From Rebecca billardiae RCC1528 (taxonomy: Eukaryota; Protista; Haptophyta), in contig OZ251230.1 in NCBI GenBank assembly GCA_965240325.2, positions 434,001-498,000 of the forward strand: DNA of 64,000 nucleotides. The letters run 5' to 3'. The notes beneath the pieces were generated by a model. That model did no database searches and was not told where the DNA came from. It saw only the letters and a list, made by a program, of their open reading frames with translations. How positions within the stretch are numbered: the first letter of the stretch is position 1; every line of letters begins with the position of its first letter. The translations under genes were made by a program, and so were the position numbers. Positions 1 to 64,000 of this stretch are shown piece by piece.

Positions 1-102
<102 letters not shown>

Positions 103-497
103 CGGAATAAGTCGTACGGCCAGTACTCGGCACTGCACCGTCACCGTGCGCGCTGCTAGACGTACAGCTGCTACTCCCTGCTACGGAGTACGGTGCTGCG
201 CTGGCCGGGGCCGGCGGACTCCCACGCGGTCCGCACCGTCCGTCCGTCGTCATCAGGTTATTTATATATAAATTATAATCGGTATTAGTACACGGTCACA
301 CGTACTATACTGAGTGTCGTCTGTAGTGTCTAAGTGTGACTCGTCACATGACACATGACGCCGATGACGCGGTCTGAGCATGATGGTCCGCAAGGACAGT
401 GCCGAGTGGGCGGCACAGGCGCACACGGCATAGCGTGGTGGGCACAGTCTCAGTAAGTAGTACGTGAGTAGTAGTACCTAGTATTGATGAACAATAG

Positions 498-3400
498 TCA
501 GTACGTCGTGGGCGCGGGGAGGACGACCGTGGGCACGGCCTCGCCCGCGAGGGCGGTCCGCGCGTCGGCCTCGGCGCGCGCGGCCGCCTCCGCGAGGATG
601 GTCTCCTCCACCTGGAAGCCCACCCTGTCCCAGACGGCGCCCAGCTCGGCGGGCAGCCACACCTGCTTGCGCGTGAACGCGTCCGCGCCCAGGTACGCGG
701 CGCGCAGCAGCTCGAGGTCCTGCGGCTCGCACGAGTGGCGGACGAGGGCGATCGCGAGCGGCAGCGCGGTCGCGGGCGCGACCGCGCCGACCACGCGGCG
801 CATCACCGGCCACGCGCCGTCCGCCCGGCCGCTCAGCTCGGGCACGCGCGCGAGCTCCTCCGGCGTGAGCGTGCGCGCGAACGACGCGTCATCTGAGAGC
901 AGCGCGTACCCGAACGCGGGCACGGCGTGCTGCGGCGCGGCGCGGACGAGTAGCCTGCGCGCGCGCGCGTGCACGCCGAGCTCGCGCACCTCGGCCGCGC
1001 CCAGCGCGCACGCGCCGAGCGTGAGGTCGGCGCGCAGCGCCTCGAGCGAGCTCGCCTCACCCGTCGCCTCCCACGCGGCGCGCAGCATCGCCACCCACAG
1101 CCGGCGGTCGGCCGGCTCGAGCGCGGCGCCGGCGGCGCCGGCGGATTCGGCGCGCGTGCGCCGGGGCAGGCGCGCGCGCACGAGCTCGCGCGCGCCCGCG
1201 TGCGCGAGCAGCCGCCAGCGCTGCAGCTCGGCGAGCGCGCGCGCCCACAGCGCGTGCCGCTCGCGCGCGTACTGCTCCGTCTCGAGCACGGACAGCGCGG
1301 CGCCGAGCAGCTCGGCAGGGTCAGCGGGCTCGCGCGCGCAGCCGTCGGCGAGCGCGAGGCTCGACGCGCCCACCTCCGCCTCGGCCGCGTCGCCGTCGAA
1401 GAGTACGCGGTACGCGGCGCGCGCGAAGTCGTACCCGTCCGCCTGGCCGCACCGCGCGCCGTGCGCCGCGCTCGGCCCCGCCTCCGCACCGCGCAGCGCG
1501 ACGCGCTCGCCGAGCATCGGCGCGGCGTTGCGCGCCACGCGCTCGACCACCCAGCCGGCCGCCTCGACCCACTGCTGTGGCCGCATGTGCTCGCACAGCG
1601 CGCCGAGCTCGGGCGCGGTGAGCACGCGGACCACCGAGAGCAGCGCGCTGTCCGGCGCGTGGCGCTGCTGCGCGAGCACACCGAGGACGTACCCCGGGAC
1701 CGAGGCGGGCGGCGCGCACGCGCCGAAGAGGCGCAGCAGCCGAGGGTCGCGCACGCGCGGCGGCGCGGCGGGTGCGCGCGGCTGCGCGCCGCCCGCGGCG
1801 CCGGCGGCGGCGGCGCCGCCGCCCGCCTCCGCGCCGCCGGGCTCGCCGCGCAGGTAGCGCTCGAGGAAGCGCTCGGCGAACTCGGCGCCGAGCGCGCGCG
1901 GGTACGTGTGCGGCGGCGCCCCCCTCGGGTTCGCCTCCGCCACCAGCCCGAGCAGCCCCTCCCAGCCTCGGCCGTCGAGCGCGCTCAGGTGTGCGCGCAC
2001 GAGCGGCGCGGCCGCGGGCGCGAGCGCGGACACCGAGAGCGCGAAGAGCGTCTGCAGCGGCAGCGAGCCGGGCGGCCTCCCCTCGAGCACGTGCAGGTGC
2101 AGCGCGTCGCGCTCGGCGGGCGGGAGCCGGAGCATGGCGCGCAGCGCCGCCTCGACCACGGGCACGGGCAGCCGCGAGCGCGCAGCCTGCGGTGCGCTCG
2201 GCGCCGGCGCGCTCGCCCCGCCGCCGCCGCGCTCCGCCTCGCCGCCGCCGCCGCCGCCGACCACGTAGCGCACCGCCTTGGGCGCGTGCAGCGGGTCCGC
2301 CAGCCGCGCCTCGAAGAACGAGCCCAGCAGCGTCGCGTTGGTGCGGTCGAGCGCGGCGCCGAGCACCTCGCTGCCCGCGCACGCGCGCAGCAGCAGCAGC
2401 AGCTCGGCCGAGTGGAGCGCGTTGCCGCCCTGCACGCGCGCGCGCAGCGTGCTGAGCAGCCGGTGCATCGCCTTGGCGCGGCCGGAGTCGAGCCTCGCGC
2501 GCGCGCCGACGCCGTCGCCGTCCGCCCGCAGCGCCTCCGCCTGCCCCTCGTCCTCGAGCAGCGCGAGCGCGCGGCCCAGCTGCCCCTCGATCGGTCCGCG
2601 ACACAGCGGAGCATACGCCACCCACACGTGCACGCACGCGGGCTGCGCGCTCAGCAGCAGCTCCTGCGTGCGCGCGCGCAGGGAGGCGAAGCGCACCTCG
2701 GAGAGCGGCACGGCCACGCCCGCCGCGGCCGCCTGCGCGAGGTCGCGCGGCCGCGCCCGGCCCCAGTCCGCGCAGTGCCACAGCCGCGGCGGGATGGCGC
2801 GCAGGTCGGGCGCGACGCCGCGCAGCAGACGCCTCACGTCCGCGTCCGCGCCCGCCGCGCACAGCGCGGGCAGCACGCGGTACACGAGCGGCGGGAAGCG
2901 CTCCGCCAGCGCGAGGAGGCTGGGCACGTGCTCGGGCGCGTGCGCGTGCGCCGCCTCGCCCTCCGCCGGCCAGTGCTGCGCCACCACCGCCGCGCACTCC
3001 TCCGCCAGCAGCTCGGCCAACACGGGCGGCGGCGCGGTCTGCACGAGCTCGGCCACCGCACGCACCGCGCGCGGACCGAGCCGCGCCTCGAGCGCGCACG
3101 GGCGCACCATCGGCGCCGGCGGCGCGTGCTGCCGCGGCTCGAGCTCCGCGCCGCGATCGCAATCTGGCTCGTCGTCCGCCGCCTCGGCGTCGTATTCGGC
3201 GGCGGCGGCGGCGGCGGCGGCGGGCAGCGCGTCCGCTAGCGGCGCGTCGCGCAAGCCGGGCGGCGGGGCGCGCGGCTCGGCGCGCGGCGCGCGGTACAGC
3301 GCGCCCGACTCCCACGCCTCGGCGTCGACGCACTCGTCGCGCGCCGCGGCTGGCTCGGCGCCCGCCGGCGGCGCGCGCAGCCGCAGCGTGCGCGGCAGCG

Positions 3401-5594
3401 CCGCCAGCGCGCGCACCTTCGCCTCTGCGCCCGCCTCCGCGGCGAGGAGCGAGCACGCGAGCTCGGCGGCGGCACCGCGCAGCTCGCACCCGCCCGGCAG
3501 CTCGCCGGCGCCCGCCGCTTCGAGGAGCGCGCCGAGCTCTGGCAGCGACGCCGAGTGCGCCTCGAGCAGCGGCGCCAGCGCCTCCAGCGCGCGCGCGGCG
3601 CCCACCCGCCCCGCCTGCTGCGCGACGAGCAGCGCGGGCGCGGGCCACGCGTGCCGCAGGTGGCGCTCCACGAACGCGCGCTTGGTCGGGCCTGGGAGGT
3701 GGGGGCAGTGCGCGACGAAGCGCGCGTACGCCGAGGCGTCGGCCGTCGCCAGCGCGACGTCGAGCAGCCGCGTGCCGAACCTCGAGCACAGCGCCGCGAG
3801 CGCGCCGCGGTCCGACCACGGCACGCACAGCAGCGCACCCACGCGCGCGCTTAGCCGGCCATCGGCCCAGAGCGACCGGTCGAGGTCGTGCACCCACTCC
3901 TGGAGCAACGCCCAGTCCTCGCGCGTCTTGGCCTTGCCCATCGCGGGGCGCGCGTCCAGCGCGAGGCCCAGCTCGCGCGCGGGCTCGAGCGAGTCGTTCA
4001 CCAGGGCCGCGCTCGCGGCGCGCTCGAGCGTCGAGCGCACGACCAGCGCGGGCAGGGGCGCGGCCGCCGCGGCCGCGTCCGAGCGGCGCCGCCGGCACAG
4101 CTCGGCCGCGCCGTGCGCCGACGCAAACGCGAGTGGGTAGGCGCGCGCCAGGGCGGAGAGGACCGCCTCGCGCGTCTCGGCGGGCAGCGCCGAGCCCGCC
4201 GCGTCGAGCAGCCGCCCGACCTCGCGCGGCACCTCCGCCTCCGCCTCCGCCTCCGCCGAGGCAGCGGTGGGCGCGGCCGCGGCGATCGCGGGCAATGAGG
4301 CGACCACGAACGCCCACGAGTTGACGGCGCGCACCATCTGGGACCAGAGCGCGAGCGCGTCGGATGGCGCGCACAGCCGGCCCACCCAGCAGCGCAGCAG
4401 CGCGAGCACCGCCGCCGCCGGCTGCGCCTCCGCCAGCTGCTGCCGCGCCCACCCGCCGAACGCGGCGCGCGCGGCCGCGGACGGCGCCCAGCCCTCCGGC
4501 GCCATCCGCGCGTGCGTGAGCTCGACGAGGGAGAGGGAGCCCGCGCCGAGGGCGGCGCAGAGGAAGGCCTCGTACGCGCAGACGAGCTGGCTCCGCGGCT
4601 CGCGCCCGCGCAAAGCCGCGCCGCGCACGGGCACCCGCGCCTTCGCCGCCTCCCCCCACTCGGCGCCGCCACTGAACACGGCGCAGAGCGCGCGCACGGG
4701 CGCGCGCCGACGGCCGCGCGGCAGCCGGCCGAGCAGCGCGCACAGCGCGGGGCACGCGCGGTGCATGGCGTTGGTCGCGGCGCTGAGCGCGACGCAGCCC
4801 TCGATGAACGCGCCGAGGTGGCGCTCGTGCTGCTGCGTCAGCTCGCGCCCCTCCACGTGCGCGGCCACCGCCTCCGCAGCCGCGAGCAGCACGGAGGGCT
4901 GCGAGTGCGCGCCGCCGCCCGCCTCGCCCGCGAGCACGCGCTCGACTGCCCAGGCCGTGTCGACGCGCAGCGCGCCGGCGAAGAGGCCCGGGTGCGCCAC
5001 CAGCAGCGCCGGCGTGAGCAGCGCCCGCGCGCGCAGCTCGCGCACGAGCGGCCCCGTCTCGTCGTCCGTGTCCACGAACCCGCCCTCCAGCAGCGCCACC
5101 GTCTCCGCGTCGCTCCAGCCGAGCTCGCACGCGCGCGCGCTCGGGACGCGCGCGCGCCGCGCGGGCCGCGCGTGGGACCAGACGGGGCGGAGGCGCTGCA
5201 GCGCCGCGCTGCTGAGGCTCGCGCCCGCCGAGCTGCCCCAGTACCCGATCAGCCGGCCGTGCAGCCACGCGCGCCCCTTGGCGTCCAGCCGCGCCCAGAA
5301 CGCCGCGGCCGCCTCAAAGTCGGCGAGGGCCATCGGCACGTCGGGGTGCTCCTGCGCGAGGAGGAGCAGGTCGTTCGGCTCGATGCGGAAGCCCTTGCCG
5401 CGCAGGCTGCTCATCGTCGCGCTCAGCGCCATGCGCCGCACGCCGGCGAGCACGACGAGGAGGCGGCCGGCGCAGCCGTGGAAGGAGCGCGCGGTCTCGG
5501 CGAGCCACGCGTCCAGCTGCGCGTCGTCGCAGCTGCGCACGGCTTGCACGAGCTGGAGGGGTCGGTACTGCTTGCCAGGCACGGGGAGGCCCAT
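498..5594 (-). CDS. Large hypothetical protein (1698 aa), Ala/Leu-rich, probably alpha-helical, apparently intronless
   Basis: 5.1 kb ORF with protein-like composition, unlike the Arg/Ser-rich overlapping frames; no motif recognised. Confidence 0.75.
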   Translation of the reverse strand: MGLPVPGKQYRPLQLVQAVRSCDDAQLDAWLAETARSFHGCAGRLLVVLAGVRRMALSATMSSLRGKGFRIEPNDLLLLAQEHPDVPMALADFEAAAAFWARLDAKGRAWLHGRLIGYWGSSAGASLSSAALQRLRPVWSHARPARRARVPSARACELGWSDAETVALLEGGFVDTDDETGPLVRELRARALLTPALLVAHPGLFAGALRVDTAWAVERVLAGEAGGGAHSQPSVLLAAAEAVAAHVEGRELTQQHERHLGAFIEGCVALSAATNAMHRACPALCALLGRLPRGRRRAPVRALCAVFSGGAEWGEAAKARVPVRGAALRGREPRSQLVCAYEAFLCAALGAGSLSLVELTHARMAPEGWAPSAAARAAFGGWARQQLAEAQPAAAVLALLRCWVGRLCAPSDALALWSQMVRAVNSWAFVVASLPAIAAAAPTAASAEAEAEAEVPREVGRLLDAAGSALPAETREAVLSALARAYPLAFASAHGAAELCRRRRSDAAAAAAPLPALVVRSTLERAASAALVNDSLEPARELGLALDARPAMGKAKTREDWALLQEWVHDLDRSLWADGRLSARVGALLCVPWSDRGALAALCSRFGTRLLDVALATADASAYARFVAHCPHLPGPTKRAFVERHLRHAWPAPALLVAQQAGRVGAARALEALAPLLEAHSASLPELGALLEAAGAGELPGGCELRGAAAELACSLLAAEAGAEAKVRALAALPRTLRLRAPPAGAEPAAARDECVDAEAWESGALYRAPRAEPRAPPPGLRDAPLADALPAAAAAAAAEYDAEAADDEPDCDRGAELEPRQHAPPAPMVRPCALEARLGPRAVRAVAELVQTAPPPVLAELLAEECAAVVAQHWPAEGEAAHAHAPEHVPSLLALAERFPPLVYRVLPALCAAGADADVRRLLRGVAPDLRAIPPRLWHCADWGRARPRDLAQAAAAGVAVPLSEVRFASLRARTQELLLSAQPACVHVWVAYAPLCRGPIEGQLGRALALLEDEGQAEALRADGDGVGARARLDSGRAKAMHRLLSTLRARVQGGNALHSAELLLLLRACAGSEVLGAALDRTNATLLGSFFEARLADPLHAPKAVRYVVGGGGGGEAERGGGGASAPAPSAPQAARSRLPVPVVEAALRAMLRLPPAERDALHLHVLEGRPPGSLPLQTLFALSVSALAPAAAPLVRAHLSALDGRGWEGLLGLVAEANPRGAPPHTYPRALGAEFAERFLERYLRGEPGGAEAGGGAAAAGAAGGAQPRAPAAPPRVRDPRLLRLFGACAPPASVPGYVLGVLAQQRHAPDSALLSVVRVLTAPELGALCEHMRPQQWVEAAGWVVERVARNAAPMLGERVALRGAEAGPSAAHGARCGQADGYDFARAAYRVLFDGDAAEAEVGASSLALADGCAREPADPAELLGAALSVLETEQYARERHALWARALAELQRWRLLAHAGARELVRARLPRRTRAESAGAAGAALEPADRRLWVAMLRAAWEATGEASSLEALRADLTLGACALGAAEVRELGVHARARRLLVRAAPQHAVPAFGYALLSDDASFARTLTPEELARVPELSGRADGAWPVMRRVVGAVAPATALPLAIALVRHSCEPQDLELLRAAYLGADAFTRKQVWLPAELGAVWDRVGFQVEETILAEAAARAEADARTALAGEAVPTVVLPAPTTY

Positions 5595-6318
5595 CTCGAC
5601 GGTGCGGTGCCCGCGGTGGGCGAGAGGTGATGTACAGGACGCGGATGAGCCGAAAGTAGTCGGCGGCGGAAATCGCGCGACCGGTCGCGGGAGGCGGGAC
5701 CGGCCGCGGAAAAGTCAGCAGCTGCCGTACGCGTGCCTCCGCAGCCGAGCGAGCGCGGGGCGGGCGTTCTTGGCACTTCTTGCAATCTTGCTGCAATGGC
5801 CGCCTCGATGAGGTGCGGCAACGCGCCCTTCGTGGCGGTGTCTTTGTGCAGTGTTGGATGGCGTCGATCACGCCTAAACCAAGCGTGCACGTTAAATCAT
5901 AGTAAACTGTACCCAATTACCGCAAGCAGGGGAGACCGCAAGCGACCTGCATCACCAGGTCCACGCCCACCCACGGCCGGGCGGGCCAACCGTGAACCGC
6001 CTGAACCGGCGCATCGTCCATTCTCGGGTGGCGGAGGAAGGATCCTGCACACGCGTCAAGGCGAAGGCCAGAAGGACAGAAGGTCAAGCAAGCAGACCGC
6101 TTTACCGGCAGGGGCACGCAAGCCGGTGACAGTGCACGCTCCGCCGCGCGCCTCGCCCTCGGATTCTTTCCGGGAACTCCCCGAATCACCGTCCGCGGCG
6201 GAATCGGTCGATCGTAGTCTAACAGACTAAATCGACCAGCCGCTGCTTGCAGCCGGCTCAGACTCACAGGCGGTGAGAGTTTAGCTGAGTATAGCAAGAC
6301 TAGTAGTAACATCACATC

Positions 6319-7327
6319 TCATATCATCTCCGCCGTCGTCCCTCCGCCATTCTTCGTGGGACTGTCACCGCGGCCCATGTCGGCGCCAACGGCAACGCTG
6401 ACTGCACTGCTGGTGCCAGCGGCAGCGGCAGCGCTTGCGAGCAGAGCCCTTGTGGTGAGGCGTCCCGTCTCCGCATCCTCCGCAGCGTCGGCGGCGAGCG
6501 CGAGCTGCCGCGCTTTGCGCTGCTGAGCGAGCTGCTCGTTCACCCCGCCTGGCATGCCGTCCATGTCGAGCCGCGCCTCTGACCACTTGACGGCAAAGCG
6601 CGCTACGCCGATCCCGATGACGATCGCAAGGAACGTCCAGTTCGACTTGGCCTTCCCCTGCAGGTCGGTGAGCATGATGATTTTGGGCAGCCAGTTGATG
6701 CCGATGAGCACCGCCGACATGTAGAAGAGCATCGTCATCGCCATCGCGTGCATGCGCACCCAGCGCAGCCCGAACATGTACCAGAGCCCGAGCGCCTGCA
6801 GCGTGAGCTGCATCGTGCCGATCACCGTCATCAGCAGCTTCGGGGAGAGGCCGAGTTTGGACTCGCCGTCGAAGAGGTAGATGACGCCTGTCACGACAGA
6901 CACGAGGCCGCACACCATGGCGAGCCGCCCAACCCATTTGTGCGCTTGGCGGAAGAAATTCCCCTGACCGTTCGTCACGGCCACACCAGCGCGCGGGTCC
7001 GCGCGGGTGAGCGGATGATGTGGTGAGGCGCCGGATGCTACGCGCGCAGGTGCGCACGGCGCGCACTTGGTCGGGCGTGTGATACAGACACCACGCACAG
7101 CTGATCACAAACGTGAACGCCGTCGTCATGTGTGTGTCCATCGCCCACGAGCCCTTGCCCATGCGCGGGAAGCCGAGCCGGTAGATGAACACCACCACGA
7201 GCCCCACGCCCACCACCAATTGCGGCGAGAAGTTTCCGGCGAAGATCTTCAGGAATATCACGCACCAGTGCTCTGGCTCGTCAAGATCCACGACGACTGT
7301 TGCCTTCTTCGCGTACGCGCTCGACAT
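6319..7327 (-). CDS. Multi-pass membrane protein with conserved-looking His residues (DUF2306/cytochrome b561-like); exons 7327-7067 and 6963-6319
   Basis: GT-AG intron 7066-6964 joins ...HTPDQ to GNFFRQAHKWVGR... in frame; 5-6 hydrophobic helices; HKWVGR and MHAMAM motifs. Family call is tentative. Confidence 0.7.
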
Positions 7328-7865
7328 CGCGCCCGCGCGCCGCGGCCGAGGTCCTCCCCGTTCCTCCGTCCACTGCGCAAGCGCTGCTCAAGTTCCACCG
7401 TTCTTCGAGGTTGCCGGATGGATGATGATTGGCGAGTGCCGAGTGAAAGCCCGATATGAATACTTGTATTGGTGGCGGCTGGACTTCTCATCGATGATAC
7501 GGTTTGGACTGATGATTAGATAATTGCGACCAGCGTGCGTGCTGCCGTGCTCTGCCCGAAAGCGTCTACTTGAATTGCTAATAATGGTACTGGTGGATCG
7601 ATTTGTTCTCAGCTAGATACAGGCGCTGATGATTGGCGAACGAGACCGAACTACATTAATTAGCGGTCATAGCCAAGTGGTGGGTGTAAGTACAGTAAGC
7701 CAATGAGGAGGCGGCGAAGCGGGTATGCTCCTATGCGAACAATCTCATACTCACTATCATAGACAGGGTCCCGATCTCACTTTCGTCAACTATGAGTCTA
7801 TGACAATCACAATCCGAGGCCGCGAGCTTCGCAAGCAGCCGTCCAGCGCAGTGGCGGCCGACAAC

Positions 7866-10800
7866 ATGGCGAACCGAGTGGACCCCGGTGACGGGCTAGG
7901 CAAGGCCTCGGCCCGCGAGCCGCTCCTGAATAACGGTGGCGACAATGCCGTGGAGCGCGCGGCCGCGTCCGCGCACCGCGCGCTGCGGTGCTTCTCCGAC
8001 CTCCGGCGCGCGCGAGCCGCGGCGACGGCGAGCACGGCGCACGAGCACGCCCACCCCAGGACGTCCAAACGGATGAGCATCTTGCGCAGCGGCGACGCCC
8101 ACCGCCACCCTCACCGCAACAAGGCTAGCCTCCACGTCACCTGGCGCACCGTCCTCGCCGGCGACGAGACGACCGTCGAGGACGCGCGCGCGCAGCAGCT
8201 CGCGGAGGCAGACGACCGTGAGAGGCGGCAACGAAAAAAAAACCTGACCAAGCTGGCGCGGCTGCCGACGCTCACGATCGAGGAGCTGATGATCCCGCTG
8301 CGCCTCGCCTTCCCGTACCGGATCTCGCACTCGGTGATCGCCGCCTGCCTCGACATCATCGGCGATCTGTTCGAGCTCGGCTGGGTGATCAAGATTGTGC
8401 GCGAGCAGCCGAGTGCAAAGGAGCTGATGGCTCGCGAGCTGCAGCGCAAGCAGATGGCGGAGGAGGCGGCGGAGGGCGGCACCGCGTCCGACGGCGCCGC
8501 CGTCGCGGTGGCGGACATGAAGGAGGCGGACGATTCGGTGTACACGATCATGCACGGGCTGCGCGACGTCGGCACGATCGTCTCGCTGCACTTTGCGCGC
8601 GTGCTGTATGTGTTCTGGGACGACAGCACGCTGTGGACGCTCGTGCAGGTGGTGCGCTGCCTGCGCGTGGGCCAGCTCGTCTCGTACGTGTCGCAGATCA
8701 ACAACGACCTGACGATGAACGTGAAGCTGCTCGCGGCGTACAAGTTCCTCCTCGTGCTCATCTCGGTGCCGCACTGGATCGCGTGCTTCTGGTGGGCGCT
8801 GCCGGCGGAGTGGACGGAGCCCGCGCTCGAGCTGCCGTCGTGGCCGGCGCAGGTGCCGCTCGTCACACACAACCCGGAGCTTGCGCCGCACGCCGCGCCC
8901 TCGGAGTGGTACAGCTACCTGATGGCGCTATACATGGCGTGGATGGGCCTCACCAGCATGGGGTACGGCACGATCGTCATCGCCACGCAGCAGGAGGTGA
9001 TCTTCGCCGCGTTGGTCGCGATGATCCAGATGGTGTTCTACGCGTTCGTGCTCGGCACGCTCTTCCACTACCTCGTGCGCACCGACGAGAACACGGTGCA
9101 CTTCAACGAGCTGATGAAGGCGGTGGACGAGTACGTGAGCACGCGCAAGCTGCCGCCCGCGCTCGCGTCCAAGATCCGCTCGCACTACGCCTTCCAGCAC
9201 CGCAAGCAGGCGGCGGGCACGCAGCGCATCGTCGCGCAGATGCCGCTGTCGATGCGCACCGAGGTGGCGGTCGCGCAGTACGCGCGCCAGATGCACGCGA
9301 CCTGGGCGTTCTGGGGGTGCACTCCGCAGTTCCTCTCGCACGTCGCGCTCTTCCTGCGCGAGCGCAACATGATGCCGTCCGAGACCCTCTTCAAGCGCGG
9401 CGACGTGGGCGCCGAGCTGCTGTGGTGCGTGGGCGGCTCGCTGCACGTGACCAAGGGCGAGGCGCACATCCGCACGATCCGCTCGGACATCGGCGCGGGC
9501 GCGATCGTGGGCGAGGTCGCGTTCTTCGTGGGCATCCAGCAGCCGTACACGGTGACGGCGACCTCGAACGGCGAGGTCACCCTGATCGTGCTCTCGGTGA
9601 GCGCCTTTGACGAGATCATCGGCTCGTACCCAGAGCAGACGGACCAGATCACGCAGAACCTGCTGCGCAAGTACGGCCTCGACAAGAACGGCGCCGACGT
9701 GCCCGGCGGCGGCCTCGCCGAGCAGATGGACGAGGGCGAGCTGAAGGAGTTCCTCGAGCTGCGCGAGGCCATCCGCACTGCCATCATCGAGCGCAACGAG
9801 GAGATGTTCGCGCAGATGGCGGATGCGGTGCACTCGGGCGACGTCGAGACGGTGCGCTCGCTCACGGCGCGCGGCTTTGACCTGAGCTCGGGCTCGTACG
9901 ACCTGCGCACGCCGCTGCACCTCGCCGCGCTCGAGGGGCACCGGCTCGTCGCGAAGGTGCTGTGCGAGCTCGGCGCGGACGTGTCACAGCTCGACCGCTT
10001 CGGCCACGCGCCGCTCAACGACGCGCTCGACGCGCGGCACGGCGCGGTGGCGGACGAGCTCGGGCGGTACGGCGCGCAGCTGCGGTGCGTGCGGCCGGCG
10101 GAGAAGCTGCACGCGGCGGCAAAGGCGGGTGACATGGAGCTGATGACGATGGCGGTGCGCCACGGCATCGACATCAACGCGCGCTCGTACGACGGGCGCA
10201 CAGCGCTGCACGTCGCCGCGGCCGAGGGCAACTCGCGCGTCGCCGAGTTCCTCGTGACCAACATGGCGGACGTGCACGCGCGCGACCGCTGGGCGCACTC
10301 GCCGCTCGACGACGCGATCCAGCACAACCACCCGCTGCTCGCGCAGATGCTCGTGCGCTCCTCCGCCTCCTCCGACCCGGGCACGATGGCCGAGCTGCTG
10401 CGCCGCGCCGCGGGCGAGGGCGACGTCGAGCGCCTCGGCTTTGTGCTGCAGATGGGCTGCAAGGTGAACGAGGCCGACTACGACCGGCGCACCGCGCTGC
10501 ACTACGCGGTCGCGGCGGGCTCGGTCTCCGCGACGCACGCGCTCGTCGCCGCGCTCGCCGACGTCAACCTCGCCGACCGCTGGCTGCAGCCGCCGCTCGT
10601 GCAGGCGCTGGACACGTCGCCGCAGATCGCCGCGCTGCTCGCGCGCGCGTGCGGCGCCTCGCTGCCCGACAGCGCGAGCGGCGCGGAGCGCGCGCGGCTG
10701 CAGGGCGCGCTGGACGCGTGCGCCACCCTCGACATGTACGAGCTCAACAGGCGCATCTCCGCGCGCGCCGAGCAGCGCGCGGCCAACACGGAGCTGCTCC

Positions 10801-13800
10801 TCGTGAAGGCGCGCGAGGTAGAGGTGTCGGTCAACGCGCTCGCGGACGCGATGGCGAGCATGGCACGAGCGCACCTCTCGCTCTTCCGCACCCTCGAGCG
10901 CTGGGCCGACATCTGGATCGCGGAGTACGGCGAGGACGACGGCGGCTCAGACACAGAGTCCTCTTCGGGCTCAGGCTCGGACGAGAGCGGCGGTGGCGGC
11001 GGCGGCGGCCGCGGCCGCGGCGCGCGGCACGCCGGCAGGCAGGGCGGCGGCGGCGCGGAAGGCGACGGCCGCGGGATGGCGAGCGCCTCCAAGCAGTTCC
11101 TCAGGCTGGTGCTGCAGCTGCCGCACGCGGAGAGCGGGCTGGTCCGGCTGAGCGCGCTGTTCCGAGAGCGGCTGCCCGCCGACGCGAACTGCGCGATGCC
11201 CGACGCCGTCCGGCGCGCCGAGGAGGAGCGCACGCTGCGGCACATCCTGACGTCCGTGCTGGGCGTGGACGCGCACTCGGCGGACGCGGTGCTCGCCGAG
11301 ATCTACGAGGAGCTGCGCGCGCTGCTCGGCGCCGCCGCGCCGATGCCAGCCGGGATGGGCGGTGGCGCGCTTGGGGTGCCTCTGCGCACCGCCGCCGACC
11401 GGCTCGCCGTGCCGCCGCCGTCGCAGCACGCGGCCGCCGAGCCATCGGCGGCGGCGCTCGCGGCGGGCGCGCGCGCAGCGGGCGCGCCCGAGGTGGCGAC
11501 AAGCGCAGCGGCTGCCTCGACGCCGTCGTCGGATGGCTCGGCCGCGGACGAGGGCAGCTCGCTGCGCTCGGACGAACAGCGGGACGGCTCGGCGCAGAGC
11601 GCCTCGTTCGGCCGCGCGGCCGCAGCCGCGGACAGCCCGCCGCAGCAGCGCGGCGACTCGCCCGCCACCGGCGGCGGTGGCGGCGGCGGCGGCAGCCCAG
11701 GCGGCGGTTCCGGCCGAGCCGGCGGCTCGTTCGAGCAGGGCTCGTTCCGGAACGACAAGGTGATCGACGTGCTGCGCCGCGGCTCGATGACGGGCACGAC
11801 GCTGGTCGACCTCACGCGCCATCTGCACCGCGGCTCGATCAGCGCGGGCAGCAGCTCGTTTCTGGGCGGCGCCGCGCCGCGCGCCGCCACGCGGCCGTCA
11901 CACGCCACGGTGGCCGCCGCCGTGGCTGCCACCAGGGCCGGTGCGGCGAAGCTCTCGCCGCGGCTGCAGCCTCTGGAGCAGGGCGCCGCCGACGACGACG
12001 CGTCCCAGCAGCCCGTGTACCTCTCCGACCTCGGCCACGTCGTGCTCTTCTGCTCGAGCACGCTGCTGGACGTGCTCGTACGGCGCTCGCTCGCGCGCTC
12101 GGGCGGCGCCACGCCCGGCACGACGCGCAGCAGCTTCGGCAGCCAGGGCGGCGGGAGGAGCGGGCGCGAGGACGGCGGCTCGTGGTCCGCGGCGGCCTCC
12201 TCGCCCCGCTCGCCGCCGCACTCCAAGCGCCTCTCCACCACCCTCGGCCGCGTGCTCCACTCGTTGGGCGGCGGCGGCGGCGCGCGGCACGGAGACGAGG
12301 GCTTGCAGGGCGACGCATCCGCCACGGCGAGCATGGAGGAGGGCGAGAGCGGGGGCCGGCTGCGCATGACGCTCTCGCAGCTGGCCGACGCGACGGGCAA
12401 GGACGGCGGCGGCCGCGCGCACGAGACGCTGCGCCGCGACGTGGAGGGCTCGGCGCGAATCATCCTCGCCCTCTTCCGCGTGTTCGACGCGGACGACAGC
12501 GGCGTCGTGCACATGCGCGACGTGCGCAAGCTGCAGCGCGAGCTGGGCGAGTTCGGCTCGGAGGAGATCCGCTCGCTGGTGACGCACCTGATGGACGCCT
12601 CGCGCGCGATGCAGCCGCGGGCCGAGCCCGAGCCCGCGCCCGCGCTCGAAGGGCGCCGGCTCTCTCCACTGGCCGAGCACGCCCGCGCAGAGCGCGCCGC
12701 CGGCGCGTTGCCGCCGGGCGGTGCGCGCGCGGAGAACCCGTTTGGCCTCTCCGAGGCGGCGCAGGCGCGGCGGCGGCGCTCGCTGAAGCACGGGCAGCGC
12801 AAGCAGCGCTCGCCGAGCGGCGCGAGCTCGACGCCGTCCTACCTCTCCCTCGGCGCGCCGCTGGGGTACGACCGTCCGTCCCCTGACGGCTGGGAGGAGG
12901 CGTCGCTGCCGCTCGAGGAGAGGCTCGAGAAGAGCGCAGAGGGGGCGGGCGCCTCCTCGGACGAGGCCGAGCTGCTCGAGGGCGCGGAGCTGTTTGCAGA
13001 CGCGGACGAGGCGGCCGAGCCCCCGCTTGGCGCGGCCGAGGCGATGTCGGACGGGCTCGAGCCGGGCACCACGGCGGGCGGCGGCGCGCAGCTGCGGCCG
13101 CGCGGGCGAGGCGCGGCGCGCGCCGCGGACGAGGCGCGCAAGCCGTCCTTCCTGTCGGAAGAGCAGCTCGCTGGCCCGACCGCCGAGCACGAGGCGCTGT
13201 ACGCATCGCTCGACGAGGCGGGCACGATCGCGCCCGGCGGCGCGGGCGGCGCCCCCGACGGCCTCGGCCTGCGCGGCCGCGCGGCCGCCGTGCGCTCGAT
13301 GACCAAGGTGCAGTTCTTCGTGGGCGTCTCCTCGTGGATCCTCGTCTCGGCGAGCGAGGTGGCACACCCGGACGAGGAGGAGGACGCGGTGGCGCGGGTG
13401 CGGCGGGAGGCAAAGGCGGCGCAGGACGCGCGCGCCTCGCGCATGTCCGCCGCGGAGAAGGCGATGTCCGAGCAGGAGGCGGCGGCGCGGCGGTCGCGCA
13501 AGCTCGAGGCGCACCTCACGCTCGCGATGGAGAGCGCCGCCGCCTTCTCGCTGCTCGCGGACAACATCCAGCACCGCGTGGACAAGGGGAGGGTCGGCGC
13601 GGCCGAGCGCGTGGAGAGTGGCGCGCTGCTCAAGTTCGTCGCGCACGCCGTCGCCATCCCCGCCTCCGCCCGCGCGGAGACCGTCGAGGCGTGGTGCGAC
13701 AAGCGGCTCGGGCTCACGCTCGAGAAGCAGGGCGCAGGCGCAGAGCAACGCGGCGGCGGCGGCGGCCCGCAGCCGCCGGAGGAGGCGCCGCTCGACGACG

Positions 13801-16800
13801 GCTCCAACTTCGGCGGCGACGTGGCGGGCGCGGAGGCGGCGGCGGCGGCGGCGACGACGACGTGGCAAGTGCTCATCGACGCGCTGCGCGACGAGGCGAC
13901 CGCGCTGCGCCTCGTCGAGAGCGGCGTCGACAGCGTCGACGGCGGCGGCGGCAGCGCGCGCCAGCGGGGCGGGGCGGGCAGCGGCCTGCTCGCCGCCGTC
14001 GGGCTCGGCGGCGGGGGCGGCGGGGGCGCGCGGCGCGGCGCGGACGGCGGCGGCGGCGGCACCGCCGCCGCCGAGCACGCCGCCGAGCCCGGCGGCGCGC
14101 CCGACTCTGCGTGGTACGTGATGAGCCGGCGCTCCGCGGTGTGCGTGCTCGTGCACCGCGCCTTCCTCGGCCTCGTGGTCTGGGACGCGCTCGTCGGGCC
14201 GATGTCGCTCGCGTACATCGACTGCTTCGCGCGGATGCCGTGGCTGTTCTACGTGAACTTTGGGATCGACGCGTGCTACCTCGTGCGCATCGGCCTTCAG
14301 TTCTTCACCTCCTTCGTCAACGAGAAGTCCGTCGAGGTGTTCGCCCCCGCGAAGATCTGGCGGCACTACCTGCAGCGCGACTTTGTGGGCGACGTGTTCG
14401 CGTGCTGGCCGCACGACAAGCTGGCGTGGCTGCTCGGCGCGGGCCCTTTCGTGCAGCTCTCGCTGCGGCTGCTGCGGTACGTGAACGTGCGCTACGTGCT
14501 GCGCGCGTGGGGCGCGTGGAAGCGTGGCCTCTCCCAGGCCGACTTTGCGAGCGGGCTGGTGCGCAACATTGCGCCGCTGCTATGCACCATGCACTACTCC
14601 GCGTGCGTGGCCAACGTGCTCGGCTACTCCAACCTCGCGCAGCGGCTGGCGTACACGACGTGGGCGGACATCTACGACCGCGAGCGTGACGCGCTGCTGC
14701 GCGGCAGCTCGAGCGAGTACGGCAGCCCCGAGGCCGAGCTCACCCACCACTACCTGACGGCGGTCTTCCTGGTGCTCTCGCTCATCACCGGGCTGGGGCT
14801 CGCGCAGCTGCCCGCCAACTACGCGGAGGCGCTCGCGTTCGTGCTGCTCGGCGTGACGAACATGACGATCTACGCGTGGGCGGTCGGCGGGATCTCCGGC
14901 CTCGTGATGAAGCAGGACGACGAGATCGTGGGCAAGCGCGCGCAGCTCGAGCTCGTCACCGCGTACGTGCGGCACATCCACGCGCCCGCCGAGCTGAAGG
15001 AGCGGATGGTGCGCTTCTTCCAGCACCGGCTGCAGACCACCTCGCTCTCGTCCGTCGACGCGGAGCAGATCTACACGGGGCTGCCCGTGCCGCTGCAGAT
15101 GGAGGTGGCGACGCACACCAACCGCGCGCTCGTCACCGGCTGCCTGCTGCTGCGCGGCTGCGCCGCCGGCTTCCTCGACCGGCTCTCGGCCGCGCTGCGC
15201 GAGCGCGAGCTCGACGCGGAGGCGGTGGTCTTCCGCGCGGGCGAGGCGTGCAAGGAGCTGCTGCTCATCGCGTCGGGCGTGGTCGAGCTGCTCGACGAGG
15301 GCGCGGAGGGCGCGGAGGAGGGCGGCGAGGCCGGGCTCGAGCTGATGGGGCCGGGCGACACGCTCGGCGAGGTGCCCTTCATCTTCTCGATCCGGCACTT
15401 TAAGACGGCGCGCGTGGGGCAGGAGAAGAAGGCGGTCACGTTCAGCCTCTCGCAGGAGCAGTTCAGGGAGCTGCTCAAGGCCTTTCCTTCGCAGGAGGAC
15501 GTGCTGATGGACAACGCGATGCGGCGGCACGACGGTGCGCGCGCCGCGCCCGCGCCCGCGTGCCGCGCGCCCGCGCGCGCCGTGCCGCCCACGCGCTCCG
15601 CGCGCGCGCCCCCGAGCGAGCAGGCATGTCGGGCGCTAAGTCGGTCCGCTCGGGCAGGTCAGCCGGGTCCAAGCGCGCCGCGTCCGAGGCGGGCAGGTCG
15701 GAGAGGTCGGAGGTATCCAAGTCGGCCGCGGGCGGCGCCAAGTCGGAGGTGGACGCCGGGCCGGTGACGGGCGTGGACGCGCTGCACAAGGTGCGGCCCA
15801 CGCGCCGTCGCGCGCGCGCGCGCGCGGCCGGGCGCAGCCACGGCGCGGCGGCGCACGGCCAGATGCGAGCCTCCGCTCTTCGCCTCCTCGCGCGCCTCGG
15901 CCCCGTGCTGCTGCCCGCGCGCAGATCCTGACCGAGGCGAAGCGCAAGCGCGAGGAGCTGCTCCACTCGCGGCTGTGCACCGCGTGCGCCAAGGGCGACC
16001 TGGAGAAAGTGCGCCGGCTGCTCTCGGGCCGCGCGTCCGACGTGGACCACGGCGACTTTGGCGGCCGGCGCGTGCTGCACCTGGCCGCGTGCGGCGGCGA
16101 GCCGCGCGTGATCGAGCTGCTGCTCGGGCAGAAGGCGGACGTGAACGTGGAGGACGCGCAGGGCTGCACGCCGCTCGACGCCGCGCTGATGGCCGACAAG
16201 GAGGCCGCCGCGGCGCTGCTCGCCAGGCACGGCGGCCGGCCGGGCTCGCGCGACGTCTCCGACCACGTGTGCACCGCGGCCGGCGACGCGGACGGCGGGC
16301 GCGACCTCGCGCGGCTCTGCCAGTACGGCGGGAACGTGAACGCGACGTCGAGCGAGGGGCGCACCGCGCTGCACATCGCCGCGTCCGAGGGGCGCGCCGC
16401 CAACGTGCGCAAGCTCCTCGAGCTGCGCGCGGACATCAACGCGCGCGACGCGCGCGGCTCGACGCCGCTGCAGGACGCGCTGCTCGGCCGTCAGGACGAG
16501 GTGTGCGCGCTGCTGCTGCAGAGCGGCGCCGCGCTCGGCGAGCTCGACGTGGCCAAGGCGCTGAACACGGCGGCGGCGGCCAACGACACGGCCCACCTCG
16601 GCCGGCTGCTCCGCTTCCGCTGCGACGTCAACGCGCAGGACGGCGTCGGCCGCTGCGCGCTGCACCTCGCGAGCGCGTCGCGCTGCGTGAACGCGACCAG
16701 CCTGCTGCTCGACGCGGAGGGCGTGGCCGTGAACGCAGAGGACGCGCACGGCAACACCGCGCTGGACGACGCGCTGCGCGAGGGGTGCGCGGAGCAGCGC

Positions 16801-17561
16801 GTGCTCGTCGCGCTGCTCGAGTCGCGCGGCGCCAAGCCGGGCTCGCACGCCAAGCGCGCGCAGCTCGTCGAGCGCCACACGGACGTGGAGGAGCGCCGAG
16901 AGCAGCAGACGGCCGACACGATCCAAGCGCGCGACGCGACGCTCGGCCACGCGACCGAGCTCTCGGCCTGGCTCGCCGAGGAGCGCGCCGCGGGCTCGGA
17001 GTTCAGGGCGCAGCTCGACGCGGCGGTGCGGCTGCAGCGCGAGCACGGCGCCGTGCTCGCCGACGAGCTGCCCGAGCTGTGGGCGCAGGTGCACGCGTAC
17101 GCCGAGGGCTTCTTCGACTGGCGCGACGACGCCGCGTCGGACGTGCGGCGCGTCGTCGAGCGCATGGCCAGCGACACGACCGACTTTGCGCTCATCTCCG
17201 CGCACAAGCTGCTCGCCAAGGTGCGCCGCGCGCCGCGCGCGTGGCCACACCGCGTGCGCGCCGCTCGGCGCGGCCGCACACGCGGCCCCGCATCGCGCGG
17301 TCGCCGCCAGGCTACTGACCAATCCCACCACCACCGCGCGCGCGCCGCTGCGCGGGTGTGCGCGCACGCGGCCGTCCACCATGCTGGACTTGGCGCCCAC
17401 TCCTCGACGCTGCGGCCGCTGCGCAGATGGACGACATGCTGGAGATCGCGAGGAACGAGGCCAAGCCGCTCGAACGGCTGTACGAGGTCACGTTCCGCAA
17501 GCCGAGCAAATCCTCGCACAGCGGCCCAGACGGCAAGCCGCCTTGGAACCCGAATGCGTGA
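7866..17561 (+). CDS. Tandem two-module cyclic-nucleotide-binding-domain/ankyrin-repeat cation (K+) channel, Shaker/AKT/SKOR-like; exons 7866-15534, 15624-15790, 15925-17220, 17427-17561
   Basis: Module 1: TM helices, pore TSMGYG (8952-8969), C-linker, CNBD (GEVAF), ankyrins ([11 protein letters not shown]). EF-hand-like FDADDSGVV at ~12480. Module 2: TM helices, pore TGLGLA (14787-14804), CNBD (GEVPF), ankyrins. Three GT-AG introns keep the frame. Confidence 0.88.
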
Positions 17562-17658
17562 GCAGCATGCAATTGCAAGTCGTGGCACTGATTGAGTAGT
17601 GATTACTGATTGACGCGAGCGGCGGTACGGCGCGGGCGCCGTAGACGGCAACTGCTCG

Positions 17659-18220
<562 letters not shown>

Positions 18221-18493
18221 TATTATAATATATATATTCATATATATATATAGCTTATTAGTTATTGCAGCAGTCTATATATACTATTAGCAGGATGAAG
18301 GCGTGCACACAACTCAGGCGGCACCCTCCTATCAGCTCTCAGTCGTCAGCACAGATCGACACAGTCGCCTGCTGGGCGAGCACGCTCGCCGGGACGTGGG
18401 CAGTATGCTGTCGTCAGTGCGCGCTGTATGCGTGTCACTCGACTGCTACTTGCTGCCCGTGATGATCAAGACATCAGCCGTTGTCGCACGCCG

Positions 18494-18678
18494 TCAAGCC
18501 GCGGGCGCTGGCGTGGTCTTCGGCTTCATGGGCGCCTTGCCTGCCTTGTTGGACGGAGGCGGTGCGGTCTCCGTGTGCGCCCTGCTGCTGCCGTCAGATT
18601 TGGCGGCGTCGCTCGTGTCCTTGACGCGAGCCGGGGCCGCGGCGCGCTGAATCAAGCCCACCTTGATCTTCTTGGGCT

Positions 18679-18734
<56 letters not shown>

Positions 18735-19174
18735 GCGAGAGCCTCCGGCGGCACGACGACCGTCAGCACGCCGTCCGCCAGCTCGGCGCTGATCTTGTCC
18801 ACGTCAGAAACCGCGCGAGGCAGCGAGACCGAACGTGTGGCGGATGCGTGGCCGTTGGCGTCGGCGCGCTTGGCGTGGACGGTGAGGAGGTTCGAGTCGG
18901 CATCAACGTTGACGCTGATCTCAGGGTAGCCCTTCAGCTCAGCGAACGTGTACTTGAGCGTCTTGGTGCCGTCCGCGCCCTCGGCCTCGACGCGGATGGC
19001 CTTGTCAGCGTTGTGCGCGCAGCGCGCGAGCGCAGTGTCGAGCTCGGCGAGGGGGTCAACGAAAGGGGCGAGGCTGAACGGGTCGAACGTCACGAGAGGG
19101 TCATGCGTACGCATGCGCCGCGGCTGCGTCGAGCGCGCGAGGGGGAAGAGCGGCATCGGCGAGAGGGCGAACAT
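18494..19174 (-). CDS. HSP20: Small heat shock protein (HSP20/alpha-crystallin domain), copy A, 226 aa
   Basis: RSVSLPRAVSDVDKISAELADGVLTVVVP alpha-crystallin motif, (PE)n linker, C-terminal IKV (IXI/V) motif. Confidence 0.9.
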
Positions 19175-19243
19175 GGCGGGAAGTGTCGTTGAGCGGGTGT
19201 CCTTCCGCGGGTGGCGTCGGTCGGCGTCGGAGCGGTCGTTGGC

Positions 19244-19397
19244 GTGTGACCGCGCTGCGAGATTCAGATTTTCTTCGGACAGGTCGAGACGCGAGTCGCT
19301 CTCGACGACGCGCATCTCGACCTGGCAATTTTCCGAAACTTCTGAGCGAGCCTGGCTTCTGAGCAAGCTCGAGCGCGTGGCCTCACTTTGGAACCTG
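19244..19397. promoter_or_regulatory. Shared bidirectional promoter of the HSP20 pair with a minimal HSE-like GAAacTTC (19335-19342)
   Basis: Only unique sequence between the two divergent genes; the HSE match has just two perfect nGAAn units. Confidence 0.45.
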
Positions 19398-19467
19398 GCC
19401 AACGACCGCTCCGACGCCGGCCGAGACGCCACCCGTCAAGGACACCCGCTCACCGACACTTCCCGCC

Positions 19468-19907
19468 ATGTTCGCCCTCTCGCCGATGCCGCTCTTCCCC
19501 CTCGCGCGCTCGACGCAGCCGCGGCGCATGCGTGCGCATGACCCTCTCGTGACGTTCGACCCGTTCAGCCTCGCCCCTTTCGTCGACCCCCTCGCCGAGC
19601 TCGACACTGCGCTCGCGCGCTGCGCGCACGACGCTGACAAGGCCATCCGCGTCGAGGCCGAGGGCGCGGACGGCACCAAGACGCTCAAGTACACGTTCGC
19701 TGAGCTGAAGGGCTACCCTGAGATCAGCGTCAACGTTGATGCCGACTCGAACCTCCTCACCGTCCACGCCAAGCGCGCCGACGCCAACGGCCACGCATCC
19801 GCCACACGTTCGGTCTCGCTGCCTCGCGCGGTTTCTGACGTGGACAAGATCAGCGCCGAGCTGGCGGACGGCGTGCTGACGGTCGTCGTGCCGCCGGAGG
19901 CTCTCGC

Positions 19908-19963
<56 letters not shown>

Positions 19964-20148
19964 AGCCCAAGAAGATCAAGGTGGGCTTGATTCAGCGCGC
20001 CGCGGCCCCGGCTCGCGTCAAGGACACGAGCGACGCCGCCAAATCTGACGGCAGCAGCAGGGCGCACACGGAGACCGCACCGCCTCCGTCCAACAAGGCA
20101 GGCAAGGCGCCCATGAAGCCGAAGACCACGCCAGCGCCCGTGGCTTGA
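19468..20148 (+). CDS. HSP20: Small heat shock protein (HSP20), copy B, 226 aa
   Basis: Same motifs; differs from copy A at 3 residues (T/A, N/D, A/V). Confidence 0.9.
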
Positions 20149-20746
20149 CGGCGTGCGACAACGGCTGATGTCTTGATCAGACAGCAAGTAGCAGTCGGGT
20201 GACACGCATCTGACGCGCGCGCGGAGAGCATACTGCCCACGTCCCGGCGAGCGTGCTCGCCCATCAGGCGACTGTGTCTGTGCTGACTGGGAGCTGATGG
20301 GAGGGTGCCGGAGCTGTGTGATGCGCACGCCTTCATCCTAATAGACTGCAATAAGCGTACAGTGATCCGTCAGTCGTCGGCACTTAAACACGCATGAGGT
20401 CGTGCTACTGGCGGAGTACGTCACCGAGGCGATGATGATCCGAGACTAAATATATCCGACTCATCTCGATCAGACGATCTGCTCTGACTTCTGAGTCATG
20501 GCATAGTCGCGGGACCGCTCGGCCTTTGGGATGGTAATAGCTTGCGCCGCGCCAACGGCACCGTTGACACGCGAGCTTCCGACGGCTTCACAGTGGAAAC
20601 GGCTGCCGGCGCTGTCGCACCGTACGGCTGCCGCCGAGCCCGATGAGGGTTGTCGGCTCGTCGCCATATATCGGCGCCGACGACTACTCATCAGATCCGA
20701 GATCGACCATCGATCGAATATAATATATATGTATATATACATATGT

Positions 20747-20750
<4 letters not shown>

Positions 20751-20836
<86 letters not shown>
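20751..20836. repeat. Compound (TA)n(TG)n microsatellite
   Basis: Seen directly. Confidence 0.97.
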
Positions 20837-20838
<2 letters not shown>

Positions 20839-21280
20839 CGCGTATGGCACGCGCGCTAACGGTAACTATGCGACAGCCGTAACACGCCCGGTCCGTCTGA
20901 AAAACTGACTCACTGCTCGTAGTAAGTATTAGCTACTCACCCACTGAGCACGATTCATCCGCCGCTATGCCACGCTCTGATGACACTGCTGAGTGACGAT
21001 GATGAATTTGATGATGAATGATGATGATGGGCCCGCGTGATGCTCAGACTGATGAGACTGATGCTGATTGACAATACTACTACAGGGGTGAGAGTGAATA
21101 AAGTGATGATCGACGAGTCGACAACGCTTTCGTCAGTGTAGCAGGAGCTAGTACGACATCAATGCTGATGAGAGTACCGGTGCCACCACCGTCTACCGTC
21201 ATCGTAGTCGTAGCATAAGACATGCGCGCACCTGCTATCTGAATCATTGTCATCATCGTCATGCACGGATGAGTCGTCCG

Positions 21281-21360
21281 ATATATATATATATCGAGAG
21301 TGAGAGAGAGAGAGAGATCGTAAGAGAGAGAGAGAGAGATGAGAGAGAGACAGACGAGTC

Positions 21361-21400
<40 letters not shown>
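21281..21400. repeat. (TA)n followed by interrupted (GA)n microsatellite
   Basis: Seen directly. Confidence 0.93.
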
Positions 21401-21401
<1 letters not shown>

Positions 21402-21931
21402 CTAGAAGAATCGAGAGACGAGCAGAGACTAGAGTCGATCTAGACAGTCGTAGCTAGAGTCAGTATAGTAGACCGCTATATATATACGAGGGCGGAGACG
21501 AGTAAGCTGCTAGTTATAGAGATCAGAGACAGAGAGTCGAGAGACAGAGCAGCCAGACTCAGAGTGACTACTACTCATCAGTATCACTGAGTCAGACGAC
21601 CGACGGAGTCAGAGAGCCGTACCGAGTGCATGCGTCACTGGAGGCACAATGGCACGGAGCGCCAGCCGTCATCCGGTCCTGACAGATGGTCGCATCACCG
21701 CCAGCGCCGCCACTAGTGCCGTACGCACCATGTATAGCAGCTGTGACTGCTACTGAGCAAACGGAGTGAGCCCGGGCCGGTGCCCACGGTCCAGCCAGCC
21801 GGAGACGGGTCGGCCGTGGCTGAGTCCGGGTCGGCTCAGTGGACGGCATATTGCAGCATTCCGGGAGAGTTGACTGCATGCTCGCGTCTTGTCACCGCCG
21901 GCAGACTGCTCGCGCTGCGGGCGACGCGCCA

Positions 21932-22781
21932 TCATCTGCGCGCCTTCTTCCTTCGCGCCCCACCGCCGTCCTCACCTCCGGTCGCCGGCGCCTTGCCGGC
22001 TGCGCGCGCCTTGGCTTCGCGCGCGACACGCTCGAGGTGCCTCTTCAGCCGCGGGGGCAGCACGAGCTCGAGCTCGCCGCAGCGCGCGACGATGACGGGC
22101 TCCGTCGGGCGATTTGTGTCTGCGCCCACTTCCAGCTCCTCCATCTTGCGCACGACGTCCATGCCCTCCACCACCTTGCCGAACACCACGTGCTTGCCGT
22201 CGAGGTGTGGCGCCTTCTTGAGCGTGATGAAGAATTGCGAGCCTGCTCGGGGGGGATGCGAGGGGGCGCGCGTCTCGGCCGCGGTTCGAGGTGGCGGGCG
22301 AGCTCGCGAGAGGATGGGCGAGCGCGCGGACTTGGCGCGCACCGTTCGTGTTCGGTCCCTTGTTCGCCATGGACAGCAGGCCGGCGCCGTTGTGCAGGAG
22401 AGCAAAGTCCTCGTCCTCGAATGCGCCGCCGTAGATCGACTCGCCGCCAGTGCCGTTCTTGAACTGGTAGTCACCACCCTGGCAGACGAAGCCTTTGACA
22501 ATGCGGTGGAAGACAGAGCCCTTGTAGTGCATGGGCACGCGCGTCGTCGGGCCGAGCCCCTTCTCGCCCGTGCAAAGCGCTCGGAAGTTCTCGACCGTGC
22601 GCGGCGCGATGTCGTCAAAGAGCTCGAAGACGATGCGGCCGGTGGGCACGAGGCCGATCTGGATGTCCATGAAGACCCGAGGCCGCGGGGGGTACCGCCT
22701 GCGGCTGTCCTCGGTGCCGGCGTTCTCCGCGAATGTGAACAGCTGCTGCGCATTGGTCGCCGCCGCGGAGGTCGCCGCCAT
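21932..22781 (-). CDS. Cyclophilin-type peptidyl-prolyl cis-trans isomerase with basic C-terminal tail; exons 22781-22343 and 22242-21932
   Basis: [42 protein letters not shown]|[16 protein letters not shown]; GT-AG intron 22342-22243. Confidence 0.96.
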
Positions 22782-22917
22782 GCTGCAGCGTTGTGCGCGT
22801 CCGAGAAGATGGACCGATTTCGTCACAGGCGACGCAGCGAGCTCAAGAATCTGGTGGAAATCTGCGCGCGGGCCCGCTTGCATGAGCGCCTTCCCCTTCC
22901 GCCGCCACGTCAGCGCC

Positions 22918-24720
22918 ATGCCCAGCGGCGGCGCACTCCGGCGGCTGCTGCTCATCGTCGCCGCGACGAGCGCGCACGCGCTGGTGGGGCGCGTGCCTAT
23001 GCGACCTGCCGCCTGCCCGCCCCCGCGCCCCCGCCTCGTCGCGGCGCCCCGGCGCGCCGTGGCGCGTGCCGTCCCACTGGGCGCGCGGCCGCTCATGCGC
23101 GCGGACGACGACGAGGGCGCCGAGGTGCCCGAGGCGGTGCTCGCGGCGGTGGAGCGCTCGGGCGCGCGCTCGGGCGGCTCTGGTGCCCGGGTGACCGACG
23201 CCGACGTCGCCGTCCTCGCCGGCCTGCCCATCGAGGAGGCGCGGCGTGGGCTGATTGCGCTCGCGCGCATGACGGGCGCCGAGCTCGAGGTGTCGCCCGT
23301 GGGCGACATCGAGTACGGCTTCCCGGCGAACGTGCGCGGCGCGCTCCAGCGCGAGTCGGCTATCGCGCGGCGCCGCGCCACGTGGCTCGCGTGGCGCCCG
23401 CGGCTCGCCACGGCCGCGCGCACCGCGTACGGCGTCGGGCTGTTTGCGTCGCTCGCGCTCGCGACGCTCGCCATCACCGTCCTCGCCGCGTCGGGCGCGT
23501 CGTCGTCGTCGTCGGACTCGGATCGGAACAGCGGCGGGTACTCGTCGCGGCAGGTGAGCTACTCGTACGTCAACGCCTTCCCCTCGCCCTTCGACATCTG
23601 GTACTACTCGCGCCCGCGGCCGTACCTGTACTACGGCGCGGCGGCGGAGGAGCGCGAGGGGCGGCGCGGCCGCGGCCGCGGCGCCGACGGCGCGCGGCCG
23701 CTCAACTTCTTCGAGGCGTGCTACTCGCTCGTGTTCGGTGACGGGGATCCGAACGTGGAGCTGGACGAGCGGCGCTGGCGCCTGGTCGCCGCGCTCATCC
23801 GCGAGAACCGCGGCGTGCTCACCGCCGAGCAGCTGGCGCCGTTCCTTGAGCCGCCGCGCGAGCCACTGGCAGACGGCACTGCTGACGGCGTGCGCGTCGG
23901 AGACGGCGGCGTGGACGAGAGCTGGGTGCTGCCGGCGCTCGAGCGGTTCGGCGGGGTGCCTCAGGTGGTGGCGGACAGCGCGGGCACCGCGCGCATCGTG
24001 TACACCTTCCCCGAGCTCAGCACCTCCGCGCGCGGCGCCGCGGGCTCGCAGGAGGCGCTGCTGCCCGCCGACCGCTCGCTCGTGCGGGCGTCCGCGCGCG
24101 GCCTGCCGGACGGCTACCTCGCCGAGCAGCCCGTGCCGTTCTCGCGCGCCGAGCCGGCGCAGCTGGTACAGGCCGGGCTGCTCTCGGCGGCCAACCTCGC
24201 CGCGATCCTCACCCTCGGCCGCTACCTGCGCGCTGCGCGCGCCGCGGGCACCCTCGCCACCACGGCGTCCGCGTCGGGCGCCGTCGCGGCCGCGTCCGCG
24301 CTCTACGCGCCGCTGCTGCTGTACGCGGCCGTCTCGGCGGGGGCGCCGCTGCTGCGCAACTTGGTGCGCAGGCGCGCGAACGCGGCGCGCGAGGCGCGCA
24401 ACGCGCTGCGCGCGCAGTGGGCCCAGACCATCTCGCGCGGCAGGCGCTCGCCCGAGCTCGAGCGCAAGCTGCTCGCCGCGCGCCGCACCAAGCCCGAGCC
24501 GCCCGGCCGCGGCGCGCGGCGCGCAGACGCCGAGCCGCTGTACAGCACGCGGCGCAGCGCGTTCGAGGAGGGCGGCGGGGCGGGCGATGTGCTGCGCAGC
24601 TTCGACGAGCGGCTCGCCGCGCGCGAGCGCGCGGGCGGCAAGCAAGGGCGCGGCGGCTCGGCGAGCCAAGCGTGGCGCGACGACGGCGATGACGACATCA
24701 TTGACGTGCGCCCCCTCTGA
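22918..24720 (+). CDS. Plastid-targeted membrane protein similar to Arabidopsis At5g03900 family
   Basis: [13 protein letters not shown]...[14 protein letters not shown] and [16 protein letters not shown]...[26 protein letters not shown] are family-like; N-terminal signal peptide plus Arg/Pro-rich transit peptide. Confidence 0.85.
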
Positions 24721-25476
24721 CACAGTCACTCACGCGCTGTCACGCGCCCACCCACCCCAGACTGAGCGCTGAGGCCGAGGCGTGGGCCGGGGAGCCGCGC
24801 CGCGCCTGCAATAACACCGGCAGAGCATGCGCCGGCGCGCGCCGGGCGGCGGCGGGTGCGCGCGGCTGCTGATGGGGCAGCTGCGGGCGCACCTCCCGCC
24901 GGCATACGGCGTGCCATGCTGTCATGCCATGCACGCTGCGCCCGACGAGTAGCAGCACGACTGCAGTACCGACTGCAGGTCTGCAGGCGACTGCTCTGAC
25001 GCGAGTCACAGTCGTCATCTTATTACTGCGCTGTACGTATCGTACTCCCAAAACTCACTGAACCGTAGTAGCGCCAGATGGCACTCTAACATCAGGCCGC
25101 CTCAGACAGGCCACCCGCGTCTCACTGCATCGCGCATGTGACGCGCCACTCACGTAGTGCGCGACTGCGCGCACGCGCCCGCAGTCTGAAGCTCTGAGCA
25201 GACAGTCACAGTGAGTCTCGGGCGCAGCGAGATCGCGCACGCGGTCGTGCCACTGTTACAAGCGCGCCGCCACTCGACGCTGCCTCCACTCTCCAGCCGC
25301 CGATACTCAGAGCGCGATTCGGCATAGCCACGTATTATTCATCATCGATGGCGATGGCAGTAAATTAATAATGACCGCGCCGCGATATGATGCCTCGACT
25401 ACTACGAATTATTATAACCAAATAACTGTCGTCAGATCGCGGCTCGCACTCTGAATTCTGAAACCGCAAGTCCGAC

Positions 25477-27585
25477 TCAGTCGAGATCGCTCAGCCACAG
25501 CGGCACGTACCCGTTGAGCTTCCCGACGAGGTACTCGCGCTCCGCGCCGTCCGAGCGCAGCTGGCCCCACTCGTAGTACGGGACGGTGATCACGCGCCAG
25601 CCCTCGAGGCGCAGCAGGCGCAGCTTGAGCTCGGTGCCGCCGGCCAGCTCCGTCCCCGCCATCGCGAAGTGCGAGGGCCCGAGCACCTCGACGATCACGC
25701 CCGCCGAGCCGTCGCCCACGAGGATGTCGACCGAGCACTGCAGCGCGCCGATCACCGCCTCGTTGGCGTGCGGCACGCCGAGCGAGCGGAGGCACGCGGA
25801 GACGCGGCGGTGCAGCAGGGAGGAGGCGCGCGCGGCAGGCACGCGCGTGCGCGCGCCCCAGCTCCAGTGAGCATCCGCCTCGGCATCCTCGGCCTCGGCG
25901 CCGCGCGCGCGCGCCGACCGCAGCGCGCGCGCGCGCAGCCGCGGCGCCGGCCGGAAGTGCCACGGCCCCTCGAGGGCGAGGCAGGCGGCGCAGTTGTGCA
26001 GCTGGCTGAGGTGCGAGGCCTTCAGCCCGCGCGCGGGCGCATCTCGCTCGTCCGCGTTGAGCGCGTCCACCAGCGCCGTCGTCAGCTCGCGCGGGAGGTA
26101 CCCCTTGCAGCACAGCGCCCAGAGCAGCGTCACCTGCTGCCGCGGCCGCAGCTCGCGCACGCGCTGCGGCATGTGGCCGCCGATGGCCTGGAGCAGAGCG
26201 GGGGCGGGCACGCCGTTCGACGCCGCCGCCCAGGCGGTGGCCGCGAGCCTCGCGGGCGGGAGGGCGTGCACGCTCGACGCGAGCTGCTCGTGCAGGAACT
26301 CCACCAGCTCGCGGCAGGTCACCGCCGCGTCCGCCGCCGCCGCCGCGACGTGCGCCTCGTCGTCGTCGTCGTCGTCGTCCGCGACCAGAGCGCGGGCCGG
26401 CGCGGGCGTGGCGGCGGCGGCGGCGGTGGCAGCGGCGACGGCGCGGCTGGGGGCCGCTCGGACGGTCTGCTCGAGCGTTGGCGCGTCGGGCGGGCCGCAC
26501 AGCTGCGCGGGCACCGCGACGCGTGTGAACGCCCAGAGCAGCCGGCTCTGCTGCATCGGCGTGAAGCGCACGCGCCGCCGCGGGTGCCGCCCCTTGAGGG
26601 GAGGCAGCGCCGCGCCACCGCCCGGCGGCTCAGAGCGCGCGGCGGGCGCGGCCGCCGCCTGGGCGCGCGCGGCGGGCGGGGGCACGGGCTCGTCCGCCCA
26701 CTTGGTGCGCTCGAGCACAGACGCGGCGAGCACACCCGCCAGCGCAGTCCTGTCCTCCCGGACGACCCCGGCACTGGTCGCCGCGCGCGTGAAGAAGTCG
26801 CCCATCTCAGTCAGCTCGGCCGGTGAGAGCGAGCGGAGGAGGTCGCGGCCCGCGCGCTCGCGGCCGGCGAGCAGGCGGGTGAGCGCGGCGTAGAGCATGC
26901 GGCTGCTCTTTCGCGTGACGACGCGCGAGCTCGGGCGGAGTGCGAACGAGTACGCCTTCACCACGCTGTTGAGCTCCGCGCCGCGCAGCCGGCGCAGCCA
27001 GTCCGTCTGCGTCGCCAGCAGCGCCGCCTGCGCAAAGAGCTGCTGCAGCAGCGCGCGCTCGGAGCTCTCGCTCGGGCTGCCCGGTGCGGCGGACGGCGGG
27101 TGCAGCTCGGTGACCTGCGGGGGCGTTAGCCCGTCCTCCTCCTCGTCCTCCAACATCTCGGCGCCGGCCGAGCCGAGCTGCGCCGGCGGCAACCAACGCG
27201 AGGCGGCGCTGAGCACATCCGCCACGCTGCCGGGCTGGAGATCGCGCAGCCGGTCGAGCGCGGCCGCGGCGAGCGCCGCGCTTGAGAGCGCAGCGCGGGA
27301 GCGCACTTCGGCGTCTCTATCGTAGTCCCAGACGTCACGAGCGAGCTCCGCGGCCGTGCTCTCGATCTCTGCGACAGGCGTCAACGGTCCGAGGGCGGCT
27401 GGCGGCGCGACAGGCTTCCGAGGCGGCGCGCGCGCTGACCGGGCGCGCTGCTTGGCCGGCGTGCCCGCACGCTCAGCGCGGCACGCGGCGCTCGTGCAAA
27501 GCGCGCGGCGCACGAGTGCGCCGGCCAGCACGCCCGCGCCAAGCCGGGCCGGTAAGAGCGGGAACGCGCTCCTTATCGCCGCCAT
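25477..27585 (-). CDS. RAP-domain (FASTK/OPR-like) organellar RNA-binding protein
   Basis: C-terminal SVDIL..VIVEVLGPSHF...ELKLRLLRLEGWRVITVPYYEW; helical repeats (LLWAF, TAWAAA, LLWAL); mitochondrial-like presequence from ATG 27585. Confidence 0.87.
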   Translation of the reverse strand: MAAIRSAFPLLPARLGAGVLAGALVRRALCTSAACRAERAGTPAKQRARSARAPPRKPVAPPAALGPLTPVAEIESTAAELARDVWDYDRDAEVRSRAALSSAALAAAALDRLRDLQPGSVADVLSAASRWLPPAQLGSAGAEMLEDEEEDGLTPPQVTELHPPSAAPGSPSESSERALLQQLFAQAALLATQTDWLRRLRGAELNSVVKAYSFALRPSSRVVTRKSSRMLYAALTRLLAGRERAGRDLLRSLSPAELTEMGDFFTRAATSAGVVREDRTALAGVLAASVLERTKWADEPVPPPAARAQAAAAPAARSEPPGGGAALPPLKGRHPRRRVRFTPMQQSRLLWAFTRVAVPAQLCGPPDAPTLEQTVRAAPSRAVAAATAAAAATPAPARALVADDDDDDDEAHVAAAAADAAVTCRELVEFLHEQLASSVHALPPARLAATAWAAASNGVPAPALLQAIGGHMPQRVRELRPRQQVTLLWALCCKGYLPRELTTALVDALNADERDAPARGLKASHLSQLHNCAACLALEGPWHFRPAPRLRARALRSARARGAEAEDAEADAHWSWGARTRVPAARASSLLHRRVSACLRSLGVPHANEAVIGALQCSVDILVGDGSAGVIVEVLGPSHFAMAGTELAGGTELKLRLLRLEGWRVITVPYYEWGQLRSDGAEREYLVGKLNGYVPLWLSDLD

Positions 27586-27885
27586 CCTCCCGATGCATGA
27601 CCCAGCCGTCGTCCTGCATAGCACAAGTCCGGATCTTCCGAGCGGAAGACAGTCAGTCCTTTGTTCATCAGTGGCAGTCAGGCTTTCAGCTTCCTGAAGA
27701 CTCATCAATGACAAAAGACGCATGACTGCGTCCCCAGTGAAGGCGATTACCCCCATATCGCTCAACTGCCCACCTGCCAAATCTTCAGCCGCCGCTGCGG
27801 CCTCGCGTGCGCATCGCACCTGGCACTCAGGCGCGACTCGGTGGGGAGAGCTCTCCTCTCGGGGTCCTCGGGCGGCTGCGGCGCG

Positions 27886-29048
27886 ATGAGCAAGCTCAAG
27901 GTGGACCCGTCGCCAGACATCTCGTTCGATGTGATCGGTGGCAAGCCGAGCTCATGCCCGCTGCGCCTCTTCAACAGCGGGACCGACCACATGGCCTTTA
28001 AGGTGAAGACGACGGCGCCGAAGAAATACTGCGTGCGGCCCAACGCGGGCGTGATCCCGCCAGGCAAGCACGTGGAGGTGCACGTGATCCCGCAGGTGGG
28101 GAGGGGGGGCGAGGGGATCCTCGCATCCGACCTTCAGGGCAAGTGCAAGGACAAATTCATGATCCAGTCCACGACTGTGCCAGTCGACGAGCCGCTCACG
28201 CCCGAGCTGTGGGGGCAGGTGCCGCCCGCTGAGCTAGGGCAGACGCTGCTCCGATGCAAGTACAAGGTGCGCGCGCGCGCCGCGCGCGCGGCGGGCTGCG
28301 CGCGCGGCGGCTCGCGCGTCGCGCCGCGTGGCCGGCGCGCCGGGCCCGCTCCTCGCGCTGAGCACGCACGCTTTGGCTGCTTCCCGACGGGCGCGCGCCC
28401 TCGGTGTGTGCTGCTTGCGTCGCGCGCGTGCGCCGCACAGCTTGCATCGACGGCGGGAGGCGAGAGCGGCTCGATCCCAGAGGGCGAGACGACGCTGACT
28501 GGCGTGCCCACCGTCAGCACCATCGACGTGAACGCGATGGACTTCTCCAACGCCGACGCGGTGCGTGACGCGTGCACGCGCGGGGCCCACCCACTGCCCA
28601 TCGCCTCGGCCCAGCGCCCGGCCCCCGCCGCTCCGCTCGGCGCCGCCCAGCACCCGCCGCGCGGCGAGGCGGCCGGCCCCACCCAGCCCCCGCGGCGAGC
28701 TCTGACGACCCGCTGCGCCCTCGCGGCCGCGCGCTCGCCTCCTCGCCTCCGCCCCGCGCACGCCCGCTCGCGCCCCGCGCGGCTGTGCGCCAGGTGAAGG
28801 CGAAGATCGTCGAGATGAACAAGGCGGTCGAGACGCAGGCGCTGGCCGCGGCGCGCAAGGTGCGCGAGCTGCAGGAGGAGAATGCGAAGCTCTCGGCGCG
28901 CCCGAGCGGCGGCGAGGTGGCGCGGCGCACGTTCGACGCGAAGGCGGCGCCCGCGGCCGAGGGCTTCACCCCGCTCTTCATCGTCATCGTCTCGCTGTGC
29001 ACGTACCTGCTCGGCATGACGACGTCGCTAGTGTCGCTGCCCAAGTGA
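27886..29048 (+). CDS. VAP: VAMP-associated protein (MSP domain, coiled coil, C-terminal TM anchor); exons 27886-28266, 28441-28560, 28794-29048
   Basis: AFKVKTTAPKKYCVRPNAGVI signature, KDKFMIQS; two GT-AG introns. Confidence 0.95.
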
Positions 29049-29997
29049 GGCGGCCGCGGTGCGGCGGCCCGTCTGTGCGGCCGCCGCTCTTGCAGCGACG
29101 TGCGCGCTCGCGTGCCGACGCCAGCGCGCCGCGAGTGAGCGGCGCCATCACGATCGTCGACCCCGCTTGGGCCGCGCGTGGCTCATCTCCCTGCGGCAAG
29201 GCGGTTGTCGAGGGTCACCTCGGCAACGGGGCGGACGGAGCCTGCGCGGCGCGCTCCCAGCGGCCCGTTGGCGTCTGCCGCCATCACCTGTCGATCTGAA
29301 ATGCTGCCCTGCCGGGGCAGCCGCTCGCCCGGATGTACCCTATCCGGACGCATTTGTGCCCTGGGACGGCCTACCGCCCACACTTCTCTCCTCCGAGGCC
29401 TCGCCGTCGCAGTTTGATTCAAGGCTGGCACGGCGGCGAGACTCAGACTCAGTCGTGACAGTCTCTCAGGCTTCCGGCTCGCGTCCTATCGCGGATCACT
29501 GAATCAGACTACGCTGCGCGCTGGCAACTGTTACCATGCTGCGTACAAGTAATGGCCCATCAGCGCAGCGGCGGTCACTCAGCGCGTAATTCAGCAACGC
29601 TGAGGCACATGACTCCCAAGCACTGGAAAATTGGATTGCCAGATTTGCCGCGCATCCAGGATCTGGATGCGCGGCAGCGCCTATGTCATCGTAAGCTACA
29701 GTTTGACAATGGAATGAAAGGGGGGGTGTATCTTCAATCTACACCCCCATACGGCCATACATGAATCAGGATTCAGGAACGGAGGTGCCCAGCGGGCAGC
29801 CGGCGTCCGGCGACCTCTGCGCATGTCGTAGTGCGCGTGGGCGCAAGCGCGTTGCGGCCGGGCGGTCGTCCGATCGGCGCTGGGCGTCATGCGTGAGCAG
29901 CGGGCAAAGAGCCCTGAAGGCGCTGCCAGCGTTGTGCTCCAGCATGAGTGGCGTGACCTCGTGCTCGAGGCGCACCTTCACTACCAGCCGGCCCCCG

Positions 29998-31072
29998 CAG
30001 AACATCGTCGAGGGACACATGTACCCTCATCACCCCGTCGTGCTGCAAGTGCCACTGCAGGCCTAGGCTGTGGGCAGAGCGTACGTCACCGAGCTGAATG
30101 GCCTGCGTGTCCCTGCAGAGTACGACTGCGACATCTTCAACAAGAAGGGGGGGTCGTGGGGTAACCACAAATACTTTTTTGAGGTGCCTTCACGCTGGAC
30201 GGCCTGGGAGCACCACGCGATGCTCCAGTCCGGGATCACGTTGTTCCAGCCAAAGCTGCCGATCGTTGACGACGAGTACAACGAGCATGTGGCGGCTTAC
30301 CCGTCGGTGCTGCATGCACACGCGGCGCAGCCATACGCCGTCCTCGAGCTCAGCGCGCTTTGCTGGCGAACTTAGGGCTCGCGCACAGTCGCCTTCCATC
30401 GCGCGCTCCACCCTGACTGCTCTTTCCGCGCGCACTTTGTCGAGCCGTTTGCGCTGAGCTACGCCGCCATCCGGCACGTGTTGGATATCATCGGCATCAC
30501 GCCGATGCCGAGCGTGCGGCAGGCTGCTGCCGCCACCGCCTGTGGCGGAGGCGTTGGCGTGTACACCGCGGAGTGTGACAATGCGACCGTGCGTGCCGCG
30601 TGGGCTGCGAGCCTTCCTCGATGCGGAGCACATCAATCACTCGATATGGTTGACGTGGATGTTCAAGGGAGCGAGTGGGAGGTAGTGCGCGGCACCATCG
30701 AGCTGCTGCCGCGAAGGTGTACCGGCTGATCATCGGCACACACGAGAGGCGCATGCACAAGCCCAGCACAAGGGCCTCCACGGGGTGCTGCGGGAGCACA
30801 GGTGGAGCATTGCCTTCGAGACGGTGCAGCAGACGAAGGCAGGCTACACGGGCATGACCAAGGTATTGCGTGGGTTCTACATGCGGCCCACGACGCACTG
30901 CTGGCGCTTCAATTGGAAACGCGCCCAGAGGGAGGGCTGCCACCACAACACGCCGCAGGGCCGAGTGATCCACTTTTCCACCGCGACGGCGAGATCATTG
31001 CTGCGGCTGACAACGCGCGAGTCGTTGAGTCTCCAAAGCGCACCTACTGTGTTCGCCGGCAGATACAGCTAA
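29998..31072 (+). pseudogene. Decayed FkbM-family (Methyltransf_21-like) SAM methyltransferase
   Basis: Collinear fragments DDEYNEH..YAVLELSA, FVEP, LDMVDVDVQGSE, KVYRLIIGTH, DGEIIA broken by TAG at 30064-30066 and 30373-30375 and by frameshifts near 30708 and 30762; lower GC than live genes. Boundaries approximate. Confidence 0.65.
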
Positions 31073-31662
31073 CCGCAAGGTGGATGGTCTCAGAGACAAG
31101 CCACTGGCATGCCGAGCACGCGCTGCGGCCCGTTGCATCCGAGCTCGCGGTGACTCGGTGAGTCCGCACCGGGTACTCTTGCGGCAGTAGCTTGCGGATC
31201 ACAGCGTCATAGATGCGTCAGTGATGCGCACCACCGTGGCACTGATGTCCAAAAACATGCCGCTGCGGCTTTGAACATGGGCGGTGACAGCTGGCGTCAA
31301 TATCGCCTGAGCTGCCTGTGCGTAGCAGCCTGACTTATTCTTATTATACACCGTAGCTGACGAGTGACCGTGGGCCGCGCTGAATCGCGCTGAACTCCAG
31401 CGACGAATTCGAGCTCGCCAACGGGTGGTGAGCGGACTAGCGCGCGCGCGGCACCGGGCGGCCGCGCTTTGAAAGTCGAGCTTCGGCCCGAGTCCGGAGC
31501 GCCACGGATTCCGTCCTTGGCGCGCGGGGAAGCGGAGCCAGCCGGCTGGCGAGCGGCGCACAAGTTCGCTGGGCGAGTGGGCGCGAAGAATCATCAAGGT
31601 CGGTCGGGCATCCTGCCGTCGTCGTCGCGTGGCTCTCGCGAGTAGCCTCACCCGCGCGCGCC

Positions 31663-34600
31663 ATGTTCGGCCTGTTCCGGCGCAAGGCGGAGGCGCCGCC
31701 GCCGCCGCTCGCCGAGCTGTTCGAGCTCGACCGCCTCAAGTTCTACGCTGCGTGCCTCGTGCTGCTGCTCCTCTTCAAGCTCGTCTCGCGCGCCTTCCGC
31801 CGCTCGTACGCGTCGGCAGTCGCGCGCAAGGGCGCGACTGCGCCGTTCAAGCCGCTGCTGTGCAAGGACGCGGCCGCGCCGGCTGGCTCGAAGGGCAAGG
31901 TGGTCGTCATTGGCGGTGGCGGTGCGCGCCTGCCTCCACCGCGCGCCCGCGCGAGCCGCCTCGCGCGCGAGGCGCGCGCGCGCGCGCGCACGCGGCGGTG
32001 CCGCCGGCGTGCCGTCACTGCGACGCTGAGCGCGCGCACGGCTGCGCCGCCACCGTCCCCGACGCCGCTGCCGCCGCGCAGGCTTCCTGGGGCGGCACGT
32101 GGTTGACCAGCTCATCCACAAGGGCTTCTCCGTCCACGTCTTCGACATGCCCGGCGGCTGCCTGCACCCGCGCTCGGACGCGGTGTACAAGCAGGGCGAC
32201 ATCACGTCTGTCGACCAGCTGCGCGCGGCGCTCGGCGGCGCGGTGGCGGTGGTGCACGCGGCGGTGGCGCCCGCGTCGTGCGCGGACGCGCGCAAGATCG
32301 AGGCGATCAACGTCGGCGGCACGCGCGCCGTCCTCGAGGCCGCCCGCGCCGCCGGCGTGCGCGCGCTCGTGTACACGTCGTCCGCGTCCGTCGTGTTTGA
32401 GGGCGACAGCCTCACCGACGTCGACGAGCTGCAGCCGTACGCTGACGGCTCGCGCGCGGACGCGGCGACGAGCGCGCGCGCGCGGGCGGAGGCGCTGGTG
32501 CTCGCCGCGTCGGAGGGCTCGTTCGCCACGTGCGCCATCCGCCCCGGCGTGCTCTACGGCCAGCTCGACCCCGTGTTCGTGCCGGGGCTCGCCGCGGCCG
32601 CGTACACGGGCGGTTCGGCGGTCGTGCTCGGCGGCGGCAAGAACTTCGCCGACTTCACGTACGCGGAGAACGCGGCGCACGCGCACGTGCTCGCGGTGGA
32701 GGCGCTGCTCTCGGCGGAGCGCAAGGCCGGCGTCACCGGCCGCGCCTTCTTCGTCACCGACGGCGAGCCCACCCCCTTCTGGGGCTTCTGCGGCTGCGTG
32801 CTGTACGGGCTGGGGTACGCGGCGCCGTGGCTCAAGCTGCCGCCAGCACTCGGCGCGCTGCTGCTCGGCGGCCTCTCGCGCCAGGCGGTGGCGTTCGCGA
32901 CGACGCACCACTACTTCTCGATCGCGGCGGCGCGCTCCGCGCTGGGGTACACGCCGCTCGTCTCGCAGGCCGACGCGCTCGACGCCACCGTCAAGCACTT
33001 CGCCCACCTGCGCGCGGGCGTGCACGGGCCCGCGCCGCTCTGCTCGCTGCTCGAGCTCGCGAGCGCGACGACGCTCTGCGCGGCGCTCGCGCACGCGGCG
33101 CTGACGGCGCCGTTCGAGCAGCTCGAGGTGGCGCGCGCCGCGGTGTTCGAGGCGCTCGCGCCCGCCGTCGCGCCGCTCGTCGACGCCGGCGTCCCCTTCG
33201 CCTCGCAGCAGCCGCACCTCACCCTGCTCGCGCTCGGCGGCGCGCTCGGCGGCGCTCTGCTGGCGGCCGTGTGCCCGCGCGCGCGGCCGCTCAAGCAGCC
33301 GCGCGTCTTCCCGCCGACGATCCCGGGCATGCCGCTCGTGGGCAACCTGGTGGACTTCCTCAAGGGCCCGCTCGACCTGATCGCCGTCGCGCGCAAGCAC
33401 CACCGCAACATCTTCACGCTGCGCATCGGCCCGCAGCCCATCACCTTCTGCTGCCACCCCGACGGGTACGAGACGTTTGCGCGCGGCAAGGACGACGTGC
33501 TCGACCAGGCGGCCGTGTACGGCTTCACCGTGCCCGCGTTTGGCAAGAACGTCGTGTACGACGCGCCGCTGGACAAGCGGCTGCAGCAGATCAACTTCGT
33601 CGCGGCGATCATGAACACCTCGACCATGCGCTCGTACGTGCCCAAGATCATCAAGGAGGCCGAGGACTTCTTCGACCAGTGGGGCGAGGAGGGGCAGGTT
33701 GAGCTGCACAAGGAGATCGCGCAGCTCACGACGCTCACCGCCTCGCGCTGCCTGCACGGCCACGAGGTGCGCGAGACGCTGTGCAAGGAGGTGGCGGACC
33801 TGTACCACGACATCGACGGCGGGATGCAGCCCATCTCCACCATCATGCCGCGCCTGCCCATCGAGCCGCACCGCAGGCGCGACGCGGCGCGCAAGGAGCT
33901 CGCCAAGCTGTTCGGTGCGCGCAGCGCGCCCGGCGCGCCCGCCCCCGCCCGCGCCGCCGCGCCGCCGGGCGGAGCGCGCGCGCGCGCGCGCCGCAGCGCG
34001 GCGCCGGGCGAGCGACGCGGGGGCGGGCGCGCGGCGCGATGCGCGAGGGGGTGAAGAGAGACTAGTTGCCGCCCCAGGCCGAGTCATAACGGTGACGATC
34101 GCAACTTGCACGTCAGTCAGACCCTCGCGGGCGCGCGCGCGCAATGGGCGTGCGCGCCGCCCCCCTCTCTCCCTCCGGCGCGCGGCGCGGCGCCCTCGCG
34201 CGCTCACGCGCCCGCGCGCGCCGCGCACCGCGCACGCGCCGCGCGCGGCACGGCGGCGCAGGCAGCGTGATCGACAAGCGCAAGGCGTCGGGCGAGAAGG
34301 GCGACGACATCCTGCAGGTCTTCATCGACGCGCGGTACAAGGACGGCACCGCGCTGACCAACGACGAGATCACGGGCCTGCTGATCACGCTGCTCTTTGC
34401 GGGGCAGCACACCTCCTCCATCACCGGCACGTGGCTCGGCATGAACATCGTGGGCTACGGCTACCTCGACGCGGTGTACCAGGAGCAGAAGGCGGCGCGC
34501 GCGGCGAACAACGGCGAGCTCAACTACGACGCACTGATGAGCATGTCGCTCATGCGCAACTGCATCTCCGAGACGCTGCGGTGCGCGCGCGCGACCGCGC

Positions 34601-35138
34601 GCGCCGAGGCGCGCGCGCCGTCGCCCGCGCGCGCTCGCGGTGTGGATGTGCTCACACGCGCTCGCGCGCGCGCGCTCGCTCTGGCCCGGCCCGCGCGCGC
34701 AGGCTGTACCCGCCACTCATCTTCCTGATGCGCAAGGTGGTGGTCGACCGCACGTGCAAGCACTGGACCGTGCCCCGCGGGCACATCCTCGCCATCTCGC
34801 CGCGCGAGGCGGGCCGTGACGAGCGCATCTTCCCGGAGGCGGAGGCCTTCAAGCCGGAGCGCTTTGCGGAGGGCGGCGCGTCCGAGACGCTCTGGTCCTC
34901 GTCGAAGCTCTCGGACGACAAGAAGAAGTTCTCGTACATGGCGTTCGGCACGGGGCCGCACATGTGCCTCGGCCGGCGCTTCGCCTTCCTCCAGCTCTCC
35001 ATCATCTGGGCGGTGCTCTCGAGCAAGTATGAGATGGAGGTGGTCGGCACCATCCCGCCGCCCGACTACGACGCGATGGTGGTCGGCCCCAAGGGCGAGT
35101 GCCACATCAAGTACAAGAAGCGCGCCACCGCGAAGTGA
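31663..35138 (+). CDS. CYP51: Fusion protein: 3-beta-hydroxysteroid dehydrogenase/C4-decarboxylase-like (NSDHL/ERG26) domain plus sterol 14-alpha-demethylase CYP51; exons 31663-31921, 32082-33914, 34262-34580, 34703-35138
   Basis: VVIGGG|GFLG, INVGGT, YTSSASVV, IRPGVLYG, DFTYAENAAHAH (extended SDR); then VYGFTVPAFGKNVVYD, LFAGQHTSS, ETLR|LYPP, FKPERF, FGTGPHMCLG (CYP51). The junction lies inside one uninterrupted exon. Confidence 0.93.
34042..34129 (+). ncRNA. Intronic box C/D snoRNA, snR67/SNORD31-like guide for LSU rRNA P-loop Gm, with a second guide
   Basis: 8 bp terminal stem (cgcgaggg 34042-34049 / ccctcgcg 34122-34129), C GTGAAGA 34051-34057, D' CCGA 34079-34082, C' GTGACGA 34092-34098, D CAGA 34118-34121; two 11 nt antisense elements to conserved LSU motifs. 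Confidence 0.85.
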
Positions 35139-35684
35139 GCGGCGGCCGCGCGGGCAGCAGCTCGAGGACACGCTTGAACACGCACACTCACGCATGCCGC
35201 ATGCCACCGAGTCCAGCCCGGCCCGCCGCCGACCGGATCGGCGTCCGGCGTGACAATAATACACGCGCGTGATGAATGATCCGGCATGGTCATGGACCAT
35301 GTCCATGGTCCAGCGTCGATTCATCAGCGGATTCAGTCGTCCGGCGCGTCGTCACGGCCGGTCAGGCGGTCACCCACGTCGTGTCTGGCAAGCAATCGAC
35401 TGCAGTATCAATGGTACGGTGGCAGTGCAGACAGTGGCGCCACCGTTGGCAGGGCCGCGGCGGTCCGGCCGAGCAAGCTCTTCTGACACTGCTCTCCAGA
35501 ACCAGATGATCAGTCAGGTGCTAGGAGAGAGGCTGCTGCGCCGCAGCCGGAATGTCCGGTGCGCTTATTTTGCCTGGTCACAGGATCTTCAGATCTTGAC
35601 TGATAATAAAGGAAAGCTAAACCCAGGTCCACATGTAAACGTTGTGTACTTATACCCTCTGGCGGCGTGCCATCCGATGCTAAC

Positions 35685-35757
35685 GTTCGCATAGTGTAGT
35701 GGTTTAGCACTTCTGACCTTGAATCAGAGAACGAGGGTTCGAATCCTTCTGCGAACG
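35685..35757 (+). tRNA. trnQ-UUG: tRNA-Gln (anticodon TTG at 35719-35721) with atypical C33
   Basis: Acceptor GTTCGCA/TGCGAAC, D arm GTGT...GCAC, anticodon stem TCTGA/TCAGA with loop CCTTGAA, T arm GAGGG-TTCGAAT-CCTTC. Confidence 0.88.
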
Positions 35758-36289
35758 GTGAAGTACCACAGCCCCCTTTGCGTCCGCTCGCCACGTCTTC
35801 GTCCGGGCCACCACGTTTTTGCGCCTTGCTGAAGTTCCCTCCGACGGTCGAGTTGTCGCCGCCATATGACAGTCGTGGTACAGTATCGCGGGGAGTCTTG
35901 CGACGGAAGTTCGTGTGTAAGCGGCGCAAGCTTGTCAGCTGCCTGGCCAGCTGCCAGCGCGTTGTGGTCCGCGCCGCGGCGCGGCCGTGAGCGGCTGAGC
36001 GGCTGAGCCGCGCGATCGAGCGTTCAGATCGTCCCAGTGATGGGCTGATTCGCCATCATTCGGCTGATTCCGAGGAGGCGAATATGCCAAGTGGCAAGTC
36101 GGTCCGCCCGGCCACGGACAGTACTACTACTATGATAACACCCGCGGACTATACTACAGTGTAATATAGCGCCTACTGTCGGGCTGGCAATTAGCCGACG
36201 CGGTACAGTCCGGCGGTACTTTACTGTGAGAGAGTTGGCTAAGTGACGCGGTCAGCGGCGCGGAGGTAGTCGTGGCCGCCGCAGCGCAC

Positions 36290-38398
36290 TCAGGCAAGCG
36301 CTGCCGAGGCTGCCTCGGCAGCGGCGCTCCAGACGCGTGCAGGGCGTGCGACGAAGAGCGGGAACTCGCCGATCGGCGTCTCGAGCAGCACGCGGCGGCC
36401 GCCGCGCCCAAAGTCGTGCCCGGAGAACCAGTAGATCCACGTGCGCGCCTCGCCGCCAGCCGCCTCGTGCCCGTCGAGGCGGGGCAGGTACACGGCGCGC
36501 ACCTGCGCGCCTGGCTCCGTCACGGGCGCAACGAGCCAGTCCGGGCCGAGGAGGAACTGCCCACCCGCCACCTCCTCGCGCGCGCACTCCGCGTCGTCCG
36601 GGAACTGGAGGAAGAGCGGCCGTAGCAGCGGCAGGCCGCTCGCGGCGTGCTCCTCGCTCAGCGCGCGCACGTACCCGCGCAGGCGCTCGCGCAGCAGCAT
36701 CACCGCCTGGACGGCGGCGTACTCGGCGCCGCCCTCATCGAGCAGCGTCCACAGCTCGTTCGGCCCGTGCGGGTTGCCGCACTCGTCCGCCGGCGCGTGC
36801 TTGCCCACGCGCCAGCCGTGCAGCCGGAAGAGCGGGCAGAACGCGCCAAACTGGAACCAGCGCACGAGCAGCTCGGAAAAGCCGGCCGTGCCGACGCGGC
36901 CGTGCCAGTAGCCGCCGATGTCGGAGGTCCAGAGCGGCACGCCCGAGAGCGCGACGCCCTGCGCGACGCGCACCTGCAGCCGCAGCTCGGCCCACGTCGA
37001 CGCGATGTCGCCGCTCCACAGCGCCGCGCCGTGCGCCCACGTGCCCGGCCACGCTGAGCGCGCGAGCACAAAGTGGTCGCGCACGCCGCGCGCGGCAAAG
37101 CCCTCGGCGATGCCGAGCACGTGCTGGCGCACGAAGCCCTCGCCCACCTCGCCGTCGGCGCCCAGGGCGTACCGCCACGTGCCCACGCGCGCGTCGCCCC
37201 CGAAGCGCTCGGGCTCGCACGCGTCGAGCCAGAGCGCGCGCACGCCGTGCCGGCCGTACCCCGCCCAGACGGCGTCGAAGAAGGCCGCGCGCGCGCGCGC
37301 GTCGAACATGTCGACGAGGTACTGGCCGCCGTTGTCGTACGGCTCGGGCGCGGCGGCGCCGAGCCGGCGCACGAGGCAGCAGCCAGCCGCGGCGAAGCGC
37401 GCGTGCAGCGTCGAGTTGCGCACGGCGAAGGGCCACACCGACACCATCAGCTCGACGCCCAGCTCGCGCAGCTCGCCGACCATCGCCGCCGGGTCCGGCC
37501 AGCACGCGGGGTCGAAGGCGAGGTCGCCCTCGCGCACCCAGTGCTTGTAGTCGACGACGATGATTGCGAGCGGCAGCCCGCGCCGCGCGTGCCCGCGCGC
37601 CACCGCGAGCACCTCCGCCTGCGAGCGGTACCTGTTCTTCGACTGGATGAAGCCGGTCGCGTACTCTGGCATCGGCGGCGCGCCGAGCGCACCCACGGCG
37701 GCGGCGTACCGCCGCAGCACGGCGGCGGCGGGGTTGGACGCGCCCGGGGGCGCGGTGCACACCCACAAGTCGACTGTGCGCGTCGCCGCCGCGTGCCACA
37801 CCACGCCGCCCGCGTCGGAGATGGACACGTTGCCGTACGCCGGCGAGTTCCACACAAAGCCGTACGCCGCGCCCTCGCGCGCGCGCTCGGCCGCGGCCTG
37901 CGCGCCGCCGTCGACGGACATGTAGAACGGGACGAAGACGTCGGCCCCGTGCGACTTGTCGTAGGACTGCGAGTCCGCGAACGCGTGCGCGAACGAGGGA
38001 CGCAGCCCCACGCGCCCGAGCCGGTGCTCGCCCAGCCCGTACAGCCGCTCGGTCGGTCGCGGCGGCGCAAACGCCAGCGTGGCCGAAGCAGTGTCGGCGG
38101 CGCGCGTGCTCGGCGTGCTCGGCGGGCCCCAAACGAGTGGCGCGGTCTGGCGCAGGAGCTCACGCCCGTCGGACACGCGCGAGACGCGCAGCAGCCCGTG
38201 CGCTCCCTCGAGCGACACGCGCAGGTTGCCGTGCACGAGGTCGGCGGAGGCGCCCGCCCCGCTACCCGTGGCGAGCAGCGCCGGGACGAGGGGCTCGACG
38301 ATGGGCGCGCCGGGCGGCGAGATGCGCACGCGAATCCCGTCGTCGCCCAGCGGCTCGAGCCGCGTCGCGCCGAGCCACGCGAGCGCGAGCGTCAACAT
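36290..38398 (-). CDS. Glycoside hydrolase family 31 (alpha-xylosidase-like), intronless, probable signal peptide
   Basis: YGLGEH, IIVVDY, nucleophile WLDACEPE, acid/base WSGD, WTSDIGG, RWFQFGAFCPLFRLHG, QFLLGPDWLVAPV. Confidence 0.94.
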   Translation of the reverse strand: MLTLALAWLGATRLEPLGDDGIRVRISPPGAPIVEPLVPALLATGSGAGASADLVHGNLRVSLEGAHGLLRVSRVSDGRELLRQTAPLVWGPPSTPSTRAADTASATLAFAPPRPTERLYGLGEHRLGRVGLRPSFAHAFADSQSYDKSHGADVFVPFYMSVDGGAQAAAERAREGAAYGFVWNSPAYGNVSISDAGGVVWHAAATRTVDLWVCTAPPGASNPAAAVLRRYAAAVGALGAPPMPEYATGFIQSKNRYRSQAEVLAVARGHARRGLPLAIIVVDYKHWVREGDLAFDPACWPDPAAMVGELRELGVELMVSVWPFAVRNSTLHARFAAAGCCLVRRLGAAAPEPYDNGGQYLVDMFDARARAAFFDAVWAGYGRHGVRALWLDACEPERFGGDARVGTWRYALGADGEVGEGFVRQHVLGIAEGFAARGVRDHFVLARSAWPGTWAHGAALWSGDIASTWAELRLQVRVAQGVALSGVPLWTSDIGGYWHGRVGTAGFSELLVRWFQFGAFCPLFRLHGWRVGKHAPADECGNPHGPNELWTLLDEGGAEYAAVQAVMLLRERLRGYVRALSEEHAASGLPLLRPLFLQFPDDAECAREEVAGGQFLLGPDWLVAPVTEPGAQVRAVYLPRLDGHEAAGGEARTWIYWFSGHDFGRGGRRVLLETPIGEFPLFVARPARVWSAAAEAASAALA

Positions 38399-39000
38399 GA
38401 TGGCCGTTCGCACCAGTATTCAGATATTCGTCATCGATCATAAGCGGCTTTATCATATGCGCGCTTTCGAAAATAAAATCCCCATGGCAACCATCGGATC
38501 GGCATCAAGTTTGGTTCTGCTTCGCTTGCTTCTCGAGTTCTCGCCGTCTCGTCAACGATTGCAAGTACCAACTTGTTTACGGTTGCGCTTCGCTTCTGCA
38601 AGTTTCGCTGAATCGGTAGGGGGTTCTCAATGACACCTGCATGAGTCTCGTTCATTCATGAACTGAACGAGACTCGGTTCCGACTTGAATATGTACTCGT
38701 ACCGGCACGACATATTTCAAAAATTGTGGGGTTTCCTACGATTCGGCTGTCGTTACTAGTCGGCATTTGAGAACCGGTATTTTGGTTCATCCAAACTTGC
38801 GCAGGGGTCGTAAAGAAGCATCTGCAATGGGTACTTTTGTCTCCACTATGACTACGTCTGGAGCTTCGCGACGTCGCGAAGCTTGTCGAGACCAAGTCTC
38901 GAATTGTTCGCTCGCCGTAGCGCGTTCATGATTAGTTCGCCGACGAGCTCGCCGCAGTGCTCCGCTTTGACGCGTCGTCGCTCATTCCGCCCAGCCTGGG

Positions 39001-39342
39001 ATGAAAACGCCCGCCCTGATGATGAACACCAACATTTTCACGCGCACCATCGTCGACCTCTCGGAGCGCAGCACGCTCCAGAGGCGCCCATCGAGCACAT
39101 CGACGCACTCCGACGCCACGTCATCCGCCGAGACGCACACACCCTCCCCGTACTCGCTGCCCATGTGGTGCGAGCCCAACGTCGCTGCGGCCACGCTCTC
39201 GAGGAGACGGCCCAACCTCACGCAGTGCGCGCAGTGCGAGCAGGCGTTGCCTGCGGGCGCAGACATCCTGATTGCGTTTGACCTGTCGTTTTGCTGCGCG
39301 AGCTGCCGAAACAACTACCTGCTCTCGCGCGATCGGAGCTAG
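39001..39342 (+). CDS. Small protein with FCS-like zinc finger (FLZ/DUF581-like)
   Basis: C-terminal CAQC-X17-FCCASCR matches CX2C-X17-19-FCSX2C apart from S to C; disordered Ser/Thr-rich N-terminus. Confidence 0.7.
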   Translation: MKTPALMMNTNIFTRTIVDLSERSTLQRRPSSTSTHSDATSSAETHTPSPYSLPMWCEPNVAAATLSRRRPNLTQCAQCEQALPAGADILIAFDLSFCCASCRNNYLLSRDRS

Positions 39343-41482
39343 CCCCGAGCACGCCTGTATGCGGAGAATGTGTCCTCTGTTCCGGTGGCCGCCGGCTCGG
39401 ATGGCTCTCTTTGCGCCACCGCGAATGCTCGCGTGGCGGCCCACGCCATCGATCGCCTGATACCTGCCACGTCCCCGAACGTTAGCAGGCCGTAGAACAA
39501 AGAGCGGCTGAGCGTTTTGTGGCCTAGTCCAGGTGCGACCTCGGTGATGCGGAGCGGCCGGAGTGCAGCCGCCGTCCTGCCGGCGGCGGCCACGCACACG
39601 GCACAGCCCCGCGGCGCACCGTCGTCCGTTTGCCGCATCTGCTGCCTGACCACGATGCTTGATGTCAAAATATATTTATGTAGGGTAGTAGTAGATATAT
39701 ATATCGATGACAGCACTATTACCGTAGTCGTCAACGGCTCTCGGTTACGGTACGGAGAGTCTCGGACGCTCTCTGACTCTGTCACTCGGCGGATTCTAAA
39801 TATCTAATAATCTGCCGGCAATCACGGACCGGATAACGTCAACGCTCGACGACTCGCTCTAATAATTGATTATTATAAGATTAAATTATTTATTGACATA
39901 TATCCCGAGGAATCATATATATATATATACTGTACTGATATAGTCCGGGATTAGTGACGCTGATCCGACTAGCGGCCTTGCGCGTCAGACGGCGGCTCGG
40001 CGGAGGCGTCGTCGTCGGAGTGGCGGATGCGACGGAGTGATGCGATTGGCAGCGCGCCGTTAACTCGGCGCTTAAGCATAGAGCAATAAGACTTACGTGC
40101 CCGCCAGTGGACAGGACTACAATGAGTACAATCGCTGGACTCGGTCTCGGTACTATCTGTACTTTTCCGGCCGACGTGATCGGGTACGGGGTAGGCACTG
40201 ATGCCGTGATGGCGGCGGCGCCGGGGCAGGCTACCCGCTATACTGATGAGAGTCCGAACTTGAGGCTGGCGCGGTGTCAGAACGGCGGGTCAGCCGACTC
40301 CGAGTGACACGGGCTGACTGCTAAGCCTAAGGGCGGGCGCCGTCACAGAGTCTGAGGCGGCAAATTATCAGGCGGCTGAATTGGGCGCGATAAATTATGC
40401 TGCAATGCGCATCTTTATGACACTATACAATTCGATCGATGATCATCATCATGGGATTCATGGGGCAGGCTGGAGTCGCAGGTGGAAGACTCAATCACTG
40501 GATCGTGCTCCGCAGCAGCTCAGCCTCCCAAGCAAGGCCGCGCTCAAGCCATTCGATCGCGCGTTGCAGGCTACTACTATATGCTCTGCCCTCAAATAAG
40601 CCGACTTGTCGACGATCGGGCACTGCCGCCGACGAATCAGGAGACCTGCGCCGTCCTACCTGTGTCGTTAAATCATAGAATGCGTAGCTAGTATTGCAGC
40701 CTGTTATTGCTAATGGACGCGAGCGGGACGTTGATGTCAGATACATGATAGTCGTGGATATTTGACAATCGGAAGTGCAGTCGGCCGCCGATCATTCGGA
40801 TCAATGACAATGAGTATCTGACTCGGCAGGCAGCCGGCCTGGCAACTCGATCGGGGGCAGTTCCGCAGCACCAGCGCCGCAGCGGGCCGCTACGTTATTC
40901 GTTAATTGATCAGAACGTACTACCGAGCCTACCGTGTACTACTGAGGACTGTACGCCTACCCGGAAGTTCAAGTTGTTGTGCAGCGACCACTCAATCTCA
41001 TTGGCCAGGCGCCGCCGCAGCCCAGTGCGGGCGTTGTGCCACTCACCAACTACACTCTACAGGCGCACCGCCGCCCGCTGCGCCGCGTTTTGAAGCGTAT
41101 TGCGTCGGCTACTGGGGCTAAAGTAAACTCCACGCGTTCGTCTGTGATGAGCAAACGCAAAGCGGGCCGTGCCTAGTCTCGTCACTGCCAGCGTCGGCAC
41201 GATCATGGCGAGCCCGCGAGGCTAGCGCGCAGGGACGACGACGGGACGCCGGACGACCATGATTCGTTCACTTCCGCGCGCCCAAGATTAAAATAGCTGC
41301 TGTACGTGGGGGTAGTATCGATGTAGTATCGATGTAGTATGAATAGTGTAGGATTGAATACTGCTGTAGATGGTAGTACAGTTTACTGTATCATACTACC
41401 CGCCTACAGCAGTATTCATTAACAACCCGCCCGCCCTGGCCAGGCGGCGCGCACGTCCGGCGCCCCCCGTCTCTCCTCGCCC

Positions 41483-43864
41483 ATGGAGGCCACCCGCCGT
41501 TCGCGTCGCCTGGTCGAGGCGCAGCAACGCGCCCACGCGTCCACCGCCGACCTTCTCGATGTCGACGCGCTCTCTTGTATCCTCGGCGCGATCGACGATG
41601 CGCGCTCGCTCGTACGCGCGGCGTGCACGTGCAGGCTGTGGCGTGCGGTCGCGCTGTCGCGCGAGATGGATGGCGCGTGGATCCGGCTGTGCGCGGCGGT
41701 ATGGCCCGCGCTCGCCGAGCCCCCGCCGTCGTGGGCGCGCGTGCGCTCCGTGCGCCAGCTCGTGTACGGCATCCAGTCGCCGCTGCCACCCTTCCGCGTT
41801 CCGTACGGCCACGCAAGCGACATTGTGTACATGGCGGAGCTGCGGCTGCGCTCGGCGGAGCGCGGGCTCATGGTGTTTCAGTCGCGCTTCAGCGCGTCCG
41901 CGTGGGAGCGCCCGCCCCCGCGCCCGAGCCTCCGCTTCGACCTCTCGATGTGCGGCGCGTCCACGCTGCTGCCATCCGGGCGGCAGGTGTTTGGCGTCGC
42001 GTTCTCGCCCAACTGCCAGCTGGTCGGCTCGAGCGCGTGGCTGAGCAGCGCGAACGGCGAGGGCGCGAAGCGGCGCGCGGCGCAGCCGCCGCCGAGCGTC
42101 GGCCCCGTCACGCTGCGCCTCACGCTCGACGCCGTCCGCCCCGTCGACGGCCGCGCCGTGCGGCTCGCGGACGCGTGCGCGCGCCCCGCGCGCGCGTTCA
42201 ACGGCTCGGTGCGGTGCGAGTGGCAGACGCCGCTGCTGCACCGGCGCGGGTTCGAGATGGAGGCGGAGCTCGAGGCGCCGCGGGACTACTTGCACTTCCC
42301 CGTGCACGTCGCGCGCACGCTCGTCGTCCACTTCAACTGCGCCGCGCGCCGCGAGACCATCGTCGACCAGCTGAGCGGCTTTGACCTGGCAATGCTGGTC
42401 GAGCGCGCGCTGCATGCCGACGGTGGCGGCGCCGGCGCCGGCGGCGCGGCCGCGGCGGCAGCAGCCGAGGGCGGCGCGGTGGCGGCGGCGGCGGGCGGCG
42501 GCGGCCGGGCCGCGTCCGCATCCGGCCGCGGCGCAGACTACGCGGCGCTGCGCACGATGGCGCGCCTCTGGCCCAACCTGACCGAGCTCGCGCCCCTCGG
42601 CACCCACGGCACGCACGCCTCGAGCGGCGCCGCGTACGCGCGGTTGCTCGCTCACGTGCGCGCGCCCGCGCCGCCGCGGCCGCTGCCCTCGCTCAGCGGC
42701 GAGCTGCACTGCCTTCTGCGCATCTCCGCGATCGACCGAGCCACCGCCGCGAGCAGCGGGCAGCCCGCCTACTTCACGTGGAGGCTCGACGCCGAGGGCT
42801 CGGGACGGCTGCCCGCGGGCGCGGACCGCGCGCTCCTCGTGTGGCGCGCGGCGCGGCACGGCGCGCTCCGGCCGCTGCTGGCCGACGCCGCGGCGCACGC
42901 GTACGGCGGGCCGTGGCGCGCGCCCACGCCGATCCTCGACGTGCGCCTCGACCTCCTCCTCCTGCCGCACGGCACCCTCGTACGCGCCTTCGACGGCACC
43001 CTCCGGCTCGACGAGAGCGCCGAGGGCCTCGACCCGCTCGGCTCGCGCCGCGTGACGCTCAGCTCGTGCTTTGCGCACAGCGGCGCGCTCGGCCACGCCG
43101 GGCTGCGCGACGTGAACGTGGACGTGACGGTGCGCGTCGTCGAGTACCACGCGCACGGCGAGTGGCTGCACGAGGACGACGCCACCACCGACGACCCCGA
43201 TGCGGACGACGACGAGGACGACGAGGCGGAGGACGACGGCTCGGAGGAGTGGGCAGGCTCGTGGGAGGCGGAGGAGGAGGGGGAGGAGGAGAGTGAGCAC
43301 GCGCCACCGTCCGAGGTCGAGCCGAGCACCGAGGCAGGCGGCCAAGGGGCGGAGGTCGAAGCCGCCGCGGCGGAGCTCGGCGCTGCCATCGCCCCGCTGA
43401 TGGGGATGCAAGCTCAGGTGCAGGCGGCCATCCTCGCGCAGCAGGGCGCGCAGCAGGGCGCGGAGCAGGGCGCGCAGCAGGGCGGCGCGCCGCCGGTGGC
43501 GGGCTCCTCCCCGAGCAGCCCCCGCGCTGCGGCGCTGCCGCCGGCCGGTGCGCACGTGCTCGAGGTCGGCGTCGACTTCACCTCCAACTGCATGCCCACC
43601 GATCGGATCCGCGGCGTGCGGCTCGACCTGCTCAAGCACGCGCTCGCGGCGGCCGCGCACGACGCCAGCCCCGCAGCCGCTCGATTCACACCGCGCTCGT
43701 CCAAGCGCGAGTGCAAAGGGCGGGGCCGCGGCTCGGCGACGCCAGCCGCCTCGCGCCGCCGCGGCGCGAGCCCCGGCCGTGCCGCGGACGAGCGCCGGCG
43801 GCGCGTGGCGGACACGCACGGCGAGCTGTCGTCCCACGGTGGGGCGCGCGCTGCGGCCAGCTGA
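41483..43864 (+). CDS. F-box protein with uncharacterised C-terminal region and acidic tract
   Basis: DLLDVDALSCILGAIDDARSLVRAACTCRLWRAVA...WIRLC is F-box-like; the 3' end could contain an undetected intron. Confidence 0.72.
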   Translation: MEATRRSRRLVEAQQRAHASTADLLDVDALSCILGAIDDARSLVRAACTCRLWRAVALSREMDGAWIRLCAAVWPALAEPPPSWARVRSVRQLVYGIQSPLPPFRVPYGHASDIVYMAELRLRSAERGLMVFQSRFSASAWERPPPRPSLRFDLSMCGASTLLPSGRQVFGVAFSPNCQLVGSSAWLSSANGEGAKRRAAQPPPSVGPVTLRLTLDAVRPVDGRAVRLADACARPARAFNGSVRCEWQTPLLHRRGFEMEAELEAPRDYLHFPVHVARTLVVHFNCAARRETIVDQLSGFDLAMLVERALHADGGGAGAGGAAAAAAAEGGAVAAAAGGGGRAASASGRGADYAALRTMARLWPNLTELAPLGTHGTHASSGAAYARLLAHVRAPAPPRPLPSLSGELHCLLRISAIDRATAASSGQPAYFTWRLDAEGSGRLPAGADRALLVWRAARHGALRPLLADAAAHAYGGPWRAPTPILDVRLDLLLLPHGTLVRAFDGTLRLDESAEGLDPLGSRRVTLSSCFAHSGALGHAGLRDVNVDVTVRVVEYHAHGEWLHEDDATTDDPDADDDEDDEAEDDGSEEWAGSWEAEEEGEEESEHAPPSEVEPSTEAGGQGAEVEAAAAELGAAIAPLMGMQAQVQAAILAQQGAQQGAEQGAQQGGAPPVAGSSPSSPRAAALPPAGAHVLEVGVDFTSNCMPTDRIRGVRLDLLKHALAAAAHDASPAAARFTPRSSKRECKGRGRGSATPAASRRRGASPGRAADERRRRVADTHGELSSHGGARAAAS

Positions 43865-44229
43865 CCGGACGGCTGGTCGCCCGGTCGGCGACCATCGCCA
43901 CTCCGCGCGCGCGCTTGATTGACTGTGGCGCGTTGGGCTGTTGCACATAGGCGACCAGGCAAGGACGGTCACGACCTAGTCTCAGGGCGCGGCCGCGGGG
44001 CCGCCCGCGGCGGCGGCGCGGCGCGGGGTGCCCCTGAGTACGTCGATCGTCCCGGTCACTCTCGGTGGGCGCACTAGTAGCCCACTAGCAGAGAATATCC
44101 GGGGCCGCTAGATCAGCACGCTGCACGGCACGCACCGGCACGTCGTGTCGATGAGTGTCACTAGTGTGACGCCCGCCTCAGTGGTGCACAACGGTACTGA
44201 TGACGACGCCGAGCCATCTTCACACTCAC

Positions 44230-44300
44230 TATATATATATAATATATATGCCTATGTATGTATATATATCTATCTATATATATATATATATAGATATATA
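44230..44300. repeat. Imperfect (TA)n tract
   Basis: Seen directly. Confidence 0.9.
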
Positions 44301-44391
44301 GGAATGCTTCGAGTCGGTGACGCGAGACAGACGTGAGTGTCAGCTGCGCGGACGCTGAATGAACGCATCCGCGGCCTGCGCGTCATCGCCA

Positions 44392-45291
44392 TCAACGCTT
44401 GCGCTTCTTCGACGCGCGCGCGCCGTGCCCGCCGCCGCCAGCCGCCTCGCCGTCAGCCACACCAGGCGGAGGCGCGGGGCCGCTCACCCGCGCGAAGCAC
44501 AGGCGCTGCTGTTGCCCTTTCTTGATGGCGCTCTTCCCGCCTCCGCCCCGCGCCTCCGCGCGCCGGTAGTGGCAGTCTCCAGCCCCGCTCTCCGGCCTTG
44601 CGCTCCACTCGGCAAAGCCCTCGAGCTGAGCCGGACTGCTCACGCCCGTCTCCGCCATGAAGCGGCAGAAGAGGCCGCGCGCCTGCTTAGCGTACACCGT
44701 CGGGCCGGGGAACTCCACGTGCCACACACTCACGCCGAGCGCGTCGAGCCCCGGACCGACCGCCTGCCAGTACTCCTGCGAGGCCACGTTCACCACGAAT
44801 CGCTCTGGCTGCGGCAGCGCGCGCAGCCGCGCGTGCAGCTCCGACGCGATCCGGTCGCCCCAGAACGCGTACAGCGTGCCGCCGCGCGCGTTGGCCAGCT
44901 TGGTACCCATCTCCAGCCGGTACGGCTTGATCGCGTCGCGCGGCCGCAGGCAGCCGTACAGCCCGGAGAGCGTGACGATGTGCTCCTGCGCGTACGCCTG
45001 GCCCGCCGCGCCGAGCGTCGCGAAGCCGAGCGCGCGGTGCGCGGGCCCGTCGAAGGCGACGGCCGCGTTCATCTCGGGCTGCGCGTCGAACGCGGCGTAC
45101 CGCTTCGCGTTGAGCTCGGCGAGCGCATCGGAGATGCCCATCAGAGACTTGAGCTGCGCCTTGCTGAGCTTGGCAACGGTCTGTACCAGCTCGGCGCGCT
45201 CGGCGCAAAGCACGGGCTCCGAGCACGCGAACGGCGGCTCGCCGACAGACTCGTTGAACGTCTTCGCAGGCGAGAGCACGGCGAGCGGCAT
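44392..45291 (-). CDS. yaaA: YaaA/UPF0246 (DUF328) peroxide-stress DNA-binding protein, intronless
   Basis: LSPAKT, LSGLYGCLRPRDAIKPYRLEMGTKL, YAFWG, VNVASQEY, YAKQARG. Confidence 0.94.
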   Translation of the reverse strand: MPLAVLSPAKTFNESVGEPPFACSEPVLCAERAELVQTVAKLSKAQLKSLMGISDALAELNAKRYAAFDAQPEMNAAVAFDGPAHRALGFATLGAAGQAYAQEHIVTLSGLYGCLRPRDAIKPYRLEMGTKLANARGGTLYAFWGDRIASELHARLRALPQPERFVVNVASQEYWQAVGPGLDALGVSVWHVEFPGPTVYAKQARGLFCRFMAETGVSSPAQLEGFAEWSARPESGAGDCHYRRAEARGGGGKSAIKKGQQQRLCFARVSGPAPPPGVADGEAAGGGGHGARASKKRKR

Positions 45292-45761
45292 CGCGGCACC
45301 TTAAGGCACGACGCCTCCGCGGCCGTGCGACGCTGGGCGCGGGCCGTCGCGGGGTTTGCTCAGGCGCGCCGGTTGGTCACCCCCACCCGCTGCTGATTCG
45401 CCAGTCTGAATATCGAGAACGCACGGTGACTTATTCAAGACCAATGTTCATCATGTGTGGTCGGGTATCATGTCTGCCCATCTTAAGGGCTCAGACCCAC
45501 TGTCTCCGATGACAACTCGATCGTGCTCAGCGCCGGCACGGTGCACCTCGAGCTCTGTGAAGCCTTAGTAGTCACTCACGGCCCGAGCCGTCAGCGGCCG
45601 CGTGGGCGCGTGGCGTCCCGCGACCGCGCTGTCCGCTGCAGCCGGTCAGAGTCACCGCTGCCGGTCAGTATCCGGGTGTCGTAGGCACCACAGAGTCAGC
45701 CCCGTGACTCGGCAGGTGTGCGACGAGTCTCCGCGCTTGGGCACACGCCACGCCTGGGCGG

Positions 45762-48401
45762 TCAGGTGGCGGCGGCGCGTGCGACTCTCCTGTACACGAG
45801 CACCATGTCCTCTGCGCTGTTGCGCCACACGAGCGTGCGCGCGCTGAAGAGGTCCATGGAGGCGGGCAGCACGCGCTCGTTGCACAGGATCTCGATGTGC
45901 TCCTCCCACCGCACCTCCGACGCGGGCTTCGCGCCCTCGGGCGAGATGGGCGTGACGAGATTCTGCGCCACGTACCGGATCACCTGCCGCATGCGCAGGA
46001 TGCGCAGCGCCTCGAGGCGCGTCGAGCCGTCCACCAGCCCGCTCAGCGACTTGGCCGCGTCCGGCACCACGTAGAAAGGCACCTTTTGCTTCTCGCGCGA
46101 GTAGAAGCGGTGCGCGAGCAGGGCGTCGGAGACCCAGTTGGGCACCTGCGGCGCGGGGTGCGCGGCCGCGCGCGCGGCTCAGCCCGCCGCCGGCCGGCCG
46201 GTGCGCCGGCGGGGCGCGCGCGCGGCGCCGCGTGCGCAGCGCACCCTGTGCTCTGCGAGCGCGCGCGTGCCCTCCACGCTCGTGCGCAGCACCACGCGCC
46301 CGCCCTCGGTGATGGCGACGCTCACCGACTGCGCGCGCATCGCGCGCGCGCACCGCGCGCGCGTGAGCGCCACGGCGCAGCGCGGGCGGCGCGCGCGGCG
46401 CGGTGTGGCGCGCCGCCGCGCGTGCCTGCGGCGCTGCCTCGAGCTTGACGAGGGGCAGCGGCGCGCGCGGCTTGGCTGCACCGCGCCCGTTGGCGCGGCC
46501 GCTGCCGTGCGGCTGCTGCCGCTGCTGCACCCACGGGCCGAAGACGTTCATCAGCGCGTTCCACCCCAGGTTGATCGTCGCGTCATCCGCCACGTCGGGC
46601 CCACTCAGCCCGACGTCGTCCGCGTACAGCTGCGGCGCCCGAGGCGCGGCCGAGAGCGGCGGCGGGCGGCGAGCGCGACGCGCGCGCGGACGGTGGCGCG
46701 TGAGCGGTGCGCGCAGCGGGGCGCCGACGCGGTGCGCGTGCGGGCGCGCACCAGCCCCGCGAAGGCGCTCTTCTCGTCCAGGCACACGGTGAGGTCCCCC
46801 GAGCGCGTGTCCACCGAGAACCAGGAGGGCACCGCGCGCTCGAGGGCCAGCTCCTTCTCAGCGGCGGCCATGCTCGTGCCGTCCGCAAACGTGCGCACCA
46901 CTGCGCACGGGCGCGAGGGCGGCGCGCGCGCCGACGTGGCGGGTGCGTGAGCGGACGGGCGGCGTGGGGTGCTGCGGGCCGGGCGCGGCGCGGGCGGGCG
47001 GGTGGGGCCGCGCAGCCGCGCAGCGCTCCCCGCGCCTCCTCGCGCACACGGCCCCGGCACGCACGCACGCACGCGCGCGCGCGCGCGCGCTCTCTCACCG
47101 CTGCCGCGCAGCACGTCCCAGACGACCACGCGGCCCGCGGTGTCGCACGTGAGCACGCGCCACTTGTCCGCGAGGACGCGCGAGGAGTGGATGGCGGGCG
47201 CGCCCTCGATCAGCCCGACGGCGTCGCGCTCGAGCGTCGGCGGCGGCCGCGCCGCCGGCTCGTCCGCGCCCCCCCCACCGCCCCCCTCGTCCGCGCCGAC
47301 CGCGGCCGCGTGCGCGCCGCCCTGCTGCAGCGCTGCGCCCACGCCGTCGAGCGACCAGCAGCGCACGTCGCACTGCGTGGTGGCGGCCCAGAGGTGGTTG
47401 CCGCCGGCGCTCGCGGCGAGGCGGACGACGGGCGCGGCCTCGTGCGCGACGCGCACCGACTGCAGCGTCGAGAGCGACGTCGCCACGATCGACCCGTCGC
47501 GCCCGCCCGAGTAGAGCACCCTCCAGTGCGCGTCCACGTCGAGCGCCCACGCCGCGTCGCGGTGCATGCGCACCGTGTGCACGCACCGCTGCGAGCCGAC
47601 GTCCCACACGCGCACGGTGCGGTCGGACGAGGCGGAGACGGCGAGCTTGCCGTCCGCGTCGAGCAGCAGCGCGCGCACCACGTCCGTGTGCCCCGACAGC
47701 TTGGCGTGCTTCCGCCCGACGCGCGCGTCCCACAGCCGGATCTCGGGCTCGACCGAGCCGGACGCGACGAGCGTGCCCGCCGAGTTCATCGCGAGGCAGT
47801 ACACGGAGTCGCGGTGGCCGGCGAGGACGGTGGGGCCGTCGCGGACCTGCCCGTCCGTGCTGAACTCGACGCCGCCGCCCGACGCGCCGCCCGACGCGGC
47901 GAAGTGGCCGAGCGCATCCATCTTGAACAGGTGGATCATCTTGTCGAGCGACGCCGACGCGAGCACGCCGCTCGCGGGCGCGTAGGCGAGCGCCTTGACG
48001 TAGTCGGTGTGCGTGCTCACGGTGGCGCGCGGCTCGGGCGTGCCCGGCTCGTCGAGCGGCCACAGCTTGAGCGTGTGGTCGGACGACGCGCTCACGAGCA
48101 GCCCGTGCGAGCTCGCGACGACCACGTCCGTCACCCAGTCAGAGTGGTCGGCGTACGTGGCGACGAGCGGGAGCTTGCGCGCCGGACGGCGCGCGGAGAA
48201 GCCGCCGCTCGACTCGAGCGCCGAGACGTCCCACCGCCGCACGCGCGCGTCGCGCCCCGCGGTGAACAGGCTCACGCCGCCCGCCCACGACGACTGCGGC
48301 GACGCGTTCCGCGCGAGCGCGAGCGAGTTCACGCCAAACTTGTGGCGGTCGCCCTCGCCCGGCAGCGCGAAGGTGTACGCGATGCCGACCTTGGGCTGCA
48401 T
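45762..48401 (-). CDS. WDR48: WDR48/UAF1 deubiquitinase activator; exons 48401-47099, 46900-46752, 46629-46426, 46328-46245, 46145-45762
   Basis: GVNSL..LFTAGRD, HSDWVTD, HTDYVKAL, VPSWFSVDTRSGDL, INLG, VPNWV, LRMRQVIRYV, IEILCNERVLPASMDL; four introns, one GC-AG. Confidence 0.93.
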
Positions 48402-48934
48402 GGCGCACGCGCTCGGCGCGCGCCGCCGTCGTGGGCCGCGTGCGCGCGGCGCGGCGCCGCCGTGCCCTTGCTTCCGCGCCGCTGGGCAGCGCGGGCGGGG
48501 CCCTTGTTCCTCAGCAGCGCTGCCTTCGCGCCGCCGCTCTCAGGTTGCTCAGCAAGGCCGGCTCTGGACGAGTCCGGGAGACAAGCGCTCACGCCAGGAC
48601 CTTAGTAATAATAGCTGACGCGCGCCGTAACTGCTCCTCGGTGACTACGGTGAGTGACGAGGTTGCTCATATGTCTGTCATGCAGACCTGTGTCCGCAAA
48701 TAGAGCTGCGGAATTGCGTTGTCAAGTTCCTGGACAGTTGGCGCGCCCTCCACATACAATAATGTACCCGCACAAGGAAGAACTCGGCCGCGTCCTGCTT
48801 CTGGGATCCGGACAGCGAGACCCTTTGACTTGGAACTCGAGTTGCCGACCGCCACCGGAGCCATCGACCACTGCTGCCACTGCAAGCGGCATTGCGGCAG
48901 GGCTGGTGGCGCGCCCACTCGTGGGCGAGTCGTC

Positions 48935-51900
48935 ATGGCGGAGGCGGAGGTGCTCACCGACCCGAGCAAGGCCGATGAGGACTGCGAAGACATGGTGAAC
49001 CTGCACACGCTCACTCCCGAGACCATCCTCAGGAACCTGCACGTGCGCTTCGACCGCACCAAGCCGTACACGTACGTGGGCCGCATCGTGATCTCCACCA
49101 ACCCATTTGAGTGGATCGACGGGCTGTACTCGCACGAGACGATCAGCGCGTTCTCGCGCGTGCCGGATGTGTTCGCAGACCTGCACCCGCACGTCTACGC
49201 CGTCGCGCGCGACGCTCTCGACAAGCTCACTGACCTGCAGGTGCGTGCGAGTGTGGCCGCGCGATCGAGCGCGCGGCAGGCGCGGTGGTGCACGCGGCGC
49301 GGGGGAGCGCGGGTGACGTCGGAGCCCGCGGCCACGCCGTGCGCGTGCAGCACGCACGCTCGCGATGCTCTCCCGCCGTCGCGCTCACCCACCGTCGCGC
49401 GTGCGTGCCCCCCACCCCCGCCCCCCATCCCTCCCCCGCCGGCTCGCTCGGCGCTGCCCGCTGCGGCGCACCTCTGCTCGCGCAATGGCCGCCGCTTCCG
49501 CCGCCTCCGCCGCCGCCGCCGCCGCCTCTCGCGCGCAGGAGTCGCAATCGATCCTGATCTCCGGCGAGTCGGGCGCGGGCAAGACGGAGAACACCAAGAT
49601 CTGCATGTCGTACCTCGCGCACGTCGACGACGGGCTCAGCTCGAGCGCGGCCGTGCACGAGGTGACGAGCCGCGTGCTGCAGACCAACCCGCTGCTCGAG
49701 GCGTTCGGCAACGCGTCCACCACGCGCAACGACAACTCGTCGCGCTTCGGCAAGTTCATCAAGCTGCAGTACAACGTGCACGGCAAGCAGGTCGGCGCGC
49801 ACATCGACACGTACCTGCTCGAGCGCTCGCGCGTCGTGCGGCAGAACGCCAAGGAGCGCAACTTCCACGTGTTCCACGCGCTGACCGGCGGCTGCTCGGA
49901 CGAGGAGCGCGCGTCGCTCGACGTGCACGAGGCAGGCGCGTACTACTACCTCGGCCGGCGCCCCGCGTCGGAGATGCAGCTCAAGCCGTCGTCCGAGTTT
50001 GCCGACGACGCGGTGGTGTGGCGGCGCACGCAGCAGGCGCTCGACGGCCTCGGCTTCACCGACTCGGACGCCGCCGAGGTGGCGGGCGCGCTCGCGGGCG
50101 TGCTCGCGCTCGGCGAGCTCTCGTTCGTGGGCGAGGAGTCGGCCGACGGCACGACGTCCTCGCCGTCCGACCCGGAGGTGGTGGCGCGCGCGGCGCTGCG
50201 GCTCGCGGTCGAGCCATCCGACCTCGCGTCCAAGATGTGCACGCGCTACGTCGCCGCGCCCGACGGCTGGTTCACCGTGCTGCTGACGGTCGAGCAGTGC
50301 TGCAACGCGCGCGACGCGCTCGCCAAGGCGCTGTACGGCCGCCTCTTCGACTGGCTGGTCGCGCGCGCGAACGAGACGATCAAGCCCGAGCCGGGCGCGG
50401 CGACGGCGTTCATTGGCATCCTCGACATCTTTGGCTTCGAGTCGTTCACGCACAACTCGTTCGAGCAGCTGTGCATCAACTACGCGAACGAGCGGCTGCA
50501 GGCGCAGTTCAACGCGTACGTGTTCGCGCAGCAGCAGCAGGAGTACGAGGCGGAGGGCGTGCCGTGGCAGCGCGTCGAGTTCTCGGACAACGCGGCGGTC
50601 CTCTCTCTGATCGAGGACAAGCGGTGCGGCATGCTCACGCTGCTCGACGAGGAGTGCATGCTCGGCCAGGGCACGATCGGCGGCTTCTTCACCAAGCTGA
50701 AGAGCGCGCAGGGCAAGTCCGCGCACTTCTCGATCCCCAAGATCGCGCGCGACACGCTCGCCTTCACCATCGAGCACTACGCCGGCCCGGTGACGTACGA
50801 CCTGGAGCACTTCCTCGAGAAGAACAACGACACGCTGCACCCAGACCTCGTGCAGCTCATGCAGAGCTCCTCCAAGCCGCTGCTCAACGGCTTCTTCGAC
50901 ACGGCGCCCGCGGGCGGCCAGGGCGGCGGCGGGCGCGCGCGCGGCGCGCGCAAGAAGCCCGAGACCGTCTCCTCGCGCTTCCGCGCGCAGCTGCTCGGGC
51001 TGACCGAGGAGATCGCGTCGACGGGCATTCACTACGTGCGCTGCATCAAGCCCAACGCCACCGCGTCCGCCGTCGACTTCGACTCGGAGATGGTCGCCAA
51101 CCAGCTGCGGTACGCGGGCGTGCTCGAGGCGATCCGCATCTCGCGCGCGGCGTACCCGCACCGCATGCCGCACGCGCGCTTCGTCAACGCCTTCGCCTCG
51201 CTGTACCAGATCGAGCACGGCGGGCCGCGGAAGCGCGCGCTCGGCGGGCGGCGGCCGGGCGAGCGGCCGGGCGACGACCGCGACGCCGGCACGCGCGGCG
51301 CCGCCGCGCACGAGGAGCACGACCGCTCGACCTCGCTGCTGATGCTCGAGGGGCTGCTGCCGGGCGAGGGCAAGGGCGAGGGCTACTGGCACGCGCGCAC
51401 CAAGGTCTTCTTCAGGCCGCGCGTGCACGAGCGGCTGACGCTGCGGCTGAAGACGGCCCTCGGCGCGAGCGTGCTCGTGCTGCAGACGGCGCGCCGGCGG
51501 CAGGTCGCGCGCACGCGCTTCCTCGCCACCAAGCGGTTCGCGCTCGCCGCGCAGGCGCTCGCGCGCGGGCACATGGCGCGCCGCGCGTACTCGCAGCAGC
51601 GCTGCGCGCGCGCCGTGCAGGCGGCGGTGCGGATGCACCTGCTGCGCACGCGCTTCGTCGCGATGCGCCGCGCGGCGGTGCGCGTGCAGAAGCACGCGCG
51701 CGCGCGGCGCGCGCGCGTGCGCTGCAAGACCATTGTCGTCGACCGCGCGGTCGCGCGGATGGCGGCGTCGTGGCGCGCGTGCACGCAGCGCCGCCACTTC
51801 ATGCGGCTCCGCGCCGCGACCATCAAGCTGCAGGGCGCGCTGCGCACGCTGCGCGCCGTCAAGCGGTACCGCCGCCGGCTGCAGGAGGCCAAGGCGCGCG

Positions 51901-53935
51901 GCATGTTTGAATTCCAGCTCTCCAAGCTGCGCGAGCGGCTCGGCTCGGAGGAGCAGTCGCGCTCCGACCTCGAGGCGAAGAACCAGGAGCTGCAGACGGA
52001 GGTGGAGCGCTCAAAGGAGGTGCGCCAGGCGCTCGACGCGCAGGCGGACCAGCTGCACGAGCTGGGCGAGCAGCTGCGCCAGGCGAACGAGCGGATCTCG
52101 AAGCAGGAGGAGGCGCACGCGCGCGAGAAGCGCGAGCACGAGCAAAGCATTGTCAAGCTGCGCATGGAGCGCGACGCGGCGAAGAAGGCGGCGGTGGGGC
52201 ACCTGCGCGAGGAGCGGCTCGACAAGATGAAGGAGGAGCAGCGCCGCATCTTCCTCAACCACGAGGCGGAGGTGAAGGAGCTGCGCGCGCAGCTCGCGCA
52301 GGCGCGGCGCGAGCTGCGCGCCGTGCAGAAGGAGCGGGACGAGCTCTTCACGCAGGACCGCGTCAAGACGTGCCAGCTCGAGGACCTGCGCGCCGAGATG
52401 AAGGAGCAGATGCAGTACCAGGGCGCGGCGGGCGCGCTGCGCGGCCGCGGCCGCTCGGGCGGCGCGCGCGGCGTCCTCTCGCCCGAGTACGAGGCGGCGT
52501 CGCGCCGGCGCTCGGGCGCGTCCGGCGTGGGCACCTACCAGGCGGGCCGGCGCTCGGGCGGCGCGCGCCGCTTCAAGCACCTCACCGAGATGCGCATCTC
52601 GGAGGAGTGCGTCAACTCGGTGGCGATCACGCCGGACAAGTCGCGCATCGTCACCGCCTCGGACGACATGCGCGTGCGCGTGTGGGACATCACCACCGGG
52701 CTGTGCGAGCACTCGTGGGAGTACGAGAGCACGCCGCGCGCGCTCGCGTGCGACCAGACGCACGTGTACGCGGGCTTTGGCGACGCGACCATCGTCAAGT
52801 TCGACGTGCAGACGTGGGAGGCGAACACGTTCCCGTCGGGGCACTCGTTCACCGTGTACGTGCTCATGTTCGCCAAGGGCGCGCCGCCGCAGGGCGAGCG
52901 GCGCGCCACGCCGATGGTGAGCGGCGCGGGCGACGGCGAGCTGCGCGTGTTTGACGCGGGCGCGTCCAAGTGTCTGCACGCGCTCAAGGGCCACTCCGCC
53001 GCGGTCAAGGCGCTCGCCGTGGTCAACGGTGCGCGCGCGCGCGGCGGCGGCGACGCGCGGCCGCATCCGCGCGCGCGCGCGCGCGCACGCGCTGACACGC
53101 GCCGACACGCGCCGACACGCGCCCGCGCCGCCCGCGCAGGCCCGCCGCTCCCGGCGGCGGTGATGCTGAGCGGCGGCGACGACGGCGAGGTGCGCGTGTG
53201 GGACATGAGCTCGTGGGCGTGTCTGCACGTGGTGGGCGGGCGCGGCTCGGGCATCAACTCCATCGTCTCGCTGGGCGCGGCGACGGCGACGGACGCCAAG
53301 CCCGCGTGCGTGCGCGTGGCGTGCGCCTCCGACGACGGCCACATCTACACGCTCGAGTACGCCAAGGAGCCCGGCTGGTGCGCGCGCGCCAACCAAAGCG
53401 CGCCAACGGGCGGCAGGGCGCGCGGCGTGGGCTGCGCGCGCAGCCGGCCGCGCCGCGCGCGCCGAGCTCACGCGCGCCCTGCCGCCCGCGGCTGCGCGCG
53501 CGCGCGCCCGCCCTGCCGCCCGCGGCTGCGCGCGCGCGCGCCCGCCCCTCCCCCTTGCCCCCGCGCAGGGCCGAGTCTGCGGCCGTCTCGGCGCACAAGG
53601 ACGTGGTGTGGGCCCTCGGCTCGATTGCCGGACACATTGTCTCCGCGTCGGAGGACAAGGCACGGCGCGCACGCGCGGCGCGCCCCTCGCGCGGCGCGCA
53701 TGCCGCTGAGCCACCGCCCCTCGCCCCCCACGTGGCGCCGCTGCCGTGCCGCGCGCGCGCGCACCCACGCCTTGGGCAGATGATCAAGGTGTGGCCCGCG
53801 CAGTCGGAGCCGCCGTGGGAGTGCATGGAGACGCTCTCGGGGCACGGCGACGCGGTGTGCTGCCTGGCGGTCACGCAGAACCACGTCTTCTCCGCGTCGG
53901 CCGACGGCATGCTGCACATGTGGAAGCTGGTCTAG
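48935..53935 (+). CDS. Unconventional myosin: motor, ~5-6 IQ motifs, coiled coil, WD40 tail; exons 48935-49240, 49539-53028, 53140-53377, 53569-53659, 53780-53935
   Basis: GESGAGKT, LEAFGNA..RNDNSSRFGK, DALAK, LDIFGFE, FEQLCINYANE, YVRCIKPN, TKVFF; GH...WD repeats; four introns, the last GC-AG. Confidence 0.95.
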
Positions 53936-54915
53936 CCGCGCGCCGCGCACCTGGGCCGGATGGGCGCACGGGCCGGGCGCAGCGCGCGGCTCATCCGAGC
54001 GCGCGCACGCGCGCAGCGTGCACGCGCGCTCGGCCGGCGGCGGAGGCGGAGGCGAACGCGGGAGGAGGTGGGGGGAGGCAGCAGGCGCGCGGCGCCCCGA
54101 GCAGGATGTCGCAAGCCGCGTGGCCCTAGCGGCAGGGCACGGCGGCGCAGCTGCTGCTTGCGGCGGCACCGCCACGAGTGACGCACGTCCTGGGCGGCGG
54201 GACTCCCAGGTCGCGGGAGGCTCTCAGGCTGGCCGTCGTCGGGATGCTCCGTGCCGGCGCGGGCGGCGCACTGCGACACTGCTGACTGCACTGTGCGCGG
54301 CCGATGGCCCGATGGGGCGCCGGGGCAATATAGTAAATCAGATTCTGAGGGGCCGTCGGCGGGCGCGGGGGTACTGTTACGTATGCAATGATGATGATGA
54401 CTACGATTCGCGGCCACTGCTCGGCATGCGACAGTCAGTAGTCACTCAGAAATCAGAATGACTCAGATCGGCCGTCGGATCCGGTCGTCCGCCGCCATCC
54501 GGACTCCGGACGGCTCCGGTCCGGTGACCGGTCGAGTCCCCGGGCCGGCGGCACGCCGCCCACGCGGCCACGGAGTGTCAGTGAGTACGCGGACCAATTC
54601 TATGATTTAAAGACACAGGCACGAGGGCGCAGCTCTCCTGATTCGTCTGTAGTGGTACTGGTGTCTGGTCGAACGGCTTGCAGCAGTGGCAGTGGTGTGA
54701 GCACGACCACGGTTCGGGCGTCGGCGGTTCATTTATAATTATAATAATCGTGAACTATTAAGTCCGACGAATACGTTTTAGTCGTTGGAGACGGAGTAGC
54801 TACTGACTCGCCCGACTCAGTGTGGCGGACGACGCCCGGACCATAACCCCGGGAGGGCGCCAGGGCGAGGGCGCGGCCCGCGTGAGGCCGCGCCAGGGCG
54901 GCCGCCGAGAATACG

Positions 54916-55070
<155 letters not shown>

Positions 55071-55547
55071 TGCGCTGCTGAGTGCTGATAGTGATACTCA
55101 CGGTCTGGGACCGACACCGTGTCCGTGGCACTCGGGCAGTGGCATATAGCAGATCCTAAGCTACTTCTACTATCTATCGTCGATAGTATTACTACCCGCC
55201 GCCGGGAGGCGCCGGGTTCGGATCCCGGGCCGGAGCCTGACTAATGCCGCTAGCTCGCAGCAATCGTGGCTGCCGACTTGGCGTCAGCAGGACTATGTTC
55301 GAGGGGGGCGGTCACTGTCAGGGCCGCCGCGACCGCCGGTCGTCGCAATATTTTTGCCGCCGGACATTGACCACAGCGGCCCGGCTCCACAGCCGGTCAG
55401 CAGGTGGCCGGGTCACACAACGCGGTCGCGGGTGTCCCACCGATCGTCACCGGCGTGAATGTACTCCGCCGTGATCACAAAGCCGGCGGAGCGTGGCCTC
55501 GGACGTGCGCTCAGACGCTACTCTCAGCGGCGAGCGGCAGATCAGCC

Positions 55548-56363
55548 TCAGGCGCCGCCCGACGCGCGCTGCTGCTGCGAGAGCCCGAGCGCGTTGGCAA
55601 ACAGCGGGTGGGCGTGCGCCTGCCCGAGCTGCCGCAGCTGCCACAGCTGGTGCGTCTGCCAGAGGAGCCACAGCGCGACGAAGCAGGTGAGCGCGGCGCT
55701 CGCGTGACCCGTGACCACGCCGTATATCCCGTACGCGCCGAGCGCGAGGCAGATCGGCACCGAGACGAACACGACGACGCGCGCCGCGTCCGCAGCCGCC
55801 ATCCCGCGCAGCAGCAGCGCGTCGGCGAGGATGCGGCCGCCGTCGAGCGGGTAGCACGGCAGGCAGAGGTTGAAGACGAGCATGGCGAAGTTGAGCATCG
55901 CGGACGAGTAGAACACCACCGCCGCGAAGTTGTCGAAGCCCGCGTCGGGGTCGATCGAGCCGCGGTTGCTCGCGGCGAGCAGCGCGAGCAGCAGCAGGAT
56001 CTGCGGCACGTGCGACGCCGGGCCTGCGGCGGCAATCTGCATGTCCGCGCACGCGGAAGGGGAGCGGCCGATGAAGGCGAGGCCACCGAGTGGCCAGAGC
56101 AGGATCTCCTCGACGTGCGTGCCCACCGCGCGCGCCGCCCAGCAGTGCCACAGCTCGTGGAAGAGCACCGTGCCCCACAGGATCGGCCCGTGCACGAGGA
56201 TCGTATGGGCCGTCACGTAGAAGCTGGCCAAGTGCAGCGTGGAGAAGGCGCTGAGGGCGGTGTACACGGGTAGCCACGTGTGCACGCGCACGCGGATGCC
56301 CGTAATTGAGCCCACGGAGAAGGAGTTGCCCAGGAAGCCGGCCTGGGAGGGGCGCTCTGCCAT
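55548..56363 (-). CDS. Peptidase M50 / site-2 protease (SpoIVFB-like) intramembrane metalloprotease, intronless
   Basis: GIRVRVH, HELWH (HExxH), LWPLGG, IAAAGP, FNLCLPCYPLDGGRIL. Confidence 0.92.
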   Translation of the reverse strand: MAERPSQAGFLGNSFSVGSITGIRVRVHTWLPVYTALSAFSTLHLASFYVTAHTILVHGPILWGTVLFHELWHCWAARAVGTHVEEILLWPLGGLAFIGRSPSACADMQIAAAGPASHVPQILLLLALLAASNRGSIDPDAGFDNFAAVVFYSSAMLNFAMLVFNLCLPCYPLDGGRILADALLLRGMAAADAARVVVFVSVPICLALGAYGIYGVVTGHASAALTCFVALWLLWQTHQLWQLRQLGQAHAHPLFANALGLSQQQRASGGA

Positions 56364-56545
56364 GGCCGTCTGCCTGTCTCGCTGGGAAATCCGGACCTGA
56401 CAACTTGGGAGCCGCGCAGGACTGCACGCACTGACTTGCACGGCGAGTTGAGTTCCTTCGAGCTGCTGAAAGCAGCCTGGGTTTGCACGCTGACCGGCGC
56501 CAACAGCCCAGTGGACACCGCCGCCGCGGCGGCTCCGCCGGCGCG

Positions 56546-59113
56546 ATGAAAGGGTTCAAGCGGGGCGGCGGCAAGCTCAAGCACGTCGGCCGCGAGAGCT
56601 TCAAGTTCTCCTTTGACGTGCGCGTCGTCGAGGTGTCGGGCCTCCCGCAGTCGGTCATCTCCTCCGCGACCGGCGGCGAGGTCGCCGCCACCCTCTCTCG
56701 CGGCGTCAAGGTGGCGAGGTGAGCGCGAGCGTGCGCTTGCGCGCGCGCGCGCGCGCGGCGCGAGCGAGGCGCCCATGGCTCAGTCGCCGCCACACCGCCT
56801 CGCCCCCCCGCGCGCCGGCAGGACGCACGTCGCCATCTCCGCCAACGGCGTCGTGCGCTGGCCCGCGGGCTCGGCCGGCATCGCGAGTGTGGTCGCGACG
56901 CTGTACAAGTCACAGGACAAGCAGGGCCTGGGCAAGGCGTACTCGTCCAAGCCGTACCGCTTCGCGATCGTGCTGCCCGCGGGCGCCGCTGGCTCTGCCG
57001 TGCAGCGGCGCAAGCTGCCCGGCCTGCCGTCCATGCCGCGCCCGGGCGTCGGCGCGGGCGGCGCGGCAGGCGCGACCGCGGCGGCGGCGAGCCCGGCCGA
57101 GCTGGCGGCGGCCGACCTCGATCTGGGCCCGCTTGCGCCGAGCCCGGGCGAGGCGCGCAGCGAGCACCAGTTCGAGCTCGACCTGCCGCTCCGCGCCGGC
57201 GGCGGCACGGCGCGCGCCCGCCTCGTCGTCACGTGTGAGGCGCTGAGCAGCTCGGCCGGCGTGCGCGGCGTGGGCGGCGGCGACGACGACGACGACGACG
57301 ACAGCAGCGACGCGATGTCCGTGTCCTCGCGGCTCGGCCCGCTGATGAGCGCGATGGCGCCGCCGGTGGCGCCCGGCCCGACGTCGGCCGCCGCCGCCGA
57401 GCGCGCCGCCGCGCACGCCGGCGGGGCGCCGCCGCAGGCCGAGGGCCTGCCGCCGCCGCCGCCCGCGCCGGGCGCGGCCGAAGGCGGCGGCGGAGGCGCG
57501 GACGCGCCGTCGTCGCGCGCGGCCGCCGAGCACGACGAGTACATGGCGAGCCTTCGCGAGATGCGCGAGGGCATGAGCGCCGAGCTCACGCGCCGGCGCA
57601 CCAAGCGCGAGGAGCGCGCGGCGTCCGGCGCGGGCGCGACGCTGTCGCCCGCGCCGCAGCGCGCGGGCGGCGCGTGCGCCACGCCGGGGAGTGTTGGGAG
57701 CAGCCTAAGCGGACTGGGACTGGGCGGCGGCGGCGGCAGCGTGCGCGAGTCGTCGCACGCGGCGGCGCAGGCGGCCGAGCTGATGCGCCTGCGCGACGAG
57801 CGCCTCGCGCTGCTCGCCGAGCTCGACGACGCGCGCGTCGCCCTGCTCGGCGCGAACGAGCGCGCCGCGTCGGCGGAGGTGGCGGCGGCGGCGGCGGCGG
57901 ACGAGGCGCGCTCGGCCGGCGCGCGCGCGGCGAGTGCGCACTCGCAGCTGGAGGCGCACGGCTCGAGCGCGCGCGAGGAGGCGTCGCGCGCCGCGCGCGC
58001 GGAGTCGGCGCTGCGCGAGGCGCAGGCGGAGGCGGCGGAGACGCGCGCGGCGCTCGAGGCCGAGAGCGCCAAGCGCGTGCAGGCGGAGGCGGCGGCGCGC
58101 GAGGCGCGCGCGGAGGCGGCGGCCGCGGCCGCGCGCGCCGCCGCGGCGCCCGCGGCGGCGTCCGCCTCGAGCGCGCGCGCCGAGGGCGCCGAGGCGGCGG
58201 CGGCGGCGGCGAGCGCGTCGGCGGACGCGCTGCGCTCCGAGCTCACCGCCCTGCGCGCCGAGTGGGACGACTCCCTCAAGCGCGTCACCACCTCCGCCAA
58301 CCGCAAGCTCGACCGGCTCGAGGCGGAGAACGAGGCGTTGCGCGGCGCACACGCGGAGGGGGCCGAGCAGGTGGCCGCGCTGAGGGAGCGGGCGCGCGGC
58401 GCGGAGGAGCGCGCCGTCGAGGCGGAGCGCGCGCTGGGCGGCGCGCGCGAGGCGCTGGCCGCGGAGAAGGCGGCGCGCGCCGCCCTGGACGCGGAGGTCG
58501 CCGCGGCGGCCGCGGGGCGCGCCGAGCTGACGCAGTCGCTGCATGAGGCGCGCGCGCAGCTGCACGCGCTCGAGCGCGCCGCACCCTCGCCCGCGCCCTC
58601 GACGGGCACGCTGGCGACGGCGACGCCCGTCAAGCCGGCGTGCACGCCGAACGGCGCCGAGCCGACGGCGTGGGGCGGCGTCGACGTCGGTCCGGGCGGT
58701 CCGGGCGAGGAGGACGGCGAGGAGGAGGACGAGCGCGACGAGCAGCTGTACGAGCTCACCTTCGAGGTGATCGACGTCAAGATGAGGTGCGGGGCAGCGG
58801 CGGGCGCGCGGGCGCGTGGCGGGCGCGCGCGCGAGCGAGCGCCTCACGCGCGCGGGCGCGCGCAATGTGCTCTCCACCCGCGCGCAGGCTGGCGCAGAGC
58901 GAGTACGAGCGCGACAAGGCGCGGCTCGAGACGCGACGCGCGCTGCAGGCGCTCGAGGAGGCGCGGGCGGGCACGACCGAGGCGGGCGTCGAGCTGGGCG
59001 TCGAGCTGACGGCGCTCGAGGTGCGCAACGCGCGGCTCCGGCGCGAGCTCGCCACGGCCACGGCGCGGCTCGCCGAGCTCGAGGCGGCGGCGGCCGCCGC
59101 CGCGCGCGCATGA
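56546..59113 (+). CDS. NT-type C2 domain (EEIG1/EHBP1-like) plus long coiled-coil protein; exons 56546-56718, 56822-58786, 58888-59113
   Basis: KFSFDVRVVEV, RGVKV, VVRW, ATLYK, YSSKPYRF, AAADLDL; two GT-AG introns keep the frame. Confidence 0.78.
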
Positions 59114-59319
59114 GCGCGGCCATTCTGGCGCGGGCCGTTCGCTTCCCCCGGCCGTCCGCCGCGGGTAAATGTACAAAATCATGCCGGTTTGGGCCAATCA
59201 GATGTGACGAGCCACCCAGGACCCGGCCGTGTAATCACGAGCACCGGGCGGCCGGCCGTGGCCGAAGCCGACCGCCAAGTGCGCCAACGTCCGCTCCGCC
59301 TAGAGCCTACTCTTGCACG

Positions 59320-61426
59320 ATGCTGCGAGGCGCGACGCGGGCCTTCTCGTCCGCGCAGGCGGCGCAGTCGTCCGCGAGCGTGCGCATCGTCAATAGCCCC
59401 GTCACACCGAGCGTCACGCGCCTGCTGATCGACGGCAAGTTTGTTGACGCCTCGAATGGCAAGACCTTTTCCAACGTCGACCCGCGCACCGGCGGCACGA
59501 TCTGCGAGGTGGCGCAGGCGACGGCGCAGGACGTAGACTCGGCGGTCAAGGCGGCGCGGCGCGCGTTCGACCACGGCCCGTGGCCAAAGATGAGCGGTCG
59601 CGAGCGCGGCCGCATCCTGCACCGCTTTGCGGACCTCCTGGAGACGAATCTGGACGAGCTCGCGCTGCTGGAGACGCTGGACAACGGCAAGCCGATCAAC
59701 TTCAGCCGCGCGGCGGACGTGCCGCTCTCGGTCGACCACTTTCGCTACTACGCCGGCTGGGCGGACAAGATCTCGGGCCGGACCATCCCCGTCGGTGCGC
59801 GCGCGCGCGCGCGCCAGAGCAGGCCGGTGGTGCGGGCGCGTGCAAGCCGCTTTGCGGCCGTGGCGCGCGCGCGCTCCTCAGCCTGCCCGCTGCGCGCGCG
59901 CGCGCGCGCAGACGGCGACTTCTTCGCGTACACGCTGCACGAGCCGATCGGCGTCATCGGCTGCATCATCCCCTGGTGCGCGCGTGCCCCGACGTCCCTC
60001 CCCGCCGCGCGCGGCACTGGCCGTCGCCCTAGCCGGCCGGCCGGCGCGCGCCGCCGCGCGCGCACGCTCACGCGGCGGTGTTGGCGCCTTCCGCGCGCGC
60101 GCGCCGTTCAGGAACTTCCCGCTGCTGATGGCGGCATGGAAGCTCGCGCCGGCCCTCGCGACGGGCAACACCGTCGTGCTCAAGGTCGCCGAGCAGACGC
60201 CGCTCACCGGCCTGCGCGCGGGCGAACTCGCGCTCGAGGCGGGCATTCCTCCGGGCGTGCTCAACATTGTGCCTGGGCTGGGCGAGGAGGCGGGCGAGGC
60301 GCTGACGCACCACCCGCAGGTGGACAAGCTGGCGTTCACCGGCTCGACGGAGGTGGGGCGGAAGGTGATGATCGCCGCGGCCGCCGACCTGAAGCGCGTC
60401 AGCCTCGAGCTGGGGGGCAAGTCGCCCGCCATCGTGTGCCACGACGCAGACCTCGACCAGGCGGTCGAGGAGACGCAGTGCGCGCGCGACACGCACGGCG
60501 ACACGCGCCGCGCGCGCGGGGCTGGGCGCGGCGGCGGGGTGCCCGCCGCCTCGCGGGCGCGGCACGCCGCGGCACGCCGCCCGAGCTCGCGCGCCCTCCC
60601 GCCTCGCACGCCGCCGACGCCGCCGCCCCTTGCGACCCCTCCTTCCGCGCGTGCCCCGCGCGCGCCCAGCTTTGCGCTCTACTTCAACCACGGCCAGTGC
60701 TGCTGCGCGGGCTCGCGGCTGTTTGTGCACGCGGACGTGTACGACGAGTTCGTCCGCAGGGTGGTGGCACGCGCGCAGACGGCGAAGCTGGGCGACCCGT
60801 TCGAGACGGACACGGACCAGGGCCCGCAGGTCTCCGAGGAGCAGATGAAGAAGATCCTCGGGTACATCTCGCTCGGCAAGGAGCAGGGCGCGTCTCTGCT
60901 CACCGGCGGCGCGCAGCACGGCTCGCACGGGTACTGGGTGCAGCCGACCATCTTCGCCGACGTCGACGACGAGATGGCGATCGCCAAGGAGGAGATCTTT
61001 GGGCCGGTGATGTCGATCATGAAGTACGACGACTACGACGACGTCGTGCGCCGCGCGAACGCGAGCGAGTACGGCCTCGCCGCCGGCGTGTGGACGACGA
61101 GCCTCGACCGCGCCAACACGCTCTCGCGCGCGCTGCGCGTCGGCACGGTGCGCGCGCGCCGTGCGGCCCGAGCGCGCGCCGCGCTCGGCCCGTCCTGCCC
61201 ACCTCACGCGAGAGCCGCGGCCCACGCCGCCGCGCCCCCGGCGGCGATGCGCGGCGCGCGGCCCTCGCAGGTGTGGGTGAACACGTACAACCAGTTCGAC
61301 GCCGCCGCGCCGTTCGGCGGGTACAAGCAGTCGGGCATCGGGCGCGACAAGGGTGAGTACGCGCTCGCGCAGTACACCGAGACCAAGCTCGTGCAGATGC
61401 CGCTCAAACAGCCCGCGTGGAAGTAG
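59320..61426 (+). CDS. ALDH2: Mitochondrial aldehyde dehydrogenase (ALDH2 family); exons 59320-59794, 59912-59975, 60112-60477, 60670-61147, 61271-61426
   Basis: IIPW|[52 protein letters not shown]; presequence [11 protein letters not shown]. Confidence 0.96.
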
Positions 61427-61995
61427 CGGACCCATCAAGCCGTCGAGCCATCGTCGCGACGACCGGATATACTATTACATATACTACTCGCTAAGTAGCT
61501 GCTGCTACATGAGCAGCCCGAGCGCAGAGCCGAGCAGCAGAGTGCCGCAGTCTGCTACTGCACATAATGAGTCGTCGTGCTGCAGGCATATTCGTCATCG
61601 TGAATCGTGACGCGATGTCGATTAGTATATGACGATTCGTGACACTGCGTAGTGCGTAACTAGTGCGTGCACGTACGGTGCCCATGAGCGCGCAGTAGCG
61701 CAGTCTGAGTCCGTATAACTCTCGGAGACTGAGTAGCCGCCTAAGTAGTCATAGCTTGGCACTCACGCAGACAGGCGGTCACACGGGGCAGTACTCAGTA
61801 GTACCCGAGCACCGCTGCACCGCCGGCATCGGCATCAGCAGCGGCGGTCGTATCTCTCATGCATGACTCATATCATCACCATCAGTCGACAGTCGTGCGT
61901 GGTCAGCAGAGCAACACTGACAGCGTGTCACGCTCAGGCGAGGGTCAATAATCGGTCGTCGTCGTCCTCGACCTCAGCATCAAACCTCAGTAGCA

Positions 61996-63525
61996 TCAAA
62001 GCCTGCCGCGCCCATCGTCGTCGACCCACGGGTGCGTGCGCAGCGCGCTCATCCCGAGCCGCTCCTCGGGCACGGGCCGGAGCAGGCCGTCGAGTAGCTC
62101 TTGCGCGTCGAGCGGGAGCTCATCGAACGTGTGGAGCACGTACACGCGCTTGCCGGCGCACGCGCGCAGCGGGTTGAGCCGGCGCAGGGACACGTACGCG
62201 TGCAGGTGTGCAGACTCGACGGTGGGCGGCACGCCCGTGAGCATGTACCGCAGCGTGGCGCCGAGGCCGTACGAGTCGACCACCATCGACGTCTTGACCA
62301 CCACGCCGTCGACGACCCCACCCACCGCGCTCGCGTCCGTCTGGAAGCGGCTCTCATCGAACACCTCGGGCGCCCCAAACTCGGCGGTGCCCTGCGGCGC
62401 GAGGTCGATGGCGAGCATTGACGGCTGCGCCGCGAGCTTGACGGTCGATGCGCGCCTCATCGGGCTGCGGAACGTGCTGGCGCGGCGCCCGCGGGACGAG
62501 TTGGACGGGCTCGCAGAGCTCGCGAACGTCGCCGCGGAGAACGTGTCCTGCGTCTTGAGCGTGGGCGGCAGCGCCGCGCCCGTCTTCTGCGCGTGTGCAG
62601 CCGTGCGCTTGCGGTACTCTGCGATGCGCGCCTCGTCGATCGCCTCCGCCAGGCCAAAGTCGAGGAGCTTGATGCGCGGGGAGGGCGGAATCGGATGCTC
62701 CGCGTCAGCGTCGGAGCCCAGCACCATGATGTTCGCGGGCTTGATGTCCCGGTGTAGCACTGCAGCGACAGCACGCACGCGGGCCGTGGCGCGCGCGCGC
62801 CCATCAGTCAGCCGCCGGGCCGGTGGGGCGCGCGCGGCGATGCTCGGCGCATTACCTCCGCGCCAGTGCATGTACTCGATCGCGTTGACCATCTGCGCGA
62901 AGATCTGCTTGCACACGCCCAGCTCGAGCGCGCCGCGCCGCAGCAGCAGCTGCTGCAGGTCGTCCCCCTCACACAGCTCGAGAACCAGCCACCAGCGGCG
63001 CACCCACGGCGCGGTCGGGTCTGCCTCCTGCGGCTCGGGCTTCTGCGCGAAGACCTCGGCGAGCGAGACGATCGCGGGGTGGCTCATCCGGCGCAGGGTC
63101 TCGATCTCGTTCCGCACCGACTCCGACTTTGCCGTGGGCTTGCCGCCCTCCGAGCGGTCAAAGACCAGCTTCACCGCTACGTCTGTCCCGCTCTTGATGT
63201 GCGTCGCGAGCGTGACCGACCCGAAGCCTGCGCACGCCGAGGCGCGGGCGCGCGGGGAGGCACGTGTGCGCGTGCGCAAGCGTCGACAGCTGCTCGCGCG
63301 CGCACGCCCGCCTTCCCTCGCCGGGGGGCGCGCACCTCCGCTCCCAAGCTTGTTGTGGAAGTTGAACGCAGACTTCCAGCTGTCGTCGGACACGTTGTGC
63401 AGCGGCGCGTGCCAGCGCTTGCCCGCAGCGAGCGCCCGCGACCACTCGCCCACCACCGAGACGTCGCTCTCGTCCTCGACCAGCGCCTCCTTCGACGTCG
63501 ACTTCGCCGTCTTCCACGTGAACAT
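61996..63525 (-). CDS. Ser/Thr protein kinase (CAMK-like) with long activation-loop insert; exons 63525-63336, 63227-62856, 62759-61996
   Basis: GSGG|FGSV, VAVK, HRDIKPAN, DFG, GTAEFGAPE, DSYGLG; two in-frame GT-AG introns. Confidence 0.9.
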   Translation of the reverse strand: MFTWKTAKSTSKEALVEDESDVSVVGEWSRALAAGKRWHAPLHNVSDDSWKSAFNFHNKLGSGGARPPAREGGRARASSCRRLRTRTRASPRARASACAGFGSVTLATHIKSGTDVAVKLVFDRSEGGKPTAKSESVRNEIETLRRMSHPAIVSLAEVFAQKPEPQEADPTAPWVRRWWLVLELCEGDDLQQLLLRRGALELGVCKQIFAQMVNAIEYMHWRGGNAPSIAARAPPARRLTDGRARATARVRAVAAVLHRDIKPANIMVLGSDADAEHPIPPSPRIKLLDFGLAEAIDEARIAEYRKRTAAHAQKTGAALPPTLKTQDTFSAATFASSASPSNSSRGRRASTFRSPMRRASTVKLAAQPSMLAIDLAPQGTAEFGAPEVFDESRFQTDASAVGGVVDGVVVKTSMVVDSYGLGATLRYMLTGVPPTVESAHLHAYVSLRRLNPLRACAGKRVYVLHTFDELPLDAQELLDGLLRPVPEERLGMSALRTHPWVDDDGRGRL

Positions 63526-64000
63526 GGCGCTCGTGCTTGTGCTGTGATTTTTTAGGTGCGCATCTTTGAGGCAGCAACACCGCAACTTGAGAGTCTTTGA
63601 GACACCGCAGCCGTTGCCCAATGAGGAACCGGCACGGAAGCGGAATCTGAGAATCTTACGGCCAAGACAGTGGCAATTGGCAGCCTGATACTACGTACTA
63701 CGTATGAACTAGAAATGGCATACCGAGATGAAATATTCCGATAGGATTCTCCAATAATCGACCGCGCAGGGGCGCGGTCGGCCGGTCGGGTTGCCGTGCA
63801 CTGGTTCCGCTGGCCGCGGCCCTCAGATCACGCCCGCGCGTCCGAGCGGTAGAGGGAGCTCCCGGGCGATATTCTGCCCAACACCGCCAGTGCCGGACGG
63901 CACAGAGATCGCGAGCTACTGTGACTGCTCTTCAGCCGTACGCAAGAAGCGAGGGCCACCCTGAGCGCGCGCTCAAGCCGCATGTGCATTCTCACTACCT

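Follow-up and report, generated by a model that had tools for sequence, protein, structure and literature searches.

A haptophyte gene predicted to encode two different CNBD-ankyrin channel units in one chain

Introduction

Does a single haptophyte gene encode two different cation channel units in series, and if so, how would such chains build a pore? The question is raised by a locus of Rebecca billardiae RCC1528 that lies in a 64-kb window (the whole stretch of DNA analyzed here, to which all positions refer). Ion selectivity of tetrameric cation channels is usually studied by means of engineered concatemers. A first-pass annotation of the locus had described a natural one: a protein of ~3000 aa with two full TM-pore-C-linker-CNBD-ankyrin modules and unequal selectivity filters. 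The gene model, the two units, the linker that joins them and their relatives are described below, followed by the possible modes of assembly.

Results

Gene model and reading frame

The locus is a four-exon gene on the forward strand (7866-17561) with 3,088 codons and 9,267 nt of coding sequence in total (Table 1). It ends with a TGA stop codon at 17559-17561, in agreement with the end coordinate of the first-pass annotation. An open reading frame (ORF) of 2,680 codons extends from 7725 to 15767 (+). GC3 is 0.87-1.00 in a single frame from ~7850 to ~15540, a region that covers the linker as well, and drops to 0.44-0.58 on the 5' side of the ATG at 7866. The frame is restored by three GT-AG introns, and the spliced junctions yield the uninterrupted sequence of the homologues P0002 and P0003. 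The two-unit gene is an intact single reading frame in a very GC-rich genome, and because of this frame and the relatives described below the locus probably gives rise to one mRNA. No 2A-like skipping peptide was found in the two-unit protein, and no second channel gene was found in the 64-kb window.

Searches were made exon by exon. Ion_trans or Ion_trans_2, cNMP_binding and Ank families of Pfam were each recovered twice across the gene, which was the domain check proposed in the first-pass annotation, and Ank repeats are also present in the following ORF (16009-17592). Pfam and PDB matches indicate that each unit has the features that define the CNBD-channel superfamily, namely a P-loop-bearing 6TM core, after which come a C-linker and a CNBD fold. 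The two-module protein first proposed is thereby upheld, at 3,088 aa and in one frame.

Table 1. Features of the two-unit gene (positions in the 64-kb window)
Feature	Position	Strand	Description
Exon 1	7866..15534	+	Unit 1, linker and unit 2 up to and including its CNBD; 2,556 codons and one further base; uninterrupted frame of ~7.7 kb, no stop codon
Unit 1 transmembrane core	8253..9080	+	Weak S1 candidate, S2-S6 and pore helix; hydropathy peaks, Pfam Ion_trans_2
Unit 1 S4, VRCLRVGQL	8652..8678	+	Two Arg versus R,R,R,K in GORK
Selectivity filter 1, TSMGYG	8952..8969	+	Aligned with GORK TVGYG
Unit 1 C-linker and CNBD	9081..9701	+	CNBHD-like; Pfam cNMP_binding
Ankyrin domain 1	9783..10700	+	Pfam Ank families; 35% identical to and collinear with ankyrin domain 2
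Linker between units	10701..14132	+	~1,145 residues, with Ala, Gly, Ser and Arg abundant; conserved islands; partly disordered
EF-hand-like loop	12486..12521	+	12 residues; Pfam EF-hand_6 16.7 bits, cut-off 25
Unit 2 transmembrane core	14133..14915	+	S1-S6 and pore helix; Pfam Ion_trans
Unit 2 S4	14457..14504	+	16 residues; charge-poor
Selectivity filter 2, TGLGLA	14787..14804	+	Aligned with hERG SVGFG and with TSMGYG of unit 1
Unit 2 C-linker and CNBD	14916..15534	+	Pfam cNMP_binding, second stretch
Intron 1	15535..15623	+	89 nt, GTGCGC...GAGCAG; frame change; junction agrees with P0002 and P0003
Exon 2	15624..15790	+	Ser-rich, between CNBD2 and ankyrin domain 2; GC3 0.91 in third frame; homologous to SRSGKSK stretch in relatives
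Intron 2	15791..15924	+	134 nt, GTGCGG...GCGCAG
Exon 3	15925..17220	+	Ankyrin domain 2 (~15925-16824) and helical tail; Pfam Ank families
Intron 3	17221..17426	+	206 nt, GTGCGC...GCGCAG
Exon 4	17427..17561	+	C-terminal tail with conserved 15-residue motif, then TGA stop

The two channel units

Unit 1 aligns with GORK/SKOR from S4 onward (E 7e-27). The first-pass annotation had called its filter K+-type and its S4 reduced in charge, and the alignments with GORK agree on both points; the Q-x-x-R-x-x-R pattern of S4 is kept in relatives. The description of S1 requires correction since this segment is only weakly hydrophobic by hydropathy. The 15-residue cassette of the unit 1 CNBD was aligned with GORK (GDISIICNISQPFTV); it matches the GORK CNBHD cassette (QP[YF]TV) and the Arg is absent. 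Helices are visible in the AlphaFold (AF2) model of unit 1, a low-confidence model (pLDDT 61) in which the CNBD is unresolved and which is too weak to judge S1 or the cassette.

The core of unit 2 matches hERG at E 2e-22 and GORK at 1e-18. In its AF2 model (pLDDT 81) a pore helix is followed by the filter loop, and Foldseek searches with this model returned whole-chain matches to GORK, HCN1, CNGA and AKT1. Unit 2 is thus predicted to be a proper channel unit with a pore helix and the whole fold of the CNBD-channel family, so that the module is complete, as first claimed, including the re-entrant pore helix on which that claim had been made to depend. The best solved relative of CNBD2 is the CNBHD of mosquito ERG (4l11). 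The CNBD2 cassette reads G-E ... K-T-A, with a Lys that we take to occupy the canonical Arg position; across relatives this position holds K, K, T, H, A, R, N, K and Q.

The two units share 24% identity from pore to CNBD, and the claim of asymmetric filters on one chain of two non-identical units holds. The earlier description of TGLGLA as degenerate does not, because close relatives keep the motif [ST]-x-L-G-[LVI]-A-Q; filter 2 is better read from this comparison as a conserved non-canonical motif.

The linker

The linker had been described as ~1000 aa of low-complexity sequence with an EF-hand-like loop. A long linker and the loop are indeed present, but the linker contains conserved islands and is not solely of low complexity. 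A Pfam search of the linker returned nothing above threshold. The EF-hand-like loop carries D1, D3, S5 and D12; the motif is unpaired and scores below the cut-off, and ligands 3 and 5 are absent from the loops of the closest relatives. The island around the loop is weakly detectable in the Bryopsis protein P0078 and in P0056. The last ~400 residues of the linker are common to the N-terminus of P0008, a single-unit relative, and nineteen in-frame Met codons are found in the linker and at the edge of S1. An Atlas feature search of the linker pointed to EF-hand clusters at 0.87-0.89, which we treat as a pointer rather than as evidence.

Relatives and phylogeny

The same two-unit chain is found in Diacronema lutheri (KFE25_007711 and KFE25_008060), in three Rhodelphis marinus proteins, in Cymbomonas (KAK3264010.1), in Bryopsis (GMH40854.1) and in MMETSP transcripts that encode 2,647 and 3,020 aa. 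A two-unit ORF free of introns is identical in three independent metagenome assemblies, and the transcript-like contigs L001, L005 and L006 each carry both units. Word-based searches with unit 1 alone or unit 2 alone returned only fragments. Phylogeny of each module, a check also named in the first-pass annotation, placed first and second repeats in separate clades with congruent branching (IQ-TREE 100/100; FastTree support 0.999 and 0.97). The ankyrin-bearing class forms one clade (FastTree 1.0) apart from ankyrin-less tandems and four-repeat channels, in a tree that is unrooted and in which the other side has a support of 0.30.

In repeat 1, a Tyr follows the filter Gly in 12 of the 15 listed members of the ankyrin-bearing class. 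None of the listed members has G-Y-G in repeat 2, where a Tyr occurs only in Rhodelphis P0032. The repeat-2 filter is non-canonical and differs widely across the whole family, with a four-residue deletion in P0006 and P0009, while the pore helix, S6 and C-linker of unit 2 are well conserved and confidently modelled. P0008 is a single-unit relative of repeat 2 that carries N-terminal PAS domains and also RGS domains, so units of the repeat-2 type may function even when not fused to a repeat 1.

Two candidates for separate unit-2 genes were rejected as ORF-calling artefacts. P0003 is the C-terminal 1,773 residues of P0021; at the start of its contig stands a unit 1 ankyrin domain, after which a one-base frame change occurs. 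On the contig of P0009 a full unit 1 comes first, upstream of P0009, and runs of N part the two.

These comparisons indicate that the two-unit ankyrin-bearing architecture is old and conserved, and they place the Rebecca gene in an old lineage of tandem CNBD channels with ankyrin repeats that has members among green algae and in Rhodelphis as well. The lineage is undescribed; literature searches turned up no account of tandem CNBD channels that bear ankyrin repeats.

Discussion

Assembly of the chains

The reading that we favor, at slightly better than even chances, is that the gene encodes a single membrane protein of 3,088 residues in which two unlike Shaker-type units stand in series, and that its chains dimerize into a 2+2 pore. 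A dimer with a 2+2 GYG/GLA pore is plausible, since two-pore channels and K2P channels offer an analogy for the pairing of two chains. Four pore domains would then surround one pore, with unit 1 (TSMGYG) alternating with unit 2 (TGLGLA). The ~1,145-residue linker does not force both units into one pore and is long enough for separate homotetramers.

The chance that the fused order is an artefact, either of neighboring genes read through in a GC-rich genome or of mis-assembly, is slight. GC-rich DNA does yield long spurious ORFs in all frames of this window, but GC3 is of the coding type in one frame throughout the linker, the linker holds conserved islands, and the identical fused order recurs in many independent genomes and transcriptomes. 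One locus might also supply separate subunits, through an internal promoter, an alternative transcript or proteolysis of the linker, that would then heteromerize freely. Both the in-frame Met codons and the likeness of the linker's end to an N-terminal domain of repeat-2-type units are consistent with this, yet complete two-unit ORFs lie on transcript contigs and the apparent unit-2-only proteins P0003 and P0009 come from contigs that hold unit 1 or its ankyrin domain. We consider free subunits improbable.

Tethered twin channels are a less remote prospect, albeit an unlikely one. Four chains would form a K+-type pore from four copies of unit 1 and a second pore from four copies of unit 2, the linker serving only to tether the two pores at a 1:1 ratio. 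The great length and partial disorder of the linker, the low identity of the two units and the standalone repeat-2-type unit of P0008 would all suit such an arrangement. The filter deletion in P0006 and P0009 is hard to square with a homotetrameric conduction path, however, and the strict co-divergence of both repeats over distant lineages better fits a shared functional unit. Unit 2 might instead be non-conducting, with a closed or vestigial pore and a regulatory or scaffolding role, or it might, like HCNL1 (PMC7306766), use its voltage-sensor domain as the conduction path. This precedent and the variability of the filter across the family speak for such a role; conservation of the filter motif among close relatives and of the surrounding pore helix, S6 and C-linker speaks against it, and we give it a low probability.

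Selectivity and gating of a 2+2 pore

In the favored dimer, neither the Tyr nor the second Gly would be present in two of the four filter strands. The outer K+ sites would thus probably be distorted, and a pathway weakly selective for cations is more likely than a strict K+ channel. Altered selectivity of a GYG/GLA channel is plausible on these grounds. KtrB has a non-canonical filter and is still K+-selective (PMC6888753); since non-canonical filters may be K+-selective, sequence cannot tell selectivity, as has also been argued elsewhere (PMC7576140). The S4 segments of both units carry few charges, and the two CNBDs resemble homology domains. Strong voltage sensing or classical binding of cNMP would therefore be less likely to govern gating than the cytosolic layer of CNBD and ankyrin domains together with the conserved domains of the linker. 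Reduction of symmetry from C4 to C2 has been reported for GORK and SKOR of plants (PMC12742848, PMC10313817), whose tetramers adopt the two-fold (C2) arrangement transiently; in the Rebecca protein, covalent pairing would make this arrangement permanent.

The first-pass annotation raised the possibility of regulation by cyclic nucleotides and by Ca2+. Two CNBDs are present according to Pfam, but the case for cyclic-nucleotide control is weak because CNBD1 lacks the Arg and resembles the GORK CNBHD, and CNBD2 is ERG-like with a Lys at a variable position. The case for Ca2+ control is likewise weak: the loop exists, but it is a single sub-threshold EF-hand whose ligands 3 and 5 are missing from the closest relatives.

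A broader proposal is possible, though we hold it to be doubtful. Haptophytes, green algae and Rhodelphis may share an ancient covalent heterodimeric Shaker-like family with a fixed set of two Tyr-bearing and two Tyr-less strands, which would pass non-K+ cations such as Ca2+ under the control of a conserved inter-repeat EF-hand-like domain. With such a family, the two-pore-channel design would have arisen independently in the CNBD-ankyrin lineage.

Significance

The gene represents a natural chain with a fixed 1:1 ratio of a GYG and a non-GYG unit that has been kept over distant algal lineages. The effect of a two-fold asymmetric filter would thus be directly testable. Tandem CNBD channels now extend past the SAR group into haptophytes and Archaeplastida, and a link is drawn between them and the Shaker channels of plants, which combine a CNBHD with ankyrin repeats and form tetramers that are known to change between four-fold and two-fold symmetry. 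Two-unit genes are broken up or cut short by gene callers, as seen in the D. lutheri models, P0003 and P0009, so algal channel inventories under-count two-unit channels.

Comparison with known systems

The closest published counterparts are the tandem CNBD channels with two repeats that were reported in 2020 (PMC7576140). These also have two 6TM-CNBD repeats per chain, their first and second repeats likewise fall into separate, congruent clades, and the family is known from sequences alone. They have a TVGYG-like filter in both repeats, whereas repeat 2 of the Rebecca protein lacks G-Y-G. The word ankyrin is absent throughout that paper, and haptophyte or archaeplastid tandems are not reported in it (PMC7576140). 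The ankyrin-less tandems recovered here (class B), which lie outside the clade of the two-unit gene in the unrooted tree, are inferred from their architecture to be the published dinoflagellate and oomycete channels.

CNGK channels of animal sperm and choanoflagellates also concatenate CNBD-channel repeats on one chain. They differ in having four repeats rather than two, short linkers and no ankyrin domain, and they occupy a separate part of the tree; many four-repeat proteins were found among the distant matches. Two-pore channels (TPC) have two 6TM repeats and form dimers, and the inter-repeat linker of plant TPC1 contains EF-hands. The likeness to the Rebecca protein lies in the two 6TM repeats per chain; the linker of the Rebecca protein has a single sub-threshold EF-hand-like motif. 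TPC lack both CNBD and ankyrin domains, and their kinship with the two-unit protein is limited to the shared superfamily.

Of the relatives with solved structures, KCNH channels (hERG, EAG) match unit 2 best in both the channel core and the CNBD; they differ in their GFG filter, the absence of ankyrin repeats and the single unit per chain. KCNH channels carry an N-terminal PAS (eag) domain, a feature shared by P0008. For unit 1, the best matches among relatives of solved structure are plant Shaker K+ channels (GORK, SKOR, AKT1), which have an equal domain order, with a CNBHD-type cassette that lacks Arg and an ankyrin domain after the CNBD, which in the Rebecca protein follows both CNBDs. No KHA tail was matched in the two-unit protein by Pfam at E <= 0.01. 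Plant Shaker channels have one unit per chain, a KHA tail and four identical GYG filters in a homotetramer, whereas the two-unit protein has two units per chain, one non-GYG filter and charge-poor S4 segments.

Gene structure

The case for one gene at the locus is built on the reading frame and on comparison with relatives. The window is very GC-rich (56-80% GC per 2 kb), and in the frame of the long ORF (see table) GC3 stays at 0.87-1.00, unbroken from ~7850 to ~15540, linker included. GC3 is only 0.44-0.58 upstream of the ATG at 7866, making this codon the likely translation start. Past 15540, the coding signal passes through the other two frames in turn, and three introns, each starting with GTGCG[CG] and ending in CAG, restore the frame. 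The spliced junctions match the continuous sequence of homologues (the counterpart in the relative P0002 is ...QEDILMDNAMTQHEGLMTSRSGKSK...KVINIAKRKRED...), and the final exon bears a C-terminal motif typical of the family. The coding sequence of 9,267 nt (3,088 residues) stops at 17561, where the first-pass annotation had ended the gene. Searches and folds used the exons one by one as queries.

Features of the locus (window coordinates) and of relatives' contigs (L-numbers)
Feature	Position	Strand	Remarks
ORF	7725-15767	+	2,680 codons
Intron 1	15535-15623	+	
Intron 2	15791-15924	+	
Intron 3	17221-17426	+	
Two conserved linker stretches	12024-12080; 13308-13364		moderately hydrophobic (Kyte-Doolittle ~1.4)
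Tandem repeat in AT-rich spacer	17659-18221		just 3' of the stop codon; spacer 29-41% GC; ~250-318-nt block with long (TA)n run in two tandem copies, 99% identity
Downstream neighbour	18494-19432	-	Hsp20/alpha-crystallin domain (Pfam E 2e-5); also a Pro-Glu repeat
L005	700-800		one-base frame change
L006	2330-3060		runs of N divide one transcript into two ORFs
L007 (P0008)	385-8088		single unit: N-terminal PAS domains, RGS domain, then channel core, CNBD, ankyrin

The two units

The two channel-CNBD-ankyrin modules proposed in the first-pass annotation are recovered by Pfam, with two sets of matches to channel-core, cNMP_binding and ankyrin families. Unit 1 scores best against GORK and SKOR, two outward rectifiers of plants (E 7e-27); its filter TSMGYG aligns with GORK TVGYG and its VRCLRVGQL with GORK IRLFRVRKV. 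Its CNBD cassette aligns with GDISIICNISQPFTV of GORK, where the domain is of the homology type and the phosphate-binding Arg is missing. The best match of unit 2 is hERG (2e-22), whose LTSVGFGNV aligns with the filter region, and in direct comparison of the units TGLGLA falls on TSMGYG. Identity between the units is 24% from pore to CNBD, and their ankyrin domains are collinear and 35% identical. The AlphaFold model of unit 2 (13-sequence alignment, pLDDT 81.3) contains S1-S6, a pore helix that leads into a filter loop, the C-linker and a beta roll, and Foldseek gives whole-chain matches to GORK, HCN1, CNGA and AKT1. The re-entrant pore helix, on which the annotation had made its reading depend, is thus present in the model. 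The unit 1 model has low confidence (pLDDT 61), and the S1 candidate of unit 1 is only mildly hydrophobic.

Tandem order in relatives

The closest named homologues come from Diacronema lutheri, whose genome has 73% GC and 45% single-exon genes (PMC8379373); the searches turned up no protein identical to the gene product. The order unit 1-linker-unit 2 recurs in D. lutheri KFE25_007711 (2,650 aa), in P0006, in P0007 (an intronless ORF identical in three independent assemblies) and on L001, an 8,395-nt JGI contig that is nearly all one 2,704-aa ORF with short, transcript-like flanks. Judging by contig shape, and because P0021 is identical to an MMETSP transcript, we infer that the JGI samples are transcriptomes. 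Together, frame and homologues indicate one chain with two unlike units.

Two apparent cases of unit 2 alone were rejected. P0003, an ORF from MMETSP, corresponds to the C-terminal portion of P0021, whose contig opens with a unit 1 ankyrin domain (56% identical to that of the gene) followed by a one-base frame change. P0009 has a complete unit 1 upstream, with only runs of N between. Ankyrin-bearing tandem genes are broken up in public gene models and ORF calls (P0001, L005, L006); in the D. lutheri model P0001 (KFE25_007711), the second ankyrin domain and some of S5 are missing. The single-unit P0008 shares its JGI sample with the two-unit contigs L001 and L006 and is placed within the repeat-2 clade.

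Range and phylogeny of the family

An exhaustive profile search gave 22,227 matches at E <= 0.001, and repeats were counted in 161 proteins (the best 150 matches plus earlier ones). Two pore-bearing repeats are present in 39 of these, four in 33, three in 14 (probably truncated proteins) and one in 48. Four-repeat CNBD-channel proteins (~1,450-3,130 residues) are about as frequent as two-repeat ones among the best 150.

The two-repeat proteins form two classes. Ankyrin-bearing proteins are 2,056-3,013 residues long in listed examples and have ankyrin after both repeats and a long linker; besides the gene product they include D. lutheri KFE25_007711, KFE25_008060 and KFE25_012280 (a partial model without ankyrin matches), three Rhodelphis marinus proteins, Cymbomonas tetramitiformis KAK3264010.1, Bryopsis sp. 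GMH40854.1 and MMETSP transcripts of 2,647 and 3,020 aa. Ankyrin-less proteins have short linkers and, for the most part, a TVGYG-like filter in both repeats, which fits the dinoflagellate/oomycete tandem channels (PMC7576140). Four of them (P0080, P0100, P0156 and P0157) carry another kind of built-in asymmetry, with S/T-T-V-G-Y-G-D in one repeat and VVVVIGD in the other, in an order that varies between proteins.

Tyr follows the filter Gly of repeat 1 in 12 of the 15 listed ankyrin-bearing members (P0006 included). None of the listed members has G-Y-G in repeat 2, where Tyr occupies that place only in Rhodelphis P0032; close relatives of the gene share [ST]-x-L-G-[LVI]-A-Q-[LV]-P. These alignments indicate that the filter asymmetry is conserved. 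Repeats 1 and 2 fall into separate clades (100/100) whose internal branching agrees. A wider FastTree recovers the ankyrin-bearing class as a single clade (support 1.0; subclades 0.999 for repeat 1 and 0.97 for repeat 2), apart from ankyrin-less tandems and four-repeat proteins. By these trees, the duplication or fusion is old and the halves have diverged as a pair; the wider tree is midpoint-rooted with unnamed comparison sequences and does not fix the relation to plant Shakers or published tandems.

The linker

Ala, Gly, Ser and Arg are abundant in the linker (~1,145 residues), but it holds islands conserved with relatives despite this composition. Its last ~400 residues also precede the channel core of P0008 and thus act like an N-terminal domain belonging to the second unit. 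The hydrophobic stretches (see table) may be buried in a folded domain or form a hairpin associated with the membrane. The EF-hand-like loop of the annotation is present but scores 16.7 bits in Pfam, under the cut-off of 25. Of the linker islands, only the helix-loop-helix around this loop can be traced, weakly, to a green alga (Bryopsis P0078) and to P0056. In the closest relatives, the ligands at loop positions 3 and 5 are absent. Ca2+ sensing by the gene product is possible; as a family trait it is not secure.

Pore assembly, selectivity and gating

In the favoured reading, two chains would pair into a pseudo-tetramer whose units alternate, similar to TPC and K2P channels. The tetramers of GORK and SKOR drop from C4 to C2 symmetry by way of their CNBD-ankyrin layer (PMC12742848, PMC10313817), and a covalent pair would lock a similar two-fold arrangement. 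The chief alternative is a separate tetrameric pore for each unit type, which the long linker would permit. In the alternating pseudo-tetramer, two strands lacking Tyr and with Ala for Gly would perturb the outer K+ sites at the expense of K+ selectivity. Two-site filters such as NaK are non-selective (PMC9822992), but KtrB keeps K+ selectivity with a non-canonical filter (PMC6888753), so selectivity here may be either lowered or kept.

S4 carries few charges in both units; alignment with GORK and relatives agrees with the reduced charge noted earlier for module 1. CNBD1 is of the homology type by alignment to GORK. CNBD2 has G-E ... K-T-A, in which we read the Lys as occupying the canonical Arg position, a position not conserved in relatives; among solved structures, the closest to CNBD2 is the homology domain of an ERG channel. 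These features make classical cNMP gating doubtful.

Comparison with known tandem channels

A 2020 paper described two-repeat tandem CNBD channels on the basis of sequences and found none in haptophytes or Archaeplastida (PMC7576140). No description of the ankyrin-bearing class was found in the literature searched. The present analysis adds a wider taxon range, the split into ankyrin-bearing and ankyrin-less classes, and the correction of apparent single-unit relatives. The 2020 channels have TVGYG-like filters in both repeats, whereas the gene pairs TSMGYG with TGLGLA; the word "ankyrin" does not occur in that paper (PMC7576140), while the gene has ankyrin after both units.

Follow-up and report, generated by a model that had tools for sequence, protein, structure and literature searches.

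No P450 is more conserved than CYP51, the sterol 14-alpha-demethylase, which is also an important target of drugs and fungicides. Ideas on how it is arranged alongside the C4-demethylation enzymes on the ER have largely been inferred from interaction data in yeast. The yeast C4-demethylation complex, or 'ergosome', is scaffolded by ERG28, a separate small membrane protein that acts as the tether. Among redox-partner fusions of CYP51, only the ferredoxin type has been described, namely CYP51fx, a CYP51-ferredoxin fusion found in Methylococcus capsulatus and more than 50 bacteria (PMC7947880). The gene analyzed here lies at positions 31663-35138 (+) of the window (the whole 64,000-nucleotide stretch of algal DNA) and likewise encodes a natural CYP51 fusion as a single polypeptide, which opens with a membrane helix at the N-terminus, continues with an extended-SDR domain of the NSDHL/ERG26 type and a hydrophobic linker, and closes with a complete CYP51. 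However, whereas the partner in CYP51fx is a C-terminal electron carrier, the partner in the algal protein is N-terminal, comes from an enzyme of the same pathway, and is unable to pass single electrons to the P450. Additionally, no ferredoxin, flavodoxin, or reductase domain was found in the fusion with Pfam. Since the partner is an SDR, the protein is not a self-sufficient P450 of the CYP51fx or P450 BM3 type, in which a redox partner feeds the heme. The covalent joining of CYP51 to an NSDHL-derived domain in nature offers a direct handle on the organization of sterol enzymes.

Table 1. Features of the fusion gene and its upstream neighbor (positions in the window)
Feature	Position	Strand	Remarks
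Upstream neighbor, gene with MSP (VAP-like) domain	27841..28797	+	Context; separate from the fusion gene
Exon 1	31663..31921	+	Start codon, TM helix, spacer, first Rossmann strand with GGGG of GGGGFLG
N-terminal TM helix, signal-anchor-like	31741-31797 (residues ~27-45)	+	Within exon 1
NSDHL/ERG26-type extended-SDR domain	31888..33016 (residues 76-398)	+	Split by intron 1; NSDHL match, AF2
Intron 1	31922..32081	+	160 nt, GTGCGCGC...CGCAG, phase 1
Exon 2	32082..33914	+	1833 nt; most of the SDR domain, entire linker, CYP51 N-terminal half
Expected SDR catalytic dyad site	32465..32479	+	A215-T-S-A-R219 in place of Y-x-x-x-K
Ala-rich hydrophobic linker	33017..33298 (residues 399-492)	+	Hydropathy; two or three predicted helices
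CYP51 N-terminal half	33299..33914	+	Pro-rich hinge PPTIPG, B' helix VYGFTVPAFGKNVVYD
Intron 2	33915..34261	+	347 nt, phase 1; removed in a relative's contig
Exon 3	34262..34580	+	CYP51 middle including helix I LLFAGQHTSS; Pfam p450 6e-12; tblastn block
Intron 3	34581..34702	+	122 nt, phase 2
Exon 4	34703..35138	+	CYP51 C-terminal part, heme-thiolate motif FGTGPHMCLGRRFA; Pfam p450 2.5e-22

The gene model, which was built from the sequence, has four exons and a coding sequence of 2847 nt ending in a stop codon at 35136-35138, and specifies a protein of 948 aa (Table 1). All three introns share the same 5' end (GTGCGCGC) and the same 3' end (CGCAG). GC3 is 97.6% across the coding sequence and 97-99% in the SDR, linker, and P450 parts alike, while the introns are flat at ~82% at all three positions. 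Intron 1, which divides the last codon of exon 1, has a GC content of 86% and no codon periodicity, and its site is continuous in an intron-free, transcript-like contig of 3137 nt (L001). This contig encodes a 70%-identical relative of 949 aa (P0002) that is collinear with the window protein and aligns with the fusion model from end to end, with 0 indels at the splice junctions. The N-terminus encoded by exon 1, MFG.F, is conserved in P0002 and P0203. Similarly, the Diacronema lutheri protein KAG8460702.1 (948 aa) has the same architecture and is collinear with the window protein, and when used as a tblastn query it gave four collinear blocks that agree with the predicted exons (block 1-89 for exon 1). 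In Pfam searches, exon 2 alone matched both 3Beta_HSD (3.9e-50) and p450, exons 3 and 4 matched p450 again, and the long ORFs of the other frames and of the minus strand matched no Pfam family.

An initial sequence-only reading had placed a TM helix, an SDR domain, a linker/TM region, and a full CYP51 in one spliced frame, had regarded the locus as one gene rather than two merged ones, and had proposed an HMM search for 3Beta_HSD and p450 as a check; the gene model and the Pfam matches agree with it on each point. As that reading also held for the region between the SDR domain and the P450 hinge, the domain junction (~33017-33298) lies inside exon 2 in an open frame without a stop codon, and Met is absent from residues 109 to 503. 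These observations argue against two neighboring genes misread as one, or an assembly artifact, as does the recurrence of the architecture in D. lutheri, in L001, and in the metagenomic genomic relative L010, where the junction falls within one long open frame (P0003) that is followed by p450-bearing ORFs. Transcripts from MMETSP or TSA show the architecture in Vitrella, Rhytidocystis, and Digyalum as well, and for Chromera and Cardiosporidium it is seen in gene or protein models. In favor of a misreading, the transcript support stems from contigs of a relative. For instance, intron 2 is spliced in contigs of a close relative (run X2, marked 'RNA?'), with 33915 joined to 34267 and 4 substituted letters, and one such contig spans 33208-33516, connecting the final helix of the linker with the P450. 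None of these contigs covers 32957-33208, probably because the divergent linker falls below the 85% threshold, and an extra internal transcription start may therefore exist. Overall, a misreading or artifact is already contradicted and is exceedingly improbable, and the NSDHL-CYP51 fusion is confirmed as one real gene.

On sequence comparison, the N-terminal half derives from the sterol C4-decarboxylase NSDHL/ERG26 and is closer to the C4-decarboxylases than to SDR42E1 or HSD3B. The SDR domain matches the human NSDHL structure 6jkg in the PDB with an E value of 4.3e-39, and its Swiss-Prot structural ranks 1-10 are all C4-decarboxylases (At 3bHSD/D1-3, mammalian NSDHL, and fungal ERG26) with 31-38% identity, the mammalian NSDHL proteins being at 37-38%. 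SDR42E1, which came first in an Atlas feature search, was overturned as a candidate identity by the ten C4-decarboxylases that outrank it in Swiss-Prot structure and identity, where it stands lower at 27-28%. The AF2 model of the domain (pLDDT 88.9, pTM 0.87) has the extended-SDR Rossmann fold, with GGGGFLG as the GxxGxxG motif and the NAD-binding Asp in VFD. The NSDHL, ERG26, and 3-beta-HSD-D C4-decarboxylases have this fold in common with the algal domain, along with a GGxGFLG motif, the NAD-binding Asp, and the catalytic Ser. In contrast to these enzymes, the algal domain is joined to CYP51 rather than standalone, lacks ~20 residues in the lid or membrane-association region, and has Ala-x3-Arg in place of Tyr-x3-Lys.

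The loss of the catalytic Tyr-x-x-x-Lys, which had escaped the initial reading, is not confined to the window protein. A/G-x3-R occupies the dyad in all six pavlovophyte-type sequences (five alignment rows, plus the D. lutheri protein read separately), whereas Y-x3-K is present in all 40 other rows of the SDR alignment, including five alveolate fusions, and also in the Chromera fusion, which was read outside the alignment. When the 43 NSDHL columns with at least 85% conservation in the other homologs were compared, 33 were kept in all pavlovophyte-type members and 8 in most, and the Tyr and Lys columns were the only two altered in every member. No replacement Tyr or His was seen in the dyad helix of the alignment. 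The middle Gly of GxxGxxG is changed in P0002 (GGGAFLG) and in D. lutheri (GGGSFMG). Nevertheless, the domain is under constraint relative to the linker, which is the least conserved part of the protein: identity is 69% in the SDR domain and 43% in the linker, and omega is ~0.42 for the SDR domain, 0.79 for the linker, and 0.28 for CYP51, values that are rough because GC3 is extreme. The domain thus has the appearance of a pseudoenzyme, with the fold and most family positions kept, the catalytic residues specifically lost, and purifying selection in evidence. Since none of the pavlovophyte-type sequences seen has kept the Tyr or the Lys, C4-decarboxylase activity of this SDR domain is unlikely, and with Ala and Arg at residues 215 and 219, the covalent two-enzyme demethylation metabolon that had been suggested is not supported for this genome.

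The CYP51 half, on the other side of the junction, is complete and presumably serves the alga as its functional sterol 14-alpha-demethylase. Its best solved match is the obtusifoliol 14a-demethylase 6q2c of Acanthamoeba, at 3.9e-52 for the window's N-terminal half alone and at 4e-118 for the CYP51 domain of P0002, which is 87% identical to that of the window. Of the 56 PDB matches, nearly all carry the name CYP51 or sterol 14-demethylase, and the last is an unnamed P450. Taken with the NSDHL and Swiss-Prot matches, this bears out the earlier assignment of one half to the NSDHL/ERG26 type and of the other to CYP51 proper. The signatures of the B' helix, helix I, and the heme Cys are those of plant, Acanthamoeba, and T. 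brucei CYP51. The B'-helix/B'C-loop signature Y-x-x-[FLI]-x-x-P-x-F-G-x-x-V-x-Y-D reads YGFTVPAFGKNVVYD (residues 566-580) and matches 6q2c column for column; the helix I signature AGQHTS is unchanged in all eight full-length fusions; and the heme-thiolate motif FxxGxxxCxG reads FGTGPHMCLG, with Cys892 at 34965-34967. Within VYGF (residues 565-568), F568 (33524-33526) sits at the B'-helix position on which C4-methyl substrate preference depends (PMC2850312), as had been noted from the sequence. Phe is also found at this position in plants and Acanthamoeba, and it is equivalent to F105 of T. brucei CYP51; with this residue, the enzyme is predicted to favor 4-alpha-monomethyl substrates, for example obtusifoliol.

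The algal CYP51 differs from the plant, Acanthamoeba, and T. brucei enzymes in that ~490 residues, rather than a short anchor, precede its Pro-rich hinge. The last predicted linker helix (residues ~464-486, nt 33212-33280) lies directly before this hinge and is predicted to stand in for the usual CYP51 membrane anchor. In the AF2 model of the full-length D. lutheri ortholog (pLDDT 64.9 overall, <50 in the linker), linker helices are placed with low confidence at 410-430, 437-459, and 464-483.

An MSP (VAP-like) gene is located upstream of the fusion gene in the same orientation in D. lutheri and L010, as it is in the window, and the pavlovophyte host that had been supposed is supported by the D. 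lutheri ortholog with this same neighbor. Remoter NSDHL-CYP51 fusions are found in myzozoan alveolates, here meaning chromerids and apicomplexans: Chromera (Cvel_1108/A0A0G4HJT9), Vitrella (CEL98090.1/A0A0G4EM83), and the early apicomplexans Cardiosporidium (KAF8820568.1), Rhytidocystis, and Digyalum. A survey of algal transcriptomes for this architecture had been called for, and transcripts of Vitrella, Rhytidocystis, and Digyalum carry the fusion. The alveolate proteins have the same domain order, hydrophobic linker, and CxGRRF motif as the algal protein at an overall identity of 30-37%, but they are without the extra N-terminal TM helix, have Leu or Ile where the algal protein has its B'-helix specificity Phe, and keep YxxxK in the SDR domain. 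Because YxxxK is retained, the alveolate fusions may be truly bifunctional, and the two-enzyme reading may apply to them.

By their CYP51 domains, all of the fusions fall into a single clade (SH-aLRT 98). Its heme motif, CxGRRF, is almost exclusive to it, whereas in most of the remaining CYP51s of the set the Gly is followed by Glu (CxGE). For the fusion SDR domains, monophyly is not rejected (AU p = 0.125), although the SDR-domain ML tree does not by itself group the pavlovophyte and alveolate fusions together. The NSDHL-CYP51 fusion would then be old. It is also apparently undescribed, as had been claimed, in the sense that no description was found in the literature; however, the architecture is present in other lineages and is already in public databases, under generic automatic names only (A0A8J6C3F1, A0A0G4EM83, A0A0G4HJT9, and KAF8820568.1). 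Pavlovophytes produce 4-desmethyl sterols, and therefore some enzyme must perform C4-decarboxylation in them. When a separate NSDHL with YxxxK was sought for the pavlovophytes, a family of NSDHL-cytochrome b5 proteins was found (P0014/P0193; a sister group with SH-aLRT 95 and 79% GC), no member of which could be tied to the alga or to D. lutheri.

Because the catalytic Tyr and Lys are lost (to Ala and Arg) and the lid is shortened, a pseudo-dehydrogenase is the most likely identity of the SDR half, which is probably a docking or binding module and not a second enzyme. Overall, the evidence favors, with reasonable but not full confidence, an active plant-type CYP51 carrying a non-catalytic pseudo-NSDHL domain that tethers or binds ligand. 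The gene would yield a 948-aa ER-type membrane protein with a likely topology of lumenal N-terminus, TM1, cytosolic SDR domain, helical hairpin, and cytosolic CYP51. The SDR domain would be retained for a non-catalytic job, most likely to dock CYP51 to the enzymes of C4 demethylation (an active NSDHL paralog, for example, could be its partner at the usual SDR dimer interface) or to hold sterol or NAD(H). The tethering role is one that we purely infer. It corresponds in idea to the yeast ergosome, where non-catalytic protein contacts keep Erg11/CYP51 and the C4-demethylation enzymes together on the ER, but the proposed tether in the alga would be a dead enzyme domain covalently attached to CYP51.

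Some atypical SDRs function without the canonical Tyr, such as biliverdin-IX-beta reductase and the PCBER-type reductases, and given the good preservation of the nucleotide motif and an omega far lower than 1, altered or residual SDR chemistry is possible. An active bifunctional enzyme would use another base for NAD+-dependent 3-beta-oxidation and C4-decarboxylation and pass 4-monomethyl sterols towards CYP51. The retention of the fold, GGGGFLG, the NAD-binding Asp, and the catalytic Ser, together with the constraint on the domain, is consistent with such an enzyme, as is the outcome of the search for a separate active NSDHL, which yielded none assignable to the pavlovophyte lineage. Furthermore, the alveolate orthologs retain YxxxK, and the fusion was thus probably bifunctional once. 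In contrast, the change of Tyr and Lys, as the sole universal positions affected, in every member looks like a targeted catalytic loss, and the lack of a new Tyr or His in the dyad helix, the shortened lid, and the weakened GxxGxxG of two members also count against activity. In the plant-type pathway, a cyclopropyl isomerase step comes between the first C4 demethylation and CYP51, and so direct channeling from the SDR domain to CYP51 is not obvious. The B'-helix Phe does suit a substrate that arises after the first C4 demethylation (PMC2850312), but a bifunctional enzyme is on balance unlikely.

The conserved nucleotide-binding motifs without a catalytic dyad, the purifying selection, and the confidently predicted Rossmann fold would also suit a regulatory sensor, in which NAD(P)(H) or a sterol intermediate, once bound by the dead SDR domain, would adjust how active or stable CYP51 is, by analogy with the atypical SDRs NmrA and HSCARG, which sense redox state. 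However, the altered middle glycine in P0002 and D. lutheri counts against strict conservation of dinucleotide binding, and a sensor is considered quite unlikely. A decaying relic, functionless and being lost, would persist only as an N-terminal anchor and spacer for CYP51. Omega is indeed higher for the SDR domain than for CYP51, and in a sister lineage (P0034/P0035) CYP51 has an N-terminal region that Pfam does not recognize as SDR and that is only weakly similar by pairwise BLASTP (E 0.001 for P0035; not significant for P0034). This region is tentatively a degenerate SDR remnant; a search with it returned the query alone, and the Atlas leads were weak and epimerase-like. Yet neutral decay would not spare 41 of the 43 conserved NSDHL columns in all or most members, and neither the SDR identity relative to the linker nor the confidently predicted fold is expected of a relic, which is very improbable.

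For the pseudo-NSDHL module favored here, the ancestral fusion would have had an active SDR domain, as in the chromerids and early apicomplexans, with catalysis lost on the haptophyte side. It is conceivable, although doubtful, that the fusion arose once and is a derived character shared by haptophytes and myzozoan alveolates or was transferred between them, being a two-enzyme protein in alveolates and, in haptophytes, a pseudoenzyme that couples CYP51 to the C4-demethylation complex and contributes to the 4-alpha-methyl sterols and pavlovols of pavlovophytes. The YxxxK-intact versions of chromerids and early apicomplexans and the dyad-lost versions of pavlovophytes could provide a ready comparison of enzyme and scaffold. 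As a rare genomic marker, the fusion may mark haptophyte-myzozoan relationships or gene transfer. Additionally, CYP51 is carried by some early apicomplexans, or by organisms sequenced alongside them.

The NSDHL-CYP51 fusion of Rebecca billardiae is real, and is encoded by a gene of four exons with a coding sequence of 2847 nt and a product of 948 aa. All three introns share the extended donor GTGCGCGC and the acceptor CGCAG; their GC content is 84-86%, and most of their length is GCGC-rich sequence of low complexity. GC3 of the coding sequence is 97.6%, with 97-99% in the SDR, linker and P450 parts alike, while the introns have approximately 82-89% GC at each of the three positions and no periodicity. 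Long ORFs also occur on the minus strand and in the remaining frames; Pfam matched no family in them, in keeping with shadow ORFs of GC-rich DNA. Exon 2 by itself contains a 3Beta_HSD domain (Pfam, 3.9e-50) and the start of p450, and the two domains are therefore joined (residues 399-492, nt 33017-33298) within a single exon, with no stop between them. The sequence-only reading had described one spliced frame running from a hydrophobic N-terminal helix (residues 27-45) through the SDR domain and linker to CYP51, with a junction in one exon lacking both stop and Met (residues 109-503 are Met-free) and a B' helix reading VYGF (residues 565-568). It was borne out in every particular, including by profile searches, which detected both 3Beta_HSD and p450 in the exon translations.

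Features of the fusion gene and its neighbours, and fusions outside the pavlovophyte type
Feature	Position or accession	Strand	Length	Basis or content
Exon 1	31663-31921	+		frame assembly of 31400-35400
Exon 2	32082-33914	+	610 aa	frame assembly; 3Beta_HSD and start of p450
Exon 3	34262-34580	+		frame assembly; p450 (Pfam)
Exon 4	34703-35138	+		frame assembly; p450 (Pfam)
Intron 1	31922-32081	+	160 nt	
Intron 2	33915-34261	+	347 nt	
Intron 3	34581-34702	+	122 nt	
MSP-domain (VAP-like) gene	window 27841-28797; contig L010 5525-6169; contig L011 3422-5425	+ (window)		immediate upstream neighbour of fusion gene
RAP-domain protein gene	25477-27819	-		upstream
GH31 glycosidase gene	36290-38413	-		downstream
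Vitrella brassicaformis	CEL98090.1 / A0A0G4EM83; MMETSP transcript		921 aa (transcript)	3Beta_HSD-linker-CYP51
Chromera velia	Cvel_1108 / A0A0G4HJT9		998 aa	3Beta_HSD-linker-CYP51
Cardiosporidium cionae	KAF8820568.1		985 aa	3Beta_HSD-linker-CYP51
Rhytidocystis pertsovi	TSA		1024 aa	3Beta_HSD-linker-CYP51
Digyalum oweni	TSA		833 aa	3Beta_HSD-linker-CYP51
P0050	Logan contig			3Beta_HSD-linker-CYP51

A homology search with exon 2 identified the pavlovophyte-type homologue P0002 (949 aa; 70% identity to the exon 2 query), which is collinear with the whole window model and has zero indels at the splice junctions. Its contig, L001 (3137 nt), is very probably a transcript, because its flanks are short and it has no introns. 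On the genomic contig L010 (13.9 kb), which encodes the homologue P0003, a single long open frame spans the SDR-P450 junction and is followed by p450-bearing ORFs. The Diacronema lutheri protein KAG8460702.1 / A0A8J6C3F1 (948 aa), a member of the P0004 cluster, aligns to the window by tblastn in four collinear blocks that agree with the exons, with 73% identity over exon 2; the GC content of the window (70%) likewise agrees with the 73% reported for D. lutheri (PMC8379373).

A search for sequencing runs found none of R. billardiae itself. In run X2 (marked 'RNA?'), from a close relative, contigs cover 32732-32957, 33208-33516, 33494-34529 and 34712-35136. Intron 2 is removed in these contigs, with 33915 joined to 34267, and that at 33208-33516 spans the last linker helix into the P450. 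The uncovered interval, 32957-33208, is the least conserved part and is thus no evidence of a break. In another run (X1; 2024, library type not given), a 202-nt contig is identical to window 32406-32607, so that this sample may contain the same organism or strain. An MSP-domain gene lies upstream of the fusion in the same orientation in the window, L010 and D. lutheri, and this micro-synteny is thus conserved in 3/3 pavlovophyte-type genomes. Together with the protein and GC comparisons, it marks the host as a pavlovophyte that is akin to D. lutheri and yet distinct from it. VAPs are ER contact-site tethers, and co-regulation with the fusion gene is therefore conceivable. The RAP-domain and GH31 genes around the fusion are both non-sterol.

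CYP51 is intact in the fusion polypeptide. Among solved structures, the N-half of the window's P450 matches CYP51s only, the top match being 6q2c, the Acanthamoeba obtusifoliol 14-alpha-demethylase (3.9e-52); the P450 domain of P0002, 87% identical to that of the window, matches 6q2c at 4e-118. The window's P450 has all three signatures, with YGFTVPAFGKNVVYD in the B' helix, LLFAGQHTSS in helix I and FGTGPHMCLG, containing Cys892, as the heme motif. F568 aligns with Phe in 6q2c and Leu in human CYP51, at a B'-helix position that sets the preference for C4-mono- or C4-dimethyl sterols and at which the Phe of T. brucei favours monomethyl substrates (PMC2850312). The earlier suggestion that the B' Phe favours C4-monomethyl substrates is thus upheld as a prediction. 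The fused CYP51 probably acts as the 14-alpha-demethylase of the alga and would prefer 4-monomethyl substrates, as plant enzymes do.

The SDR half is NSDHL-derived and retains the fold and nucleotide motif, and its catalytic dyad is gone. Human NSDHL (6jkg) is by a wide margin its top match among solved structures (4.3e-39). The AlphaFold model of the domain is confident (pLDDT 88.9, pTM 0.87). When it is compared with Swiss-Prot structures, the first ten places go without exception to sterol-4-alpha-carboxylate 3-dehydrogenases, namely mammalian NSDHL (37-38% identity), fungal ERG26 and plant 3-beta-HSD/D1-3, with SDR42E1 (27-28%) and HSD3B (23-24%) ranked lower. A language-model lead to SDR42E1 was overridden by this ranking. 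Alignment with canonical homologues places A215-T-S-A-R219 (nt 32465-32479) at the Tyr-x3-Lys position. Every available pavlovophyte-type sequence (window, P0002, P0003, P0004, P0005 and D. lutheri P0203) has A/G-x3-R here, and the catalytic Tyr and Lys are kept in 40/40 other homologues of the same alignment. Among 43 columns conserved at >=85% in 41 other sequences, 33 are kept in all members of the pavlovophyte clade and 8 in most; only at the remaining two, the catalytic Tyr and Lys, do all members differ. The clade also lacks ~20 residues from the region that follows the LP motif and forms the hydrophobic lid or membrane-association part of NSDHL. P0002 (GGGAFLG) and D. lutheri (GGGSFMG) both have a substitution at the central Gly of the nucleotide motif.

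Between the window and P0002, identity is 87% in CYP51, 69% in the SDR domain and 43% in the linker. Nei-Gojobori omega is approximately 0.28 for CYP51, 0.42 for the SDR domain, 0.76 for the N-terminus and 0.79 for the linker, values that are rough in absolute terms because GC3 is extreme and informative in their ranking. By these comparisons the SDR domain is not in free decay; taken with the lost dyad, this is the pattern of a pseudoenzyme, retained for a non-catalytic role. The covalent two-enzyme metabolon of the sequence-only reading is thus best replaced, for the R. billardiae genome, by a CYP51 carrying a pseudo-NSDHL domain, given the loss of Tyr and Lys; a bifunctional state possibly survives in chromerids and early apicomplexans.

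The SDR domain would then neither oxidise nor decarboxylate, and may serve as a docking or ligand-binding module. Most economically, the usual SDR dimer interface would pair it with an active NSDHL paralogue and so keep CYP51 beside the C4-demethylation enzymes, an arrangement that would be the covalent equivalent of an ERG28-type scaffold. The candidate partner is of the NSDHL-b5 type (P0014, P0193, P0206-P0209; 472-634 aa; contig L008, 79% GC), which has an N-terminal TM helix, an NSDHL-type domain with intact YAASK and a C-terminal cytochrome b5, and may supply the pavlovophyte lineage with its active C4-decarboxylase. A topology with a lumenal N-terminus, TM1, cytosolic SDR domain, helical hairpin and cytosolic CYP51 would fit the charge distribution, the hydropathy and the helices that the D. 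lutheri model predicts, at low confidence, for 410-430, 437-459 and 464-483. The main rivals to docking are residual or altered catalysis by the SDR half, which would be likely were the genome without another YxxxK-bearing NSDHL; a role as a redox or sterol sensor; and a relic without function.

With P0002 as query, HMMER was run exhaustively against 1.84 billion representatives; Pfam scans, an alignment and cluster look-ups then revealed the same architecture in alveolates and in P0050. Unlike the pavlovophyte fusions, those of Vitrella, Chromera, Cardiosporidium, Rhytidocystis, Digyalum and P0050 have an intact YxxxK, lack the extra N-terminal TM helix and, where the motif was read, have Leu/Ile rather than Phe at the B'-helix specificity position. 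In a CYP51 tree of 85 sequences all fusions fall in one clade (SH-aLRT 98), together with P0034, P0035 (JGI transcript-type) and a few fragments; the CxGRRF heme motif occurs in 20/114 CYP51 sequences, 19 of these within the fusion clade. In the SDR tree the pavlovophyte fusion domains group together (support 100) as sister to the NSDHL-b5 proteins P0014/P0193 (SH-aLRT 95), and the alveolate fusion domains are placed apart; a constraint uniting all fusion SDR domains was not rejected (AU p = 0.125). Because of these tree and heme-motif results, the simplest reading is a single old origin, with catalysis later lost on the haptophyte side. Independent fusions in separate lineages are possible, as is transfer of the fusion between lineages.

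P0034 (892 aa; contig L009, 63% GC) and P0035 (816 aa) are both sister to the pavlovophyte fusions. Pfam does not recognise an SDR domain in their N-terminal ~350 aa, which show only marginal similarity to SDRs (for P0035, E 0.001 by BLASTP) and have neither GxxGxxG nor YxxxK. These may be further-decayed forms of the same fusion in another lineage, perhaps prymnesiophyte.

The CYP51-ferredoxin of Methylococcus and other bacteria (PMC7947880) is the sole natural CYP51 fusion found in the literature. No description of an NSDHL-CYP51 fusion was found in full-text literature, a coverage that leaves out most subscription journals, and the D. lutheri genome paper mentions neither P450s nor the fusion gene (PMC8379373). 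Database names of the fusion proteins are all generic and automatic ('3-beta hydroxysteroid dehydrogenase/isomerase domain-containing protein', 'putative lanosterol 14-alpha demethylase', 'hypothetical protein'). Provisionally, the fusion is therefore undescribed, as had been supposed from the sequence. It relates to P450 fusion proteins and sterol-enzyme assemblies, and is relevant to sterol and P450 specialists.

Other unusual architectures were also observed. The metagenomic proteins P0128 and P0191 (676 and 691 aa; 11.6-kb ENA contig), in a separate region of the CYP51 tree, are another type of sterol-pathway fusion, in which CYP51 is preceded by an EBP/EXPERA domain (sterol delta8-delta7 isomerase family). 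Five long proteins (P0008, P0017, P0157, P0163 and P0181; 726-751 aa) have a 3Beta_HSD (NSDHL-like) domain. The two of these covered by the scan also have an adh_short/KR domain (P0008 by hmmscan, P0017 by precomputed Pfam), and proteins of this type may be C4-decarboxylase and 3-ketoreductase fusions. Finally, P0178 (1356 aa), with three P450 stretches (Pfam p450, 2.3e-193), resembles either several P450s in tandem on one polypeptide or the product of gene models that were merged.
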